Of a stretch of 56,839 nucleotides of DNA, positions 1 to 56,839 are shown one piece after another. The stretch's first letter is position 1; every line of letters starts with the position of its first letter. The translations under genes and the position numbers were made by a program. The notes under the pieces were generated by a model. It searched no databases. It was not told the DNA's origin and was given only the letters and a program-made list of their open reading frames with translations. The stretch is from Patescibacteria group bacterium (lineage in GTDB: Bacteria; Patescibacteriota; Kazan-3B-28; UBA10110). The stretch is from positions 1 through 56,839 of the forward strand of contig JAFGPN010000018.1 of assembly GCA_016936175.1 (NCBI GenBank). The letters run 5' to 3'.

Positions 1-163
1 GAGAGGCGGAAAGGTGGTTTTGTTAGATGAAGAACGAGGGCGACTGGGCGTCCTTTTGGTGCTACCATTTTGGACGAGCAAAATGGTGGCAAAAAAGAAT
101 ATTAGGTTAGGCAAGATTCCTGCCTTCGCAGGAATGACAAGTTGGTGTTCAGTGGACAGAGTA

Positions 164-736
164 TTACAATACTTTGTCGATGATGCCGTAGTCTTTGGCC
201 TCCTTGGCTTCCATAAAGAAATCTCGATCGGTATCTTTTTCGATCTTTTCCAACTTTTGTCCAGTGTGTTTGGCTAACAATTCGTTTAGTTTACCCTTCC
301 ACTTTAAAATTTCTTTGGCATGAATCTCGATATCGCTCGCTTGCCCCTGGGCTCCACCCAATACCTGGTGAATCATTACCCGCGAATTTGGCAAAGCGTA
401 ACGTTTGCCCTTGGCACCACCAGCAAGTAGCACAGCGCCCATCGAAGCCGCCATCCCCACACAGATAGTAGAAACATCCGGTTTGATGTGCTGCATCGTA
501 TCGTAGATTGCCATCCCATCGCTAACCGAACCACCGGGACTATTGATATAAAGTGAGATATCTTTTTTAGGATCCTCGTTGGCCAAAAATAATAGCTGGG
601 CAATAATTGCGTTAGATAGGTTATCGTCAATCGGCCCACCCAAAAAAACGACTCGATCCTTTAGCAACCTGGAGTAAATATCATAAGCTCGCTCACCGGA
701 CACGGATTTGTCAATCACCATCGGAATTAAGTTCAT
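164..736 (-). CDS. clpP: ATP-dependent Clp protease proteolytic subunit
   Basis: [24 protein letters not shown] (catalytic Ser), MIHQ motifs; follows tig. Confidence 0.98.
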
Positions 737-776
737 AGCATAAAGATTAATGAGTACACTTCGCTCTCATTATACC

Positions 777-2060
777 TTATTCGCCAACGGCTAATTTACG
801 CAAAGCTTCGACCGCCTTTTGGCCAGACAACAGATGAGCTAAACGTCGTTTTTCGATATCGCTTTTGTACTTCTCCGTAATCTTATCTGCTTCGGCCGGA
901 TAAACGGTTTTTAATCTGGCAATCTCGGATTCTACCTCTTCGTTCGTAGCCACGATTCCCTCGCGCTTCTTGAATTCGTTTAAGGCTAACCCCGCTATTA
1001 CCCGCTTTTTGGCCTGTTCTTTCCACTCCTCACGCATCTTTTCTTCTGTCAGTTTGGCTCGCTCCATGTAATCCTTTACGTTCATACCTTGATGCGACAG
1101 CTGATGCTCAAAATCATGCATCATGGCATCTAACTCTTGTTCCACTAATGCTGTGGGGATATCGGTGCGAGATATTTTAATTAACTGCTCAATCGCCTCG
1201 GAACTCTGCCGATCTCGCTCTTTCTGCTCGGCATTCTCTAATAAAACTTTCTTAATATCCTCTTTTAGCTCCTGTAAACTTTTCTTGTCGCTGATCTTTT
1301 TTGCAAATTCATCATCAACAGCAGGTAACAAGACTTCTTTTACCTTATGCAATTTGGCGGTGAACTCCGTCTTTTTGCCAGCTAAATTGGATTGATGATA
1401 ACCTTCCGGAAAATTAACTGGAAAAGCTTTTTCGTCGCCCGCCTTCATCCCCACCAAGGCCTCTTCAAAATCCGGCAACAGTACACCATCACCAATAACT
1501 AACGGATGATTGGTGCCCTTACCTCCATCGAATGGCACGCCGTCAAGCTTTCCTTCAAAATCTATCTCGACCCAATCGCCTTTCTTGGCCTCGCCTTCAA
1601 TCTCCTTAAAGCTTACCTCGCGTCGCTGTAGATTCTTGAGCACATCATTAATCTGCTCATCCTTAACCTCAACCAACTCTTTTTTAACCTTAATCTTTTT
1701 ATAATCACCTAACTCGAGCTCCGGCATCACCGTAATCTCGGCCGTAAACTTGAGTGGTTTATCTATCCCCACTTCATCCACGGCAATCTTCGGCGGGCCA
1801 ATTGGAGCCACTTCTTCTTTTATTACAGCCTGGTAGTAGTACTGATTAATCGCTGATTCTGAGGCCTCGCTTAAGATACGAGTCTCGCCCACTTGAGCGG
1901 CCACTCTGTCCATCGGAGCCTTGCCCTTGCGAAATCCTTTAATCTCTACCCCTTCAGCTATCTTAGTCGAAGCATTTTTTAGCGCCTCCGACCACTCAGT
2001 TTGATCCAAGGCAATATTTAGCGTAACGACTGATTTATCCTGTTTTTTTGTAATCTGCAT
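777..2060 (-). CDS. tig: Trigger factor
   Basis: GFRKGKAP ribosome-binding signature, FKBP domain, tig-clpP synteny. Confidence 0.97.
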   Translation of the reverse strand: MQITKKQDKSVVTLNIALDQTEWSEALKNASTKIAEGVEIKGFRKGKAPMDRVAAQVGETRILSEASESAINQYYYQAVIKEEVAPIGPPKIAVDEVGIDKPLKFTAEITVMPELELGDYKKIKVKKELVEVKDEQINDVLKNLQRREVSFKEIEGEAKKGDWVEIDFEGKLDGVPFDGGKGTNHPLVIGDGVLLPDFEEALVGMKAGDEKAFPVNFPEGYHQSNLAGKKTEFTAKLHKVKEVLLPAVDDEFAKKISDKKSLQELKEDIKKVLLENAEQKERDRQSSEAIEQLIKISRTDIPTALVEQELDAMMHDFEHQLSHQGMNVKDYMERAKLTEEKMREEWKEQAKKRVIAGLALNEFKKREGIVATNEEVESEIARLKTVYPAEADKITEKYKSDIEKRRLAHLLSGQKAVEALRKLAVGE

Positions 2061-2096
2061 ATATCAAAAATTACTGACTAGAACCATTATATTTTA

Positions 2097-2158
2097 CCCC
2101 GTATCACCATAGCGTAGAAATCGCGGCTTAGCAATTTTCGTTCTGGTTGATATCGGGG
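2097..2158. repeat. CCCCG...CGGGG short inverted-repeat element (MITE-like), copy 1
   Basis: ccccgtatca...tgatatcgggg hairpin; similar to 19698-19757 and 43071-43132. Confidence 0.75.
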
Positions 2159-2186
2159 CCGGCCCCAAACCGCTTAAATCGTCAAA

Positions 2187-2426
2187 CTACTTGATTAGGG
2201 CTAACTTTTTGGCTCGAGGTAGTTTTTTGATGTGCACCTCCTCTTTAGCGGCATTCGAACGATTCCGAAAATTCCTCGAGAAAACTAATTTTGCCGGCCC
2301 CCTTCCCCTCATATACTTAGCCCCAACAGTCGACGCATTGTGTTCATTAATCCGACGTTCGATATCAGTAGTAATACCTGTATAGAGCGTTCCGTCTTTG
2401 CACTGAAGAATGTATAACCGATACAT
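2187..2426 (-). CDS. Stand-alone GIY-YIG nuclease (UPF0213-like)
   Basis: YILQCKDGTLYTGITTDIERRINEHN; likely ATG at 2426 overlapping the upstream stop (TAATG). Confidence 0.9.
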   Translation of the reverse strand: MYRLYILQCKDGTLYTGITTDIERRINEHNASTVGAKYMRGRGPAKLVFSRNFRNRSNAAKEEVHIKKLPRAKKLALIK

Positions 2427-2779
2427 TATTGTTGACTGGGTCCCGTCCCCCATGGCATCTCAGTACTGGGCAAGACGACATTAATCGCACCACCGGTTGA
2501 GGGAGAAGTCTGATCACTATTGCCCGTTTCCCACGGCACCAGATCAGGCGGCAAAGTAATTGGTAGCGGCAGGGAAACCGAATTGGTTTTAACTGATGGG
2601 GTGTTGCCCAAAATTAGATCTGGTTGTTCTTCGGCAATATCTTTTTCTTCCACATCAACTGTTACTCCGGCATCTTGCTCTTCATTGTACGAGTTAGATA
2701 GCATAGCCAACCCCACTCCGGCACCAATAGCCACCACCCCCACCACAATCGCAACCCAATACTTTAAAATCCACTGCAT
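2426..2779 (-). CDS. Hypothetical membrane-anchored protein
   Basis: N-terminal TM helix, acidic/Pro-rich tail, operon packing. Confidence 0.75.
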   Translation of the reverse strand: MQWILKYWVAIVVGVVAIGAGVGLAMLSNSYNEEQDAGVTVDVEEKDIAEEQPDLILGNTPSVKTNSVSLPLPITLPPDLVPWETGNSDQTSPSTGGAINVVLPSTEMPWGTGPSQQ

Positions 2780-2783
2780 AGTT

Positions 2784-3218
2784 TTATTGTTTGCTTAAGT
2801 ATTCTTCTATTAGTTTGACATCAGCTTTATCCTTGGGCCGGTTAAAATTTCGTTTCCACTCCAGCACATATGCCAGTTTGGCAAACGGAATGCCCTCGAA
2901 CATGTCGGGATCGTTCATAATTTCCTCTCGAGTCCGCTCGATATTAAACCGCCGACCCAGCTCGATATTCCCAATCTGCAACTGTTCTTGGTGCACGTGA
3001 ACGCTTTGGCCATCCGCATCAGTCATATCAAAATTTTTCACAATCGGCTGATGGCCGTCCGCCACTAATTGGTCCCATAACCAATCAGTAATCAGCAAAT
3101 CTAAATCACCACAGTCGCGAATCCCCCGAATGCCCATCGGTCCACTGCCAAACACCACATACTCCCCTTCGGGTAACTGCAATTGTCTCAACTCTGCCAA
3201 TAATTTTTTCATTACCAA
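2784..3218 (-). CDS. Putative nucleotidyltransferase-fold protein
   Basis: FGSG...DLDLL motif and C-terminal RPKDKAD. Confidence 0.65.
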   Translation of the reverse strand: MVMKKLLAELRQLQLPEGEYVVFGSGPMGIRGIRDCGDLDLLITDWLWDQLVADGHQPIVKNFDMTDADGQSVHVHQEQLQIGNIELGRRFNIERTREEIMNDPDMFEGIPFAKLAYVLEWKRNFNRPKDKADVKLIEEYLSKQ

Positions 3219-3226
3219 CCTTGGTA

Positions 3227-5758
3227 TTAGGTACTGATCGAGAGCTTGGCTTCGGCAGTAGAGTTGTCGGTTTTGGTTAACCGAACCTTTACCTCATGCG
3301 AACTGCCATCTAACTTGGGCGGGGTAAGCATATATCTAAACGGTTGGGCACTGGCCTGACCCATCAACGTTCCATCATAGAAAAACTCCACTTTTTTAGC
3401 TGTCATTGGATCCCCAACTTGAGCCTCTACTTCAAATGGGCCAGTTACTTTGAATCCTTCTGAAGGATTAGTAATGGTAATGCTGGGGACTGCGCTACCA
3501 TCCAATGGGCCAGTATAAATCTCTGTAGGGATATTATTGTAACCGTTATCTTTAGCCCACTTGATTACTGGGTCCTCCCAATTTCGATTATCCGGTCGCT
3601 CAGAATGTAGTACTGTAAATACTTTTTCTTCTACTAAATCTATCGGGGCATTAGCCGGAGCCAACTTATCCGGGGCGATTTTCATTACCTTAACCTTTTT
3701 GTGAACGTTGTCTGTTTCGGTCGGTACATTATTCGGCGCAAATATCTCTTTTTTAGTGGACGGGGTGTCACCGCTCGGCAATAAGCCAGATAGCTCGTCT
3801 ACATCAATCTCTCTAATCCCTGACGGCATAATAAATGGTTTGTCCGGAATATTTGCCAAGGCTTTACGCATATATGTGTTCCAAATCGGAGCCGCCACTA
3901 ACCCGGAGGCGGCAGTCATCGATTCGTTATCGTTGTTGCCCGACCACACCCCCGCTACCAAATCTGGTGTATAACCAATCGTCCAACCGTCGCGAAATTT
4001 ATCCGTCGTACCGGTTTTAGCCGCCACCGTTCGACCACTGATCGAAAGCGGCCCACCAACTCCGAATACCGCCCCGCGCGCTTGATCATCACTTAGCACA
4101 TCATTAATCTGGTAGGCTATTTCAGAATCGATAACTCGTTTTGGCGAGCTGGCTTTGTTCTCTTCCAACACCCGCCCTCTGGCATCCTCTACTTTAATTA
4201 CCGACCAAGGCTTTGCCCGAAGCCCTCCAGTAGCAAACACGCCGTATGCCGATACCATATCCAACAAAGTAATCTCACCACCACCCAAGACTAACGAGGC
4301 ACCGTATCGCTCTGGTTCGTTTAATGTGGTAATACCCAAACGATGCGCCATATCAACCGAGTTATTTACCCCGGCATAAAGTAATGTCTTAACCGCTGGC
4401 ACGTTGATAGAATTCTGCAGAGCAGTTCGAATAGACATCGCGCCTCTAAATTTTCCGTCGTAGTTATTGGGCGAATAACCCTGGCCAAAATCGGTTTTGA
4501 CATCAATTAACATGGTAGCCGGGCTATAGCCTTTCTCAAACGCCGCCGCATAAACAAGCGGCTTAATCGAAGAACCCGGTTGCCGTTCGGCGATAGTTAC
4601 ATTAAAGTTGCCATCTTCCTCCAGATCAAAATAGTCTTTAGACCCAACCATGGCCAGAATCTCGCCGGTATTTGGATCGATCGATACCATCGCCGCATTG
4701 CCAGCGTTGTATTTAGCCTTATTACCCTCGGCGTATTTGGTAATCGCCTCTTCTGCCGCCGCCTGTTTCTCCCAATCTAAAGTTGTAGTAATGGTTAGCC
4801 CCCCTTCTTCCAACATCTTTTCGCCGTATTTGGCCGCCAACAACTCTTTGACATACATCACAAAATGAGGAGCCCGTATACTATCTTTGCGTGGAGAAAA
4901 AGCAATCTCTTGCTTCTGAGCCTCAGCCATCTGTTTTTCGGTAATATAACCCAGCTCGAACATCCGTTTAAGTGTCCAATCTTTTCGCGCCATTAAATCG
5001 TCTGAGTGCTGACCATAAGGCGAATAGTAAGTCGGAGACTGCGGCAGGGCGGCCAATATCGCTGTCTCTGCCAAACTTAGATCCTGTGGTTTTTTGGCAA
5101 AAAATGTCTCCGAGGCAGACAAAATCCCATAAACCTTTCCACCATAAGGAATTTCGTTTAAATACATCTCCAAAATCTTATCCTTGGCATACAATCGTTC
5201 AATCTCCATCGCCAAGATCAGCTCCTGGATCTTACGGCTAACGGTCCGACGGGAAGATAAGAACATATTTTTTGCTAACTGTTGAGTGATAGTGGAACCA
5301 CCCTGAAATCCCTGGCCCGTTAACGGCTTTAACACCACTCCACGCAGAATACCCTTCATATCAAAACCGTTGTGGGCATAGAAATTACTATCCTCGGCGG
5401 CGATGGTGGCCTTTTGCAGTTGGTCTGGAATATCCGCCAAAGGGATACTGTTTCTCCGTTTCTCGCCATAAATATCCAAGAGCACTATCCCGTTACGATC
5501 CAATACCTTAGTGGCTTCGGTCGGCCTGGCCCCTACCAAATTGGTCGGGTTAGGCAAGGTGATGCTTAAAACCGCCGCCCAAAAGGAAAATACAAACAAC
5601 AATGCTATTCCAATCCCCAGAACCAACCGCGAGATATTGGTAATACCAAATCTGCCTAACCGCTTAAAGATCTGGGTTTTGCCTTTACGTAGGATGGCTC
5701 GCCGACGCATTCGCCGCCTTAGGTTTTCCGGGTTGTTTATCGGGATTAAATCACTCAT
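3227..5758 (-). CDS. Class A penicillin-binding protein (transglycosylase/transpeptidase) with C-terminal Ig-like domain
   Basis: EDSNFYAH, GGSTITQQLAKN, GSSIKP (SxxK), SIN, KTGT motifs. Confidence 0.95.
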   Translation of the reverse strand: MSDLIPINNPENLRRRMRRRAILRKGKTQIFKRLGRFGITNISRLVLGIGIALLFVFSFWAAVLSITLPNPTNLVGARPTEATKVLDRNGIVLLDIYGEKRRNSIPLADIPDQLQKATIAAEDSNFYAHNGFDMKGILRGVVLKPLTGQGFQGGSTITQQLAKNMFLSSRRTVSRKIQELILAMEIERLYAKDKILEMYLNEIPYGGKVYGILSASETFFAKKPQDLSLAETAILAALPQSPTYYSPYGQHSDDLMARKDWTLKRMFELGYITEKQMAEAQKQEIAFSPRKDSIRAPHFVMYVKELLAAKYGEKMLEEGGLTITTTLDWEKQAAAEEAITKYAEGNKAKYNAGNAAMVSIDPNTGEILAMVGSKDYFDLEEDGNFNVTIAERQPGSSIKPLVYAAAFEKGYSPATMLIDVKTDFGQGYSPNNYDGKFRGAMSIRTALQNSINVPAVKTLLYAGVNNSVDMAHRLGITTLNEPERYGASLVLGGGEITLLDMVSAYGVFATGGLRAKPWSVIKVEDARGRVLEENKASSPKRVIDSEIAYQINDVLSDDQARGAVFGVGGPLSISGRTVAAKTGTTDKFRDGWTIGYTPDLVAGVWSGNNDNESMTAASGLVAAPIWNTYMRKALANIPDKPFIMPSGIREIDVDELSGLLPSGDTPSTKKEIFAPNNVPTETDNVHKKVKVMKIAPDKLAPANAPIDLVEEKVFTVLHSERPDNRNWEDPVIKWAKDNGYNNIPTEIYTGPLDGSAVPSITITNPSEGFKVTGPFEVEAQVGDPMTAKKVEFFYDGTLMGQASAQPFRYMLTPPKLDGSSHEVKVRLTKTDNSTAEAKLSIST

Positions 5759-5811
5759 ATACTTACGTATTATAACCCATACCAGCCGGCTATATCTGTT
5801 ACAATAAATTC

Positions 5812-7038
5812 ATGAGGAAACCAAATAAATCAGAACTGGACGAGCTGTTCAACCGCCGCGTCGAGAGCGTTGTTGGCGAAAAAGAGCTACGCGCCAAGCT
5901 GATATCCGGTAAAAAATTGTTAATTAAGCATGGGGTAGATCCGACCACCGCCCTGCTTCATATCGGCCACGCCACCGCCTATCACAAAATGCGCGAATTT
6001 CAGAACTTAGGACACACCGTTCAGTTTTTGGTTGGCGGCTTTACTGCCCGATTTGGTGATCCGACCGACCGAAGCCACTCACGCCAACTGCAATCAAAAG
6101 CCGAAGTGATGAAACTGGCTAAGCAATATCTTAATCAGGCCCTCAAGATATTGGATCCCAAAAAAACCGAGATTCGTTACAACTCGGAGTGGTACGACAA
6201 ACTATCGGCCGAAAGCCTGATTGAACTGATGTCACACTTTACCCATCAACAGATGATTGAACGCGATATGTTCCAAAAAAGATTAAAGGCCAAGCTTGAA
6301 ATTCGTTTTCACGAGCCAGTTTATCCACTGTTACAGGCCTACGACTCCGTGGTGCTTAAGGATGATCTAACAGTAATTGGCACCGATCAATTATTTAACG
6401 AAATGCGCGGCCGAGACCTCCAGCGCGACTTTGGGCAAGAGCCCCAGGCTATTATTACTGTCCCGCTATTAGTTGGCACCGATGGGAAAAATAAGATGAG
6501 CAAAACACTGGGAAACGCTATCAACATATTGGATGAGCCAAAAGCTCAATACGGTAAGATCATGTCCGTCCCGGATACGTTGATATATACCTATTTTGAT
6601 TTGGCCACCAACATTAATTCTGCTGAATTGGGTCGGATTAAAAAACAGTTAGCTGATAAACACACCAACCCGAGAGACCTCAAAATGGAGTTGGCTCATA
6701 AGATTGTCAGTATGTACCACGGCGGTTTAGCGGCCGACAAAGCTCAGGATGATTTTGTAAAGGTCTTCCAAAAACATAGTGTGCCCAGTAACATTCCTGC
6801 CGTATCCATTAAAAAACCGACCCCTCTGATCGATATCTTGCTGGAAAACGGTCTAGTTACTTCAAAATCCGAGTTCCGGAGACTGTTGGATCAAAAAGGG
6901 GTGAAGGTAGACGGTCACGTGGTCACGGATTTGGGGTACGAACTGCGACCCCCGACCGAGCCTCGAGATAGCGGGCAACTCAAAACCAGCGCCACCATCC
7001 AAGTAGGTAAGCGCCGCTTCCTCCAAATAAAGCCCTGA
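5812..7038 (+). CDS. tyrS: Tyrosine--tRNA ligase
   Basis: DPT..LHIGH, YPLLQAYD, GTDQ, KMSKT, C-terminal S4 domain. Confidence 0.96.
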   Translation: MRKPNKSELDELFNRRVESVVGEKELRAKLISGKKLLIKHGVDPTTALLHIGHATAYHKMREFQNLGHTVQFLVGGFTARFGDPTDRSHSRQLQSKAEVMKLAKQYLNQALKILDPKKTEIRYNSEWYDKLSAESLIELMSHFTHQQMIERDMFQKRLKAKLEIRFHEPVYPLLQAYDSVVLKDDLTVIGTDQLFNEMRGRDLQRDFGQEPQAIITVPLLVGTDGKNKMSKTLGNAINILDEPKAQYGKIMSVPDTLIYTYFDLATNINSAELGRIKKQLADKHTNPRDLKMELAHKIVSMYHGGLAADKAQDDFVKVFQKHSVPSNIPAVSIKKPTPLIDILLENGLVTSKSEFRRLLDQKGVKVDGHVVTDLGYELRPPTEPRDSGQLKTSATIQVGKRRFLQIKP

Positions 7039-7039
7039 C

Positions 7040-7204
7040 TTATGCCCCGAACAGACTCTGGAACACGGTCCGGACACTGCGTGACACGCCTAACTGATTC
7101 TTCGCCCTCCGTCTGGTCTGCCATTGACGGGTTTTGGGCAACCGAGCCCTCCGATCTCGATCAAAAACGATACCTTCAAAGCTGATAATGGGCTCTCTCT
7201 TCAT
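7040..7204 (-). CDS. Small basic hypothetical protein (54 aa, below ORF-track cutoff)
   Basis: MKREPIISFEGIVFDRDRRARLPKTRQWQTRRRAKNQLGVSRSVRTVFQSLFGA; GAGGAG SD; TTGCTC-17-TATAAT upstream (7283-7255). Confidence 0.6.
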   Translation of the reverse strand: MKREPIISFEGIVFDRDRRARLPKTRQWQTRRRAKNQLGVSRSVRTVFQSLFGA

Positions 7205-7313
7205 CGAGGTCTCCTCGTTAGGGCTATAACCACCCCCCTTCCAACTATCAATCTATTATACTACATTTTTCAGGTTTGAGCAAGCACTTTTTAGCTCCCA
7301 GAGCCAAAAAACC

Positions 7314-9362
7314 GTGTTTTTTCTCCTAAGCGACCCCCTAACCCACCTCCCCGGTATAGGCCCCTCCCTGAGCTCTAAGCTGTCCCAGATGGGCCTAAAA
7401 ACCGTGGGAGACCTCCTAACCTACTACCCCAGACGATGGGAGGATTTGAGCCAGATCACCCCCTTAAATGGGGTAGAGGCCGCCCTGGGTAGGGCCACCG
7501 TCAGGGCCAGGCTTCTCAGCTTCAGTAGCTTTCGGACCCCTCGGCGGCGGATGTTCTTGATCAACGGTCTGCTTGAGGACGAGACCGGAGCCTTAAGGGT
7601 GGTGTGGTTTAACCAGCCCTACCTGACCCAAAGTCTCAAAAAGGGAGCCGAATACTACCTAAGCGGCCCAATCAGAGAGCGAGATGGACATTTGGTCCTA
7701 ACCAACCCCAGCATCGAACCGGCTGAAAAAACCCCTGTCCATTCGGGCCGAATCATCCCCATCTATCCGGCCACCGCTGGCATCTCAACTCGGATGCTCC
7801 GGCGCTGGTTAAAAAACTTAATCGCCACTATCCGAGAGCTACCCGATACTCTGCCCGAAGACATCAGAAAAAACTATCGTCTAATCGACCGGGCTCACGC
7901 AATCGAAAACATCCACTTCCCCCACTCCCTTTCCGCCATCGGGGAGGCTCGCCGTCGACTTGGCTTCGAAGAGCTACTGCTGGTCCACCTTGGGTTGCTT
8001 ATCGCTAAACAGCAGTGGGAGAAACTGCCCACCAAAGCCATCCCCCACTCACCCGACCTCATCAAAGATTTTGAAGCCCAGTTAGGCTTTAAACTAACCC
8101 CTACTCAAAAAACATCGATCAAAGAGATTTTGAGTGATATCGCCAAAAGCATACCGATGAATCGACTACTGTTAGGCGATGTCGGTTCTGGCAAGACCGC
8201 AGTCGCGGCGGCCGCGCTAGTAGCCACAGCCAAGGCCGGTCGACAATCGGCGCTAATGGCACCAACCGAAGTACTGGCTACTCAACACTATTACAACCTC
8301 CAGCCATTGCTGGCCAAATTCGGAGTGAGCACCACTCTTCTAACTGGTAGCACTAAGCTACACGATTACTCGGAGATCGAAAACGGAGATGTCGATGTGG
8401 TAATCGGCACCCATGCCCTAATCCAAAAACAAGTTGGGTTTAAAAATCTTAATCTGGTGATCGTGGATGAACAGCATCGTTTTGGCGTTCGTCAACGCGA
8501 AAAGCTCAAAAATAAAGCACTAGATATTACGCCTCACTATCTAAGTTTAAGCGCCACCCCCATTCCCCGCACCTTATTTTTGGGTCTACTGCACAACCTG
8601 GAGATTTCCGAGCTAACTAGCATTCCAACCGGACGACTACCAATCATTACTCGATTAGTCACCGAACAAAATCGAGCAACGGCTTGCAAACTGATTGAAC
8701 GCGAGATAAAAGATGGTCATGCGATATTTGTGATTACCCCACTAATTGACGAAGTGCTGAATGATGAGCAAGAACGCGCCTCTATTGCTTCTGAGCTTAA
8801 GAGCTTAAAGCGGTCATTCCCCAAAGCTCGCATTGGTTCCCTCCACGGTCGAGTGGCCTCCGAAGAAAAATTAGAATTGATGACCAAGATTAAAAACGGC
8901 GACCTCGATATTTTGGTGGCCACCTCTGTGATAGAGGTCGGCATCGACGTGCCGCGGGCAACCATTATCTGGATCAAGAACGCAGATAGATTCGGACTGG
9001 CTCAGCTTCATCAGCTCCGGGGCCGAGTGGGACGCAGTAGCCTGCAATCGTACTGCCTAATCGAAACTAATTCTGCTGAACAGCAGAACGAAGAAGATAT
9101 CAACCGATTAACCTCCTTTGTAAAGATTAACGACGGCAGTAAATTAGCCGAGATCGATCTCAAATTAAGAGGTCCCGGAGCTTTTTTTGGCAGCAATCAG
9201 TCCGGCTTACTCCATCTAAAGATCGCCAATTTAACCGATAAGAAACTAATTACCGAAACCAGGACAGCGGCAGAAGCTATGCTTAAAACCGACCCCACTC
9301 TAACGCATCACCCAGAACTAAAAGCTCGGCTTAGTTTTAACTACGTCACCCACGAAGAATAA
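7314..9362 (+). CDS. recG: ATP-dependent DNA helicase RecG
   Basis: GDVGSGKT, DEQHRFG, SATPIPR, QLHQLRGRVGR. Confidence 0.97.
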   Translation: MFFLLSDPLTHLPGIGPSLSSKLSQMGLKTVGDLLTYYPRRWEDLSQITPLNGVEAALGRATVRARLLSFSSFRTPRRRMFLINGLLEDETGALRVVWFNQPYLTQSLKKGAEYYLSGPIRERDGHLVLTNPSIEPAEKTPVHSGRIIPIYPATAGISTRMLRRWLKNLIATIRELPDTLPEDIRKNYRLIDRAHAIENIHFPHSLSAIGEARRRLGFEELLLVHLGLLIAKQQWEKLPTKAIPHSPDLIKDFEAQLGFKLTPTQKTSIKEILSDIAKSIPMNRLLLGDVGSGKTAVAAAALVATAKAGRQSALMAPTEVLATQHYYNLQPLLAKFGVSTTLLTGSTKLHDYSEIENGDVDVVIGTHALIQKQVGFKNLNLVIVDEQHRFGVRQREKLKNKALDITPHYLSLSATPIPRTLFLGLLHNLEISELTSIPTGRLPIITRLVTEQNRATACKLIEREIKDGHAIFVITPLIDEVLNDEQERASIASELKSLKRSFPKARIGSLHGRVASEEKLELMTKIKNGDLDILVATSVIEVGIDVPRATIIWIKNADRFGLAQLHQLRGRVGRSSLQSYCLIETNSAEQQNEEDINRLTSFVKINDGSKLAEIDLKLRGPGAFFGSNQSGLLHLKIANLTDKKLITETRTAAEAMLKTDPTLTHHPELKARLSFNYVTHEE

Positions 9363-9377
9363 TTATTCGCACCCAAA

Positions 9378-9497
9378 ATGACTAATGACAAATGCCTAAT
9401 TACTAAATAATTTCCAAATCCCAATATCCAATTTTATAAATTAACTATCGCTGTAATTGGACATTGGTCATTAATTAGACATTAGAAATTAGAAATT
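9378..9497. repeat. Degenerate 7-mer tandem repeats arranged as an inverted pair
   Basis: aatgact/aatgaca/aatgcct/aattact... then attggac/attggtc/attagac/attagaa. Confidence 0.7.
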
Positions 9498-10055
9498 ATG
9501 AAGATGGTAAAACTACTCGATAAATTAGCTCTGCCCATTGGCATCGTTCTATTAATTAGCCTGTTAGCGGGAGCGTATTTCTTGAATCGCACCTCAGCCG
9601 ATGCTAAGGTACCAGAAAACCAGCAATTGATGGTGGACGTGGCTGGCGCTGTAAATAATCCCGGGGTCTACCAGTTTGATAACGGTGCCATCATCGAGGA
9701 TGCCATTATAAAAGCTGGTGGGCTAACCGAAGACGCCGACCTGTCGTTAATCGCATTAACTATTAATCGGGCCGCCCTTCTAACCAATAACGGTAAGGTC
9801 TACCTTCCCATAATCGGAGCAAAGGATACGTCGGGTTCAACCACCAGTAGCGCTAATCCGACAAAATTGGTTAATATCAATACGGCGGACGCTAACACCT
9901 TGGATACCCTGCCGGGTATCGGACCGGTATACGCTGGACGCATCATCGACTACCGTCAGCAACACGGCAATTTCCAGCGCAAAGAGGACCTGCAAAAGGT
10001 ATCCGGTATTAGTGCCTCGACCTATAATAATATTAAGGATAAAATTACCATCTAG
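9498..10055 (+). CDS. comEA: Competence DNA-binding protein ComEA
   Basis: TM, SLBB domain (VAGAVNNPGVY), HhH (VNINTA...LPGIGP). Confidence 0.92.
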   Translation: MKMVKLLDKLALPIGIVLLISLLAGAYFLNRTSADAKVPENQQLMVDVAGAVNNPGVYQFDNGAIIEDAIIKAGGLTEDADLSLIALTINRAALLTNNGKVYLPIIGAKDTSGSTTSSANPTKLVNINTADANTLDTLPGIGPVYAGRIIDYRQQHGNFQRKEDLQKVSGISASTYNNIKDKITI

Positions 10056-10082
10056 CCACCCGAGAGCATAAACCCACCAGCC

Positions 10083-10595
10083 ATGAAAAGGATTATGATC
10101 TTTGGTAATTCTGCGGCAGGCAAAAGTACTTTTGCCCCCAAGCTGGGAGCGAAGCTAGGGTTACCGGTTATTCATGTGGACGTCATCCAGCGACAATGTG
10201 GGCGCAATAACCATAAATTGATCCGAGACCGGCTCTGCGCCATAGCCGACCAAGATAGTTGGATCATAGAGGGAAATGCTTTTAGAAAAGAGCCCGATCA
10301 TCGTATCAGGCGAGCCGATTTAATAATCGTCTTTGATAATCACCCCCTTAAGTCCATGGTTCGCCACGTGGCCCGTTACTGGCGAATCAGGTCTGGTAAA
10401 GAGATGCCAGCCGGCGGCCTAACCTCCAGGTTAGAACTCATTGATTTTTATAATATGATCTTCATCAGGTATCCTAGATTGAAAAGACGCGCCATCGCCT
10501 TGGCCAAAGACCTGAACAAAGAAATAGTGATAGTGCATAATTTCAAGGAGGCTTATCTATATTTAGAGGGGTTGACTAAAACAGTATCTATCTAG
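10083..10595 (+). CDS. P-loop nucleotide-kinase-like protein (FlaR/adenylate kinase-related)
   Basis: RIMIFGNSAAGKST, WIIEGN, RADLII. Confidence 0.8.
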   Translation: MKRIMIFGNSAAGKSTFAPKLGAKLGLPVIHVDVIQRQCGRNNHKLIRDRLCAIADQDSWIIEGNAFRKEPDHRIRRADLIIVFDNHPLKSMVRHVARYWRIRSGKEMPAGGLTSRLELIDFYNMIFIRYPRLKRRAIALAKDLNKEIVIVHNFKEAYLYLEGLTKTVSI

Positions 10596-10628
10596 CTTTA
10601 AAAAAATTACGATATACTTCTGTTGGCA

Positions 10629-10712
10629 GGGCGGATGGCGAAATGGTAGACGCACTAGCTTTAGGAGCTAGCGGGGCAACCCATGGAGGTTCGAGTCCTC
10701 TTCCGCCCACCA
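10629..10712 (+). tRNA. tRNA-Leu(TAG)
   Basis: Cloverleaf, anticodon arm ctagc-ttTAGga-gctag, long variable arm, CCA. Confidence 0.96.
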
Positions 10713-10754
10713 CAAAATAAACACCGGCACACGCCGGTGGTTGTTTTGTTATGC

Positions 10755-10859
10755 GAGGACTCGAACCGGAGTCCTCCCTGCCCGCCCGCCTGCCCGCGGA
10801 CGCGGGACGCGGCCAGGGCAGTCCCGATTTATCGGGACGCAGGAGGGTTCCGCCCACCA
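10755..10859. repeat. tRNA-Leu 3'-end duplications interrupted by nested palindromic inserts
   Basis: Inverted T-arm copy gaggactcgaacc; direct copy gagtcctc[10777-10847]ttccgcccacca. Confidence 0.8.
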
Positions 10860-11021
10860 ATTGCTCATACCCGAGGTTGCGGTTTCGGTCATTTTTGGGT
10901 ATAATAGTATCTGAAATCAATCGGACCTTGAAAATTAAATGTTACTCTAAAGAAGTTTTTATTTTTATTATTCTTTGGAGTATAAAAGAGGGCATTATAT
11001 TAACGTTAGGAAGGAGACAAG

Positions 11022-11717
11022 ATGCAGAACAACCTCCTCAATGAGTGGGGTCAAGCTGTGCTCAATCCGCTTCAGGATATCTGGTATCGTTTCTTAATCT
11101 TTCTGCCCAATTTAATCGGCGCTTTACTGATCATCCTAATTGGATGGATTGTCGCCGTGGGGTTAGATAGATTAGTAACTCAAATCCTTAAGCAGCTTAA
11201 GCTTGATCACGCTTTGAACAAAGTCGGCACTAAGACCTTGTTCAAAAAGTCTGGCGTGGATTTTGAGGCGTCAGATTTCATCGGTGGCTTAGTTAAGTGG
11301 ACGGTCCTACTGATCGCCCTTCTCGCCGCCGCAGATGTTTTGGGCTTAAGCAAGATCACAGATTTCTTGAACGCGATTCTTAGTTACATCCCAAACATCT
11401 TCGTGGCCATCGCTATTCTGTTAATTGGAATGTTGGCCGCTAATTTCTTTGCCCATGTGGTTCGAGGCGGCGTAGGCGCCGCTCGAATTAAGGTGGCCAA
11501 TCTTCTGGCTGCCGTTACCAGGTGGACCATTTGGATCTTCGCCATATTTGCAGCGTTGACCCAGCTGGGTATCGCCGAAGCGATTATCAACAACCTGATC
11601 ATGGCCATCTTCTTTATGATTGCCTTGGCTGGTGGTTTGGCCTTCGGTTTAGGCGGTCAAAAAGCCGCTTCAGAAACCTTGGAAGACATGAAAAAAGAAA
11701 TGAGACACCGCGACTAA
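11022..11717 (+). CDS. TM-helix repeat protein (CmpX/MscS-associated type)
   Basis: Repeated FLPNLIGALLIILIGW / YIPNIFVAIAILLIG, LAFGLGG. Confidence 0.85.
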   Translation: MQNNLLNEWGQAVLNPLQDIWYRFLIFLPNLIGALLIILIGWIVAVGLDRLVTQILKQLKLDHALNKVGTKTLFKKSGVDFEASDFIGGLVKWTVLLIALLAAADVLGLSKITDFLNAILSYIPNIFVAIAILLIGMLAANFFAHVVRGGVGAARIKVANLLAAVTRWTIWIFAIFAALTQLGIAEAIINNLIMAIFFMIALAGGLAFGLGGQKAASETLEDMKKEMRHRD

Positions 11718-11733
11718 TCAAAACCAAAATACC

Positions 11734-11761
11734 AAAAAATCCCGGTTAACCGGGATTTTTT
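11734..11761. terminator. Bidirectional rho-independent terminator
   Basis: aaaaaatcccgg-ttaa-ccgggatttttt between convergent genes. Confidence 0.8.
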
Positions 11762-11769
11762 GGTTGCAT

Positions 11770-12045
11770 GTCATCCTGAAACGAGTTCAGGATGACAAGG
11801 ATTTGTTGTTTTTGTCTGGGTCCCCGGGTCAAGCCCAAGATTCCTGCTTTCCGACTACGCCAAGGCTACGACGGACAAGTCGCAGGAATAACAAGAGAGA
11901 TAGATCGCCACGGGCTATCGCCCTCGCAATGACAACGGGGGAGGTAAGAGCAACCCCACCCTACCTCCCCTTGCCAAGGGGAGGAGAGGAGGGGTTAGAT
12001 TACTGTTTGACCGAGATCTGATCTCAGATATCCGATATCCGGAAA
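11770..12045. repeat. Cluster of REP-like palindromes
   Basis: gtcatcctgaa..ttcaggatgac, gattcctgc..gcaggaat, ctcccctt..aagggag and a 7-mer tract. Confidence 0.75.
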
Positions 12046-12047
12046 TG

Positions 12048-13184
12048 CTATTTCATTTCGCCCAGGGTAACCGATACCTCCATTGTTTTACCGCCACGAA
12101 GTAGTTTAACCTTAATCACATCCCCAGGCTTATGCAATTTTAAAACCGAGGGGATGGTTACACTCTCATCGATGGTTTTACCATCTAACACAGTAATGAT
12201 ATCGTTCTCTTTTATCCCCGCTTTATCTGCCGGCCCGCCCGGCGTTACCGCAAACTCCGACGCATTAGCGCCACGGGTAACTATCGCGCCCTTATCAACC
12301 GACATGTGGTTAGCGGCGGCCAGCTCTGGGGTTATTGTCATATATCGGATGCCCAGCATCGGCCGAGAAATCTTCCCGCCGGCCGCCACCGCTTCGATAC
12401 TAGATTTAACGTCGTTGATGGGGATGGCAAAACCAATTGATTGGCCCTGAATATCAATGGCTGTATTAATGCCAATGACCTCGCCTGCCAAATTAACTAA
12501 CGGACCGCCCGAGTTCCCCGGGTTAATCGCCGCATCGGTCTGGATAACGTTATCGATCTGTTCCGAACCGCCCGAACCGCCCCCAGCTGTAATCGCTCGA
12601 CCAATGCCGCTAATAATGCCAGTGGTGACTGTATTCTGATACTGACCTAAAGCATTACCGATGGCCACAACTTGCTGGCCAACTCGTAACTTACTTGAAT
12701 CTCCTAAGGTTGCAACCGGCAAATTAGAGGCCGATATTTTTAGAACGGCTAAGTCGTTAAAGGCATCTCGAGCCACTACTGTGGCATCGTAGGTTTTACC
12801 GCTTGAGGTGGTAACGGTATATTTAGCGTCTGCGGACGCCACGTGACGATTAGTAACTATCAAGCCGTTATTCCGAATAATAAATCCGGTTCCACTACCG
12901 GTTTGTTCATAAGTACCCCCAAAAAATCCTGTTACTTGATTGGTGTAGGTAATACTGGCAACCGCTGGTGACACTTTGGCTACCACATCTTCGACTGACG
13001 TGTCATTCACAGTTCCACCAGTTGAATTATTGGTGGTAGTGGTGGTGTTATCAATCGCCGCGCTGTTATTGGCTGGTGCTTGTAGCCAAGATAGCTGACC
13101 ATTGCCCCACAATAAAACGAGGGCTAATCCTCCGACTAATCCCCCCAGAACCCCCCAGCCAAAATTAGCTAACCATTTTTGCAT
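12048..13184 (-). CDS. htrA: HtrA/DegP-family serine protease with PDZ domain
   Basis: TNRHV, DLAVLK, TDAAINPGNSGGPL, C-terminal PDZ. Confidence 0.95.
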   Translation of the reverse strand: MQKWLANFGWGVLGGLVGGLALVLLWGNGQLSWLQAPANNSAAIDNTTTTTNNSTGGTVNDTSVEDVVAKVSPAVASITYTNQVTGFFGGTYEQTGSGTGFIIRNNGLIVTNRHVASADAKYTVTTSSGKTYDATVVARDAFNDLAVLKISASNLPVATLGDSSKLRVGQQVVAIGNALGQYQNTVTTGIISGIGRAITAGGGSGGSEQIDNVIQTDAAINPGNSGGPLVNLAGEVIGINTAIDIQGQSIGFAIPINDVKSSIEAVAAGGKISRPMLGIRYMTITPELAAANHMSVDKGAIVTRGANASEFAVTPGGPADKAGIKENDIITVLDGKTIDESVTIPSVLKLHKPGDVIKVKLLRGGKTMEVSVTLGEMK

Positions 13185-13189
13185 TAGTC

Positions 13190-13990
13190 TTATATGTTAG
13201 GAGATATAACAAATAACATGTCGAAGAAGAACAGGGTAAGCAGTAACACAGCAGCTATACCAATATATTCAAATATTACTTTTATGGTCAAGTTGCCTTT
13301 TAGATAATGCGCCACGAAATCCGAATAGAGGTAATATACTACCAGCAATAAAAAGGTTTTGAAGTAAATGTTCTTATGCCAAGCGCCGGTAACCCAGACT
13401 AACTGTTCGCTGATCAACGCCAACACAAAGGCATAAAGCCAGAACCGTTTAGTTGATATCCCCTGTCGCCAAAATAGCAGATATAGGCTGAAGATAACCT
13501 GAACCGCTACCCCCAACATCAACCAAAAAATACCCAAGCTGTAAAACTGGACCGCAAACATTAATGAGGCGCTGGTAATGAACAACACCAGCAATCGGAC
13601 TAACCCCAGCCAATGGATAGCCGGCAGGGGCCACTGGCCAGTATCGATATGCTCTTGATGCCAATAACCTACTAGCCAGCTCACCGCCAAGATCAAAGCC
13701 GCGACCAGTTCGATCTGCCACAATCTCATGACCGAGAAAAGCAAAAAGCCGGTCGAGCCCATTACCACCCAAATCAACTCGCCGGCCAACATTCGGGTTG
13801 AGAAATCCCACCTTAAATTACCGATCCACCAGCTAAAAAGTATCAACACGATTAATAACAGAGCCATCCACCACGGTAACTGAACCGGCAAAAAATACAT
13901 TAATTGAAAGATACCCAAAAGCACTACTAAAAGTAGTAGTAACTTTCGGTGATGCCAAAACCAGTTAAAATTGAGTGGTTGTTTGATCAA
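13190..13990 (-). CDS. Polytopic membrane protein, unknown function
   Basis: About 8-9 hydrophobic segments; overlaps neighbour by 4 nt. Confidence 0.8.
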   Translation of the reverse strand: MIKQPLNFNWFWHHRKLLLLLVVLLGIFQLMYFLPVQLPWWMALLLIVLILFSWWIGNLRWDFSTRMLAGELIWVVMGSTGFLLFSVMRLWQIELVAALILAVSWLVGYWHQEHIDTGQWPLPAIHWLGLVRLLVLFITSASLMFAVQFYSLGIFWLMLGVAVQVIFSLYLLFWRQGISTKRFWLYAFVLALISEQLVWVTGAWHKNIYFKTFLLLVVYYLYSDFVAHYLKGNLTIKVIFEYIGIAAVLLLTLFFFDMLFVISPNI

Positions 13991-15387
13991 AGCGAGCTTG
14001 CTTCAGTCCCCAACACTACCCGCACCTCCGCAGTAGTAGTGGTAGTTACCTTATCAGTACCAATCTCGGCGTTTAACGAACTGGCCAATCGTTTAACCTC
14101 CCACTCACGCTTACCCTCAGACAGATCGTAAACCATAGTCTTGGTAAAGCCCTTAGTGGCGTTGTTACCAGTAGAGACCACATTGTAGCTTTGCGCCTTT
14201 AGCTTGGTCGATATCTTCCCGGCCAAGCCAGTTACATTAGTGCCGTTTAGCACCTCTACCTTTAATGGTTCCGTGCTGGCCATCTCTTGATCTGCCGACT
14301 CTACACTCTGACTACCAGAGACGATCTTAGCCACATAATCGGTAATGGTTTTAAAGTCATCGCCAACCGGTTTAAGCACATATAGCTCTCCCGCCCGTGT
14401 GCCATACAGTAGGCCAGTTGGAGAATCATCAAATACCTTGGTCACTAGCTGAGTGGCATCAAAATCTCTGGTTAACTCCAGCGCCCGTTTCATCTCTGCA
14501 ATAGTCAGGTTGGTTTGAATACTGTCGGTTAACAGGTCCAACACCGCCAAGGCTTTGGTCGGATTGGTTAACAGATTAATCTTCATCGCTGTTTCCCGCA
14601 TCGCCAATATCACTTGCTGCTGACGACGAGCTCTGTCAAAGTCCGATGTACTTTGGCGCGAACGGGCATACTTTAACGCCATTGCCCCATCCATCGTATA
14701 GGTACCAGCTTTAATGTTGACTACCTCAAAGGTCTTGCCTGGACCGGGATACTTGTCATCGTAAAGGTCTTTATCAACTGTCACATCAATTCCGCCCAAT
14801 CCTTCGTCGATTAATTTAGCAAAGCCAGAAAAGTCGATACGAATATAGTAAGGAATGTCTAGCCCCAAGACTTGGCCAACAACATCAGCAGCCAACTCGC
14901 CGCCCTCATTGCCTTCCTCCGCGTTACCAATCTCATAAACTGCATTGAGCTTAGAGTCTCCAAATCCAGGCACTTTAACAAACAAATCACGGGGCAACGA
15001 GAACAACATGCCACTCTTGTCGCTTACATTTAAACTGGCGACCATCACTGTATCAGTTAGATTGGGACCTTCGACCTCTGGGCCACCCCCCGGGATACCT
15101 AGCAATAGCACATTAACTCTGCCGGATTCTTCACCCAACAACTTACTGGTATTAAGAGTAAACAGGCTTTTAATGCCACCATCCCAATTCCAACCGCCCA
15201 AGGCGACCTTAGTAGCAAACCAACCAGCCACTAATAAAATAATTACTAAAATGGTTAAGCCAAAGACTCGCTTGGCTGAGCTACGCCGCTTAACTCGATG
15301 TAGCCTACTCTCTTCCACAGGCTCTTCCCGTAATTCTTCCCCCCGCGTCCGGCGAGAAGCCTTGAGATCTTTTTTCCGAATAACCAT
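13987..15387 (-). CDS. LytR-CpsA-Psr (LCP) family protein with LytR_C domain
   Basis: TDTVMV, SLPRDL, ARSR..SDFDRARRQQ, VEVLNGT..GLA. Confidence 0.93.
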   Translation of the reverse strand: MVIRKKDLKASRRTRGEELREEPVEESRLHRVKRRSSAKRVFGLTILVIILLVAGWFATKVALGGWNWDGGIKSLFTLNTSKLLGEESGRVNVLLLGIPGGGPEVEGPNLTDTVMVASLNVSDKSGMLFSLPRDLFVKVPGFGDSKLNAVYEIGNAEEGNEGGELAADVVGQVLGLDIPYYIRIDFSGFAKLIDEGLGGIDVTVDKDLYDDKYPGPGKTFEVVNIKAGTYTMDGAMALKYARSRQSTSDFDRARRQQQVILAMRETAMKINLLTNPTKALAVLDLLTDSIQTNLTIAEMKRALELTRDFDATQLVTKVFDDSPTGLLYGTRAGELYVLKPVGDDFKTITDYVAKIVSGSQSVESADQEMASTEPLKVEVLNGTNVTGLAGKISTKLKAQSYNVVSTGNNATKGFTKTMVYDLSEGKREWEVKRLASSLNAEIGTDKVTTTTTAEVRVVLGTEASSL

Positions 15388-15487
15388 AAGACTCCTGATA
15401 AATTATTTTATGTACTACTACTAATCATAATACATCAATCCAAATCAATTGACACACTGCTTAGGAAATACGGACAATGGTGTCGGA

Positions 15488-16504
15488 ATGCATGATGATG
15501 AAGAAGAAAAAGTAACGTCCGGGTTTTACCTCTCCCGCCCACTGCTGGTGATCGGTTTGGTAGTGCTAATACTGGGAGTTGGCATAATCTCATTTGTCCA
15601 GGCAGGGGGGCGACAAGCGATAGCCAAAAGTTGGTTGGGATGGTTTTTGCCATCGTTTAGCCTAGAGATAAAAGCCAGTCCATCTTACTTACCAGCTGAC
15701 GGTAACAGCACGACCCTAATCGATATTGTCGCCAAAGATAAGCACGGCCAGTTAATCGATGGCAGTGACATCGAAATCAACCTAGTGCAAGGTATCGGCG
15801 ACCTGACCAATTCGGCTGATATGCCGTCCAATGTATCAAAGCAGGTGATTTTGCGGACTCCCGCCAAACCGCAAGTCATAATAATTGAAGCGGATTTTAG
15901 AGGGATAAAAGAAACCGTCACGGTAGATATTTTTGATCCGGCCCCTCCAGCCGTCCCGACCCTTAAAGCTCCCGCCGACAAAGCTGTAATCACCACCGCT
16001 ATTCCTACAATATCCGGTCAGGGCCCGGTCGGGACCAAAGTTGAAGCGTACGTTGATGATCAACAAAATACCATTTTTACAGTAGACTCATCCGGAAACT
16101 TTGCTGGTCCATTAGAACAAGCCATTAAGCGCGGTCAGCACAGCCTTAAGTTAATTTCGATAAATAAGTACGGGGTCAGAAGCGCCGCCTCTATCCCCAT
16201 CACTATTGAGATTCGCACTCCGGACCCAGAGATCGATCTGGCCAACCTTCGGATTAAACCCAATCCGGCCAAGGCCGGCGAGGTGTTTTATGTCTTCGTC
16301 CCGGTTTCATCTAATACCCAATCAGTTAAGCTGATGATAGAAAACACTTCCTACGCCCTCGCCGACCGCAACCGTTCTAGCATCTACAGCGCTACCCTAA
16401 GGGCCCCCACTTCGCCCGGCCTCTACCCCATATCTCTAATCATCACTAATCAGGGGGGAGATAGTGTTTTGGCCGAGAATATTGCCTCGCTTAAAGTCCG
16501 CTGA
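15488..16504 (+). CDS. Membrane-anchored Ig-like domain surface protein
   Basis: TM followed by PADG..T invasin-type and Big-like beta domains; ATG 15488 preferred over TTG 15449. Confidence 0.75.
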   Translation: MHDDEEEKVTSGFYLSRPLLVIGLVVLILGVGIISFVQAGGRQAIAKSWLGWFLPSFSLEIKASPSYLPADGNSTTLIDIVAKDKHGQLIDGSDIEINLVQGIGDLTNSADMPSNVSKQVILRTPAKPQVIIIEADFRGIKETVTVDIFDPAPPAVPTLKAPADKAVITTAIPTISGQGPVGTKVEAYVDDQQNTIFTVDSSGNFAGPLEQAIKRGQHSLKLISINKYGVRSAASIPITIEIRTPDPEIDLANLRIKPNPAKAGEVFYVFVPVSSNTQSVKLMIENTSYALADRNRSSIYSATLRAPTSPGLYPISLIITNQGGDSVLAENIASLKVR

Positions 16505-16652
16505 TAGGAGCTCTGGGAGCCCCAAAATAACTCTTGACCCCATTAGAAATCGCTGATGAGACCTGCCAATGGGATCTACGAAGAGTGAAATGGCCCCCGA
16601 TTAATCGAAATACCAGGGCTACGCCCAAGGCTTCTCCGGACTTCTAAAGGGG

Positions 16653-16681
16653 TTGACAAAATACTTTATTCGAGGTAGTAT
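16653..16681 (+). promoter_or_regulatory. Sigma70-type promoter
   Basis: TTGACA-17-TAGTAT upstream of the LysM/M23 gene. Confidence 0.7.
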
Positions 16682-16978
16682 ATGGACGGTTTCCAAAGTA
16701 TGCGGAAACCTTTTTGGTAGGGATAAAACACATATCCTCATCCATAAATTTAGAGGATCACTATTAGTACCTCATCTAAAATTAGGTCCGGACTCCCCCC
16801 TCATAATGATCCGCCTAGGCGGACCATCACTAAAAAGGGGGTCTTAGCTGTAATCCAAAAGATAGCTAAACGAGGACGAGGGCTACGGAGCATTAAGCTA
16901 ACCAGCCGCTCGTTTACCAGAGGGATAGATCTGCGCAAAACTGTCCGTTCGTTTGGAGAATCTGGTAAACATTGGGGG

Positions 16979-17968
16979 TTGGTAACTTTGTCAGTCATCG
17001 TCTTGTTTAGCAGTATCAAGCTAGGCGCTCCAGCCGGGACCGGTGGCCCGGCTAACAATAATGTGCGTTATCGCACCATCGCCGAGATCGCCTCGGCCGC
17101 CACCTTGGCAGAGTTAGGCAACCCCCTGTATAGCAACGAGGAGTACACCACTAACGTTGATGCAAACGGCGAGTACCTATTTAAAACCGTCCAGACCGAA
17201 ACGATTATCAGTCGAAGCAACCGAACCAAAACCATTAAATATATCGTTCGTGAAGGCGAATCAATCAACAGCTTGGCCAGTGACTTTGGCATCACTGCCT
17301 TAACTCTTAAATATGCTAACGGTCTGTCTAATAACTCGCTAAAAGTTGGGCAAGAGTTAAAAATCCCGCCGCTTGATGGCTTATACGCTACAGTCCAACG
17401 CAACGATACCCTCAGCAGTATCGCCAATCGCTATCATGTAAAAGTTGACGATATTATTAAATATAACGGACTTATCCCAGGCGATCCGATCTTTGCTGGC
17501 CACGAACTACTAATTCCCGGAGCGATTGTACCCAAGACTACTGCCGCACCGTCTAGTAGCAGCAAGGTTGGTGTACCTGCATTTAACCCAACACCCTATT
17601 CTGGTCGATTCATCTGGCCGACCGAAACACCCACCCATTACATATCACAAGGATACCGCAGTGGACATCGCGCCATCGACCTTAACCGCTTAAACGGATG
17701 GGGCATTTATGCCTCTGCTCCAGGTGTAATCCAGACGCAAAGAAGCCGTTGGGGCTACGGCAACCTAATCATTATCAATCATGGTGGCGGTTGGAGCACC
17801 TACTACGGTCATTTGAGTGAATTTAGGGTAAGTCCAGGCGAATACGTCCAGCAGGGCCAACTTATCGGAATTATGGGTTCGACGGGCCGTTCAACCGGGC
17901 CCCATCTGCACTTCGAGATTCGCCAAAACGACATCCTCTTAAACCCGCTAAACTACCTACCTCGATGA
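16979..17968 (+). CDS. LysM-repeat M23 family peptidoglycan endopeptidase (true start may be upstream, ATT 16763)
   Basis: Two LysM domains, HRAID, YGHL, STGPHLHFE. Confidence 0.93.
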   Translation: MVTLSVIVLFSSIKLGAPAGTGGPANNNVRYRTIAEIASAATLAELGNPLYSNEEYTTNVDANGEYLFKTVQTETIISRSNRTKTIKYIVREGESINSLASDFGITALTLKYANGLSNNSLKVGQELKIPPLDGLYATVQRNDTLSSIANRYHVKVDDIIKYNGLIPGDPIFAGHELLIPGAIVPKTTAAPSSSSKVGVPAFNPTPYSGRFIWPTETPTHYISQGYRSGHRAIDLNRLNGWGIYASAPGVIQTQRSRWGYGNLIIINHGGGWSTYYGHLSEFRVSPGEYVQQGQLIGIMGSTGRSTGPHLHFEIRQNDILLNPLNYLPR

Positions 17969-18468
17969 TAGTGACAATTCTCTTGTCACTATGGGCTTCG
18001 CCAATTTTTATTATCGAAACCGCCGGAGCGTTACTGCTCTGGACTTTTCGCCAAGTTGTGCCGATTAAAATCCATACTGACCCCAAACTACCTTATGCTT
18101 GGGCGTGGTTGTTTTATGTTCGACCCAACACCTTCCTACGAAAATATATGGATAAACGAGAGTGGAAAGGGTGGGGTCGTGGAAATATAATTGTTGTCCG
18201 TGAGGATGTCCTCGCTGCTCGTCCCGCAATCCCCCTCCACGAGCTCCGCCATGTTTGGCAGATTATGGTGCTGGGAATTTTCAAGCCAATTATCTCCATC
18301 CCCACCACTTTGGTGTATCGCATTCTCTATGGAGCCAAGTTAGGATACTGGCTAAATCCATTTGAGCAAGATTGTTACCGTTTCTCCGGCGAGACCGAAT
18401 TAATGAATCAACGCATCCAAGAACTACGGCAATTACGCCATTGGAGCCCGAGTGTCCCGAATCGATAA
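17965..18468 (+). CDS. Hypothetical protein with HExxH zincin-like motif
   Basis: HELRHVWQ...NPFE; ATGA overlap with upstream gene. Confidence 0.65.
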   Translation: MIVTILLSLWASPIFIIETAGALLLWTFRQVVPIKIHTDPKLPYAWAWLFYVRPNTFLRKYMDKREWKGWGRGNIIVVREDVLAARPAIPLHELRHVWQIMVLGIFKPIISIPTTLVYRILYGAKLGYWLNPFEQDCYRFSGETELMNQRIQELRQLRHWSPSVPNR

Positions 18469-18469
18469 A

Positions 18470-18631
18470 ATTAGCGCTGCCGAAGCTGTTGTTTGAGTCC
18501 CGGTATACCGGGACGAGTTCAGCGATAGGCGGAAAGCTATATTTTATCTGATGAGGAGCGAAGGCGACTGGCGGCCGGTTTGGGGCCACCCGTTTGCCGG
18601 GACAAATGGGTAGCAAAAAATATTAGGTTAA
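18470..18631. repeat. Structured intergenic repeat (other copies at 1-109 and ~20352-20520)
   Basis: Shared cgactgg..tttgg/ttcgg-[hairpin]-gcaaaaaa(ga)tattaggtta block. Confidence 0.7.
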
Positions 18632-18752
18632 AATCCTGAAACAAGTTCAGGATGACAGATGGGGAAGTTGTCATGTTGTCGCTCGCAATGACAAGTTGGG
18701 TTATGTCGTACAATATAGTAAAGAATGCTAGATGAATAATGAAGAATGTCGA

Positions 18753-19676
18753 ATGAGCAAATTAGAAGATTTGATAGATGATTTTCTCGATTATACCGAG
18801 ATAGAGAAACATCGAAGTGGCAAAACCCGAGATAACTACGCCCACTATCTGGGCCGATTTGCCGAGTTTACGGCGGGTGAAACTAGAAAAGATATCTCCC
18901 CCGCTCAAATTAACCTGCCCCTTATTCGCAAGTATCGACTGTGGCTAAATCGTTTTTCAGATGAAGCGGGCAATCCCCTAAAGCCAATTACTCAAAACTA
19001 CCACATTATTGCCCTGCGAGCTTTCCTTAAGTTTTTGGCCAAACAAGATATTAAAACTTTGACTGCCGAAAAGATAGAATTAGGCAAAACCTCAGAACGG
19101 CATATCGATTTTCTCTCCCCAGAAGAATTAGAACAGATCTTTGCCGCTGTGCCATTAGATGACAAGATCGAAAACTTACGCGACCTAACCATTTTAATTA
19201 CCCTCTTCTCCACCGGACTGCGAGTATCCGAACTTACTAATCTAAAACGCAAGGATATCGATCTCAAGCGTGGCGAGTTTATGGTTCGTGGAAAAGGCGA
19301 TAAACCACGGGTAGTATTTTTATCCGCCGATGCCAAAGATTTATTAGATAAATATTTTACTAAGCGAACCGATAACGCCGAAGCGGCTTTTGTGGCCCAT
19401 AAAGGCCCCAGTAAACACACCGCCCTAACCCCTCGTAGTGTTCAACGAATTGTAGAAAAATATACCAAAGCCGCTGGTATAGTTAAAAAAGTAACTCCGC
19501 ATGTTCTGCGCCACTCCTTCGCCACCGACCTACTAATCAATGGAGCAGACATTCGCTCCGTGCAAACCATGCTCGGCCACTCCTCTATTACTACTACCCA
19601 GATCTATACCCACCTCACCAATCCCCACTTGAAAGAGATACACCGTACCTTTCATAACAAACGGGGTCGAAAGTGA
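18753..19676 (+). CDS. Tyrosine recombinase, XerC/XerD family
   Basis: TGLRVSEL, GKGDK, HVLRHSFAT, LGH, TTQIY catalytic residues; start 18753 or 18732. Confidence 0.93.
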   Translation: MSKLEDLIDDFLDYTEIEKHRSGKTRDNYAHYLGRFAEFTAGETRKDISPAQINLPLIRKYRLWLNRFSDEAGNPLKPITQNYHIIALRAFLKFLAKQDIKTLTAEKIELGKTSERHIDFLSPEELEQIFAAVPLDDKIENLRDLTILITLFSTGLRVSELTNLKRKDIDLKRGEFMVRGKGDKPRVVFLSADAKDLLDKYFTKRTDNAEAAFVAHKGPSKHTALTPRSVQRIVEKYTKAAGIVKKVTPHVLRHSFATDLLINGADIRSVQTMLGHSSITTTQIYTHLTNPHLKEIHRTFHNKRGRK

Positions 19677-19697
19677 ACAATACTACAGGGAAGCTTG

Positions 19698-19757
19698 CCC
19701 CGTACCAACATACCGCTGAAATTGCGGTAGCAATTTCCGGCTTGTTTGGTATCGGGG
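19698..19757. repeat. CCCCG...CGGGG element, copy 2
   Basis: Close sequence match to 43071-43132. Confidence 0.85.
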
Positions 19758-19788
19758 TACATAAAGCATTTCATAACCGCCGCAAAAA

Positions 19789-20319
19789 ATGATGAACGAC
19801 CAAGACTGGCAAAAATTAGATAGCAAACAGGTCTATAAAGGATACCGCAATGTTGTGCGAACTAATTTTAGAATGCCAAATGGTAAAACAATCGACTATG
19901 ACATAATCGATGAAGGTCGAGCCGTCTGTGTGTTAGCGCTAACAGCCAACCAACAGGTAGTTCTCGCCAAACAGTTCCGACCCGGACAGAACAAAATCCT
20001 GCTCGAACTGCCCGGCGGTGGTGCCAAAAAAGACGAAGATCCGCTAGACGCGATCAAACGAGAGCTATTAGAAGAAACTGGCTACACCGGTAATTTCCAA
20101 TTTGTCAGCACCAGCTGGCACTCCGCCTACTCGACCCTCCAACGATATAATTTTGTCGCCACCAACTGTGTTAAGGTGGCCGAACCAGACTCGGGTGATG
20201 AAGAATTTACCGAGGTGGTTTTAATGTCCTTGTCAGAATTTCGGGAGCACCTAAGAAGCGGCGAACTAACCGATATGGGCACCGGTTATCGCTGCCTCGA
20301 CTTCCTCCATTTATTGTAG
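19789..20319 (+). CDS. NUDIX hydrolase (ADP-ribose pyrophosphatase-like)
   Basis: ELPGG...AIKRELLEETG Nudix box, QFRP. Confidence 0.92.
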   Translation: MMNDQDWQKLDSKQVYKGYRNVVRTNFRMPNGKTIDYDIIDEGRAVCVLALTANQQVVLAKQFRPGQNKILLELPGGGAKKDEDPLDAIKRELLEETGYTGNFQFVSTSWHSAYSTLQRYNFVATNCVKVAEPDSGDEEFTEVVLMSLSEFREHLRSGELTDMGTGYRCLDFLHLL

Positions 20320-20596
20320 AGCCTTATCGCCATCGGAGGAGGAACGTCCTCAATTGAGCTAAATCCTGGTTGGGTGGAGGCACTTGTCTGACCCCGACTT
20401 GTCGGGGGAGTTGTGCCGGGAGCGCCCAGGGATTTAGCCAATTGATAGCTCCGACGACTGGCCGTCCTTTCGGTGCTACCACTTTGGACGAGCAAAGTGG
20501 TAGCGAAAAGATAATGTTGTACGATTCTGGACCCTCCTGCGCCAAGGCTACAGACGGGCAGACAAGCCAGAATGACGTGGTTAGCACGGCCAACAA

Positions 20597-21322
20597 TTAC
20601 TCCAGGAAGCCGGAGGTTACCTCGGCCAAAAATTCTTTGGATTTTAGGTTGCGATCAATGATCTGCTCCATAAATCCCGCACTAATCTGGGCTACTTTAG
20701 GCAACACCTGTTTCGGGATATCCCCGCTCATTGCGCGTAATGCCAATAACTCCTCCCCGCCAATGGGTATAGAAGCCGGATCACTGCTACGATGCTGGGC
20801 GTCTAACATGCCACCCAGATCAAAACTAAACCACCCCTCGTCTACCGGTGTGCGACATTCTACACAGTGATTTAATTCTGGCCGAAAGCCCAAACTGGTT
20901 AATAAATTTATCTCAAACCAACTTTTAACTGCGTCCAAATCCCAACCCACGCTAATCGATTCTAACGATTGATAAACTATCTCAAATACTCGGTTAATCT
21001 CTTGAGTCTCCTCAATCAGCTTATCTACTGTCTCAGCAATGTAATAAGCGGTGGCTACACTTCTTAGGCTCTGGCCAATACCAACTAGGTTATTAATAGT
21101 GTAGGCTCCCGCTACTAAATCTAAGTTTCTCCCCTCGGCTAACAGATATTCGTTATAACGGAACAGCTCCAAAAACCCACCCAGCTTAGCCTTGGGCTTG
21201 CGCACCCCTTTGGCCACTACCCGGATTTTTCCCCTATCTTCTGTCAGGATTGTTAGAATCCGATCAGCTTCTCCCAAGTTAATCCGCTTGATAATAATCC
21301 CCTTGGTTTTGATAGTCGCCAT
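20597..21322 (-). CDS. recO: DNA repair protein RecO
   Basis: GEADRILTILT..GKI..VAKGVRK; CxxC. Confidence 0.95.
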   Translation of the reverse strand: MATIKTKGIIIKRINLGEADRILTILTEDRGKIRVVAKGVRKPKAKLGGFLELFRYNEYLLAEGRNLDLVAGAYTINNLVGIGQSLRSVATAYYIAETVDKLIEETQEINRVFEIVYQSLESISVGWDLDAVKSWFEINLLTSLGFRPELNHCVECRTPVDEGWFSFDLGGMLDAQHRSSDPASIPIGGEELLALRAMSGDIPKQVLPKVAQISAGFMEQIIDRNLKSKEFLAEVTSGFLE

Positions 21323-21419
21323 ACCGTTATCTTACCAAAAAGAGGCTCTTGAATTGCCAAAACCCCTGATAATTGGTATTTTACGAGGTGTATCCTTCGC
21401 AGAGGTACACCGCTAACCT

Positions 21420-21474
21420 GGGTGCGTAGTTCCCTGGCCGCGCCCGAGGCGCAGACGCGGGCAGGCAGTGGTAG
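21420..21474 (+). pseudogene. 5' fragment of tRNA-Ile interrupted by a 34-bp element
   Basis: gggtgcgtagtt[21432-21465]cagtggtag matches the start of the tRNA at 21545, including upstream taacct. Confidence 0.8.
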
Positions 21475-21544
21475 TTCTACCACTTCAAGCCAAAAATGTT
21501 CGTCATGATATGAAGTTAATGGTAATAGAATCGGATTATAACCT

Positions 21545-21619
21545 GGGTGCGTAGTTCAGTGGTAGAACGCTGTCCTGATAAGACAGAAGTCGGAGGTTCG
21601 ACTCCTCCCGCACCCACCA
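21545..21619 (+). tRNA. tRNA-Ile(GAT)
   Basis: Cloverleaf, ctgtc-ctGATaa-gacag, CCA. Confidence 0.96.
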
Positions 21620-21718
21620 GTCTCCGCTACCTAAAGGTAGCTACGCCTGGCTCCGCCAGAGAATTTTTATAACTAGCGGAGACTGCCCTGCGTAGCTCAA
21701 GGAGCGAAGCATGGGCCA
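21620..21718 (+). repeat. tRNA-3'-associated structured repeat, copy 1 (others 22036-22125, 50364-50458)
   Basis: gtctYcgct...agcgRagactgccctgcgtagctc..gagYgaagcaYggg directly after CCA. Confidence 0.85.
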
Positions 21719-21742
21719 CCAAATAATCGGTATAATAGCTAT

Positions 21743-21955
21743 ATGAGGTTCTTTTTCTTTATTTTAGGAGCGTTCGGTGGAACGCTATACGTTATCTATC
21801 ATCGCAAGATCACCGAAGTGATAAATCTTAAGATTGGCTGGGCCGAGAAGTATTTGGGCTCCGGTGGAACTTATACGGCCCACTTGCTTTTCGGCTTAGC
21901 TGCCATTATCTTAGGTTTTCTGATCGGCTTCGGTTGGATTCCCATGCCTTTCTAA
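21743..21955 (+). CDS. Small membrane protein
   Basis: Two TM segments, GWAEKYLGSGGTY; TATAAT immediately upstream. Confidence 0.75.
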   Translation: MRFFFFILGAFGGTLYVIYHRKITEVINLKIGWAEKYLGSGGTYTAHLLFGLAAIILGFLIGFGWIPMPF

Positions 21956-21959
21956 CTTT

Positions 21960-22035
21960 GGGCCCGTAGTTCATCTGGTAGAACATCGCATTTGCAATGC
22001 GGAGGTAGGCGGTTCGAGCCCGCCCGGGTCCACCA
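21960..22035 (+). tRNA. tRNA-Ala(TGC)
   Basis: Cloverleaf, tcgca-ttTGCaa-tgcgg, G3:U70, CCA. Confidence 0.95.
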
Positions 22036-22135
22036 GTCTTCGCTTCCTAACGGAAGCTACGCCTGGCTTCGCCACTATACAAAAGCGAAGACTGCCCTGC
22101 GTAGCTCAGAGAGCGAAGCACGGGCTGACCTAAAT

Positions 22136-24046
22136 TTAATCCCTCAAGGTCGACACAAACCGCTTCAAACGAGGGTCTTGTTTTAAGCTACGTAAGCCCT
22201 CAAAGTATTCCGCCACTGCCTCTGGGGTTGAAGTTTTATCAACGTAAAATCGCGACAATATTTCGCTCCCTAAATTAGCCAACACCTCAATCCCCGCCTT
22301 AGCATCGGTGATAACGTACCTACCATCTATTTCTTGCAACGCCCCCCTATCCAATAGAACAATTAATTGAGCCGCCCCGGCCAGATAATACGGCTCACCA
22401 TCACTATTTGCCTTGCTCGACTTACTAGTTAGATAAGTAGCGATCGTGCCAAGCTTGGCGATCAATTGACGTTCGGCTATCTTTTTTAAGGTTGAATACT
22501 GCTCCATCCCCTGAGCAAATAGCAATATTCCGACCGTATCGGCCTTCAGTTCATCAATTGCATCGTAACTGCCGATCCGCTTTTCGATCTGTTCATCCTC
22601 GGTCGGCATAACCGTATGGCCAAATTCGTGCAACACTGTTTCGGTTAAAGCGGCCATTTTATAACTCTCGGCATCCGCGGAACTGACAAGCTTCAACTTT
22701 TCCAGCAACGGCAATTCTTTCATTGCCGCCACTTTAACTACGGGGTCAGCATGAATCACCACCTTTGTCTCACTCGTCTCTCCACGAGTCATCCAGTAAA
22801 GATTAGGACCAAAAGCCAGCGGCTGAGTATTTAATACAATCTTTTGAGCAGGCGGTAATTCGTCTAAGCTATCGGCGTACTGTTTATTTAGTTGGCGGGC
22901 GATCTGACCAAACTTTCTGAAAACACCTTGGGTCGCCCGGGTTTCTGACGTCTGCAAACCAAACCTCAACTCTACATCCACCTTGTCTGCCTCGCCGGAA
23001 CCAGTGTTGCCCTGAGCAATCAGCATCAGCGGACAGCCCTGTTCCGCTAGTTTAGCTCCTTCGTCGTACAGTTTTTCCCAGAGATCATCCAGGCCTTGGG
23101 CAGTGTGCATATCCGAGCCATAGAGTTCTGCTACATGCTGAAGATATTCGGATAGTCCCTGATATTTTTCCGGCAACCGGCCTTGTTCTAATAGGCTACC
23201 GGTTCGCCTAGCTAATGCTTCGATTCGTGAGACTATCTTGGGCCACTCGAACGGGAATACTTCGCTGTAGGTCTTAACCCTGATCACAGAGTTCTTCTGA
23301 CCTTCCGGTACTATCCTGTAGTCGTACAAATATTCGGCTCCACCTAATTCATCCTCACCCGTTTTACGCCGGTGCTGTTTGTCTAACGGTGTAGCATCCT
23401 GACCCCCGGGGATATCAGCAATCTCGATCTGTTTAACGTAAGCATGATCGATATATTTCCCTAGGACGGCTGAGAAGTCCAAGAAAAGTTCTACTTCATC
23501 ACGATTAAAGCCAGTTTTTTCTAACTGCTCGTCTGATAACTGCTCTTTTACCCAGTGTCTGACCAAAGCTAACACCGCTAGCTGACGTTCCGATGAAACC
23601 ATCACCAGTGTCCGCCAAGCCTCCGGCTGCTCCTCGCGGATAGTTTCTAACGCCCCCAATTGCTGGATACGAAGCGCCTCTTCTAATTTGGCCGGCTGTT
23701 GCAGTAACTGCTTGGCAGCTCGCCCCTCTTCGTCTTTGTCATCAATCTGCTTGGCCCAGCTCCGGCATTTTTTTGCCAACCTTTTGCCAGCTGACTGCTT
23801 CCAACATTCAGTTACTACCGCCCGGCCAACGGCAAACAGATCCTCAACGCTCGCAATATTCTCGGGGCACTCGGGCCAACCCTCGGCTTCGACAAAACTC
23901 TTGAGGTCTTCGCGCAGTTCGCGGGCAAATTTAACCGATTCGGGCAAGTGTTCTATCGGATGCAAAACATCCATCCGATTCACTTCTCTATCCGGCTGGG
24001 TTTGTTCAAACTCCTGCCCAAAATTTAGATCTCTGCGCTCACTCAT
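22136..24046 (-). CDS. Putative zinc metallopeptidase (HExxH...E; M49/CiaB-like layout)
   Basis: TVLHEFGH followed by DELKAD. Confidence 0.6.
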   Translation of the reverse strand: MSERRDLNFGQEFEQTQPDREVNRMDVLHPIEHLPESVKFARELREDLKSFVEAEGWPECPENIASVEDLFAVGRAVVTECWKQSAGKRLAKKCRSWAKQIDDKDEEGRAAKQLLQQPAKLEEALRIQQLGALETIREEQPEAWRTLVMVSSERQLAVLALVRHWVKEQLSDEQLEKTGFNRDEVELFLDFSAVLGKYIDHAYVKQIEIADIPGGQDATPLDKQHRRKTGEDELGGAEYLYDYRIVPEGQKNSVIRVKTYSEVFPFEWPKIVSRIEALARRTGSLLEQGRLPEKYQGLSEYLQHVAELYGSDMHTAQGLDDLWEKLYDEGAKLAEQGCPLMLIAQGNTGSGEADKVDVELRFGLQTSETRATQGVFRKFGQIARQLNKQYADSLDELPPAQKIVLNTQPLAFGPNLYWMTRGETSETKVVIHADPVVKVAAMKELPLLEKLKLVSSADAESYKMAALTETVLHEFGHTVMPTEDEQIEKRIGSYDAIDELKADTVGILLFAQGMEQYSTLKKIAERQLIAKLGTIATYLTSKSSKANSDGEPYYLAGAAQLIVLLDRGALQEIDGRYVITDAKAGIEVLANLGSEILSRFYVDKTSTPEAVAEYFEGLRSLKQDPRLKRFVSTLRD

Positions 24047-26496
24047 TACAGATCTCCTTCGTTGATGGTGATCTGTTTTACATCAGAAGAGTTAAGTACG
24101 GCGTTGGCGATATTAGTTTCTACTTTATCCCTAATTGTTCGCTCTAAGGGCCGCGCGCCAAAAGCCGGGTCATAACCTAATTTGGCCAGCTTCTTAATTG
24201 CCGCATCAGTAACGGTTAATTCAATACCCTTATCGGCCTTTAATCGCTCTATTAATTTGGCCAGCTTAAGTTTAGCGATCTGCTCGATCTCGGATTCTGC
24301 CAGCGGCTTAAACACGATTACGCCATCAAATCGATTAACAAATTCTGGCTTAAATGTCTCCTGAACTAACAATTTGGATAGCTGAGCTTGCATCTCAATA
24401 TATGGCATGCCGTGCTGAACTGCATCAGTAATCATTCGAGCTTGCGCATTACTGGTGGCAATAATAATAGTGTTAGTAAAATCGACGGTATTGCCCAGGT
24501 TATCAGTTAGTTTGCCTTCGTCTAACATCCGCAAGAATACATCCAATATCTCCGGATGGGCCTTTTCAATTTCATCTAACAACACCACCGCAAACGGAGA
24601 CTTTTTAACCGCCTCGGTAAAGCTACCACCAGACAAAGACACATCACCACTAACTGCCGGCGCGCCCAAGATACGGTAAATCGAATCACGTGTCTGATAC
24701 TCGTTCATATCCAACCGGATAATCCTTGTATCATCGCCAAAATAGGCCCAGGCCAAGCTTTTGGCTAACTCAGTTTTACCTACACCGGTCGGACCCAAAA
24801 ACAAAAAGTTACCAATCGGCCGTTTACCGGCTATAGATACCCCTAACCGAGCCCGCTTTAGTGCTTCGACCACGGCTTTAACCGCCTCGCTCTGTCCGAT
24901 CAATCGACCATGAATCTTCTCTTCTAAACCAATCAATTTATCTTTTTCGGATGCGGTAATCTCCCCCATCGGCACATTGGTTCTCGAACTCATCACCTGC
25001 TCAATGGCGCTTCGCTCCACTAATGTTTGGCGCTTACGAGAGGTATAAACCGCCGCTTCATCTAACAGATCTAAAGCTTTGTCGGGTAGCTTCCGCTCGT
25101 GCAGATACTGGCTGGATAGTTCAACCGCCGCCTTTACCGCTGCCAAAGTAATTAACACACCCTGACGCGCCTCAATCTTGTGGCTTAAATCTTCTAACAC
25201 TAAAATGGCCGAATCTTTGGGTAACTCCTCAATGCTAATACGACTAAATAATCTAACTAAATTAGAATTATTTTCGATGTATTTTTTGTAGTTGATAGGA
25301 TCCGAAGTTCCAACTAACTGCATCTTCTTCTCTAACGCGCCCAATAAAATAGCCGAGACGTCAAACCCAGCTCCCGACTTAGCTTTGCCTAATTGGTCTA
25401 AATTGCCCAGGAACAAAATGGTGTTGCCCGAAGCCGCCGCTTCGTTAACCGCCATCGCAAACAACTGCTGAAAGCCAGCACCGGAACCAATCATCGCCCC
25501 AATATCCAAAGCCACCAACTTGTGATCAGATAGCGCGGGGATATCGCCGCGAATCATTCTTAGAGCGATGTCCCCCACGATTGAGGTTTTACCCACGCCT
25601 GGTTCACCCACTAAAATAACGCTGTTCTGTTCACTGCGAGACAGCGCTCTTACCGCTTCTTCCACCTCACGTTCGCGTACCCGAGCCGAGGTTAACAACC
25701 CCACTCTGGCTACATCGGTCAGATTTTGGCTGAACCTATCCAACACCGGGGTTGGTCTAGCGGTCCAAGTTTTATTTAAATTACGCCGAGGAGTAAGTAA
25801 ATCGTAAAGTAATCCGTGACGAATCTGTGGGGAGCGATAACCTACTGTTTTTTTGCTCCATTCCACCACCGCTAACGCCTCCGACAGAGTGACCTTAGCT
25901 CCATCTAATACTGAGCTGACCACTGTCGACCTCTCGATTACGGCCTTAAGCAGATGACTCCAATCTATCTGAGCCCCATCCTTAACCGCCAGCTCAAACG
26001 CCCGAGCCAGCACCTCGCCGGCGTCTTCGGTCGAGGACTTGATTAGCTCCACCGATCCCGTGCTGTGCCAACCCAATCGCAACGCAGTAACCCGCACACC
26101 CCGAGCATGTTCCAACGCATTAAACAACATTCCGATCGAAAGAGCAGTTTGCCCCCGACGACGCATTAAACGCAGGGCTCGCCAAATAATTCGCATGGTA
26201 GCGACATCCATATATGACATAAATGGTTGGTTGGTAGTTTTACCCGGGATTGAACCCTTCCAACGATAGGCCCAATACAGCCAAACCAATAAGGTGGGTA
26301 AGGTCCAACCCAGTAGCGGCGAGTGTAGCCAGTCTATCCCCGTGCCTAACGTTAGGGGCAAACCAATTTTAAAAATAACCAGCCCGATTAATGCCAAAGT
26401 TAGCAAACTCCACACAGCAAAAGTAGACTGTACAAAAACTATCCAGCTGTTACTGGGCCAGTGAGGCTGTTTAATTTGATTTTCGATTTTCTCCAT
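24046..26496 (-). CDS. ClpA/B-like double AAA+ ATPase with N-terminal membrane segments
   Basis: GEPGVGKT, LPDKALDLLDEA, GPTGVGKTE, LLDEIEKAH, PEFVNRFD. Confidence 0.92.
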   Translation of the reverse strand: MEKIENQIKQPHWPSNSWIVFVQSTFAVWSLLTLALIGLVIFKIGLPLTLGTGIDWLHSPLLGWTLPTLLVWLYWAYRWKGSIPGKTTNQPFMSYMDVATMRIIWRALRLMRRRGQTALSIGMLFNALEHARGVRVTALRLGWHSTGSVELIKSSTEDAGEVLARAFELAVKDGAQIDWSHLLKAVIERSTVVSSVLDGAKVTLSEALAVVEWSKKTVGYRSPQIRHGLLYDLLTPRRNLNKTWTARPTPVLDRFSQNLTDVARVGLLTSARVREREVEEAVRALSRSEQNSVILVGEPGVGKTSIVGDIALRMIRGDIPALSDHKLVALDIGAMIGSGAGFQQLFAMAVNEAAASGNTILFLGNLDQLGKAKSGAGFDVSAILLGALEKKMQLVGTSDPINYKKYIENNSNLVRLFSRISIEELPKDSAILVLEDLSHKIEARQGVLITLAAVKAAVELSSQYLHERKLPDKALDLLDEAAVYTSRKRQTLVERSAIEQVMSSRTNVPMGEITASEKDKLIGLEEKIHGRLIGQSEAVKAVVEALKRARLGVSIAGKRPIGNFLFLGPTGVGKTELAKSLAWAYFGDDTRIIRLDMNEYQTRDSIYRILGAPAVSGDVSLSGGSFTEAVKKSPFAVVLLDEIEKAHPEILDVFLRMLDEGKLTDNLGNTVDFTNTIIIATSNAQARMITDAVQHGMPYIEMQAQLSKLLVQETFKPEFVNRFDGVIVFKPLAESEIEQIAKLKLAKLIERLKADKGIELTVTDAAIKKLAKLGYDPAFGARPLERTIRDKVETNIANAVLNSSDVKQITINEGDL

Positions 26497-26497
26497 T

Positions 26498-26821
26498 TTA
26501 TTTGAGCATAGTAAATATCAGCCACGGTAATACCCACCAAACCAAGATGGCGATTAATCCGATTACTGAAATTATTAGATAAACCAACAAGGTGGCCATT
26601 ACTCGAAATCCCCTAAACAGAAACCCAATCAGCCGACCTCGCCAATTGTAATCACCAAACAACGGCTCGAGCGCCAACCACAATCTTAAGTTAGCGCCAA
26701 ACTGCAAGATATCTTCGGCGGTTAGTAAAAATGATTTGGTGCTCGCTAAAATCTTCGCCGGCACAATGGCAAAGAACCAGACTAAAAATCTTCCCAGCTC
26801 GTTAATTGGCGTTAGCCACAT
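26498..26821 (-). CDS. Small membrane protein preceding the Clp ATPase
   Basis: PLFGDY..GRLIGF..R motif, hydrophobic C-terminus, 1-nt spacing to ATPase. Confidence 0.75.
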   Translation of the reverse strand: MWLTPINELGRFLVWFFAIVPAKILASTKSFLLTAEDILQFGANLRLWLALEPLFGDYNWRGRLIGFLFRGFRVMATLLVYLIISVIGLIAILVWWVLPWLIFTMLK

Positions 26822-27180
26822 TTGTTTTGGTTTTTATAAGATTAAGTCCCCAATTACAGTTGTTTTATCATTATATCACAAATTTTAGTAAAGGTCAAGG
26901 GCTACTCGAGTCCTTTGCCCTACTAAAACCACCCCTGATGAAAGGGGCAGTTTTTGCCTTGCTTCAGTCAAAGAGTAACTAAAAAGTGATATCACGTTCT
27001 GTGTCCCGGTAAACCGGGATCGGTCGATCTTTACTTCGTAGTAAAGCTGTAGAAGGTCAGTGATTAGGTGCCAGATACAAGGGTCGGCCTTGTGTCCAGC
27101 ATCTAACCACTGACATTCGAATTAGCTCCCTAGAAAGGAGGTGTTCCATCCGCACGTTCCCGTACGGATACCTTGTTACG

Positions 27181-27457
27181 CATCTGTTATTCTCTTGTTA
27201 CCAAGAGTGTCGGACTATGTCTTCACCCTGATTTCTCAGGGGCCAACGTATAGTCTCTACGGGGTTAAGGAAGTTTGCTTGTCCGTCCGTAGTCCGTCAG
27301 CCGACGGACGAAGGAGGATATGCCTCCTTGCGGATTTAGTAAACTTTCGCCATCAATGATGACTATCCCAACTTCCCTCGGCGTTGTCCTGAATAATCAG
27401 GAGTTCACCGATATAGTTAGATTTTACCATGCGATTACTCGCATGGGAAGCCGCTAA
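27181..27457 (-). ncRNA. Group I intron in 16S rRNA after U1495 (E. coli numbering), no ORF
   Basis: GAAGU^...G^CGUAAC junctions; IGS GGCUUC; R (AGAGACUAUAC) and S (AAGACAUAGUCC) elements. Confidence 0.9.
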
Positions 27458-27977
27458 ACTTCACCCCAATCATGAGTTTCACCTTCGGCCCTCTTACGAG
27501 AGACTTCGGGCGCCCCTCACTTTCGTGGTGTGACGGGCGGTGTGTACAAGACCCGAGAACGTATTCACCGTAGCATGGCTGATCTACGGTTACTAGCGAT
27601 TCCGGCTTCATGCAGGCGAGTTGCAGCCTGCAATCCGAACTGAGACCGGTTTTCAGGGATTAGCTCCACCTCGCGGTTTGGCTACCCTCTGTGCCCGGCC
27701 ATTGTAGCATGTGTGTCGCCCAGGCCATAAAGGCCACGCTGATTTGACGTCATCCCCGCCTTCCTCCTTGTTAACCAAGGCAGTCTCGTGTGAAAAATAT
27801 AACACACAATGGGGGTTGCGCTCGTTGCCCGACTTAACGGTACACCTCACGGCACGAGCTGACGACAACCGTGCAGCACCTGTCTATGCTGTCCATAGGA
27901 GGGCCCTAGTTTCCTAGGGCTTGCAGCAAGATGCAAGACCTGGTGAGGTTCCTCGCTTATTATCGAATTAAACCACG

Positions 27978-28020
<43 letters not shown>

Positions 28021-28106
28021 TAACCTTGCGGCCGTACTCCCCAGGCGGGATACTTAACGCGTTAGCTACGGCACTGAGGGGACCGATGCCACCAATGCCT
28101 AGTATC

Positions 28107-28155
<49 letters not shown>

Positions 28156-28525
28156 ACGCTTTCGCTCCTTAGCGTCAGAAATGGCCCAGCAGACTGCCTT
28201 CGCCTTTGGTGTTCTTCTCGATATCTACGGATATTACCCCTACACCGAGAATTCCATCTGCCTCTACCATTCTCTAGATCAGCGGTTTCGAACACTCTCC
28301 TCCGGTTGAGCCGGAGTCTTTAACGTTCGACCTACTGGTCCGCCTACGAGCGCTCTACGCCCAATAAATCCGGATAACGCTCGGGCCCTACGTATTACCG
28401 CTGCTGCTGGCACGTAGTTAGCAGGCCCTTATTCTTACGGTACCGTCATAATCTTCCCATAAAAAAGAGGTTTACAACCCGAAGGCCGTCATCCCTCACG
28501 CGGCATTGCTGCGTCAGACTTTCGT

Positions 28526-28588
<63 letters not shown>

Positions 28589-28818
28589 CTGGCTGGTCAT
28601 CCTCTCAGACCAACTATCGATCACAGCCTTGGTAGGCCATTACCCTACCAACTAGCTAATCGAACGCAGGCCGCTCCTTGGGCGATAAATCTTTACTCCG
28701 AAGAGACTATCGAGAATTATCCTGCCTTTCGGCAGGTTATGCTCGACCCAAGGATACGTTCCCACGCGTTACTCAGCCGTCTGCCATGATCCAGAGATCA
28801 GATACCAGAAATCAGATA

Positions 28819-29175
28819 TCAGAGTTGGATAGCCTGAGTAAAGCTATTCAACTGTTTCGAGATAGCTTTATATCGATCTGCGCATATTTGCAAATCCGAT
28901 ATAGCAATGCTGTTGTAACGCGACAGAGCGATCATTCGCAGATGAGTGACTGTCTCATCCGATGAGCCCATCGCTTCCGTGACAAATCTTCTTAGTTCCT
29001 TTTGAGACCTTTTACGAGCAAAACCTTCCGCCAATAGCGCGCAGATTGATTTTGAAGATCGCAGAATTTGTTTGCGAACATCAGCTAATTCAGGTGGCAG
29101 TTTACTCGCAACGTCCTCTACTACAACAAAGGCTGATAGGGCGTCTTGATACACTCTTAATTCGATCACATCCAC
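28819..29175 (-). CDS. Four-helix-bundle (rRNA intervening sequence, 23S_rRNA_IVP-like) protein inside 16S helix 6
   Basis: ELRVYQ..QILRSSKSI..LLAEG...AMGS.DET; flanked by complementary 7-mer repeats. Confidence 0.88.
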   Translation of the reverse strand: MDVIELRVYQDALSAFVVVEDVASKLPPELADVRKQILRSSKSICALLAEGFARKRSQKELRRFVTEAMGSSDETVTHLRMIALSRYNSIAISDLQICADRYKAISKQLNSFTQAIQL

Positions 29176-29541
29176 AATTGCATTGTACTATCCGACTTCT
29201 GACTTCCGAAATCTGATCTCCGGACCATTCGACTTGCATGTGTTAGGCATGCCGCCGGCGTTAATCCTGAGCCAGGATCAAACTCTCAAAAAAGTGAGGT
29301 CAAACCACTAAGTGGCAGACATCACTAAGAGTTAATCCATCCGCTACTCTAAAAGTAGCGGAGAAATTGAAATTGAATTGATTGTGAGCACTTTTTAGTT
29401 ACTCTCTGACTGTCAAGGTAGGCAGAAGCGTTAAAAAGAAAAACCCGGCCCCAATGGGCGCGGATCTCCGGGGAAAAACGACCGGGAAATCCAACTTGTC
29501 GAGTTCCTCCTTTTTAACTTAAGAATAAACTAACTGGAGGT

Positions 29542-29569
29542 ATTATACCGGGTTTGCGGGGCAAGTCAA
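29542..29569 (-). promoter_or_regulatory. 16S rRNA promoter
   Basis: TTGACT-16-TATAAT on the minus strand. Confidence 0.75.
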
Positions 29570-29624
29570 CACCCCCTTACCCCCTGTTGACAAAAAATAG
29601 CTCTGGGAGCGATAATGCTGGGTT

Positions 29625-30599
29625 ATGAAGCCATTACCAGAAAATATTCGCGATATGAACGCCGGGGATTACCTGTCCACGGTAGAGTCCACTCCAGAAC
29701 ATATTGAACAACGAGAGTTTACTGTTTCTCCCGAATTATGTGGTGGTCATTTTGAGAAAGGCCCTAAAATAGTCCCCGCTTTTCGTATATTAGAAGGCTT
29801 GTTTAAAAAGGGACCACGCTCTCTGCCATCCACAGTGGAGATGAAAATCAGCGACACCCTACCACTCGGAACCAAGGGAACCATTACCAAATACGCGCCC
29901 GATCATCTTACACACACTTCACGATCGGTAGTCGTTCGCCAAAATGGCAACAAGGATGGCATAGATATTACCGCCGAATGGACCAATCTTAATGATCAGC
30001 GTTGGTTTAGTGAACCTTCGGTGTGGAAACCTACCATTATCTGCCAGGATGCTGAGCTCGTGGTCGCTGATAGTTCTGATATTGAACGGATTCGGCCACA
30101 AGGACCAGAAATTATTATGATCGATCGGGTAATCAATCCGACTGGGCATACTCACATCAGCGAAGCCGTCCATCGAGTAACGACGGCTGACTTTTTAAAA
30201 GGACGTGGCACTTGTGGCGACGACCTTAGCCCCCAAACCGGCGAATACCATATCTTTAACAACGCACGCACTTTAGAGGGCATCGGTCAGCTCGCCTACA
30301 TCTATTTTCAAAAACACTCTCCGACCGAACAACCACAAATCCCTTTCTTTACCAAAGTGGAGGCGGTTTATAATCATAACTATCGGCCGGCAATCAACGA
30401 ACCGATTCACTATCAGTTACTAGATTTTTCTCGCGAGCGCAATCGCGGCGCGATTACCGGTCGAGTCTTAGCTGGTGACCACCAAACTATCTTGGCACTC
30501 TATCGCGCCGAGGTTGGCATCATGGCAACCAGCATGATGGAGAGAGTCATCCAAAAAATCACCGCCCAATCGGACAAAACCGAGCCTAATCAAATTTAA
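29625..30599 (+). CDS. Tandem hotdog-fold protein, FabA/FabZ-like (divergent)
   Basis: GHFEKGPKIVP..ILE and PQGPEIIMIDRV...LEGIGQ resemble FabZ motifs; TTGACA-18-GATAAT upstream. Confidence 0.6.
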   Translation: MKPLPENIRDMNAGDYLSTVESTPEHIEQREFTVSPELCGGHFEKGPKIVPAFRILEGLFKKGPRSLPSTVEMKISDTLPLGTKGTITKYAPDHLTHTSRSVVVRQNGNKDGIDITAEWTNLNDQRWFSEPSVWKPTIICQDAELVVADSSDIERIRPQGPEIIMIDRVINPTGHTHISEAVHRVTTADFLKGRGTCGDDLSPQTGEYHIFNNARTLEGIGQLAYIYFQKHSPTEQPQIPFFTKVEAVYNHNYRPAINEPIHYQLLDFSRERNRGAITGRVLAGDHQTILALYRAEVGIMATSMMERVIQKITAQSDKTEPNQI

Positions 30600-32248
30600 A
30601 CCAGAGCCGATTTATCCTCCAATATCCCGTGAACTTCTTGTTTACGTTCTTTGGCGGTTATCGCAAACCCCAAATACTTACCCAACATTAACCGGGTTTC
30701 CGCATCCAAGGCCGGGATAGAGCCAAAGATCACCCCGGAGATGGGCACAAATATCCATTGTAAAATCATCTCCAGTCGCTTCCAGCGGGGAAAGTGCTTG
30801 GGCATCGGCGGTAGTAGGCCCTGTGCCACGATTACCGATATCACCACGCCCACCCAGGTGATGCTAAGTAGATTTCGGGCTAACACTGGTAGATTAAAAG
30901 CCAACACTGTAGTTCTAAATTCTGGGTTTAACAGCAGAGGCATCCAGCCACCCAAAGCGATTAGCAACGAAGAGGTAGACCAAGATACATGGCCTTCAAA
31001 GGTTCGAAAAGGATGAATAATGCGTTGATACCAGGTTAACTGACCACGAGTCGAAAAATATTTCTCCATTAAATACGGTAGGTGCTCTATCCCCCACGCC
31101 CACCGGCGTTTTTGAACGTACTGCGCCTTCATTGTGTCCCAAACATTTTTACCCAATACCGCATCCATCGATACCGGGCTAAAGATAGGTATAGCGCGAT
31201 GATTGCCATTGTATCTAAAATAGGCCCGATAAAACTGCCGAGAATCTTCGGACACAATCGCTCGGTCCCAAAAATCAATATCAACTAGGGTTTTTAAGCT
31301 CATCGCCTGCGAAGAGAAATTAATCAATCGATGTGGCCGGGTTGATTCGATCATCTGCCAATAAGATGAGCCTAGCGCCACTAATCGGTTGAGCATCGGC
31401 ACATCCCATAAATTATTATTAAATAACGGGATAGGTTGATAGCTCCTAAAGGTTCGCTCTGGATTTAGAATATACTCGTAGGTAACGTTGGCAAAATATT
31501 GCCGAGAAGGCAGAGTATCGGCATCGAAACAAGATACCATAATGTTGTCGTAAGCTAGTTCTCGCTCATCGACGTATCTCTGTAGCTCTTTGCCGGCATG
31601 ATAGACATTAGCCCCCTTGGCTTTGAGCTCTCCCGCAATCCCGTCGGGGTGAACCGTAATTATTACATCGGCGAATACATCTTTGTATTCCTCTGCCACC
31701 CGACGAACCACCACTTGTGCCGATTCACCGGCTCGCTCCTCGGTCGCTAACACAATTACCAGCTTGTCTTTGGGGTAATTGCTATCGGCGCACGCCCGAA
31801 GCGAGGTTGATACTAATTCGTAACTTTCTTTATAAATAGCATAGATAACGACATGCAAAACCTCGTTCCACTGTTTTTGTAATCCCGGCAAGGCTCGCAT
31901 CTGCTCTACCTGGGCCAACTCTTCTCTAATTCTGCTCGCCTCAAACCCCTTAGCTAACTGATACTTGCGGGTCAGCTCGTTGGCCCAATTTTCCAGATCC
32001 ACAGTTTTTTTACAGCGCTCCAACCAATCTATCCGCGTATTCCGCTTTAGGTGAATATAGCCAGCTACCAGATGGCCGCCCATAACCAGGGCCTTGGTCA
32101 ACCAATAGGTATCAAACAGAATAATAAAATAGGCCACTCCGGCCGGCCAGACAAAAGAAAAAATCACCGGCAACGCCAAAATCAGCCAGGAGGTCATCCC
32201 AGGAAACATCTCCCAAAACCGATAACTTCGAGCCCTTTTCATCGGCAC
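30596..32248 (-). CDS. Membrane GT2-family glycosyltransferase
   Basis: KGAN, DAD, SED, QKRRWAWG (QxxRW), TM segments. Confidence 0.9.
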   Translation of the reverse strand: MPMKRARSYRFWEMFPGMTSWLILALPVIFSFVWPAGVAYFIILFDTYWLTKALVMGGHLVAGYIHLKRNTRIDWLERCKKTVDLENWANELTRKYQLAKGFEASRIREELAQVEQMRALPGLQKQWNEVLHVVIYAIYKESYELVSTSLRACADSNYPKDKLVIVLATEERAGESAQVVVRRVAEEYKDVFADVIITVHPDGIAGELKAKGANVYHAGKELQRYVDERELAYDNIMVSCFDADTLPSRQYFANVTYEYILNPERTFRSYQPIPLFNNNLWDVPMLNRLVALGSSYWQMIESTRPHRLINFSSQAMSLKTLVDIDFWDRAIVSEDSRQFYRAYFRYNGNHRAIPIFSPVSMDAVLGKNVWDTMKAQYVQKRRWAWGIEHLPYLMEKYFSTRGQLTWYQRIIHPFRTFEGHVSWSTSSLLIALGGWMPLLLNPEFRTTVLAFNLPVLARNLLSITWVGVVISVIVAQGLLPPMPKHFPRWKRLEMILQWIFVPISGVIFGSIPALDAETRLMLGKYLGFAITAKERKQEVHGILEDKSALV

Positions 32249-32251
32249 CTA

Positions 32252-32638
32252 TTATGCACCAATCGCCACCAATGACAAGGTAATGCCAAACACGATTGTC
32301 TGGATAAAGAAGGTGGCCCCCAGTAGTAACCAAGCCGCCAGCAGGTCCTTGGGGTAGATCTTAAACACTAACCACGTATTAAACGAGATTAAGGCCAGGT
32401 TAACCAACGGCCATAATACATCCCCCAACCAGCTTAATACCCCTAAATCAAATCCCAGGGGTACGGTTAGGGCGATTGGGTACGGCGCTACCCAAATTAG
32501 CCACAACACCCAAGATACGATGTGCAACAACCAGGCTATATAAATAAATAGGTAGAGATTTCTCTCCCGCCGCTTTAACCTCCCCCACTGATAAAAGAAA
32601 TCCCGTCCCCCACTCCATTCGAAAAGCCTGACTTTCAT
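32252..32638 (-). CDS. Hypothetical membrane protein
   Basis: Three hydrophobic segments, operon packing. Confidence 0.7.
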   Translation of the reverse strand: MKVRLFEWSGGRDFFYQWGRLKRRERNLYLFIYIAWLLHIVSWVLWLIWVAPYPIALTVPLGFDLGVLSWLGDVLWPLVNLALISFNTWLVFKIYPKDLLAAWLLLGATFFIQTIVFGITLSLVAIGA

Positions 32639-32707
32639 AATCTTAATTTATCAGTAACTTAAACTCCGGCCAAGACATCGCCCGTAATTTATCAACTGCT
32701 AATAATT

Positions 32708-33232
32708 CTATTCGCTCCTGGATATAAAACTCGCCACAATCATAAATAATAGTGGCAAGATTAATAACCACGAGTAAAAGTTAACTAATGGGGCCGCTAT
32801 AAACGAACCATCAATTACTTGTTGCTTGGTTTCGTCCGGCAAAAAGTTAAGGATAGAGGCGGCAATCAATGCCGCGTTTAATACGCTGTAGCCGGCCTGA
32901 ACAACAAAACCCATCAATCCGCCACCGCCTATCGAACCCTGAAGCATCAACCCACCCTTAGTGGCAATTAGCAACAATACGGCCGCAAACAATATTACCT
33001 TAACTATAAAGATAGAGAGATTACCACTCATCCAGCCGCTATTTATCACATCGTTTTCCTGGCTGAGCATGGCAAAAGCGCTCGCCCCCCACTGGTTAGC
33101 AATTACCAGTCCAACGTAAGCCCCCAATAGAGTAATAATAACTTTTTCCCGACCCATCAAAAAACCGTAGACCAGGCTGGCCCCCAAAAAAACTAACAGC
33201 ACTAAATCCCAAGTAGGAACCATCAACTTCAA
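32708..33232 (-). CDS. CvpA-like membrane protein
   Basis: WDLVLL...YGFLMG pattern, multiple TMs. Confidence 0.6.
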   Translation of the reverse strand: MKLMVPTWDLVLLVFLGASLVYGFLMGREKVIITLLGAYVGLVIANQWGASAFAMLSQENDVINSGWMSGNLSIFIVKVILFAAVLLLIATKGGLMLQGSIGGGGLMGFVVQAGYSVLNAALIAASILNFLPDETKQQVIDGSFIAAPLVNFYSWLLILPLLFMIVASFISRSE

Positions 33233-33280
33233 AAATTAACTGCCCTAACTATAACAAAATTGCATTGGAATGGGAATTAG

Positions 33281-34369
33281 TTAAAGCTCGTCCCTTAAAT
33301 CTTCTAACAATCGCTTTTGTTTTAGGGTCAGACGTTTTGGGATAACTATCTTAACTTTTATAAACAAATCTCCGTAACCGGATTGGTTTAGGTTTGGCAA
33401 ACCCTTCCCGCGTAACCTAAACACCTCGCCACCGTTGGTTCCGGCGGGAATCTTTAGAGATAACTTTTCGTCCAGCGCATCTATCTTTATCTCGCCGCCT
33501 AATACCGCCACCGGGTAGCTTAAGTCCTCTGTGCGATAAAGATCAGCTCCCCGTCGCTCAAATCGGGGGTCAGGCAACACCGTTATAACAATATACAAAT
33601 CACCCGCTCTGCCGCCACGCCAACCAGCCTCCCCCATCCCAGATAGCTTAATGGTCTGGCCGCTATCTATGCCGGCCGGAATATCTATCTCAATCGTTTC
33701 CGATTTATTAAGTTTGCCTTCGCCGTGGCAAGTGCGACAAGCTTTAGCTGGTTTCTTGCCGGTGCCTCGGCAAGCATCACACAACTGAACTTGAGCAAAC
33801 GTGCCCAAAATAGTTCTACGGCTAACTCTTACCTCGCCCTGACCGTTACACTTATCACAAGATACCGATTTGCCATCAACAGCCCCGCTACCGCCGCACG
33901 CCTCACAAACCCGCGAACGATTAATCCCCATCTTTTTCTTGGCGCCGTGAGCGGCTTCGGCAAAGCTCACCTGGAGATGACCCTCTATATCACTACCCTG
34001 ATTAGCATGTTCGGGACTTTTCCGTCTCTGCCTTCCGCCACCAAAAAAAGCGTTAAAGATATCATCAAATCCGGCCATATCTCCAAAATCCTGAGTAAAC
34101 CTGGAAAGGTCCTCTGGTCGAAACCCCGAAAATCCGCCTTGAGAATAATTATCAAAAGTCTGGCCAAATTGGTCGTACTGTTTCTTTTTGGCATCATTGC
34201 CTAAAACCTGGTAAGCTTCGTTAATTTCTTTAAATCTCTTTTCGCCTTCGGCGTCACCTTTGGTTTTATCTGGATGGTATTTTAAAGCCAACTTCCGATA
34301 AGCTTGTTTTATCTCGTCCGTAGAAGCTCCCTTACTAATACCTAATATTTGATAGTAATCCTTGCTCAT
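33281..34369 (-). CDS. dnaJ: Chaperone DnaJ
   Basis: J domain with HPD, G/F region, four CxxCxGxG repeats; start MSKDYY. Confidence 0.97.
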
Positions 34370-34477
34370 AATTAATAGCTGGCCCCATAGCGGCATACTA
34401 ACTTTTTGTCATTCTGAACTCGTTTCAGAATCTCAGATCCTGAAATAAATTCAGGATGACGAATGATTTTTTATTTT

Positions 34478-35110
34478 TTACTGTAACTCTACCGAACCAC
34501 TGGCCGCGTTTACTCGCCAAACCAGCTCATCCTGACCAGATTTAGATTGATACGATACCACCCAGCTTAAAATATCTCGCTCGGGTTGCATTAGCAGTAG
34601 GTTAACAGAATAATTACCGGAGTGATTAGCTCTAAAACTGCTACCGCCAGCTTGTTCAACTATCTCCAAAGCTTGGGTAAAGTTTATTTTAAGATATTCT
34701 TGAACGATATCTTCCGGCAAGGTCTCACCAAATATCTCGGATTGATCGTAGGTAGAACGGATATCTTTAGCGACGCGCGGGTTATTTACCACATAGTTGG
34801 TGGTTGCCTCAGGCGCCTGAAATACGTAAACATAGCGGGTTAAAAAATTATAATCTAATCCGCCATCAAATCTTATGGAGATAGCGGCCAATTTTGCCTG
34901 GGCGTTCCAAGAGCTGGCCTGCTTGTGGGCACTGGCTAACTCCGATACAAACGCCGCGTCTTCTTGGATGTAATCTAACTGCAGAAAACTCCCGGCCGCC
35001 AAGGTCGGTTGCACTTCGTTTTTATTCAGCAAGGCGTTAACCACTCCCCAACCGCCAAGACCGATTAAAACTAAACCCAGCAACAAAGAGATTACTTTGG
35101 GATATCTCAT
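34478..35110 (-). CDS. Exported protein with PepSY-like C-terminus
   Basis: Signal/TM; ALEIVEQAGGSSFR...W.V.Y...VNAASG; paralog of next gene. Confidence 0.7.
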   Translation of the reverse strand: MRYPKVISLLLGLVLIGLGGWGVVNALLNKNEVQPTLAAGSFLQLDYIQEDAAFVSELASAHKQASSWNAQAKLAAISIRFDGGLDYNFLTRYVYVFQAPEATTNYVVNNPRVAKDIRSTYDQSEIFGETLPEDIVQEYLKINFTQALEIVEQAGGSSFRANHSGNYSVNLLLMQPERDILSWVVSYQSKSGQDELVWRVNAASGSVELQ

Positions 35111-35111
35111 C

Positions 35112-35816
35112 TTAGACTATTTTCACCTCACCCGAATTGGCATCTACTTGGATCTGTAATTTAGCCCCGCTGGCATCCGTAGCTTTGTAGGTAATAAACC
35201 AGTTTAGATATTTTCCGGCCGGACGCGCTAAAATTGCCGAAACCTCAAAAGTTTTATGGGCAGATCGGAACGATGCCCCGCCTTGAGCTTCGGCCAGTTG
35301 AAGCGCTCTGGCATAATTAGTGTTCCAGTATTGAGCCGGAATCTCCAACACGCTAAAGTCTAACTCAAAATCTTGGACCGGCATTAGAAACCGCTTCATC
35401 GGATCTAAGTTATTTCTGGGGACATTAACCAAAAAGTAATAGTCCGGCTTGGATAGCGAGCTGTATATATAGTAGTTGGTAGAGAGACCAAAGGTGTTAG
35501 AGAGCGAATTGATGTATTTAGATGAGATTAGCACCAAAACCGCGTCCGGCTGAATTAGCCGAATAAAATCGGTTGCCTCTTTGGTCTCCCGAACTAACTG
35601 AGCCTGAATAACGGTTGGGTCCGCCAATCCGCTTTCTGGCGCGCTAGTTCCGGGATACGGGGTAAAATCGGGATTTTGATCAGTAGTGGTATTACTAATA
35701 CCATTATCAAGCGAATTATCGGCATTATCGATTGGCCGCCGCTGACAACTGGCCGCCGAAAGCGTCATTAAAAACGCCACTCCCAGCAACCCCCAAATTA
35801 ACCACTCTCTCTTCAT
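35112..35816 (-). CDS. Putative lipoprotein with PepSY-like C-terminus
   Basis: LSAASC lipobox-like; ALQLAEAQGGASFR...WFITY...VDANSGEV. Confidence 0.7.
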   Translation of the reverse strand: MKREWLIWGLLGVAFLMTLSAASCQRRPIDNADNSLDNGISNTTTDQNPDFTPYPGTSAPESGLADPTVIQAQLVRETKEATDFIRLIQPDAVLVLISSKYINSLSNTFGLSTNYYIYSSLSKPDYYFLVNVPRNNLDPMKRFLMPVQDFELDFSVLEIPAQYWNTNYARALQLAEAQGGASFRSAHKTFEVSAILARPAGKYLNWFITYKATDASGAKLQIQVDANSGEVKIV

Positions 35817-35834
35817 TACCTTAATGATATCAGA

Positions 35835-37754
35835 TTATTTCTGCTCTTCGGAGTCGCCTTCTTTAAACTCGCCCTCTTTAGCGTTACCGTTGTCAGTCGA
35901 TTCTTTAGGCTGGTCACCGGCCGGGGCCTCGGGTTGTTGTTTATACATCGCCTCGCCCACTTTAGACAGTGTACCCGAGAGCTCTTCGGTAGCCTTTTTT
36001 AGTTCATCGGTATTATCGGTATTAAGGAGCTCTTTAACCGCCTTTATCTTGGCTTCGATGTCGCTCTTCAACGTGGCGTCCACCTTGTCGCCGGCATCTT
36101 TAAGCGCCTTCTCGGAAGCATAAACCAAACTATCGGCTTGGTTTTTAACATCTATCTTCTCGCGCTTAGCCTTGTCTTCGGTGGCGTACTTTTCGGCTTC
36201 TGCCGCCATTTTTTCGACTTCCTCTTTGGATAAGCCAGACGAGGCGGTAATGGTTATCTTCTGCTCCTTGCCGGTGGCTTTATCTTTGGCGGCCACATTA
36301 ACGATGCCGTTGGCATCGATATCGAAGGTTACCTCCACTTGAGGCACCCCTCGAGGCGCTGGCGGAATACCATCTAAGATAAACCGACCCAGAGTTTTGT
36401 TATCGCTCGCCATTTCTCGTTCGCCCTGCACCACATTTATCTCGACCGAAGTTTGGTTATCTGCCGCGGTCGAAAATATCTGCGATTTGCTGGTTGGGAT
36501 AGTGGTGTTGCGTTCGATTAGTTTAGTGGCCACTCCGCCCAAGGTTTCTAACCCTAACGATAACGGCGTTACATCCAACAACAGAATATCTTTAACATCG
36601 CCCTGCAATACTCCACCCTGAATTGCGGCGCCCATCGCCACTGCTTCATCGGGATTAACGCTTTTATTGGGCTCTTTGCCAAAGAATTTCTTAACCGTTT
36701 CTATCACTAACGGCATTCTGGTCATCCCCCCTACCAAAATTACCTCATCGATGTCCGAGGTGCTTAAACCGGCATCTTTGAGCGCCTTCTCCATCGGCGG
36801 GATAGTATTTTCTACCAAATCGCCCACCAACTGCTCTAATTTAGAGCGAGATAACTTCATCACCAGATGCTTCGGGCCAGATTCATCCGCGGTTACAAAC
36901 GGGATGTTTATCTCGGTCTCGGTAGAGCTGGATAGCTCTTGCTTGGCTTTTTCGGCCGCTTCTTTTAATCGCTGTAACGCTAACTTATCATCAGCCAAGT
37001 TAATTCCCTGGTCCTTTTTAAACTCTTCGATAATCCAGTTGATAACTCGCTGGTCAAAATCATCACCACCCAAATGGGTATCGCCGTTGGTGGCCTTAAC
37101 CTCAAACACCGATTCGCCCTCGGAATCCCCGATCTCTAAGATGGAGATATCGTAAGTGCCGCCACCCAAATCGTAAACAGCCACCTTCTCGTTCTTTTTG
37201 TTGTTCTTATCCAAACCGTAAGCCAGTGTGGCCGCGGTTGGTTCGTTGATGATTCGCTTAACATCAAGGCCAGCTATCTGCCCGGCATCCTTGGTGGCCT
37301 GGCGCTGGGAATCATCAAAGTAGGCCGGAACGGTAATCACCGCTTCTTTTACTTCTTCTCCCAAATAGGCTTCGGCATCTCGCTTGATCTTTTGTAAGAC
37401 CAGCGCCGATATCTCTTGAGCGGTATAATCCTTGCCGCCCATCTCTACAGTAGAGCCACCGTTGCTGGCCTGCTTTATCTTGTACGGCATCAGTTTTACA
37501 TCCTTTTGTGTTTCGGGGTCGTCAAACCGCCGACCGATAAACCGCTTAACCGAAAACACGGTATTATCCGGGTTGGTTACCGCCTGCCGTTTGGCCAGCT
37601 GTCCGACCAGTGTATCCCCTGCCTTGGTAGTAGCCACCACCGAAGGTACCGTCCGGCCACCTTCGGCCGACGGAATAATCTCTACCTTGCCGCCGCGCAT
37701 AACTGCGGCCGCACTGTTGGTTGTCCCCAAATCAATCCCAATAATCTTATTCAT
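35835..37754 (-). CDS. dnaK: Chaperone DnaK
   Basis: [32 protein letters not shown]. Confidence 0.99.
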
Positions 37755-37804
37755 GTTGCACTCCTTTCATTGTCATTCTGAACTTGTTTCAGAATCTTAT
37801 TAAT

Positions 37805-38128
37805 TTATTTAACGTCTTCCAGCGGATAAACATCATATGCGATTTCCTCGTATGGATGTACCCGTTTAATCGCTGATATAGCTTCTTTTAATTTTTCTCG
37901 CTCACAAACCATCTCAATTCGCTCTTCTTCGACGGCCTCCAGTTTACCGACCTCACCAATTGCGGGGTTGGCGCCAGCTTGTGGCAGGAATCTTCCCACG
38001 CCCTTGGAGGAAAAGCTGCAATTTGTGTAATTACCGATCTTGCCAGCACCTGCCTCGCCCATCGCTTCGCGTACCGCGTCAGCGTGTGATTCTGGGACAA
38101 ACACAACTATTTTGACGTTATTGCTCAT
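37805..38128 (-). CDS. YqfO/NIF3-associated PII-like small protein
   Basis: KIVVFVP, GAGKIGNY..CSF, HPYEE. Confidence 0.88.
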   Translation of the reverse strand: MSNNVKIVVFVPESHADAVREAMGEAGAGKIGNYTNCSFSSKGVGRFLPQAGANPAIGEVGKLEAVEEERIEMVCEREKLKEAISAIKRVHPYEEIAYDVYPLEDVK

Positions 38129-38306
38129 GTATATTTCTCCTTTGTCATTCCGACCGCTCCCCTTTCCGTCATTCCCGCGTAGGCGGGAATCCAGACAGAA
38201 ACATTTTTATTTTCTGGATCCTGAATAAGTTATTTATAAGCCTACGGCAGTAAAGTGTTTTCAGGATGACAGTGGGTAGAGCAGGGATGACGACCGGGAG
38301 TGGTCG

Positions 38307-38834
38307 TCATTTTCCGACTCGGACCTTGGCGGGTTTTAGTACCCTGTCTTGATATTTTAATCCGGCTTCGAACTGCTCTATCACCGCATCGTCTTTGTGC
38401 TCGTCGTGTTCTTCGTGGGAGATGGCTTCCATCGTAGCTGGATCAAACTTATCGCCCGGCTTGACCTCAATCGGCTCTAAGCCTTCCGCCTTAAATACTT
38501 CGGTAAACTTTTTTAAGATATTTACTACCCCATCCATCGCCCCCTTTTGGCAGGTAACCACTTCGGCTGGGATAGTAGCCGGATCTAATTTAGTGTTTTG
38601 AATAGCCGCTAACATTCGTTTTAAATCTTCGTAGATATCTAATATCCGGGTTAACAGCGCCATGCTCATAAACTGGGTCATCTCTCCCCGCAACTTATCC
38701 TGCTGTTTTTTATAGTTATCCAGATCGGCCAACGCCCGCTTGGCCACGTTCTCCCAATCGGTAGCGGGTTTCTCTTCTGGTTGAGCCTCAGCTTGAGGTT
38801 GGATATCATCTTGCGGTTTGTCCTGTTCATCCAT
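38307..38834 (-). CDS. grpE: Nucleotide exchange factor GrpE
   Basis: RALADLDNYKK, FDP..MEA, RVLKPAKVRV; ATG 38834 preferred because ATG 38852 lies in a REP-like repeat. Confidence 0.95.
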   Translation of the reverse strand: MDEQDKPQDDIQPQAEAQPEEKPATDWENVAKRALADLDNYKKQQDKLRGEMTQFMSMALLTRILDIYEDLKRMLAAIQNTKLDPATIPAEVVTCQKGAMDGVVNILKKFTEVFKAEGLEPIEVKPGDKFDPATMEAISHEEHDEHKDDAVIEQFEAGLKYQDRVLKPAKVRVGK

Positions 38835-38908
38835 ACTTTTCCCTTTCGTCATGCTGAACTAGTTTCAGCATCTTAGATCCTGAAATAAATTCAGGATGAC
38901 AGTGAATA

Positions 38909-39610
38909 TTACAGCTCTTCGAGCAACTTTTTCATATAATTTACTAACGGTAAGGTTTTGTCGTAGCGCATTCGGGTTGGCCCAATAATACTGATTACTC
39001 GCTTATGACCTTGTGGGCCAAACCGAGAGATTACTACAGTAGCATTCTGCATATTTTGGCCACTGCCTATCAGCACCTGCGCATCTCCCTGTTCGGACAG
39101 ATCGCCCAAACTTTTAACAAACTCCTGGGGCTTTTCGACCGCTTCCATCATCCGCATTCTAAAAGCCTGGTCATCGAACTCGGGTAGTTGGGCCATCTGG
39201 CTAAGTCCCGAGAAATATACTTTATCCGCATCCATTAAAAAGCTGACATTTCCGGTAGCCTCGGCCAACATCTTAGCCGCCGCCCGATATCGCGCCTGCA
39301 AATCGCGAATACTTTTTAAATGGCGAGACAATACCTCTTGCTGTTTTTTAGAGAGCTCTTTTTGCCGCCGTACTAACAGCTTTACATAGTGCTGATACCC
39401 CAACTCGGTTGGAATCCTCCCTGCCGACGTGTGTGGTTGAGCAAGCAGGCCCAAAGCCGTCATCTCTGCCATATCATTACGGACAGTGGCCGAACTAACC
39501 TCGTAGGGCAACTGCTCAGCTACCTGAATAGAGCCAACCGGCTGATTAGTATGGACAAAGGTTTCGGTTATCAGCCGCAACACATCTTGTTTTCGGGTGT
39601 TACTATCCAT
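38909..39610 (-). CDS. hrcA: Heat-inducible transcription repressor HrcA (short form)
   Basis: PVGS, SSATVRNDM, QPHTSAGRIPT, IIGPTRMRY. Confidence 0.95.
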   Translation of the reverse strand: MDSNTRKQDVLRLITETFVHTNQPVGSIQVAEQLPYEVSSATVRNDMAEMTALGLLAQPHTSAGRIPTELGYQHYVKLLVRRQKELSKKQQEVLSRHLKSIRDLQARYRAAAKMLAEATGNVSFLMDADKVYFSGLSQMAQLPEFDDQAFRMRMMEAVEKPQEFVKSLGDLSEQGDAQVLIGSGQNMQNATVVISRFGPQGHKRVISIIGPTRMRYDKTLPLVNYMKKLLEEL

Positions 39611-39678
39611 TCAATAACGATTAATCTATTATCTGACCCTGAGTGCAATCGAAGGGAGCTTTTCTATGCTAAAACCAT

Positions 39679-39705
39679 TTAGCACTCGTGTCAAGTGAGT
39701 GCTAA
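39679..39705. promoter_or_regulatory. CIRCE operator overlapping the -35 of the hrcA promoter
   Basis: Perfect TTAGCACTC-N9-GAGTGCTAA; TTGACA-17-TAGCAT on the minus strand (39694-39666). Confidence 0.95.
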
Positions 39706-39783
39706 ATCCCCCATAAAAAACAGCGCCCGAGGAGCGGGCGCTTAGGCGCTGTTAAGGAGATTCGATCGGGAAGTAGAGCAGGG

Positions 39784-40446
39784 TCAGGAAGTTGATGAGG
39801 AGGAACGTTTTGACGCTATCCGTAAATAACGCCGCCGCTTATACCAATCTTCATACCAACTCCAAGTCCAGACTACGGTCCCACCCACTGCCAGTACCGA
39901 CCACAGGATCTGACCGATAAGGTAACCGACGACGAGCGCCGCTACTGTTACAAGCCAGGTTGGCCACCCGCCACCTTCTTCGTCAGTCGCACGGGCGTAC
40001 GTCAGAAAACACAGGGCCGGGATAATCCCGAGCCAGCAGGTACTCAGCCAACCCCAGCCTAACTGGGCAAAGCCCATCTGCCACCAGATCAGGCCATACC
40101 CAATAGCGCTGACGACAGCACCCCAGAACAAAAATTCCAGGGCATCAAGGAAAGGTTCATCTCGAGTCAGATCATACAGGCAATCCACTTCCTCGTCGTA
40201 GAAGAGGTGGGTGTCTGCCGGGAGCTCGGCTTGGGGTTTGCGGCGCTGTTTTTCATCCTTCCAGCCACGCACAGCGGCCAGCAACATCACCACGACGGCC
40301 AGCACCGCTACGATGGGGACAATCCAGACTAAATCGCTTATCATATTATGCCTCTTTTTCAAGCCGCTGGCTTTGATATAGATAGTCACTCGAGGGCCGC
40401 TATCTACCAGCATCCCTACCCTACCGAAAAACCCACTCCAGGTCAA
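39784..40446 (-). CDS. Hypothetical membrane protein (start probably at MISDLVW)
   Basis: Trp-rich TM segments. Confidence 0.65.
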   Translation of the reverse strand: MTWSGFFGRVGMLVDSGPRVTIYIKASGLKKRHNMISDLVWIVPIVAVLAVVVMLLAAVRGWKDEKQRRKPQAELPADTHLFYDEEVDCLYDLTRDEPFLDALEFLFWGAVVSAIGYGLIWWQMGFAQLGWGWLSTCWLGIIPALCFLTYARATDEEGGGWPTWLVTVAALVVGYLIGQILWSVLAVGGTVVWTWSWYEDWYKRRRYLRIASKRSSSSTS

Positions 40447-40450
40447 TAAA

Positions 40451-40479
40451 AATCAGTCCCGGCGAACCGGGACTGATTT
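40451..40479 (-). terminator. Rho-independent terminator
   Basis: aatcagtcccgg-cgaa-ccgggactgatt with adjacent A/T run. Confidence 0.7.
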
Positions 40480-40507
40480 AGAGTTCAGATTGTATCGTAT
40501 GTTGCGC

Positions 40508-41011
40508 CTAATAGGTCAACATAGCCCTTACCTTTTGACCAGACTTCAGCACATTGACCGAATTAGGGGCGTAGATGGCATGGGTAAAGATAGGCATAAC
40601 CCAAACATCGCCATAGATTGCCTTTGTCATCGCTTGGTCTTTAACGGTAGCGTAGTATAGTGTACCTTTTTGACCAGATAGTTCGGTGGTATTGATTTGA
40701 TTAGGATTCAGATCAAATACCATCGACTTCTGAGCACCGCTGGCAAGCGTCTCGATTCGATAACCAGAGATCACATATTCGGGTGACACGGCAAGCTGTC
40801 GCCACGAAACATCAACATCTCCATTTAACCTCACCGTTGCGCTGGCCCTGGTTATTAACGCAGGCCAAGTGCCAGATTGCGCTTCTGATTTGTCCGCCAT
40901 CTGCCACATACCAATTAACAGCGCGATTACTACAATCAGGCCAACTATGCCCCAATTGATGGTAATACCTTGAGATTTAGGGGCTCTCTTGGCCCGTTTC
41001 TTTTTTGCCAT
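40508..41011 (-). CDS. Hypothetical membrane-anchored protein (beta-rich, Fn3-like?)
   Basis: Basic N-terminus, TM, VSW...GYRI pattern; AAGGAG SD. Confidence 0.7.
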   Translation of the reverse strand: MAKKKRAKRAPKSQGITINWGIVGLIVVIALLIGMWQMADKSEAQSGTWPALITRASATVRLNGDVDVSWRQLAVSPEYVISGYRIETLASGAQKSMVFDLNPNQINTTELSGQKGTLYYATVKDQAMTKAIYGDVWVMPIFTHAIYAPNSVNVLKSGQKVRAMLTY

Positions 41012-41141
41012 CTCCTTAAAAAATTACCAATATAATTTTATAACCAAATAAACCGCGCAGACCAAACATCTGCGCGCACACACTTTTGCCAAACCAATCG
41101 CACTATACCACTTACTACCTACAAGCGTCAACCCCCGACTC

Positions 41142-41226
41142 GTCATCCTGAATTTATTTCAGGATCTTGGAGATGCTGAAACGAGCCTGTCCGCGGACGC
41201 GGGATGCGGCCAGGGTTCAGCATGAC
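41142..41226. repeat. Paired REP-like palindromes, second one interrupted by a 30-bp element
   Basis: gtcatcctgaa..ttcaggatc and gatgctgaaacgag[41186-41215]ttcagcatgac. Confidence 0.85.
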
Positions 41227-41247
41227 AGACAACACCGGTATTAATCC

Positions 41248-43053
41248 CTAACCCAACAACTTGAGAAAGGCTTCTTGCGGAATGCTAACCTGCCCCACCT
41301 GCTTCATTCGCTTTTTGCCTTTTTTCTGCTTGTCTAACAGCTTATTTTTTCGGGTTACATCTCCGCCATAAAGTTTAGCCGTAACATCCTTGCGGTAAGG
41401 CGATAGTTCTTCTCTGGCAATTATCTTTCCCCCGATGGCCGCCTGAATAATTATTTTAAAGTTTTGCCGAGGAATAAGCCCTTTTAGTTTATCAGTTATC
41501 TCTCTGCCGGCTCGCTGGGCCGCACCGCGAGCGACTATTACACTTAGGGCATCTATCGCATTTCCGCCGACTAATATATCTACTTTTACCAAATCGCCCG
41601 GACGGTACTCTAAAAATTCGTAGCTCATCGAAGCATAACCAGACGAAACACTTTTTAACTGATCATAAAAATCTACCACGATACTGCTAAGCGGAATCTC
41701 GTAGGTTACCAATACTCGGTTTTTATCCAGATGTTCAATATTTTTTTGAACCCCACGTCGTTCTTGGACTAATTTAAGCATCCCGCCCAAATAAGCCGCT
41801 GGCGAGACCAACTCTAATTTTACCCACGGTTCGGCGATGTGCTTAATCCGAGTAACCTCGGGTAGCTCAGTCGGGTTACTAATAATTTTGGTGCTGTTAT
41901 CCCCCAGCATCACCTCGTAGCTTACACTCGGGGTAGTGGCGATTAAATCCAGATCAAATTCTCGCTCTAATCGCTCTTTAACTATCTCCAAATGAAGCAG
42001 GCCCAAAAAACCACATCGAAAACCAAACCCTAAGGCTGGCGAGGTCTCGGGCTCGTAGGCTAGTGACGAATCGCTTAAAGATAACTTGTTTAATGCCTCG
42101 CGAAGGCGTGGATAATCATTGTTATCGATAGTAAAGATGCCAGCGTAGACAAACGGAGTTACTTTTTTGTAACCTGGCAGTGCCTCCGCTTTCCATTTTT
42201 CATTCTTTATTTTTAATTCTGTATTCAACTCTGGCTTTGCCAGAGTTACCGTGTCCCCCACATGCACCTTACTAACATCTCTAAGGCCAGTGGCGATATA
42301 ACCGATGTCGCCAGCTTGCAACATCTCGGTTTTTTTTAGTTGAGGCGCGAATATTCCTACCTCCAATATCTCGGATTCGGCTTTGGTAGCAAGCATCTTG
42401 ATTGCCTGTTCCCCCTGTGTTTTTCCATCCATAATCCGAACATACGCGATTACTCCCTTATACTTATCGAACACCGAATCAAAGATCAGTGCCCTAAGAG
42501 AGGCTTTAAGATCGCCAGCTGGAGCCGGCACATTTGCAATAACTCTATCTAATAACTGTTCGACGTTTTGCCCGGTCTTGCCAGATACCTCTAAAACCTC
42601 ACCGGGTTCTATCCCTAAAATATAGGCCAGCTCGCTTTTGGCGCCTTCGATGTTAGCCCCCGGCAGATCAATTTTATTTACTACTGGAACTAAGGTTAGG
42701 CCCTGTTCCTGAGCTAAATGTAGATGGGCTAAGGTCTGCGCCTCGATTCCTTGGCTAGCATCAACCAACAAGATCGCCCCCTCTACCGCCGCCAGAGACC
42801 GAGATACCTCATAGCTAAAATCTACATGACCGGGCGTATCGATCAGGTTAAGCGTATAGCCTTTATACTGCATCTTAACCGGCTGGAGTTTAATGGTAAT
42901 CCCCCGCTCTCGCTCCAACTCCATCGTATCTAATAACTGCTCTTTCATCTTTCGTTTTTCGACCGTACCAGTGAGCTCTAAAAACCGATCAGCCAAGGTG
43001 GATTTACCATGATCGATATGCGCAATGATGCAAAAGTTTCTTATATTCTTCAT
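41248..43053 (-). CDS. lepA: Translation elongation factor 4 (LepA)
   Basis: IRNFCIIAHIDHGKSTLADR, DTPGHVDF, GFRCGFLGLLH, YGGDVTRK. Confidence 0.98.
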   Translation of the reverse strand: MKNIRNFCIIAHIDHGKSTLADRFLELTGTVEKRKMKEQLLDTMELERERGITIKLQPVKMQYKGYTLNLIDTPGHVDFSYEVSRSLAAVEGAILLVDASQGIEAQTLAHLHLAQEQGLTLVPVVNKIDLPGANIEGAKSELAYILGIEPGEVLEVSGKTGQNVEQLLDRVIANVPAPAGDLKASLRALIFDSVFDKYKGVIAYVRIMDGKTQGEQAIKMLATKAESEILEVGIFAPQLKKTEMLQAGDIGYIATGLRDVSKVHVGDTVTLAKPELNTELKIKNEKWKAEALPGYKKVTPFVYAGIFTIDNNDYPRLREALNKLSLSDSSLAYEPETSPALGFGFRCGFLGLLHLEIVKERLEREFDLDLIATTPSVSYEVMLGDNSTKIISNPTELPEVTRIKHIAEPWVKLELVSPAAYLGGMLKLVQERRGVQKNIEHLDKNRVLVTYEIPLSSIVVDFYDQLKSVSSGYASMSYEFLEYRPGDLVKVDILVGGNAIDALSVIVARGAAQRAGREITDKLKGLIPRQNFKIIIQAAIGGKIIAREELSPYRKDVTAKLYGGDVTRKNKLLDKQKKGKKRMKQVGQVSIPQEAFLKLLG

Positions 43054-43070
43054 AGCCAGTGATCGACTTG

Positions 43071-43132
43071 CCCCGTACCAACATAGTGCTGAAATTGCGG
43101 CCAAGCAATTTCCGCTTTGTTTGGTATCGGGG
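43071..43132. repeat. CCCCG...CGGGG element, copy 3
   Basis: Close sequence match to 19698-19757. Confidence 0.85.
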
Positions 43133-43261
43133 TGTGGGCGATAATACAGAAGTTACGAACCTTTGTTTGCATAACCTTATTCTACTAAAAAGAAGGGGCG
43201 GATTTAGATATAGCTAAGTTGCTACTTCGGCATCCGCCCCTTATAGTTGTCCAAATATATC

Positions 43262-43654
43262 TCATCGCTTGCCCTCGTCACCGACATAACGCTGCTCCCA
43301 CTCTTTCCTTTTAAAGTTCCACGAGAGTGTGGCCTGGCAGCAACCGCAAGTAACAGTGTTGCCGGACACCGCCAGGTTCCGATCGACCGGAGTGTGGCAA
43401 ACTGGGCACTCATCAGGAGCGATTTTGGGGGAGGCAGGGGGAGATAGAGACGGTGGGTTTGGCAATTTAGGAGGAGAAAAGTGTAGGCTGACGAACATGG
43501 CATCAAGCGGAGTAATGTGCCCATTTGAGCAAACCATCCGCACCATGCCGTCGTTGCCCTCTTCTCCCTTCTTGACAAGGGGGCACCCACAGGCTTTGCC
43601 CTCCTTCCCCACTAACTTTGAACAACTTAGGTACACTGGCACCTTCTGGCACAA
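43262..43654 (-). CDS. Cys-rich putative zinc-ribbon protein
   Basis: C..C, CSNGH, CPVC, CGCC motifs around a Pro-rich linker; AAGGAGGTGA SD before TTG 43654. Confidence 0.7.
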   Translation of the reverse strand: MCQKVPVYLSCSKLVGKEGKACGCPLVKKGEEGNDGMVRMVCSNGHITPLDAMFVSLHFSPPKLPNPPSLSPPASPKIAPDECPVCHTPVDRNLAVSGNTVTCGCCQATLSWNFKRKEWEQRYVGDEGKR

Positions 43655-43926
43655 AACAATCACCTCCTTTGGCTGATTTTTGGCCGGGATTCCAGGGGAG
43701 CTATAGCATAGCACTTACCTGCTCCCAGAGCAAGGAAAACTATTGACTTCTCAGGGTATTAGTGTAGAATTGTAATGTCCTGTGGGTCTCCCCCTTAGGA
43801 CTTTCACAAGAAGTAGCTAGGGCGCGGAGGCCCACAGGCACCCTTTTTACTCTGGGGAAGCGCAAAGATTGGCGCTACTACCAACCTTTGTTTTTAATTT
43901 TAGATCTTTATATTCAAGCAATTCAA

Positions 43927-44049
43927 ACGGGATGCGCCGTAGAGGGTTATCTCGGCCACGCCTGGATAGCGTGGATGGGCCAGGTTCCGGGAACACGGAA
44001 TTATTCGGTGGGAGCTAAGGTCTATAGGGGTTCAACTCCCCCATCCCGT
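43927..44049 (+). ncRNA. Putative tRNA-like structured RNA, unassigned
   Basis: 8-bp terminal stem acgggatg/catcccgt stacked on gggg-TTCAACT-cccc T-arm; two internal hairpins. Confidence 0.6.
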
Positions 44050-44056
44050 AGTTTTT

Positions 44057-44132
44057 GGCGGTGTAGCTCAGACTCTGGCAGAGCGCCAGGCTCATAACCT
44101 GGAGGCCGCGGGTTCGAGTCCCGCCACCGCCG
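44057..44132 (+). tRNA. Atypical tRNA(CAT), no encoded CCA
   Basis: ggcggtg/caccgcc acceptor, ccagg-ctCATaa-cctgg, GGTTCGAGTCC. Confidence 0.85.
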
Positions 44133-44210
44133 TACTTTGACAATTAGTTGAGGGTTGAGATATTCTGGCTCTTCTTGGCGCGGAACGCGTTGAAGAGCAA
44201 GGGGCTTGAG

Positions 44211-44696
44211 ATGAAACATACCGTAGATACGGCCAAGCTAATACGGGTGATTCTCGTCAGCTGGGCATTCTTTTTTTTAACAGGCTTCTGGGCTGGTTGG
44301 GTGACGAATAATCACCATAACCAAGACCGTGAAGCCACCGAGAAGCGGCTGGCCGACACCGAGATTGTCCTTCGGGACACGCTGGAAAAACTAGCCATCG
44401 CCAGAACCGACCGAGATTTCTACCAAGCTCGGTACGACAATGGCGAGGTTCCCTCCCAGATCGTTAAGGTCGTTTACCGAGGTAGTCTAAAGCAGACCTC
44501 CAGCGACCCTGGCCCTGAGGAGGCCTGGCAAGAGATCGAACTAACGCGGGATACCCCCCGCGACGGCGTCATCTACATCGGAGATCTGTGGGAAGTCGCT
44601 GACTATGCCCAACACGATGCTGAGATAAATCAGCGGGTGATGGGCTACGTCGTTGACGAGTTCGGGTCCACGGAAGAGTCCGGCCCGAGCCAATAA
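44211..44696 (+). CDS. Hypothetical membrane-anchored coiled-coil protein
   Basis: TM followed by a helical region; followed by a terminator at ~44730-44758. Confidence 0.65.
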   Translation: MKHTVDTAKLIRVILVSWAFFFLTGFWAGWVTNNHHNQDREATEKRLADTEIVLRDTLEKLAIARTDRDFYQARYDNGEVPSQIVKVVYRGSLKQTSSDPGPEEAWQEIELTRDTPRDGVIYIGDLWEVADYAQHDAEINQRVMGYVVDEFGSTEESGPSQ

Positions 44697-44756
44697 AATA
44701 GCCAACCATCCACTTATATCTCCAGTATAGCCCCCGGCATCCGCCGGGGGTTCTTT

Positions 44757-45668
44757 TTATCTCACTAACAGCCATACCCCTATTAACATCACTAGGGCTA
44801 TCACTGCCCGAAAACCTACATCTTTTTCTTTAAATAACGAACCCCCTATTAAAGTAGTAACCAACATAGCACTGTGCTTAATCGGAGTAACTAAAGATAA
44901 CTCTGTCATGCTTAACGCCTGCGAATAAGCCAATCGCGACACAGTGGCAATAATGGCGATGCCTACCAACAACCAGCCCAAGTGCTCTACCCGCGCCGGA
45001 ATCTGCCGCACATTGCCTACCACCAATAAATAAAGCACAAAGTGGTTAACAAATAAAAATATGCTGATTAAAAACAAAAAGGTTACCACATCCAGTCGCG
45101 CCAAAGAAAATTTATCAAACACACTGGAGAATCCCATCAATACCATCGAGCCAAGCAATAATGCTTCATAAAACAGCTCGGTTTTTTGTTTAAACAAATC
45201 CCCAATCTTACCGGTGGCTACCCAACCCCAATGATGCGCTGGCATAAAAGATCCCTTGGCCAGCAAAGCCCCACCCACTACCAAGATAACCGCTCCCCAA
45301 ATCTGTCCGATGGTTAAGATATCTCCCAAAAAGAAGTGGGCAAATACTAAAGTAAACAAAGTAGATAGCACTGTCTGGGGAGAAATCAGAGATAGCTCCA
45401 GGTGACGAACCGCTTTAGTCCCCATCCAAATAGCCACCGAGCCAAACAAGGAGGCGGCGTAAACATATGCCACGCTCTCCCAAGCAATGCTCCCCCATTT
45501 AACCCACGGCCACAGAAATAACGCGACTATCATCGCCACCAGCGAGAAGGCCACCGTGTAATCGAGCGAATGTTCTTTTTTAAGCTCGGCTTTTTGCAAA
45601 ACCGATTTAATCCCGACCAACACAGCCGAGATCAGAGCATAAGCATACCAAGGCACTAACAATAACAT
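44757..45668 (-). CDS. EamA/DMT family transporter
   Basis: Ten TM segments in two EamA-like repeats. Confidence 0.88.
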   Translation of the reverse strand: MLLLVPWYAYALISAVLVGIKSVLQKAELKKEHSLDYTVAFSLVAMIVALFLWPWVKWGSIAWESVAYVYAASLFGSVAIWMGTKAVRHLELSLISPQTVLSTLFTLVFAHFFLGDILTIGQIWGAVILVVGGALLAKGSFMPAHHWGWVATGKIGDLFKQKTELFYEALLLGSMVLMGFSSVFDKFSLARLDVVTFLFLISIFLFVNHFVLYLLVVGNVRQIPARVEHLGWLLVGIAIIATVSRLAYSQALSMTELSLVTPIKHSAMLVTTLIGGSLFKEKDVGFRAVIALVMLIGVWLLVR

Positions 45669-47242
45669 TAGCTATCTCCCAATAATCCAGACGGTTTTAT
45701 TATCATTTTAACTTCCGGCAATCCTAATTTTTTCGTCACTGCCAGATAGGTTAACCCAGCAATAGTTGCGGCTACTCCAGCCTGAAGAAACAAACCCCAA
45801 AATGTGTGAGTATTAACTACCAAACTCATAATTTGAAGTGCTCCATAACCCATTGCCCCCATTGCCCCTATTCCTATCAGAATCTTGCCCGCCATCACCC
45901 ACAACGGCCGCAAACCCAAACCCCCTAATCTCCGGCGTAGAAGTATAAATAGGATTAACGCATTAATAGTAGCCGCCAACGATACCGCTAAAGCTAACCC
46001 CACTACTTTTAAATACGGGATGAGTAACAAGGCTGCCGCTACATTTACCACTAAGGTTAATACACTGGTCCAAAACGGAGTTTTAGTATCTTGCAGGGCG
46101 TAAAAAGAGCGTGCCAATAGCGGAATAAGCGCCTGAGCCGCCATCCCAAAAGTGAAGAAGGCTAAAGTCGAAACCATAAACCGCGTATCCTCCCAGCTAA
46201 ACTGGCCGGCGCCAAAAGCTAATCGCACGATCTGGGCCCTGAGCAACCAATATAGCAACATCATCGGCAAAATCAGATACAAGATCTGCCTCAGGGTTTT
46301 TGTAAAATCGTCTTTAAATTCACCCACCTTTTGCAGGGTGTATTTTTCGGCCAAAGTTGGAAAAACTGCCACTGCAAAAGAGATACCAAATATACTGATC
46401 GGCAGACTCTGGAGATTGTCCGCGCCATTTAGTACCGATACACTCCCCACCGCCAAGGTAGAAGCGATAACCGTGTTTACTAACACCGATACTTGTTGAG
46501 CCGCGATTCCCATCGTTCGCGGTATCATTAATGTAGCTATCCGACGCAGAGCCGGATGCCTAAAATTAAAACGCATCCTGTATCGATACCCCAATGCAAA
46601 TACACCGGGTAGCTGAATGATCATATGCAGAAACGCGCCCAACACCACCCCGTAAGCCAAACCCATATAACCAAATCGAGGTACTAAATAGATCACCCCT
46701 AAGATAATGCCGATGTTGTAAAGAATCGGAGCAATGGCATAGACCAAAAAATTTTTGAACGAATTAAGAATGCCACCGGCCAAATTGCTTAATCCAAAAA
46801 AGAACGGCGAGAGCAACATCACCCGCATTAAGTTAGTAACCATCTCGTGCTTATCACCCACAAAGCCGGGAGCTATTATTTTAGTTAAATAGGGCGCAAA
46901 TATCGCTAACAATAACAAAATGCCTGTTAACAACACAACGCCAAAATTGACCAACGAATTAACTACACTCCAAGCTTCTTCTTTTCCTTCCTTTTTTAAG
47001 TACTCGGTAAATATTGGTATAAAGGCAGATGAGAGAGCTCCCAAGATCAGGAGATTAAAAATAAAATCCGGTATCTTAAAAGCGGCAAAGTAGGCATCCA
47101 GCACATCTCCCGCCCCAAAGTGAGAGAACAATGTCCGATCTCGAACTAAACCAAATACCCGGCTAATTAAAGAGGCAGCTGCCAGAACAAGCGTTGCCTC
47201 AAAAATACTGGAACGTCGAGTAATAAGTTTGTGAATCATCAA
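45668..47242 (-). CDS. murJ: Lipid II flippase MurJ
   Basis: SRVFGLVRD, DAYFAAFKIPD, GALSSAFIP, FYALQDTKTP. Confidence 0.95.
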   Translation of the reverse strand: MMIHKLITRRSSIFEATLVLAAASLISRVFGLVRDRTLFSHFGAGDVLDAYFAAFKIPDFIFNLLILGALSSAFIPIFTEYLKKEGKEEAWSVVNSLVNFGVVLLTGILLLLAIFAPYLTKIIAPGFVGDKHEMVTNLMRVMLLSPFFFGLSNLAGGILNSFKNFLVYAIAPILYNIGIILGVIYLVPRFGYMGLAYGVVLGAFLHMIIQLPGVFALGYRYRMRFNFRHPALRRIATLMIPRTMGIAAQQVSVLVNTVIASTLAVGSVSVLNGADNLQSLPISIFGISFAVAVFPTLAEKYTLQKVGEFKDDFTKTLRQILYLILPMMLLYWLLRAQIVRLAFGAGQFSWEDTRFMVSTLAFFTFGMAAQALIPLLARSFYALQDTKTPFWTSVLTLVVNVAAALLLIPYLKVVGLALAVSLAATINALILFILLRRRLGGLGLRPLWVMAGKILIGIGAMGAMGYGALQIMSLVVNTHTFWGLFLQAGVAATIAGLTYLAVTKKLGLPEVKMIIKPSGLLGDS

Positions 47243-47244
47243 AC

Positions 47245-49056
47245 TTAATTATCGGTTGGCATAGTGGTCTCCGGGAAAAAAGCCTCAAACTCTTCTCGCT
47301 CAATTGTCTCGTCTTTAATCAACCGAGCTGAGATAGCATCTAACTCTTTGCGATATTTCTTTAACACAGCCGTAGCTTTATCTTCGGCCTCTTTGATCAA
47401 ACCAGCCACCTCTTCATCGATCTGGGCCGCTACCTTCTCGCTATAGTTGCGCTGTTCATGGATCTCCCGACCCAAAAAGACTAACTCATCCTGAACACCA
47501 AACACCACCGGCCCTAATTTTTCGCTCATTCCAAATCTGGTCACCATCTTTCGGGATAGTTCGGTGGCGCGTTGAAGATCGTTGGAAGCGCCAGTGGTAG
47601 TTTCTTTAAACGTTAGCATCTCCGCCACTCGGCCGCCCAACATCGCCGCCAGTTCATCAATAAATTGCGACTTAGAGTGCAGATACTTATCGGCTACCGG
47701 CATATTCCAAGTGTAACCTAACGCCATCCCCCGTGATACAACCGAGATCTTGTGCACCGGATCACCGTTCGGCAAGATGTGCGAAACGATTGCGTGGCCA
47801 GCCTCGTGATAAGCAGTCACCTTCTTTTCCTGGTCGCTTAAAAGTTTATTTCGCCTTTCGGGACCCAACAAAACCTTTTCTACCGCCGCCATTAAATCTT
47901 GCTGAGTCACTCGTTTACGATTAGCCCGAGCGGTTAGGATAGCCGCTTCGTTTAACAAGTTCTGCAGATCAGCACCGGTAAAGCCGGGTGTCTGAGACGC
48001 TACTTTAGATAGATCCACCTTCTCGTCCATTGGCTTACCTTTAGCATGTACTTCCAATATCGCCAAACGATCCTTAACATCTGGCCGATCCAATAATACT
48101 CGCCTGTCAAACCGACCAGGCCGAAGTAGAGCAGGATCCAATACATCTGGCCGATTGGTAGCGGCTACAACTATTACATTAGTATCGGTATCAAAACCAT
48201 CCATCTCTACTAAGATCTGATTTAGGGTTTGTTCTCTCTCATCATGTGAACCGCCTAAGCCGGCTCCCCGTTGGCGGCCCACCGCATCTATCTCATCAAT
48301 AAATACAATGGCTGGAGAATTGCGCTTGGCTTTAGCAAATAGATCGCGCACTCGCGCGGCGCCTACGCCAACAAACATCTCCACAAACTCGCTACCACTG
48401 ATATTAAAGAAGGGTACGCCGGCCTCGCCAGCCACCGCTTTAGCCAGCAGGGTTTTACCAGTGCCGGGAGGGCCCAACAGCAACACGCCTTTAGGTATCT
48501 TGGCGCCCAAGCTTATAAATTTACTCGGGTACTTTAAAAACTCAACCACTTCCATCAGCTCTTGCTTGGCTTCGTGTGCCCCAGCCACATCTTTAAAAGT
48601 AACCTTGTGTTTATCGGTAGGGGTTATCCGAGCCCGGCTTCGACCAAACGACAACGCTTGATTATTGGCGCCCTGCGCTTGTCGAAGCATAAAATATAAA
48701 AACCCAAAGATTAGGATGAACGGAAGTAACGAAGATAGCAGGCTAAGCCAAAGCATCCCTTTTTCGGCGTCCTCTACCTCGATGGTTACTTGGGTGGGAT
48801 CGATACCAGCTTCGATTAATGATGTGCCAGCTTCTTTGCGGGAATGATATTCGGTACCGTTACTGCCTATTACCGTCAGCTCGTCGCCCTTAACAACTAT
48901 CTTATCTACCCGTTTGGCGGCTACCTCCTCTATTACCTGGGTTATCGGAATTTCTTTAACCTTGGTAGTGTCTATGCCAAACAGGCTGTAGAGGAGTCCC
49001 ACTACCAACAAAATAACAATCCCGTAGCCCAAAATTCTACTGGTGGTCATCTTCAT
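47245..49056 (-). CDS. ftsH: ATP-dependent zinc metalloprotease FtsH
   Basis: [31 protein letters not shown]. Confidence 0.98.
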
Positions 49057-49059
49057 AAC

Positions 49060-50118
49060 TTATAGGTTCTTCAGCTTAAATCGGCTAACACTAATCTTAT
49101 CATACGCCTTTATCAGGAACAATTTACCCGGCAGTTGCTTATAAGATAGCTTAGCCTTGCTATCAATTACTTTATGCATCTCAGTTAGGTGAACGGATTT
49201 GTAATCCTGCCGATCACCCCTCACCTCTGTTATCACCCAAAGCAACAGCTCGTTTTGAAGGTAAGGATGTAATTTATTAAATTGGGTTAGCCGAAAACTT
49301 ATCGACCTTTTGTCTCGTCGCAACTTTACCGCCTTTTTACTCTGAGCTAAGTGATCATTCAACAGATCTTCTAATCCTGACAAATTCTCCGCATTGCGTA
49401 AGATCACCTCTTTAATTTGAGGGTTTACCTTACGCAGTACGGGCAAAACCTGATGCCTAATCCGATTACGGGTATAAACTACCTGACGATTAGTTTTATC
49501 TTCCCGATAACCAAAGTGGAGTGTTTTGGCCAATTGGCGAAGCTCTGTTTTAGCTATTCCTAACAAAGGGCGCCAAACATTAATCCCTTGGGCCCGATCA
49601 GCTCTTAGAGGCAAAGGTTGCCACTCGCTCATTCCAATTAGCCCTCGTATGCCAGCCCCCCGGAGCCAGTTCATCACCACGGTTTCTACCTGATCATCGG
49701 CAGTGTGCGCCACCACTATCGTTTTAGCTCGATGGCGCTTAGCCACTCTATTTAAAAAATCATACCTGGCCACTCGAGCGGCCTCCTCGATAGTGTGCTT
49801 CTGTTTGCGAGCCAAGGTTCTGACCTCCACGCGGCCGGTTATCACAGACAGACCCAAACGATTTCCCACCCCCTTAACCCAGTGCTCGTCACTAATCGCC
49901 CGCCGACGAAGACGATGATTAAGATGCGCCACAATTAGCCGCCACTCATATTTGGCCGCCAGTGGGATAAGTAGATAAAGCAGCCCCATGGAATCCACTC
50001 CCCCGGAAACGGCTACTACCAGAGTCGACCGCCGAGGCGGCAACTTACGATTTTCGACCTGTGATAAAAGTCTGTCGATTAGCTGCACGATTTTATTATA
50101 TAGGAGTGGTATGGACAA
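49060..50118 (-). CDS. tilS: tRNA(Ile)-lysidine synthetase (start may be ~10 codons downstream)
   Basis: AVSGGVDS, HLNHRLR, AHTADDQVET, RPLL, RNRIRH. Confidence 0.95.
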   Translation of the reverse strand: MSIPLLYNKIVQLIDRLLSQVENRKLPPRRSTLVVAVSGGVDSMGLLYLLIPLAAKYEWRLIVAHLNHRLRRRAISDEHWVKGVGNRLGLSVITGRVEVRTLARKQKHTIEEAARVARYDFLNRVAKRHRAKTIVVAHTADDQVETVVMNWLRGAGIRGLIGMSEWQPLPLRADRAQGINVWRPLLGIAKTELRQLAKTLHFGYREDKTNRQVVYTRNRIRHQVLPVLRKVNPQIKEVILRNAENLSGLEDLLNDHLAQSKKAVKLRRDKRSISFRLTQFNKLHPYLQNELLLWVITEVRGDRQDYKSVHLTEMHKVIDSKAKLSYKQLPGKLFLIKAYDKISVSRFKLKNL

Positions 50119-50209
50119 AAGTCTGCTTTTTACCTAACCTAAATTACGCTATGCTAAAGGCGACGTGCCAACCTGTCAGGGTAGCTCAGTGGTAGAGCAG
50201 ATGGATTCA

Positions 50210-50327
50210 CCCCGTTAGAAATTAGCCAGCGTAGCTCAGTGGTAGAGCAGTGGACTCATAAGCCATTGGTCACAGGTTCGAATCCTGTCGCTGGCACCAA
50301 AATTGGCTGGATTTCTAACGGGGCAAG
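50210..50327. mobile_element. MITE-like element with 13-bp TIRs (CCCCGTTAGAAAT/ATTTCTAACGGGG) enclosing a tRNA
   Basis: Perfect 13-bp inverted repeats; GGGGCAAG end shared with the 19694 and 43067 elements. Confidence 0.7.
50225..50299 (+). tRNA. tRNA(CAT), probably elongator Met
   Basis: gccagcg/cgctggc acceptor, ctCATaa loop, GGTTCGAATCC, CCA. Confidence 0.92.
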
Positions 50328-50486
50328 TAAGCCTTACTAATCGCGGGCCTGCCCCTGACACCAGTCTTCGCTACCTTCAGTAGCTACGCCCGGCTTACGC
50401 CACCATAGAGACAAAAGCGAAGACTGCCCTGCGTAGCTCGAAGAGTGAAGCATGGGCCCTCGATTATTCTTGCTCAACCAAAAACT

Positions 50487-50897
50487 ATGGCTCAAGACCC
50501 ACTCGAACAGACAAAGAGAAAGCGCAAGTTGCGTTCCCAAATCTTAACGGCGGTCTTCGCCAGTGTCTTAGTGTATATGGCAGTGGGCACCGTCGAGGCT
50601 CTTTGGCAGAACTACGCCATCAATAAAGAGATCAACAAACTAAGAGCTGAAATCGTTCGACTCCAAGAGGAGGGTCGCCAGCTAAAATATTTAATCGCCT
50701 ACCTGGGTACCGAATCATTTAAAGAGCGAGAAGCTCGACGCAAACTGGGATACAAAAAACCCGGAGAACAGGTATTAGCCCTGCCCAATTCAATCTTAGA
50801 GGAGTTGTCTCCTGGGCAAGCTAACGGCAGTGATGACTTGGAGCTCAAGCCCGAGCTATCCAACCCCCAGAAGTGGAGTGAATTCATCTTTGGATAG
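50487..50897 (+). CDS. Septum formation initiator FtsB/DivIC family
   Basis: TM + coiled coil + EREARRKLGYKKPGE. Confidence 0.9.
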   Translation: MAQDPLEQTKRKRKLRSQILTAVFASVLVYMAVGTVEALWQNYAINKEINKLRAEIVRLQEEGRQLKYLIAYLGTESFKEREARRKLGYKKPGEQVLALPNSILEELSPGQANGSDDLELKPELSNPQKWSEFIFG

Positions 50898-50927
50898 CTC
50901 GGTTATAATAAAAACTGATTGATAATT

Positions 50928-51002
50928 GGGCCTGTAGCTCAGCGGTAGAGCAGCCCCCTCATAAGGGGTTGGTCGCAGGTTCGATCCCTGCCGGGCCCAC
51001 CA
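50928..51002 (+). tRNA. tRNA(CAT), probably tRNA-Ile2 (TilS substrate)
   Basis: GGGCCTG acceptor typical of Ile tRNAs, gcccc-ctCATaa-ggggt, CCA; near tilS. Confidence 0.9.
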
Positions 51003-51155
51003 TTCGACTACGTTGCTCTGGAAGAGCAACTTCGCTCATGGCCTTTGGCCAAATATACGATAGTCGAATGTCTCGAGCGTAGTCGAGAGGCAAAGTGTTC
51101 ATTTGTCTTCCCACTGGACAGCCGCTCGTTCCTCTGTTAGCATTTACAGGGTCGA

Positions 51156-51230
51156 CGCGGGGTAGAGCAGTAGTAGCTCGCCAGGCTCATAACCTGGAGG
51201 TCGCAGGTGCAATTCCTGCCCCCGCTACCA
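51156..51230 (+). tRNA. Initiator tRNA-fMet(CAT)
   Basis: CGCGGGG start with C1xU72 mismatch, GAGC/GCTC D stem, CCA. Confidence 0.92.
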
Positions 51231-51374
51231 AGCCCACATGGATTGCAAAACAAAGGGTATAATTGCTATGATGTATCCGAGATTGGTAAGTCTCCTTAAA
51301 ACTTCCCCACCGGGAAGTTTTTTATAATTACCCCGGATCGGGCAAATTATATTCTCTAAGAAGGGAGCAAACAG

Positions 51375-51740
51375 ATGAATAATGACAATCTCCAGGGTCT
51401 GCTGAAGATGTGCGATCAAAAGGACGAGCAGATTAGTGGCATAATTGTGTTTGATATGGATAGCGGCAAGTCGCTTGCCTCCACTTTTTCGTCCGAATAT
51501 GACGCCAAGACCATAGCCATAGAGCAAGCACTAACAGCCCTCGATGAAGATCGGATCATGAAGTTGGACCCAGTCGGCCCTAAAAATTGGGCGATGTACT
51601 CGTACGACAGAAAAGTTGTGGCTACTGTTAAAATCCGAGGCTCCATTTGGTTATCTTGCGAATACAAAACCGAGAAAGCCCCCAGTGCCGCTATAGAAGA
51701 TGCCCTGGAAATAGCGCTAATGGCCAATGATAAACTCTAA
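51375..51740 (+). CDS. Hypothetical protein, possible Roadblock/LC7 (profilin-like) fold
   Basis: ISGIIVFDMDSGKSLAS pattern, 121 aa, AAGGGAG SD. Confidence 0.55.
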   Translation: MNNDNLQGLLKMCDQKDEQISGIIVFDMDSGKSLASTFSSEYDAKTIAIEQALTALDEDRIMKLDPVGPKNWAMYSYDRKVVATVKIRGSIWLSCEYKTEKAPSAAIEDALEIALMANDKL

Positions 51741-51760
51741 AAGATAGTCCCCAAGAACTC

Positions 51761-51790
51761 AAAAGCGCCCCGATTAATCGGGGCGCTTTT
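51761..51790. terminator. Bidirectional terminator
   Basis: aaaagcgccccgat-taat-cggggcgctttt between convergent genes. Confidence 0.8.
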
Positions 51791-51801
51791 AGACGCAATA
51801 G

Positions 51802-51993
51802 TTACTTTTTGCCCCAGCGGGTAAACAACTCGTAGAGAGCTGCTAAGCCGACCAGAGCGTAGATCACACGAGAAAGCGTACTCATGTCACCAAACAAGGT
51901 GGCAACCAGGTCAAAATTAAAGAATCCAACTAAACCCCAGTTAAGTCCACCAATGACGACCAACAAAAATGTAATCCAACCTAATGTGCTCAT
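51802..51993 (-). CDS. DUF378 family small membrane protein
   Basis: LVVIGGLNWGLVG..FDLVA.LFG...RVIYALVGLAALY. Confidence 0.92.
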   Translation of the reverse strand: MSTLGWITFLLVVIGGLNWGLVGFFNFDLVATLFGDMSTLSRVIYALVGLAALYELFTRWGKK

Positions 51994-52273
51994 GATGATA
52001 ATTCCTTGGTTACTAAAAACTTCATCGGTCCCCTACTCTTATTTTATCAAAAATACCACCACTCAGCGGATTTCCAACCTTACTTGCCTCCCCATATCCT
52101 ATACAGAGAATACTATAACCTATTTAGGGGAAGCCGCGAGGCAATAATTTATCAATTTAGAACTTTCGAAAAGGAGCTTAGACAAACAGATCGGTTACAG
52201 AATCTACGGAACAAAATAAGGCAAACGCAGTCTGGTGATGAGCTATTTATTTGCCCCAAAGCCCTCCCAACAT

Positions 52274-53110
52274 TTAACCTTGTTTTTGTATCTCCACTTG
52301 ATGCGGAAATGGAATCTCTATATTCTCGCTATCAAAAGCTTCTTTGAGCATCTTTCTAAATTCTCGGCTCAACTCCCATTGCCTGCCAGGTTGCACTTTA
52401 CCCAAAATCTTCACTATCATAGCCGAATCAGCAAACTCTTCTACTCCCGCCAATTCAGGTGGTTCGACAACATCCTGATTATCAGCCTGAAGCCTTCTGC
52501 CAACTTCGTTAACTATCTGCTTTAATTTCTTCAAATCTGTACCATAACCTACTCCAACATCCCAGTTAATCCGCGCCCAGCCCTTCGTCAAATTGCTGGC
52601 GATAGTTATCTCGCCATTGGGTACGTGATGCTGGGTTCCATTTAAATCACGTAGTACCGTCCGACGTAAATCAAAATCTTCTACTGTTCCGGTTACTCCG
52701 GCTACTTTAACAATATCTCCCTCTGAATACTGATCCTCAATTAAGATAAATATCCCGTGGAAGAGGTTTTTTACCATATCCTGCGCTCCAAAACCTACCG
52801 CAATGCCAATAATGCCGGCACCAGTAAGTATTGGAGCAATGTTAATACCCAGCTCTACAAAAATCATCAAAAGGACTATCAAAAAAAATACCACTCCCAG
52901 AGTCTTGGTAAAAACTTGATGGAGAGTATCAATTCGTTTTTTTCTGCCAAAATCTGATCTCTTGCCGATTACGTGTTTGGCTAAAACCGAGGTTAACAAG
53001 CGTCTAATCAAGCTGGATATCGCCAGCTGAGCAACCACACCCGCCACAATAATAACAGCAACCTTTAACCCGGAGGTCTGCAACCACAAAATCAAACCAT
53101 CATAATTCAT
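52274..53110 (-). CDS. Small-conductance mechanosensitive channel (MscS/YbiO-like)
   Basis: GAGIIGIAVGFGAQD, GTVE, VPNG, IEIPFPH. Confidence 0.93.
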   Translation of the reverse strand: MNYDGLILWLQTSGLKVAVIIVAGVVAQLAISSLIRRLLTSVLAKHVIGKRSDFGRKKRIDTLHQVFTKTLGVVFFLIVLLMIFVELGINIAPILTGAGIIGIAVGFGAQDMVKNLFHGIFILIEDQYSEGDIVKVAGVTGTVEDFDLRRTVLRDLNGTQHHVPNGEITIASNLTKGWARINWDVGVGYGTDLKKLKQIVNEVGRRLQADNQDVVEPPELAGVEEFADSAMIVKILGKVQPGRQWELSREFRKMLKEAFDSENIEIPFPHQVEIQKQG

Positions 53111-53130
53111 ACGTCTACTATAACAGAATC

Positions 53131-53288
53131 AAAAAGCTCGCTCTAAAAGCGACTGATTTATTCGTGGCGGCGCCATGAGCCTGTCGAATGGCTCCCCTTA
53201 TTGGACCGTCTTAGTCTCCTGACCCTACGGGTCGTAGACCCAGGAGGGAACTTTGGATTGGGTGAAAGTGAGAAAACAGTTGGATGAA
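53131..53288. repeat. Module-boundary repeat R1 (hairpin + tRNA-3'-like att core), with inserts
   Basis: Aligns with 53705-53771, 55987-56050 and 56802-56839. Confidence 0.8.
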
Positions 53289-53294
53289 TATGGG

Positions 53295-53660
53295 TTAAAA
53301 GGCCATCCACAACAACCAACCACCCAATATGAGTAACGCTAATGCTTCAAGAACTTGGTGGTATTTAAAAGCCTGTGCCTGTTTGTGAATAAAATCTGGA
53401 AAACCGATTTTCATAATTCCCTTGATCATAGTGCCCCATCCCAACACAGTTATTACCACTGTCCAGTCAGCAACCCAAACATTATGCAATATTACAGTCA
53501 CCAACCCCATCAAGAAGCTGATATAGCCTGTGGCAATAACAAATGCCTTGTCTTCGGTCATCTCTATGGTTCTGCCCAGCTGTTTAGTTATCAGAGCCAA
53601 CAAACCAAAAGCTAAAAAGAAACTGCCCCAAAGTTTTGCAAAAAATATTGAAACCTCCAT
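53295..53660 (-). CDS. Hypothetical four-TM membrane protein
   Basis: HNVW..W..ITVLGW..KG...FP motif. Confidence 0.8.
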   Translation of the reverse strand: MEVSIFFAKLWGSFFLAFGLLALITKQLGRTIEMTEDKAFVIATGYISFLMGLVTVILHNVWVADWTVVITVLGWGTMIKGIMKIGFPDFIHKQAQAFKYHQVLEALALLILGGWLLWMAF

Positions 53661-53704
53661 TGTTGTTGCTTTAATTGAATATCACTCTCATCATACATCA
53701 ATCC

Positions 53705-53771
53705 AAAAACTCGCCCCACAAGCGACTAATTTAGACTTAGCTCCCTCTACTGGATAAATTTAGAACTTTGG
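53705..53771. repeat. Module-boundary repeat R2
   Basis: aaaaactcgccccacaagcga...tagctccctctactggataaatttagaactttgg. Confidence 0.8.
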
Positions 53772-53778
53772 TAACAAT

Positions 53779-54045
53779 TTATTGATTTTGGGAGTTTTTA
53801 GATTTCCCCGATATTGATGATGTAGCTATTAAGCCTATCCCGACAATACCTATAATAGTTGCGATACCTGTAGTATTTTCTCCTAAAATACTACCATTCC
53901 ACATTAAGAAAGCGCCTGTTAAAGCTAATAAAATTCCTAATATAAATAAAGGTCTGTTTATGGTAATTCTTCGTATGTTCTTCCGAAATACTACCATTAA
54001 CGCTAACAAGACTACTGCTATGGCTAATAAAATTTTTAGTATCAT
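53779..54045 (-). CDS. Small membrane protein
   Basis: Three hydrophobic segments, AT-rich. Confidence 0.65.
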   Translation of the reverse strand: MILKILLAIAVVLLALMVVFRKNIRRITINRPLFILGILLALTGAFLMWNGSILGENTTGIATIIGIVGIGLIATSSISGKSKNSQNQ

Positions 54046-54149
54046 CGTAATTTATATTTTAAACAAATTATTCCTATTCCATTTTACCAAGTTTTATTCC
54101 TTCCCAGGGTATTTGGCTCTTCTGTCGGATGACAGACGTCGCTAACATG

Positions 54150-54495
54150 TGGCTCCGGGGGGCGGATTCCGCTCCGCTAGAACCTGTCGCCCCGGACTAG
54201 TCGGGGCTCTTCGGACCCTTGCGGTTCCGACGTCCGCTCCGATTAATCGGAGCGTTCTGCCTCCACTGCGGGGAAACTCCCGTTTCCCCGACCCCTTTCA
54301 CAGGGTTCGAGTCCACCCAAACAACGAAAAACCACCAGAAGATTCTGGTGTTCTTTCAGGGCTCAACAGCTTGGCTCAGAACCCCCCACCAACGTCAGCC
54401 CTCCGTAGCTCCTAAAGGAGTTGGAGCGAAGGACGGGAGGAGATAATTCGGAGGTTTTGGTCGGGCTCGAACGCAACTGGGTTAATTATAGAACC
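54150..54495. repeat. Module boundary with tRNA-3'-like end and clustered palindromic repeats
   Basis: Minus strand ggttc[tagcggagcg]gaatccgccccccggagcca; several perfect palindromes; ttatagaacc next to the following stop codon. Confidence 0.6.
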
Positions 54496-55889
54496 TAGGC
54501 GACCGAGGGTGCGATTTTCCTGCGAAAAATTAGGTCATAGAGTAGAACTATCAGAACACCCAGAGGCGTTGTAATAATGAATGTGTTTTCCCCTACAAAA
54601 GGATAGGCGGCAAATAACACTATAACGGGAACCAAAATCGCATAAAAACTGGCTTCCGGCGAAAATCTTTTACCATAGATTCCTACAAATATCGGTGGGA
54701 TAAAAATCAAAGCCAGATAAGTCACCAACAGAGACAGGGTAATAATATTGGGTACTAAAAAGGCCAACACAAAGCCAAATATCCCAAATGCGGCAGTTAA
54801 AATGCGAGCATACAGGATATTCTGCCCTCTACCTCGCTCTCTTTCTTGCAAAAAAGCTTTGTACAGTATGGTAGAGCCACCTATTAGTAAACTATCAATT
54901 GAGGACATGATAACGGCTAGGATAGCCGCAAAGCCAACTCCTGCGAGCCACCCAGGCAACAAGCTATCCATCAAAGCAAATATAGCAGTCTCGGGCTTAA
55001 CATCTCCTAATGATACAGTTGCTACCAAACCTAAGAACAATATCAAAACCCCCAGAATCAGCATAAAGGGGATACTAATAAAGAACGAGTTGCGAGCCAC
55101 CCTTGAGTTCTCAGCCGATAACACTCTTTGCCAATGAGCTGTGTTCCCTAAATAGAGAAATCCACTTAAAACTATCATGCCAATAAACCAACCCATCCCA
55201 CCAAAGGCAAGTGGATCAAGATGCCCTGCCGGCAACTGCGATAATAAGTTTGATATCCCACCGACATGGTTATAACCCATCACGGCCATAACTATAAACG
55301 CTAAGGAAAATATCCAAAATTGCACAAAATCTGTCAGAATATCTATCTTCAAACCGCCAATCGATGTGTACAACACTGTGACGGCAGCCACCACTAATAA
55401 TGCTAAATTGTAATTTACACCGATTAACACTGAGGTTAATGAGGCCAGAGCTACAGCTTGTACTCCAATCCATATGGTGAGCAAAAAAAGCTGTAGAATG
55501 CTAACGAGCATTCCATTTTTGAAATCGAATCTCTGCCTAAAGAAATCCACAATAGTATAGGCATTATACTTATCACCAATGATTTTTATTTGCTTAGCCA
55601 AAATACCTAACACAACCATTCCGGCTACTAATGAGATGGGCAGAGCTATCCCATAAGAGATACCCGACCGATACACCTCAGAGACTATGGCTACAGTAGC
55701 GCCAGCTCCCACCACCGTAGCGATAGTGGAGAATGTCATCATCCACAAGCTAGTTTTTCTTTTATTCAGAAAATAGGCATCAAGTGATTCTCGCCTAGAG
55801 AAAAACCATGCCATTCCGAACAGCAAAACTAGGTACACCAACAAAACAATAATTTTGATATCCATGCCTGAATTATACATTAAAACCAA
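54495..55889 (-). CDS. Sodium:solute symporter (SSS) family transporter
   Basis: ATVVGAG, YTSIGGLK....TDFVQ, WQRVLSA, AVIMSSIDS. Confidence 0.92.
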   Translation of the reverse strand: MVLMYNSGMDIKIIVLLVYLVLLFGMAWFFSRRESLDAYFLNKRKTSLWMMTFSTIATVVGAGATVAIVSEVYRSGISYGIALPISLVAGMVVLGILAKQIKIIGDKYNAYTIVDFFRQRFDFKNGMLVSILQLFLLTIWIGVQAVALASLTSVLIGVNYNLALLVVAAVTVLYTSIGGLKIDILTDFVQFWIFSLAFIVMAVMGYNHVGGISNLLSQLPAGHLDPLAFGGMGWFIGMIVLSGFLYLGNTAHWQRVLSAENSRVARNSFFISIPFMLILGVLILFLGLVATVSLGDVKPETAIFALMDSLLPGWLAGVGFAAILAVIMSSIDSLLIGGSTILYKAFLQERERGRGQNILYARILTAAFGIFGFVLAFLVPNIITLSLLVTYLALIFIPPIFVGIYGKRFSPEASFYAILVPVIVLFAAYPFVGENTFIITTPLGVLIVLLYDLIFRRKIAPSVA

Positions 55890-55986
55890 CTAGATAATTT
55901 GTTCCCATAGCTCTATATTTAATGCAACTGAATCACTTTGCTCCCGACTTCGCTCTCCGAGCTACGACGGGCAGGCACGCACTGGT

Positions 55987-56050
55987 TGGCTCCCCTGTTG
56001 GATAAGTTTAGAACTTTGGATTGGGTAAAAGTGAGGAACGAACTGGATGC
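55987..56050. repeat. Module-boundary repeat R5
   Basis: tggctcccctgttggataagtttagaactttggattgggtaaaagtgag closely matches R1 after R1's insert is removed. Confidence 0.85.
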
Positions 56051-56057
56051 ATTAAGT

Positions 56058-56786
56058 TTATTTAACTGCCCCAAAGACAATCAAAACCTTGTAATCGTCT
56101 AACCCTTCTCCCCTTTTATCACTCGGGGATATGAATTGCCTTTCTGCAACATCAATATACTGTTCAAGATATTCTAATGCTTCTTGGTCATCCTTCATTG
56201 CCAAGTTATGTGATGGAATAGCAGGACCTATTGGTAAGCTCAGGATTATCTTATCTCCGACAAAGCGATGAATGTTCTCCCAGAATAGCTCTGGCTGGTC
56301 TAAGTGTTCTATCGTCTCAACGGCTACAAAAAGACGTTTGCCATCAATAATCTTGTTCTGAATATCATTCCAGCCTTCTTTTGACTGGATATCTGATTTT
56401 ATCAGCTGAACATTTGAAACTTTAAGATAATCCACAATCTCTTTTGCCACTTGTATAGCTGAATCATAGTGGTCAACCAACAGAAGTGGTTTATTTTTCA
56501 ATCCACTAACATCATCTTGCAGATAAAGATACGGCAAACTAAATCCCAGCTCTATAATCTGGTCAAAATCCTGATACTTCTTAAATAACAAGTCATACCG
56601 CTGATTGAACCATAGACTATCATCCCAGAAGTTCTGTAAATGGACTAAACGGGTTTTGACATCTTCATAAACCTCATTCCCGTATTCGTTAAAGTGGTTA
56701 TTGTAAAACAATCGGTGTTGTTTGAGCTGGTTTTCTGTGACCGAAAACTTACCTAGCAAATAATCTAATAGCTTAGTCCTATCCAT
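56058..56786 (-). CDS. Class I SAM-dependent methyltransferase-like protein (degenerate motif I)
   Basis: IIELG, LLVDH, IKSDI, ETIEHL arranged in Rossmann MTase order. Confidence 0.55.
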   Translation of the reverse strand: MDRTKLLDYLLGKFSVTENQLKQHRLFYNNHFNEYGNEVYEDVKTRLVHLQNFWDDSLWFNQRYDLLFKKYQDFDQIIELGFSLPYLYLQDDVSGLKNKPLLLVDHYDSAIQVAKEIVDYLKVSNVQLIKSDIQSKEGWNDIQNKIIDGKRLFVAVETIEHLDQPELFWENIHRFVGDKIILSLPIGPAIPSHNLAMKDDQEALEYLEQYIDVAERQFISPSDKRGEGLDDYKVLIVFGAVK

Positions 56787-56839
56787 AAGTTAAATATATC
56801 ACAAAATCCGCTCTACAAGCGAACATTTTGTGTTGGCTC

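Follow-up and report, generated by a model that had tools for sequence, protein, structure and literature searches.

A protein-less inverted-repeat cassette with its own tRNA(CAT) gene has probably replaced the cognate tRNA gene that it interrupts in a Patescibacteria group bacterium

MITEs and mobile insertion cassettes (for example, Correia elements of Neisseria and MICs of Bacillus) are short, protein-less, multicopy sequences with terminal inverted repeats. Phages, ICEs and pNOB8-type integrase elements insert into tRNA genes and restore them, and sublocation rules for integration within tRNA genes were reportedly set out by Williams in 2002. Addiction modules, such as toxin-antitoxin and restriction-modification systems, are selfish and are kept since their loss is lethal. 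An archaeal example of tRNA-targeting integrase elements is treated in Sugahara et al. 2012 (PMC3293823). Archaeal disrupted tRNA genes, with introns moved between tRNAs and split tRNAs, are described in PMC10714607, which cites Fujishima 2010 and 2009. REP/REPIN palindromes with RAYT transposases are covered in Di Nocera et al. 2013 (PMC3733652).

Here we describe a locus in which a tRNA gene lies inside an older tRNA gene within an inverted-repeat cassette. It occupies positions 50175..50363 of the window (the whole 56,839-nucleotide stretch of DNA analysed here), which is contig C18 of a 670-kb genome (G000; 18 contigs, ~90% complete). All parts of the locus are placed on the + strand. It opens with the 5' half of an outer tRNA relic (50175..50209), recognized from its sequence as the acceptor strand GTCAGGG, a D arm, the 5' anticodon stem and the loop bases TTCA. 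The left arm of a 13-bp inverted repeat (50210..50222; zero-mismatch match) and a 2-base spacer (50223-50224) separate this half from an inner tRNA(CAT) gene with encoded CCA (50225..50299), which is the working copy as judged from ARAGORN, Rfam (RF00005, 73.4 bits) and relatives. An 11-base spacer (50300-50310) then leads to the right arm (50311..50323), a zero-mismatch match on the reverse strand whose bases pair with those of the left arm in the predicted structure. CAAG (50324..50327), the fixed right-end tetranucleotide of tRNA-carrying copies, precedes the 3' half of the outer relic (50328..50363), which consists of TAA, the 3' anticodon stem, a degenerate T region, CCCTGAC and ACCA. The cassette thus measures 114 bases, with palindromic ends and an interior filled by a tRNA gene. 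Its arms are complementary at 13/13 positions and are the only zero-mismatch matches to the 13-mer in the window. TTCA precedes it and CAAG follows it, so that there is no target duplication, and no direct repeat of a tRNA segment (an att core) was found at the two cassette junctions.

The 189-nt stretch folds at -76.9 kcal/mol (z -4.05), and none of 200 shuffles folds as well. The predicted structure nests one helix in another, the outer acceptor stem enclosing a long inverted-repeat helix. Outer positions 50181-50200 are identical to inner positions 7-26 (20/20; E 3.4e-5 against the 670-kb genome), and the outer CCCTGAC complements the 5' strand GTCAGGG at 7/7 positions. For context only, the divergent neighbour at 49060..50118 (- strand) encodes a TilS-like PP-loop ATPase (Pfam ATP_bind_3, E 3.4e-53) and is followed on the same strand by FtsH and MurJ genes (Pfam), while the downstream neighbour at 50445..50897 (+ strand) is a DivIC/FtsB-type septum gene (Pfam DivIC, E 1.1e-13). 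The initial annotation, made from the sequence alone, had proposed a 7-bp outer acceptor followed by ACCA, an outer D arm identical to that of the inner tRNA, an insert with perfect 13-bp inverted repeats around a complete tRNA, and a setting between tilS- and ftsB-like genes; all of these are borne out. The genome carries four CAT tRNAs, of which the nested one, elongator Met or a lysidine tRNA-Ile2, adjoins the TilS-like gene; tRNA-Ile2 is the lysidine tRNA on which TilS acts. A further tRNA(CAT), at 44056-44133, stands out by an unusually long D loop and lacks an encoded CCA. Ahead of it, at ~44026-44050, a fragment that resembles a T arm plus acceptor (window 44026-44133) is possibly another relic.

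ARAGORN and Rfam call only the inner gene at 50175-50363, and the outer tRNA goes undetected in Rfam at E up to 1. The loss of the outer T loop, noticed at the outset, is confirmed: 17 nt lie between the anticodon stem and the acceptor strand compared with 22 in the inner gene, and the TTCRA loop is missing. The outer gene also has one extra base ahead of the anticodon stem and forms 3/5 anticodon-stem pairs. The initial annotation held that removal of 50210-50327 restores a CAT anticodon loop. That removal does rejoin ggattCA^Taagcc, but the extra base and the poorly paired anticodon stem remain and no callable tRNA results; ARAGORN called no tRNA at this locus after insert removal at any of five excision boundaries. 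The outer gene of G002, a genome of the same genus, has kept its T arm, and excision of the insert leaves a sequence in which ARAGORN finds a tRNA of 76-81 nt, although none of the four excisions that yield a callable tRNA yields a CAT anticodon. Because the outer T arm is intact in G002 and the gene is callable after insert removal, and because the same acceptor type belongs to the working inner gene of two other relatives (G013 and G024), comparison among these genomes indicates that the outer gene was once a real tRNA.

The cassette family shares with MITEs its short length, lack of proteins, inverted-repeat ends and many copies, and its cargo-free members have 4-bp duplications. It differs from them because its cargo is a complete tRNA gene cognate to the interrupted gene, because cargo copies have no target duplication (0/93) and have fixed asymmetric end tetranucleotides, and because an autonomous partner was not found among Y1 transposases and the listed arm places. 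As with integrase elements, insertion is into a tRNA loop, the element keeps the tRNA working and a tRNA fragment is left behind; however, the cassette has only 114 bp, no recombinase gene and no att-type direct repeat, and it brings a whole tRNA rather than a 3' part and splits its target on both sides. Archaeal disrupted tRNA genes likewise have inserts in D, anticodon and T loops, with a helix of the insert ends holding the halves. There, the inserts are removed or the halves joined at the RNA level by splicing endonuclease, for which G000 has no match, and the inserts carry no tRNA cargo; the outer gene here is a relic. A group I catalytic core in the insert had no Rfam match, and the insert is too short for one. 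REP/REPIN sequences are also small palindromic repeats that occur many times per genome and sometimes inside genes; by comparison, the cassette family lacks a GTAG or CGTC head and a RAYT in the genome, and has real 4-bp target duplications and tRNA cargo. The likeness to addiction modules is that of a selfish element that would be retained through lethal loss. The difference is that there is no toxin here, and dependence would come from a destroyed host copy with the sole spare in the element.

The 13-bp inverted repeat belongs to a dispersed family, in keeping with the mini-element proposed in the initial annotation. With at most one mismatch, the 13-mer has 44 matches in the 670-kb genome compared with 2 for a reversed control, and the hits pair into 32 elements, 30-287 bp long, whose interiors are of several unrelated kinds. 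Of these paired copies, 14/32 lie between perfect 4-bp direct repeats (TTGA, TCAA, TATA, TAAA, TTTA, TTAA, TTCA, TGAA and CTCA). These are true target duplications because the sequence changes on both sides together. The same arms occur at ≥119 loci elsewhere, in Patescibacteria, Deltaproteobacteria, Planctomycetota, Omnitrophota and others, according to a pattern-based scan of one genome per species that is a biased sample. Perfect 4-bp repeats flank 72/117 unique cargo-free copies from other genomes among the matches listed. Two large deltaproteobacterial genomes (G042 and G044) contain 201 and 159 copies of the 11-base arm core, mostly paired 30-260 bp apart, along with many Y1-transposase-domain proteins of ~325-340 aa that lack flanking arms. 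The search for other elements with these ends had been suggested with either cargo or a transposase in mind. It recovered cargo copies (around a tRNA-Val(CAC) of this genome and at metagenome loci) but no linked transposase. PF01797 (Y1 transposase) has no matches in G000 or G002, arms were not found beside the Y1 transposases of repeat-rich genomes, and the transposase search covered the Y1_Tnp family only. A longer element with the same ends (arm pairs 1-3 kb apart) is absent among the matches listed for five genomes, in which 281 further places lie outside those matches.

A second family member in the window, without a tRNA, lies at 16538..16652 between TTGA direct repeats and is one of seven copies that share an interior. 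The other six are at C1:12090, C4:36304, C7:1413, C12:46696, C13:4850 and C14:36415 of G000. Their interior begins CGCTGATGAG, the flanks are mostly TTGA repeats, and the right-hand TTGA often reads TTGACA, like a -35 box. A hammerhead reading of the CTGATGAG motif in this subfamily is supported by neither Rfam nor inspection. Another subfamily of 79 bp (C3:134-212, C7:3576-3655, C10:4720-4798, C14:55957-56035 and C15:21-99) has cassette-type flanks, TTCA ... CAGG/CAAG, with no callable tRNA, and 4/5 copies have a TATTATAG-like box ~10 nt downstream. These copies may be dead cassettes or promoter carriers.

Copies that carry tRNA genes are widespread in metagenomes. A scan for arms around a T-loop motif, with exact patterns, gave ≥121 loci, of which 95 are unique with an inner tRNA; like the scan of other genomes it is pattern-based, so that both counts are lower bounds from biased samples, with flanks of 130-150 bases. 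Among the matches listed, the inner tRNAs of the 95 unique loci are Val (45), Pro (17), Ala (12), Arg (8), Thr (4), Gly (3), Met (2), Leu (2), Gln (1) and Ser (1). The nested design thus recurs for at least ten amino-acid classes, and the architecture is found on more than 90 metagenome contigs. One of these loci (L153) has at least three arm pairs and is a deeper stack. Flanks match the halves of the locus' own inner tRNA above the 95th percentile of a control, the flanks of cargo-free copies, at 83/93 loci. Automated and approximate placement of the insertion site at 94 loci assigned 59 to the anticodon loop, 8 to the T loop and 4 to the D loop, with conflicting positions at 3 and no class at 20. 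Many metagenome loci lack anticodon bases in the outer loop.

The ends of tRNA-carrying copies are distinctive. No 4-bp direct repeat occurs at any of the 93 tRNA-carrying metagenome loci with enough flank among the matches listed. Instead, the flanks are fixed, TTCA at one end being combined with CAAG, CAGG or CGAG at the opposite end; TTCA/CAAG is the commonest pair (33/93), CAGG occurs in 7 more and the reverse-complement form in ~20 of the 93. Cassette polarity tracks the strand that bears CA or CG in the loop at 51/56 loci of seven one-strand tRNA types, a rule read by eye and found post hoc from the same data. Polarity runs one way in Val, Met, Leu-CAG and Gly-CCC and the other way in Pro-TGG and Thr-TGT, while Pro-CGG cassettes occur in both polarities, CG being identical on both strands. 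An exact junction rule, in which the fixed-end unit replaces the loop CA or CG, describes 24/94 loci plus 4 near variants, and loci outside it differ by a few bases. Models of the ends as integron attC, lox-like or serine-recombinase sites were rejected since the order of conserved triplets or the predicted shared core misfits the junctions.

The inner and outer copies can be compared as alleles at 49 metagenome loci with ≥75% of the inner tRNA alignable; about half of the loci fell below 75%. Where both sides of a stem pair differ between inner and outer copies, 165/176 of the changed pairs still pair, compared with 37.5% expected by chance. Outer stem pairs are intact in 803/879 cases (about 91%) at these 49 loci. 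In the same way, set against the outer gene of G002, which is intact, the inner gene shows compensated changes at one acceptor pair and at four T-stem pairs. The persistence of pairing in 165/176 double changes implies that the outer copy is neither a decayed duplicate of the inner copy nor its parent. These compensated substitutions indicate that inner and outer copies are independently evolved functional alleles that diverged in different lineages or as paralogues. The outer copy is "older" only in this lineage, because another family has the inner and outer types the other way round.

That swap is evident in relatives. The 11 best loci among 40 related genomes were compared, with synteny judged by eye: six are fully nested (G002, G010, G011, G014, G013 and G024), one (G005) retains only the outer 5' half and left arm, and four (G004, G016, G021 and G015) have a plain, un-nested gene of inner type that is 94-97% identical to the inner tRNA(CAT). 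Homologous outer 5' halves occur in G002, G014, G010, G011, G005, G013 and G024. In G013 and G024, both members of that other family, the relic acceptor type of our locus is that of the working inner gene and the type working here is that of the split outer gene. The outer T arm is intact in G002 and G011; outer acceptor stems are perfectly paired with differing sequences in G000, G002 and G010 and have one G-U pair in G011. Decay of the outer gene also differs, with the T arm lost in G000 and the 3' half lost in G014, and extra small D-loop or T-loop inserts are present in the outer genes of G010, G011, G013, G024 and G005. G002 has an additional 5' half that combines an inner-type acceptor strand with an outer-type anticodon side, and each 5' half there is followed by a left arm. 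Unequal crossing-over between repeated halves would give such a hybrid, which means that some "layers" need no new insertion. No uninterrupted outer-type allele is present among these 11 loci. The comparison with relatives suggested in the initial annotation thus supplied an intact outer T arm (G002 and G011) but no empty outer-type allele, the four un-nested genes being of inner type. GC-rich perfect palindromes of 20-70 nt (e.g. cctgcctgccggcaggcaggg) occur in the D and T loops of outer relics at L004, L005, L006 and L007 and at C5:37018-37075 of G000, and look like a further small insert family.

A sequencing run of another study contains exact pieces that match 50111-50210 and 50181-50250 and extend across the boundary of the outer half, repeat and inner gene, but under a 31-letter rule the junction is not fully bridged. 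Logan contigs of the best-matching run cover the tRNA core only, no RNA run is listed for the stretch, and contigs of two metatranscriptome runs from the study of that best-matching run contain just short pieces of conserved tRNA sequence. The nested architecture is also present in the separately assembled genomes G002 (97% identity) and G014 (93%), and the relatives range from 79 to 97%. Neither outcome that might have undone the initial annotation came about: an artefact is unlikely, and relatives have intact outer copies while copies of the repeat are dispersed.

Other tRNA genes of this genome have nests or repeated fragments, with partial duplicates near 10/40 tRNAs. On contig C12, the 13-bp repeat of our locus, again flanked by TTCA/CAAG, encloses a nested tRNA-Val(CAC). 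A tRNA-Gln(CTG) is also nested (C14:92098-92397, L018); outer pieces adjoin it on the 5' side (positions 1-19) and on the 3' side (56-74), and it is bracketed by a different 11-bp inverted repeat, TTTTTTCACGC / GCGTGAAAAAA. Repeats of 19-26 nt from tRNA 3' ends surround other small inserts at other tRNAs. At tRNA-Ser(CGA), Ser(GGA) and Gln(CTG) (C10:9702-9916, C16:4511-4724 and C14:92098-92276; L016-L018), a related insert of ~100 nt follows the tRNA and is succeeded by a 19-nt repeat of the 3' end of that tRNA that begins in the T loop (AATCC...CCA). At tRNA-Asp, Ala(CGC) and Glu(TTC) (C8:61-340, C17:6618-6892 and C5:36621-36987; L013-L015), a second, GC-rich insert family of ~170-270 nt opens with a T-arm-like hairpin and is followed by a 20-26-nt repeat of the tRNA 3' end.

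The outer relic of our locus is itself followed by a tRNA-trailer repeat (50364..50458, + strand). The initial annotation had linked this sequence to real tRNAs, and rightly so: the repeat, of ~95 nt, begins precisely at the CCA in six real tRNAs, as it does in the outer relic. Copies are present in the window (50364-50458, 21615-21717 and 22031-22125), elsewhere in the genome (C4:17718-17813, C12:55751-55841, C3:18726-18804 and C15:64940-65016) and in relatives. The repeat has an 8-bp outer stem and a second hairpin, with a stem that covaries between copies. Rfam at E up to 1 matches neither the trailer repeat nor the two insert families at other tRNAs.

The locus is most likely explained by DNA-level gene replacement, in which a protein-less palindromic cassette with its own tRNA(CAT) lies inside the resident cognate gene. 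The cassette comprises the 13-bp inverted repeats, with TTCA at the left and CAAG at the right, around a complete tRNA(CAT) gene, and it interrupts a resident paralogous tRNA(CAT) within the anticodon loop, following loop position 35. On this account the inner tRNA is the functional one; it would be transcribed from the promoter of the resident gene, with the outer 5' half included in the transcript, and then released by ordinary tRNA end-processing enzymes. The split resident gene is a relic that has since lost its T arm. Loss of the cassette would remove the only good copy of this tRNA type, which would favour its retention. As the initial annotation had suggested, the tRNA type may then be essential and the cassette undeletable.

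How the cassette arrives can be narrowed from its ends. A cassette between TTCA and CAAG should not have arrived by the 4-bp-duplication route of cargo-free copies, and the missing duplication, fixed asymmetric ends and strand rule together argue against that route. From their sequences, the junctions look like those of a fixed-end unit placed beside CA or CG of a 7-nt tRNA loop, on the strand that carries the dinucleotide. Chance insertion followed by selection alone is disfavoured because duplicated cassettes at neutral sites would then be expected, and 0/93 are seen. Selection surely adds to the pattern, as an insertion survives only if the cargo covers the loss, and once the resident gene is destroyed its cassette is shielded from deletion in a shrinking genome. 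Spread by homologous recombination via the tRNA halves seems unlikely: the outer anticodon stems next to the cassettes differ between loci and remain paired within each locus, whereas donor stems would be imported with the cassette. A broader reading, which we advance tentatively as a possibility that falls short of a firm expectation, is that these elements form a widespread class of protein-less "self-complementing" tRNA cassettes (TTCA ... CARG). Such cassettes would enter the 7-nt loops of cognate tRNAs, mostly the anticodon loop and at times the T or D loop, beside CA/CG on the strand with that dinucleotide and without duplication, and would inactivate the residents and assume their role. 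Given that inner and outer copies evolved independently, the cassettes would also move tRNA alleles between lineages and, by serial replacement in Patescibacteria, leave layered relics.

Several other explanations need to be weighed against gene replacement. The outer halves and the helix could be selected as part of the inner-tRNA precursor, either as a clamp that presents the inner tRNA to RNase P and 3' trimming enzymes or as a two-piece tRNA-like RNA. Such a conserved processing scaffold would suit a nest that is common to two families of the order, outer acceptor stems that are paired with compensating differences in four genomes and perfect here despite the lost T arm, the strong fold of the locus (z -4.05) and the 803/879 intact outer stem pairs at 49 metagenome loci; stems kept this well (~91%) require that insertions be frequent and recent or that the outer halves be under selection. 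However, the outer gene decays in various ways at this locus among seven genomes (G000, G014, G010, G011, G013, G024 and G005), four relatives do without outer halves and have a plain gene, the outer acceptor of the nested Val gene of this genome no longer pairs, and about half of the metagenome loci are not alignable over 75%, so that we consider a scaffold improbable. We regard as slightly more improbable still a local rearrangement, with duplication in place and a palindrome made by replication template switching, which would involve no mobile element. Halves at this locus do recombine, as the hybrid 5' half of G002 attests, and partial duplicates lie close to many tRNAs of the genome. The differences between inner and outer copies contradict local duplication, since they are compensatory (five such pairs in G002), as in diverged functional alleles; the same repeat and end tetranucleotides also enclose tRNAs for ≥10 amino-acid classes across unrelated metagenomes, and the repeat exists in cargo-free form with target duplications.

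RNA-level processing, in which the insert is removed as an intron or the outer halves are joined as a split tRNA so that both tRNAs are made, is very unlikely. The anticodon-loop position fits such processing, the long helix could hold the halves together and outer genes are intact in G002 and G011, but the enzymes expected for it, splicing endonuclease (PF01974) and RtcB ligase (PF01139), are unmatched in the ~90%-complete G000, with control matches to these profiles in 4 and 10 of 14 genomes, respectively. Nor did Rfam match group I or another such family, whether at gathering score or with E as high as 1. No excision gives a callable tRNA in G000 or a CAT anticodon in G002, and the outer anticodon bases missing at many loci mean that no single excision restores the loop there. 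An assembly or binning artefact that joined tRNA reads of two strains has a negligible chance of being correct. Conserved tRNA genes and repeat-rich regions that misassemble would favour it, as would read support that comes from contigs and does not include all junctions; nevertheless, the architecture recurs in separately assembled relatives at 79-97% identity and on more than 90 metagenome contigs, and exact pieces across the boundary of outer half, repeat and inner gene are present in a run of another study.

Our literature search found no description of nested bacterial tRNA genes or of the 13-bp repeat, with most subscription journals outside its coverage. tRNA finders call the inner gene and miss the relics, which can make counts of tRNA genes and of integration sites misleading. 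Fixed ends and the missing duplication point to an insertion chemistry unlike that of cargo-free relatives, and hence to an enzyme or pathway to be found. If the broader reading of gene replacement by tRNA cassettes is correct, it would describe a gene-replacement drive without a gene of its own, by an insertion route so far undescribed, in which a selfish element of ~100 bases is made indispensable by breaking an essential single-copy gene and supplying the sole spare. It would imply that tRNA alleles are exchanged between lineages, and it would account for the broken pieces and stacked remnants found near tRNA genes in ultra-small bacteria, which affect 10/40 tRNAs here.

Follow-up and report, generated by a model that had tools for sequence, protein, structure and literature searches.

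Among the closest described systems are the ssrA genomic islands of Dehalococcoides with their serine recombinase DsiB (McMurdie et al. 2011, PMC3146451). As presented there, the islands lie in tandem downstream of one small-RNA gene and are bounded by direct repeats of its 3' end, a gene for a serine recombinase of ~540 aa adjoins attL and overlaps the att site, and islands without integration modules are read as cis-mobilizable or fixed; the locus reported here resembles them in all of these respects. The authors suggest that a complete recombinase may exist only on the circle or beside an island bearing the 3' fragment of its gene (PMC3146451). [quoted passage not shown]

Another parallel is provided by the SSV-type 'suicidal' tyrosine integrases of archaea, described by Badel et al. 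(2020, PMC7253208) as 'so far restricted to archaea'. Here, too, attP lies inside the integrase gene and insertion into a tRNA gene partitions it; tandem insertion would rebuild the gene, and trapped elements lead to gene capture (PMC7253208). According to the same source, these tyrosine recombinases are divided about midway into two inactive halves, unlike the serine recombinase considered here, which would lose only its last ~30 residues and leave an open frame of ~500-570 aa after integration. Islander lists both Mx8 and SSV integrases as extending across attP (PMC4383910). Myxophage Mx8 IntP resembles our case in that the integrase gene spans attP and integration alters the protein C-terminus; unlike our case, it is a phage tyrosine integrase without a tandem array of gene modules. 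A 1996 paper by Tojo et al. reportedly says in its title that the Mx8 integrase gene extends across attP.

Accretion of ICEs and IMEs with cis-mobilizable elements (CIMEs), as reviewed by Guedon et al. (2017, PMC5704250), follows a course like the one proposed below: integration, decay to an attL/attR element without an integrase, and new integration next to it. CIMEs in that review are derivatives of conjugative elements of Firmicutes and usually span many kb, whereas our locus bears no sign of conjugation. Like integrons, it consists of co-oriented single-gene units in an array grown at one site. The label 'integron-like', given to it in the original prediction, holds as an analogy only: there is no IntI, attI, Pc or attC, each unit has a terminator of its own, a tRNA end serves as docking site, and the serine recombinase would be carried by the incoming element.

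Five single-gene modules separated by tRNA-derived junctions

The window, by which we mean the whole 56,839-nt stretch analyzed, ends in a 4.7-kb array that had been predicted to hold five minus-strand genes separated by a shared repeat. The ORF list and repeat alignment confirmed this organization, and the junctions have a common core, GAGCCA, equal to the 3' end of tRNA-Asn/Gln and usually followed by a terminator-like hairpin (Table 1). Cargo families were assigned with Pfam and NCBIfam; the methyltransferase-like protein had no NCBIfam match.

Table 1. Features of the array and its distal flank, in window coordinates.
Feature	Position	Strand	Evidence
DUF378 gene, conserved distal flank of variable locus	51802..51993	-	Pfam PF04070, E 2.9e-25
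Distal-most junction: degenerate core GGGGAGGCA 52085-52093; terminator-like hairpin 52056-52069	52056..52093	-	
Integrase-tail fragment, decayed remnant (weak copy), TTTAGAACTTTCG	52141..52168	+	1 mismatch to 13-mer; repeat family D2
MscS-type mechanosensitive channel gene, cargo	52274..53110	-	Pfam + NCBIfam matches
Junction B: core GGGGAGCCA 53189-53197; post-core TTCGACAGGCTCATGGCGCC; terminator-like hairpin 53138-53152	53138..53197	-	
Integrase-tail fragment B: WLPLLDRL... / ...TLDWVKVRKQLDEYG	53198..53294	+	translation; HMM E 1.7e-6
Hydrophobic protein gene, 121 aa, cargo	53295..53660	-	no family in Pfam / NCBIfam
Junction C: terminator-like hairpin 53711-53725; mutated core AGGGAGCTA 53738-53746; tail 53747-53771	53711..53771	-	
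Hydrophobic protein gene, 88 aa, cargo	53779..54045	-	no family in Pfam / NCBIfam
GC-rich ~176-nt non-coding mini-element, tRNA-Asn-type 3' end, core 54150-54156	54114..54325	-	
Second junction type: ~139-nt element 54359-54497; terminator-like hairpin 54333-54350	54333..54497	-	
Sodium:solute symporter (SSS) family gene, cargo	54495..55889	-	PF00474, E 1.2e-37; TIGR00813
Junction A: core GGGGAGCCA 55987-55995; post-core ACCAGTGCG...GAGCAAAG with GC-rich hairpin inside	55935..55995	-	
Integrase-tail fragment A: (L)LDKFRTLDWVKVRNELDALSLFNCPKDNQNLVIV, then stop	55996..56102	+	translation; HMM E 1.1e-14
Methyltransferase-like gene, 242 aa, cargo	56058..56786	-	weak Methyltransf_31, E 0.0024, below cut-off
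Proximal junction at contig end: partial core GAGCCA 56834-56839; terminator-like hairpin 56806-56824	56806..56839	-	

Repeat copies A, B and C, the contig-end copy and the weak distal copy were all found where predicted. The motif TTTAGAACTTTGG occurs in the array twice exactly and once with one mismatch, compared with only three two-mismatch matches in the remaining 52 kb. Copy A (core TGGCTCCCC) is conserved to about 56052, carries a 1-nt deletion that shifts its tail out of the reading frame of the WLP core, and overlaps the methyltransferase-like gene at its 3' end; the post-core of copy A is common to genomes G015 and G013 (GGAGCCAACCAGTGCGCGAGCAAAGCGACCCA). Copy B is conserved to about 53294 and is split by a 31-nt GC-rich palindromic insert (53217-53247), and its post-core resembles the tRNA-Gln trailer on contig C13 (TTCGACAAGCTCATGGC). 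Copy C (53738-53771; mutated core TAGCTCCCT) retains only the first ~8 tail codons, and its arrangement recurs on both sides of the core at C13:15241-15310 and in G004 (L015). Tail decay is not graded by distance from the tRNA, the most truncated copy, C, being mid-array. At the place matching the distal-most junction, same-genus G002 has GGGGAGCCA (L019 728->720).

Two junctions are of other kinds. The copy at 54150 does end in GGAGCCA once a 10-nt insert is removed, as had been proposed, the minus strand reading GGTTC[TAGCGGAGCG]GAATCCGCCCCCCGGAGCCA with the insert in brackets; its post-core (54114-54149), which contains a hairpin and a second AGAGCCA, is conserved, with 95% identity to G002 (L019 2122-2163). 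A supposed weak copy at 54487 proved instead to be the far end of a different element of ~139 nt, which runs from GGTTCTA... to ...GTTGAGCCC, has a degenerate core at 54359-54367, and has four aligned counterparts, three in G002 and one in G001, all ending ...GAGCTGTTGAGCCA.

Minus-strand terminator-like hairpins stand at five junctions (Table 1), with fold z-scores of -1.1 to -4.1 (-4.05 at the contig end, where the copy comprises the hairpin and TGGCTC); the region has nine terminator-like sites versus 4.9 +/- 2.2 in shuffles.

The repeat body matches the C-terminus of a large serine recombinase

Judged by its sequence, the repeat body, read on the plus strand, comprises the final ~25-35 codons (WLPLLDKFRTLDWVKVRKEL...) of the gene for a large serine recombinase (LSR), an enzyme whose predicted attachment site sits within the 3' end of the gene encoding it. 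Most relatives reach 'WL' and from there on are antisense to a tRNA. Among tail copies of five genomes, codons differ in synonymous or conservative ways (e.g., GAT/GAC; AGA/CGT, both Arg). Synonymous counts cannot separate the plus frame (89/201) from one antisense frame (88/197), so the strand call rests on database proteins. A tail profile trained on copies from outside the window recovered fragment A and the second half of B (Table 1). When 1.84 billion proteins were searched with a profile, the longer matches had the motif C-terminally, after ...EKRxFLNYLLQN..KKLxFxIxSPFNLVLE.... That fragment (P0097) matches 223 proteins, and those listed are ~500-540 aa long and have Resolvase, Recombinase and Zn-ribbon domains. 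Among the 107 listed matches of at least 450 aa, the tail is present in 12; a further 35 run on past 'WL' into T-arm-antisense residues (...RGQDSNLRPID), 49 terminate within 4 residues, eight have a ..DDVRT.. variant end, and three end otherwise. Of the stretch likened to a tRNA T-arm/acceptor end in the original prediction, only the last 7-9 nt (GGAGCCA) derive from a tRNA; the 'GTTC...TCC' portion is not a T-arm but antisense integrase codons.

The conserved stretch could alternatively be a minus-strand gene for a small or tRNA-like RNA, or a plus-strand gene for a small peptide; this might account for the 83-90% identity that different families share over ~66 nt, and for its ending in ...GGGGAGCCA with a terminator behind it. 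We regard this as highly improbable: neither an Rfam family (E <= 5) nor a tRNA model matched, most copies lack a start codon, frameshifts and insertions interrupt copies, and the peptide is the end of ~530-aa proteins.

Relatives carry the intact arrangement. In G014, a 573-aa LSR overlapping tRNA-Asn ends ...EKLVDSDNWLP/RLDSNQRPIA-stop, and a tail, WLPLLDKFRKVDW..., begins in the same frame at a GGAGCCA core 5.3 kb away. The LSR of G010, 56% identical to it, ends ...FWL/RGWDSNPRP. A recombinase had been expected nearby, and such genes were found in relatives only, as in G014. The window's array contains no recombinase gene and has no LSR gene beside it, this 90%-complete assembly has no intact cognate LSR, and its sole LSR (C1:~5100-6500) is broken and of another family; integrase activity in this genome is thus putative.

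Ordinary intergenic repeats (REP- or MITE-like), or shared terminator or promoter motifs, would involve no integration at all. The region does have inserts that form GC-rich hairpins, a structured element of ~190 nt is present in multiple copies, and the hairpins are terminator-like, but we give this explanation very little weight, because real LSR proteins end in the tail, the core is identical to a tRNA 3' end, and G014 preserves the intact arrangement. Nor is the repeat scattered through the genome: the tail occurs at just two tRNA-linked loci, this array and beside tRNA-Gln on C13.

A hypervariable locus anchored by tRNA-Asn

The tRNA predicted to lie right of the window was located. At its end, contig C16 carries the 3' half of tRNA-Asn(GTT), ...CCCCGGGAGCCA, a tRNA which is split by a group I intron and whose joined exons make a 75-nt tRNA-Asn. 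The reverse complement of C16 overlaps the last 6 bases of the window, and C16 matches, in collinear order, what lies beyond tRNA-Asn in G002, where the order is two tRNA-Met genes, DUF378, a 5.1 kb array and tRNA-Asn (minus strand). From this overlap and synteny, tRNA-Asn(GTT) very probably lies just beyond the window's right end, and the proximal junction is probably its trailer. Since the join of C18, the window's contig, to C16 depends on a 6-nt overlap and synteny, further modules could sit between. The G002 array contains GAGTCCGACCCCGGGAGCCA twice as direct repeats of the tRNA end, plus shorter copies.

On the distal side, the DUF378 gene adjoins a tRNA-Met cluster in relatives and is present in 23 of 30 other genomes; alignment of the window with G001 and G002 stops just upstream of it. 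The interval from tRNA-Asn to DUF378 ranges from 1.07 kb (G005) through 5.1 kb (G002) and 5.3 kb (G016) to 18.5 kb (G015) and 36.6 kb (G014). Gene order is not conserved, consistent with the original prediction: the window's genome (G000), G001 and G002, all of one genus, have three different gene sets and no common cargo. Inter-genome homology breaks exactly at cores. G001 and G014, from different families, are 92.7% identical over 937 nt from TGGCTC and unrelated on the other side, and G002 and G013 are 92% identical over 210 nt from the core. Homologues of mscS occur in 4 of 26 other genomes searched (0 of 2 in the genus), in the four relatives in ordinary contexts without junction motifs. 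The other four cargo genes were not found in any relative's array: the 121-aa protein had no tblastn match in any relative locus examined, the 88-aa protein and symporter had no match in the relatives' loci examined, and none of 25 other genomes of the order contained the methyltransferase-like gene.

A model of successive insertion and decay

Together, these data support the proposal that the repeats are scars of repeated site-specific integration at one tRNA. We consider the array, with a probability of roughly 85%, to be a decayed tandem island array forming the distal part of a hypervariable tRNA-Asn locus built by successive site-specific insertions. Small integrative elements would insert one after another at the last tRNA-Asn bases (core TGGCTCC, plus strand), with crossover presumably within TGGCTCC(C). 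In the main element family, an LSR would have attP inside the 3' end of its own gene, and insertion would leave the bulk of that gene antisense into the tRNA, strand the last ~25-35 codons (WLPLLDKFRTLDW...) at the element's far end, and supply the tRNA with a new trailer and terminator. Later insertions would push older elements farther away. In this genome the integrase bodies would have been lost, probably by deletion, to leave five one-gene modules and junctions made of antisense tail, GAGCCA core and terminator; the ~176-nt and ~139-nt elements would mark two further junctions, left by other elements at the same site. The junctions also suggest that cargo genes other than mscS arrived separately.

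It is possible, but in our view unlikely, that the modules are instead a working cassette pool of integrase-less units with intact att ends, excised and re-inserted in trans by incoming split-tail LSRs. GGAGCCA-bounded one-gene modules do stand beside an intact LSR element in G014 (L066 10907-12097), and others are present in G002 and G001. Between two families, a transporter module shares 92.7% identity, with the break exactly at the core, and a Fic gene (93% protein identity) lies between cores in both G002 and G013. However, the DNA homology of the Fic gene ends short of the cores, the window's tails are damaged (frameshift in A, insert in B, truncation in C), its cargo does not recur in the relatives' arrays examined, and no circular or empty-site (excision) junction was seen in the contigs, for which cover was poor. 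Such a pool would be comparable to cis-mobilizable elements and integron-like in effect.

Read as a decayed tandem island array, the locus is a case, in a tiny uncultured bacterium, of an already known route by which variable gene arrays arise.

Organization of the array and its repeats

The assembly to which the window belongs comprises 670 kb in 18 contigs and is 90% complete; the window is the whole of one contig, C18. From 52.2 kb to its right end lie five minus-strand cargo genes (see table), to the left of which are a DUF378 gene and three tRNA-Met genes. The repeat-bordered array described in the original prediction was confirmed, and the coordinates given there for the repeats between cargo genes hold. 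The window copies were aligned with copies from another contig, C13, and from the relatives G004, G006, G014 and G015. On the minus strand, the repeat unit consists of a first part of ~60-75 nt that is conserved across families, a core, (G)GGGAGCCA, and a variable 'head', in most cases with a short hairpin ahead of a run of T. The cores, all on the minus strand, read GGGGAGCCA (two copies), CCGGAGCCA and GAGCCA, with additional degenerate copies, and constitute displaced tDNA 3' fragments in direct repeat, co-oriented with the tDNA, as in the Islander-type signature of tandem genomic islands. They correspond to real tRNA 3' ends of this genome: tRNA-Gln(UUG) on C13, which ARAGORN missed in the whole-genome run and found in a locus run, ends in ...CCCGGGAGCCA, and the partial tRNA that terminates contig C16 does likewise.

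Cores flank every module on both sides, several of them mutated and with damaged tails, the name we give to the first part of the repeat. Terminator-like hairpins on the minus strand follow five junctions and may represent terminators supplied by each incoming element to the restored tRNA. With respect to possible attC sites, inverted-repeat searches of the array returned short terminator stems only, and the junctions are accounted for as tail, tRNA core and terminator; the GC hairpin inserts in junctions A and B are single-copy in the genome. Across 51700-56839, Rfam searches (gathering threshold and E ≤ 5) yielded matches at chance level only, and ARAGORN predicted no tRNA. Two other readings were rejected: the stems obtained when the core was folded by hand as a tRNA or minihelix were weak and inconsistent, and the two 53-aa minus-strand ORFs considered as a small protein are unrelated to each other. 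Separately, the gene for the 88-aa membrane protein contains internal direct repeats spaced by ~100 nt, which suggests that a transmembrane segment has been duplicated.

Features of the array and of related loci (window coordinates unless a contig or locus is named)
Feature	Location	Strand	Description
DUF378 gene	51802..51993		Distal flank of the variable locus
Cargo genes (five)	52.2 kb to right end	minus	MscS channel; 121-aa hydrophobic protein; 88-aa hydrophobic protein; SSS-family symporter; 242-aa protein with weak methyltransferase-like match
Degenerate repeat copy	52141-52168		Nearly gone
Junction B	core 53189-53197	minus	Tail with 31-nt GC-rich insert
Junction C	core 53738-53746	minus	Tail with eight codons left
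Junction A	core 55987-55995	minus	One-base deletion at core
Direct repeats in 88-aa gene	53873-53898 / 53973-53998; 53905-53943 / 54004-54042
Second junction type	54359-54497
Mini-element, window copy	54150-54325
Mini-element, other copies	C17:6692-6900; C8:138-330; C5:~36650-36912; C4:~30900-31056; C15:66471-66565
Contig ends	56834-56839; C16:9799-9806
Block collinear with G002	C16:3603-9207		DNA beyond tRNA-Asn
tRNA-Asn(GTT)	C16:9174-9806 (L018 375-1007)
tRNA-Gln(UUG) array	C13:13906-15600 (L017 407-2100)
tRNA-Leu(UAA)	C15:21737-22834		1001-nt intron, predicted by ARAGORN
PF00589 match	C18:19110-19619
Detached tail in G014	L066:11542
Further junction type	L066 (10907, 12097); L071 (11104, 15984)		In G014 and G013

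The conserved repeat segment encodes the end of a large serine recombinase

The core had been read together with its neighboring sequence as a tRNA T-arm and acceptor end. The tRNA 3' end part of that reading stands; the first part of the repeat consists of integrase tail codons and contains no T-arm. Its plus-strand translation is WLPLLDKFRTLDWVKVRKELDEF. Codon differences among the tail copies, AGA/CGT for Arg among them, are synonymous or conservative, and most copies are without a start codon; by codon-change count alone, the plus-strand frame is not separable from one antisense frame. A Pfam search of the tail peptides returned no family. We therefore built a profile from seven copies and searched it against 1.84 billion proteins, obtaining 110 matches at E ≤ 0.001, mostly short ORFs. 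In the longer matches the motif stands at the C-terminus, after a conserved ...EKRxFLNYLLQN..KKLxFxIxSPFNLVLE... stretch. When a tail-bearing fragment (P0097) was compared with longer proteins, 223 sequences matched; of these, 120 were listed, most of them ~500-540 aa in length and showing Resolvase, Recombinase and zinc-ribbon domains (precomputed Pfam), the composition of a large serine recombinase (LSR), and several are named as Patescibacteria.

C-terminus classes were counted among the 107 listed matches of at least 450 aa. The tail stands at the end in 12 (e.g., ...SPNWLPLVDKFRTANW...), while in 35 the residues after 'WL' are of the RGQDSNLRPID type, the product of a tRNA T-arm read antisense. 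A further 49 stop within four residues, eight have a ..DDVRT.. variant end, and three end otherwise. These classes identify the tail as the native end of the LSR gene and most database copies as the integrated form. A search of the LSR loci of relatives with the tail HMM found no long ORF bearing the tail, because these are integrated copies, which are without it.

A split recombinase gene at tRNA-Asn in a relative

The relative G014, whose genome is complete and belongs to the same order, contains an LSR of 573 aa that ends ...EKLVDSDNWLP|RLDSNQRPIA* (...DNWLPRLDSNQRPIA*). Its gene converges on a tRNA-Asn, overlaps the 3' end of that tRNA and reads antisense into it. The missing 3' codons are found at the far end of the element, 5.3 kb off, where a tail, WLPLLDKFRKVDWIKVRRELDDF..., starts at a GGAGCCA core with the LSR frame kept; four ORFs of at least 100 aa were listed between LSR and tail. 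Full-length tailed proteins exist, as the database matches attest. A second relative, G010, has an LSR that is 56% identical and ends ...FWL|RGWDSNPRP. The gene ends of other LSR families in relatives overlap tRNA-Glu (L025) and tRNA-Pro (L035), and at L039 an LSR gene stops just short of tRNA-Ser.

The original prediction called for a recombinase close to the array. None lies within 51994-56839, and the expectation was borne out in a relative, through the LSR at tRNA-Asn in G014. The Resolvase, Recombinase and Zn-ribbon architecture, at ~500 aa or more, occurs in database matches and in the G014 LSR and nowhere in the window; likewise, the G014 island carries its own integrase gene and the window's array has none. 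The assembly search recovered one broken LSR of another family, on contig C1. As had been anticipated, no integron integrase is in view: the sole match to PF00589 in the genome, a tyrosine recombinase, is 32 kb away.

G014 and a further relative, G013, also share another recurrent junction, ...GTTCTGACTTCCTCCAGCCAAC|GGAGCCA, whose antisense reading, WLRWLEEVRT..., could be the tail of yet another recombinase family with the same core.

The tRNA-Asn anchor

The minus-strand tRNA predicted to lie beyond the right end of the window was located: it is a tRNA-Asn that terminates C16, a contig collinear with G002 (a genome of the same genus), and its join to the window is based on a 6-nt overlap plus synteny. 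In G002 the order is two tRNA-Met genes, DUF378, 5.1 kb, and tRNA-Asn(GTT) on the minus strand. C16 matches the G002 DNA beyond this tRNA in long blocks of 71-79% identity, and it ends in tRNA-Asn, its reverse complement sharing the last six bases of the window. The gene on C16, which ARAGORN mislabelled as a tRNA-Thr with intron, has a group I intron of 558 nt (Rfam RF00028, 99.4 bits, E 3e-25) inserted after anticodon position 35. This intron encloses a 115-aa HNH-type ORF; joined, the exons give a normal 75-nt tRNA-Asn. The tRNA-Asn of G002 is without the intron. G010 may have it, since a similar sequence lies downstream of its LSR. Elsewhere in the genome, an intron is also predicted in tRNA-Leu(UAA), whose intron site is a classic group I intron position.

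Both C18 and C16 break exactly at the recombination core, and the stretch common to their ends is much too short to mislead an assembler. Given this break point, the sampled population may hold more than one neighbor of tRNA-Asn, which would mean strain variation in the array. Among public sequencing runs, one contains the window stretch and may be its source; a second, with a 0.07 share of the sampled words, yielded three pieces matching without differences. Public-run contigs over the array region, whose coverage is small and patchy, showed no joints.

Gene content varies between genomes and homology breaks at cores

DUF378 is common to the genome of the window and the two others of its genus, G001 and G002, at 95-97% protein identity. 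Between it and tRNA-Asn, none of the genes is common to the three genomes, while the flanks are conserved, a result at odds with a fixed gene order. The same interval measures 1.07 kb in G005, 5.3 kb in G016, 18.5 kb in G015 and 36.6 kb in G014, the long intervals also holding tRNA genes and possibly core genes. No copy of the methyltransferase-like gene turned up in any of 25 other genomes from the order, whereas mscS was present in 4 of the 26 searched for it. When the five cargo proteins were compared by tblastn with all fetched loci, only mscS homologues were recovered, and those in relatives occupy ordinary contexts.

The G002 array contains two exact 20-nt copies of the tRNA-Asn end as well as shorter ones. 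Over 937 nt, a transporter module in G001 matches one in G014, a member of another family, at 92.7% identity, in a setting where flanking genes show ~60-77% protein identity; the homology starts at TGGCTC, and the other side is unrelated. Similarly, G002 and G013 share 210 nt at 92% identity starting at the core, and both carry a Fic gene between cores (93% protein identity). That similarity between distant genomes begins precisely at cores is good evidence for recombination at these points and for movement of modules between lineages; it is no demonstration that the modules of the window remain mobile.

Other elements at tRNA ends

The second junction type in the window has counterparts in relatives: the ~135-nt element that it matches stands at the end of three modules in G002, and of a single module in both G001 and G014. 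One G002 copy has an open 47-aa frame (P0236), and two other copies contain stops; a search for a longer protein with P0236 gave 6 candidates, none at E ≤ 0.01.

A GC-rich, non-coding mini-element of ~180-200 nt occurs six times in this genome, once within the window. Five copies lie at most 300 nt downstream of a co-oriented tRNA (Ala, Asp, Glu, and Arg twice), and three of these end in an exact 20-26-nt copy of the 3' end of their own adjacent tRNA; a contig end interrupts one copy, and another is truncated. The 10-nt insert proposed for the window copy is indeed present in its tRNA-Asn-type 3' end, and the tRNA-Ala copy has nearly the same insert. By eye, the left end resembles an inverted copy of the T-arm of the adjacent tRNA. 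Since the central parts are 94-100% identical between copies and the ends are target-specific, target duplication fits better than a fixed attP.

A second small array is present at tRNA-Gln(UUG) on C13. The trailer of this tRNA resembles the post-core sequence of junction B, and downstream, at 1.3-1.6 kb, are two fragments of the tail together with cores (GGGGGAGCCA, GGGGGAGGCA) and terminators. A small membrane protein gene and a 199-aa ORF are situated in between, and a GIY-YIG gene is found just upstream of the tRNA.

Relation to known systems and implications

The proposal that the array records repeated site-specific integration at one tRNA is supported, and its mechanism has become concrete: a split-tail serine recombinase, one with attP inside its own gene, would have acted at the tip of tRNA-Asn to build the array. 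Only scars remain in the window, which taken alone is of modest value.

The closest known case is that of the Dehalococcoides ssrA islands, which are tandem, have a serine recombinase overlapping attL, and include some without an integrase; the enzyme was suggested to be complete only on the circle (PMC3146451). The self-splitting logic is common to the 'suicidal' SSV-type integrases of archaea. Those are tyrosine enzymes, however; integrases with attP inside their own gene are described as archaeal tyrosine enzymes, and the SSV type as restricted to archaea (PMC7253208), whereas the system here would use a serine recombinase. Mx8 and SSV integrases are cited as extending across attP in a paper that also states that no tRNA gene targets are known for serine integrases (PMC4383910). 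The decay and accretion that we envisage for the array follow the model for cis-mobilizable elements (CIMEs; PMC5704250). Full-text literature searches, judged by their listings and the openings of abstracts, gave no work on tRNA genes as targets of serine recombinases in candidate phyla radiation bacteria.

In its broadest form, our reading is that split-tail serine recombinases and their integrase-less, one-gene derivatives could be a working gene-cassette exchange system in ultra-small bacteria, docking at the 3' tip of tRNA-Asn, with cassettes bounded by tail, core and head being swapped between families and stacked or removed singly. This is tentative, and we give it about one chance in four. 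If true, such exchange would be a counterpart of the integron run by serine recombinases. Serine recombinases of a large Patescibacteria clade that both target tRNA and carry attP in their own gene would widen the range of targets known for integrases. The tail is a simple candidate switch for directionality, because it is conserved and present on the excised form only, and serine integrases with small sites, whose tRNA targets are defined and universal, are possible genome-engineering tools. Very little space is left for accessory genes in a genome of ~0.7 Mb, and here, at one tRNA tip, each of three genomes of one genus has a different gene set. The locus shows where, and probably how, such genomes acquire transporters, channels and other add-ons.
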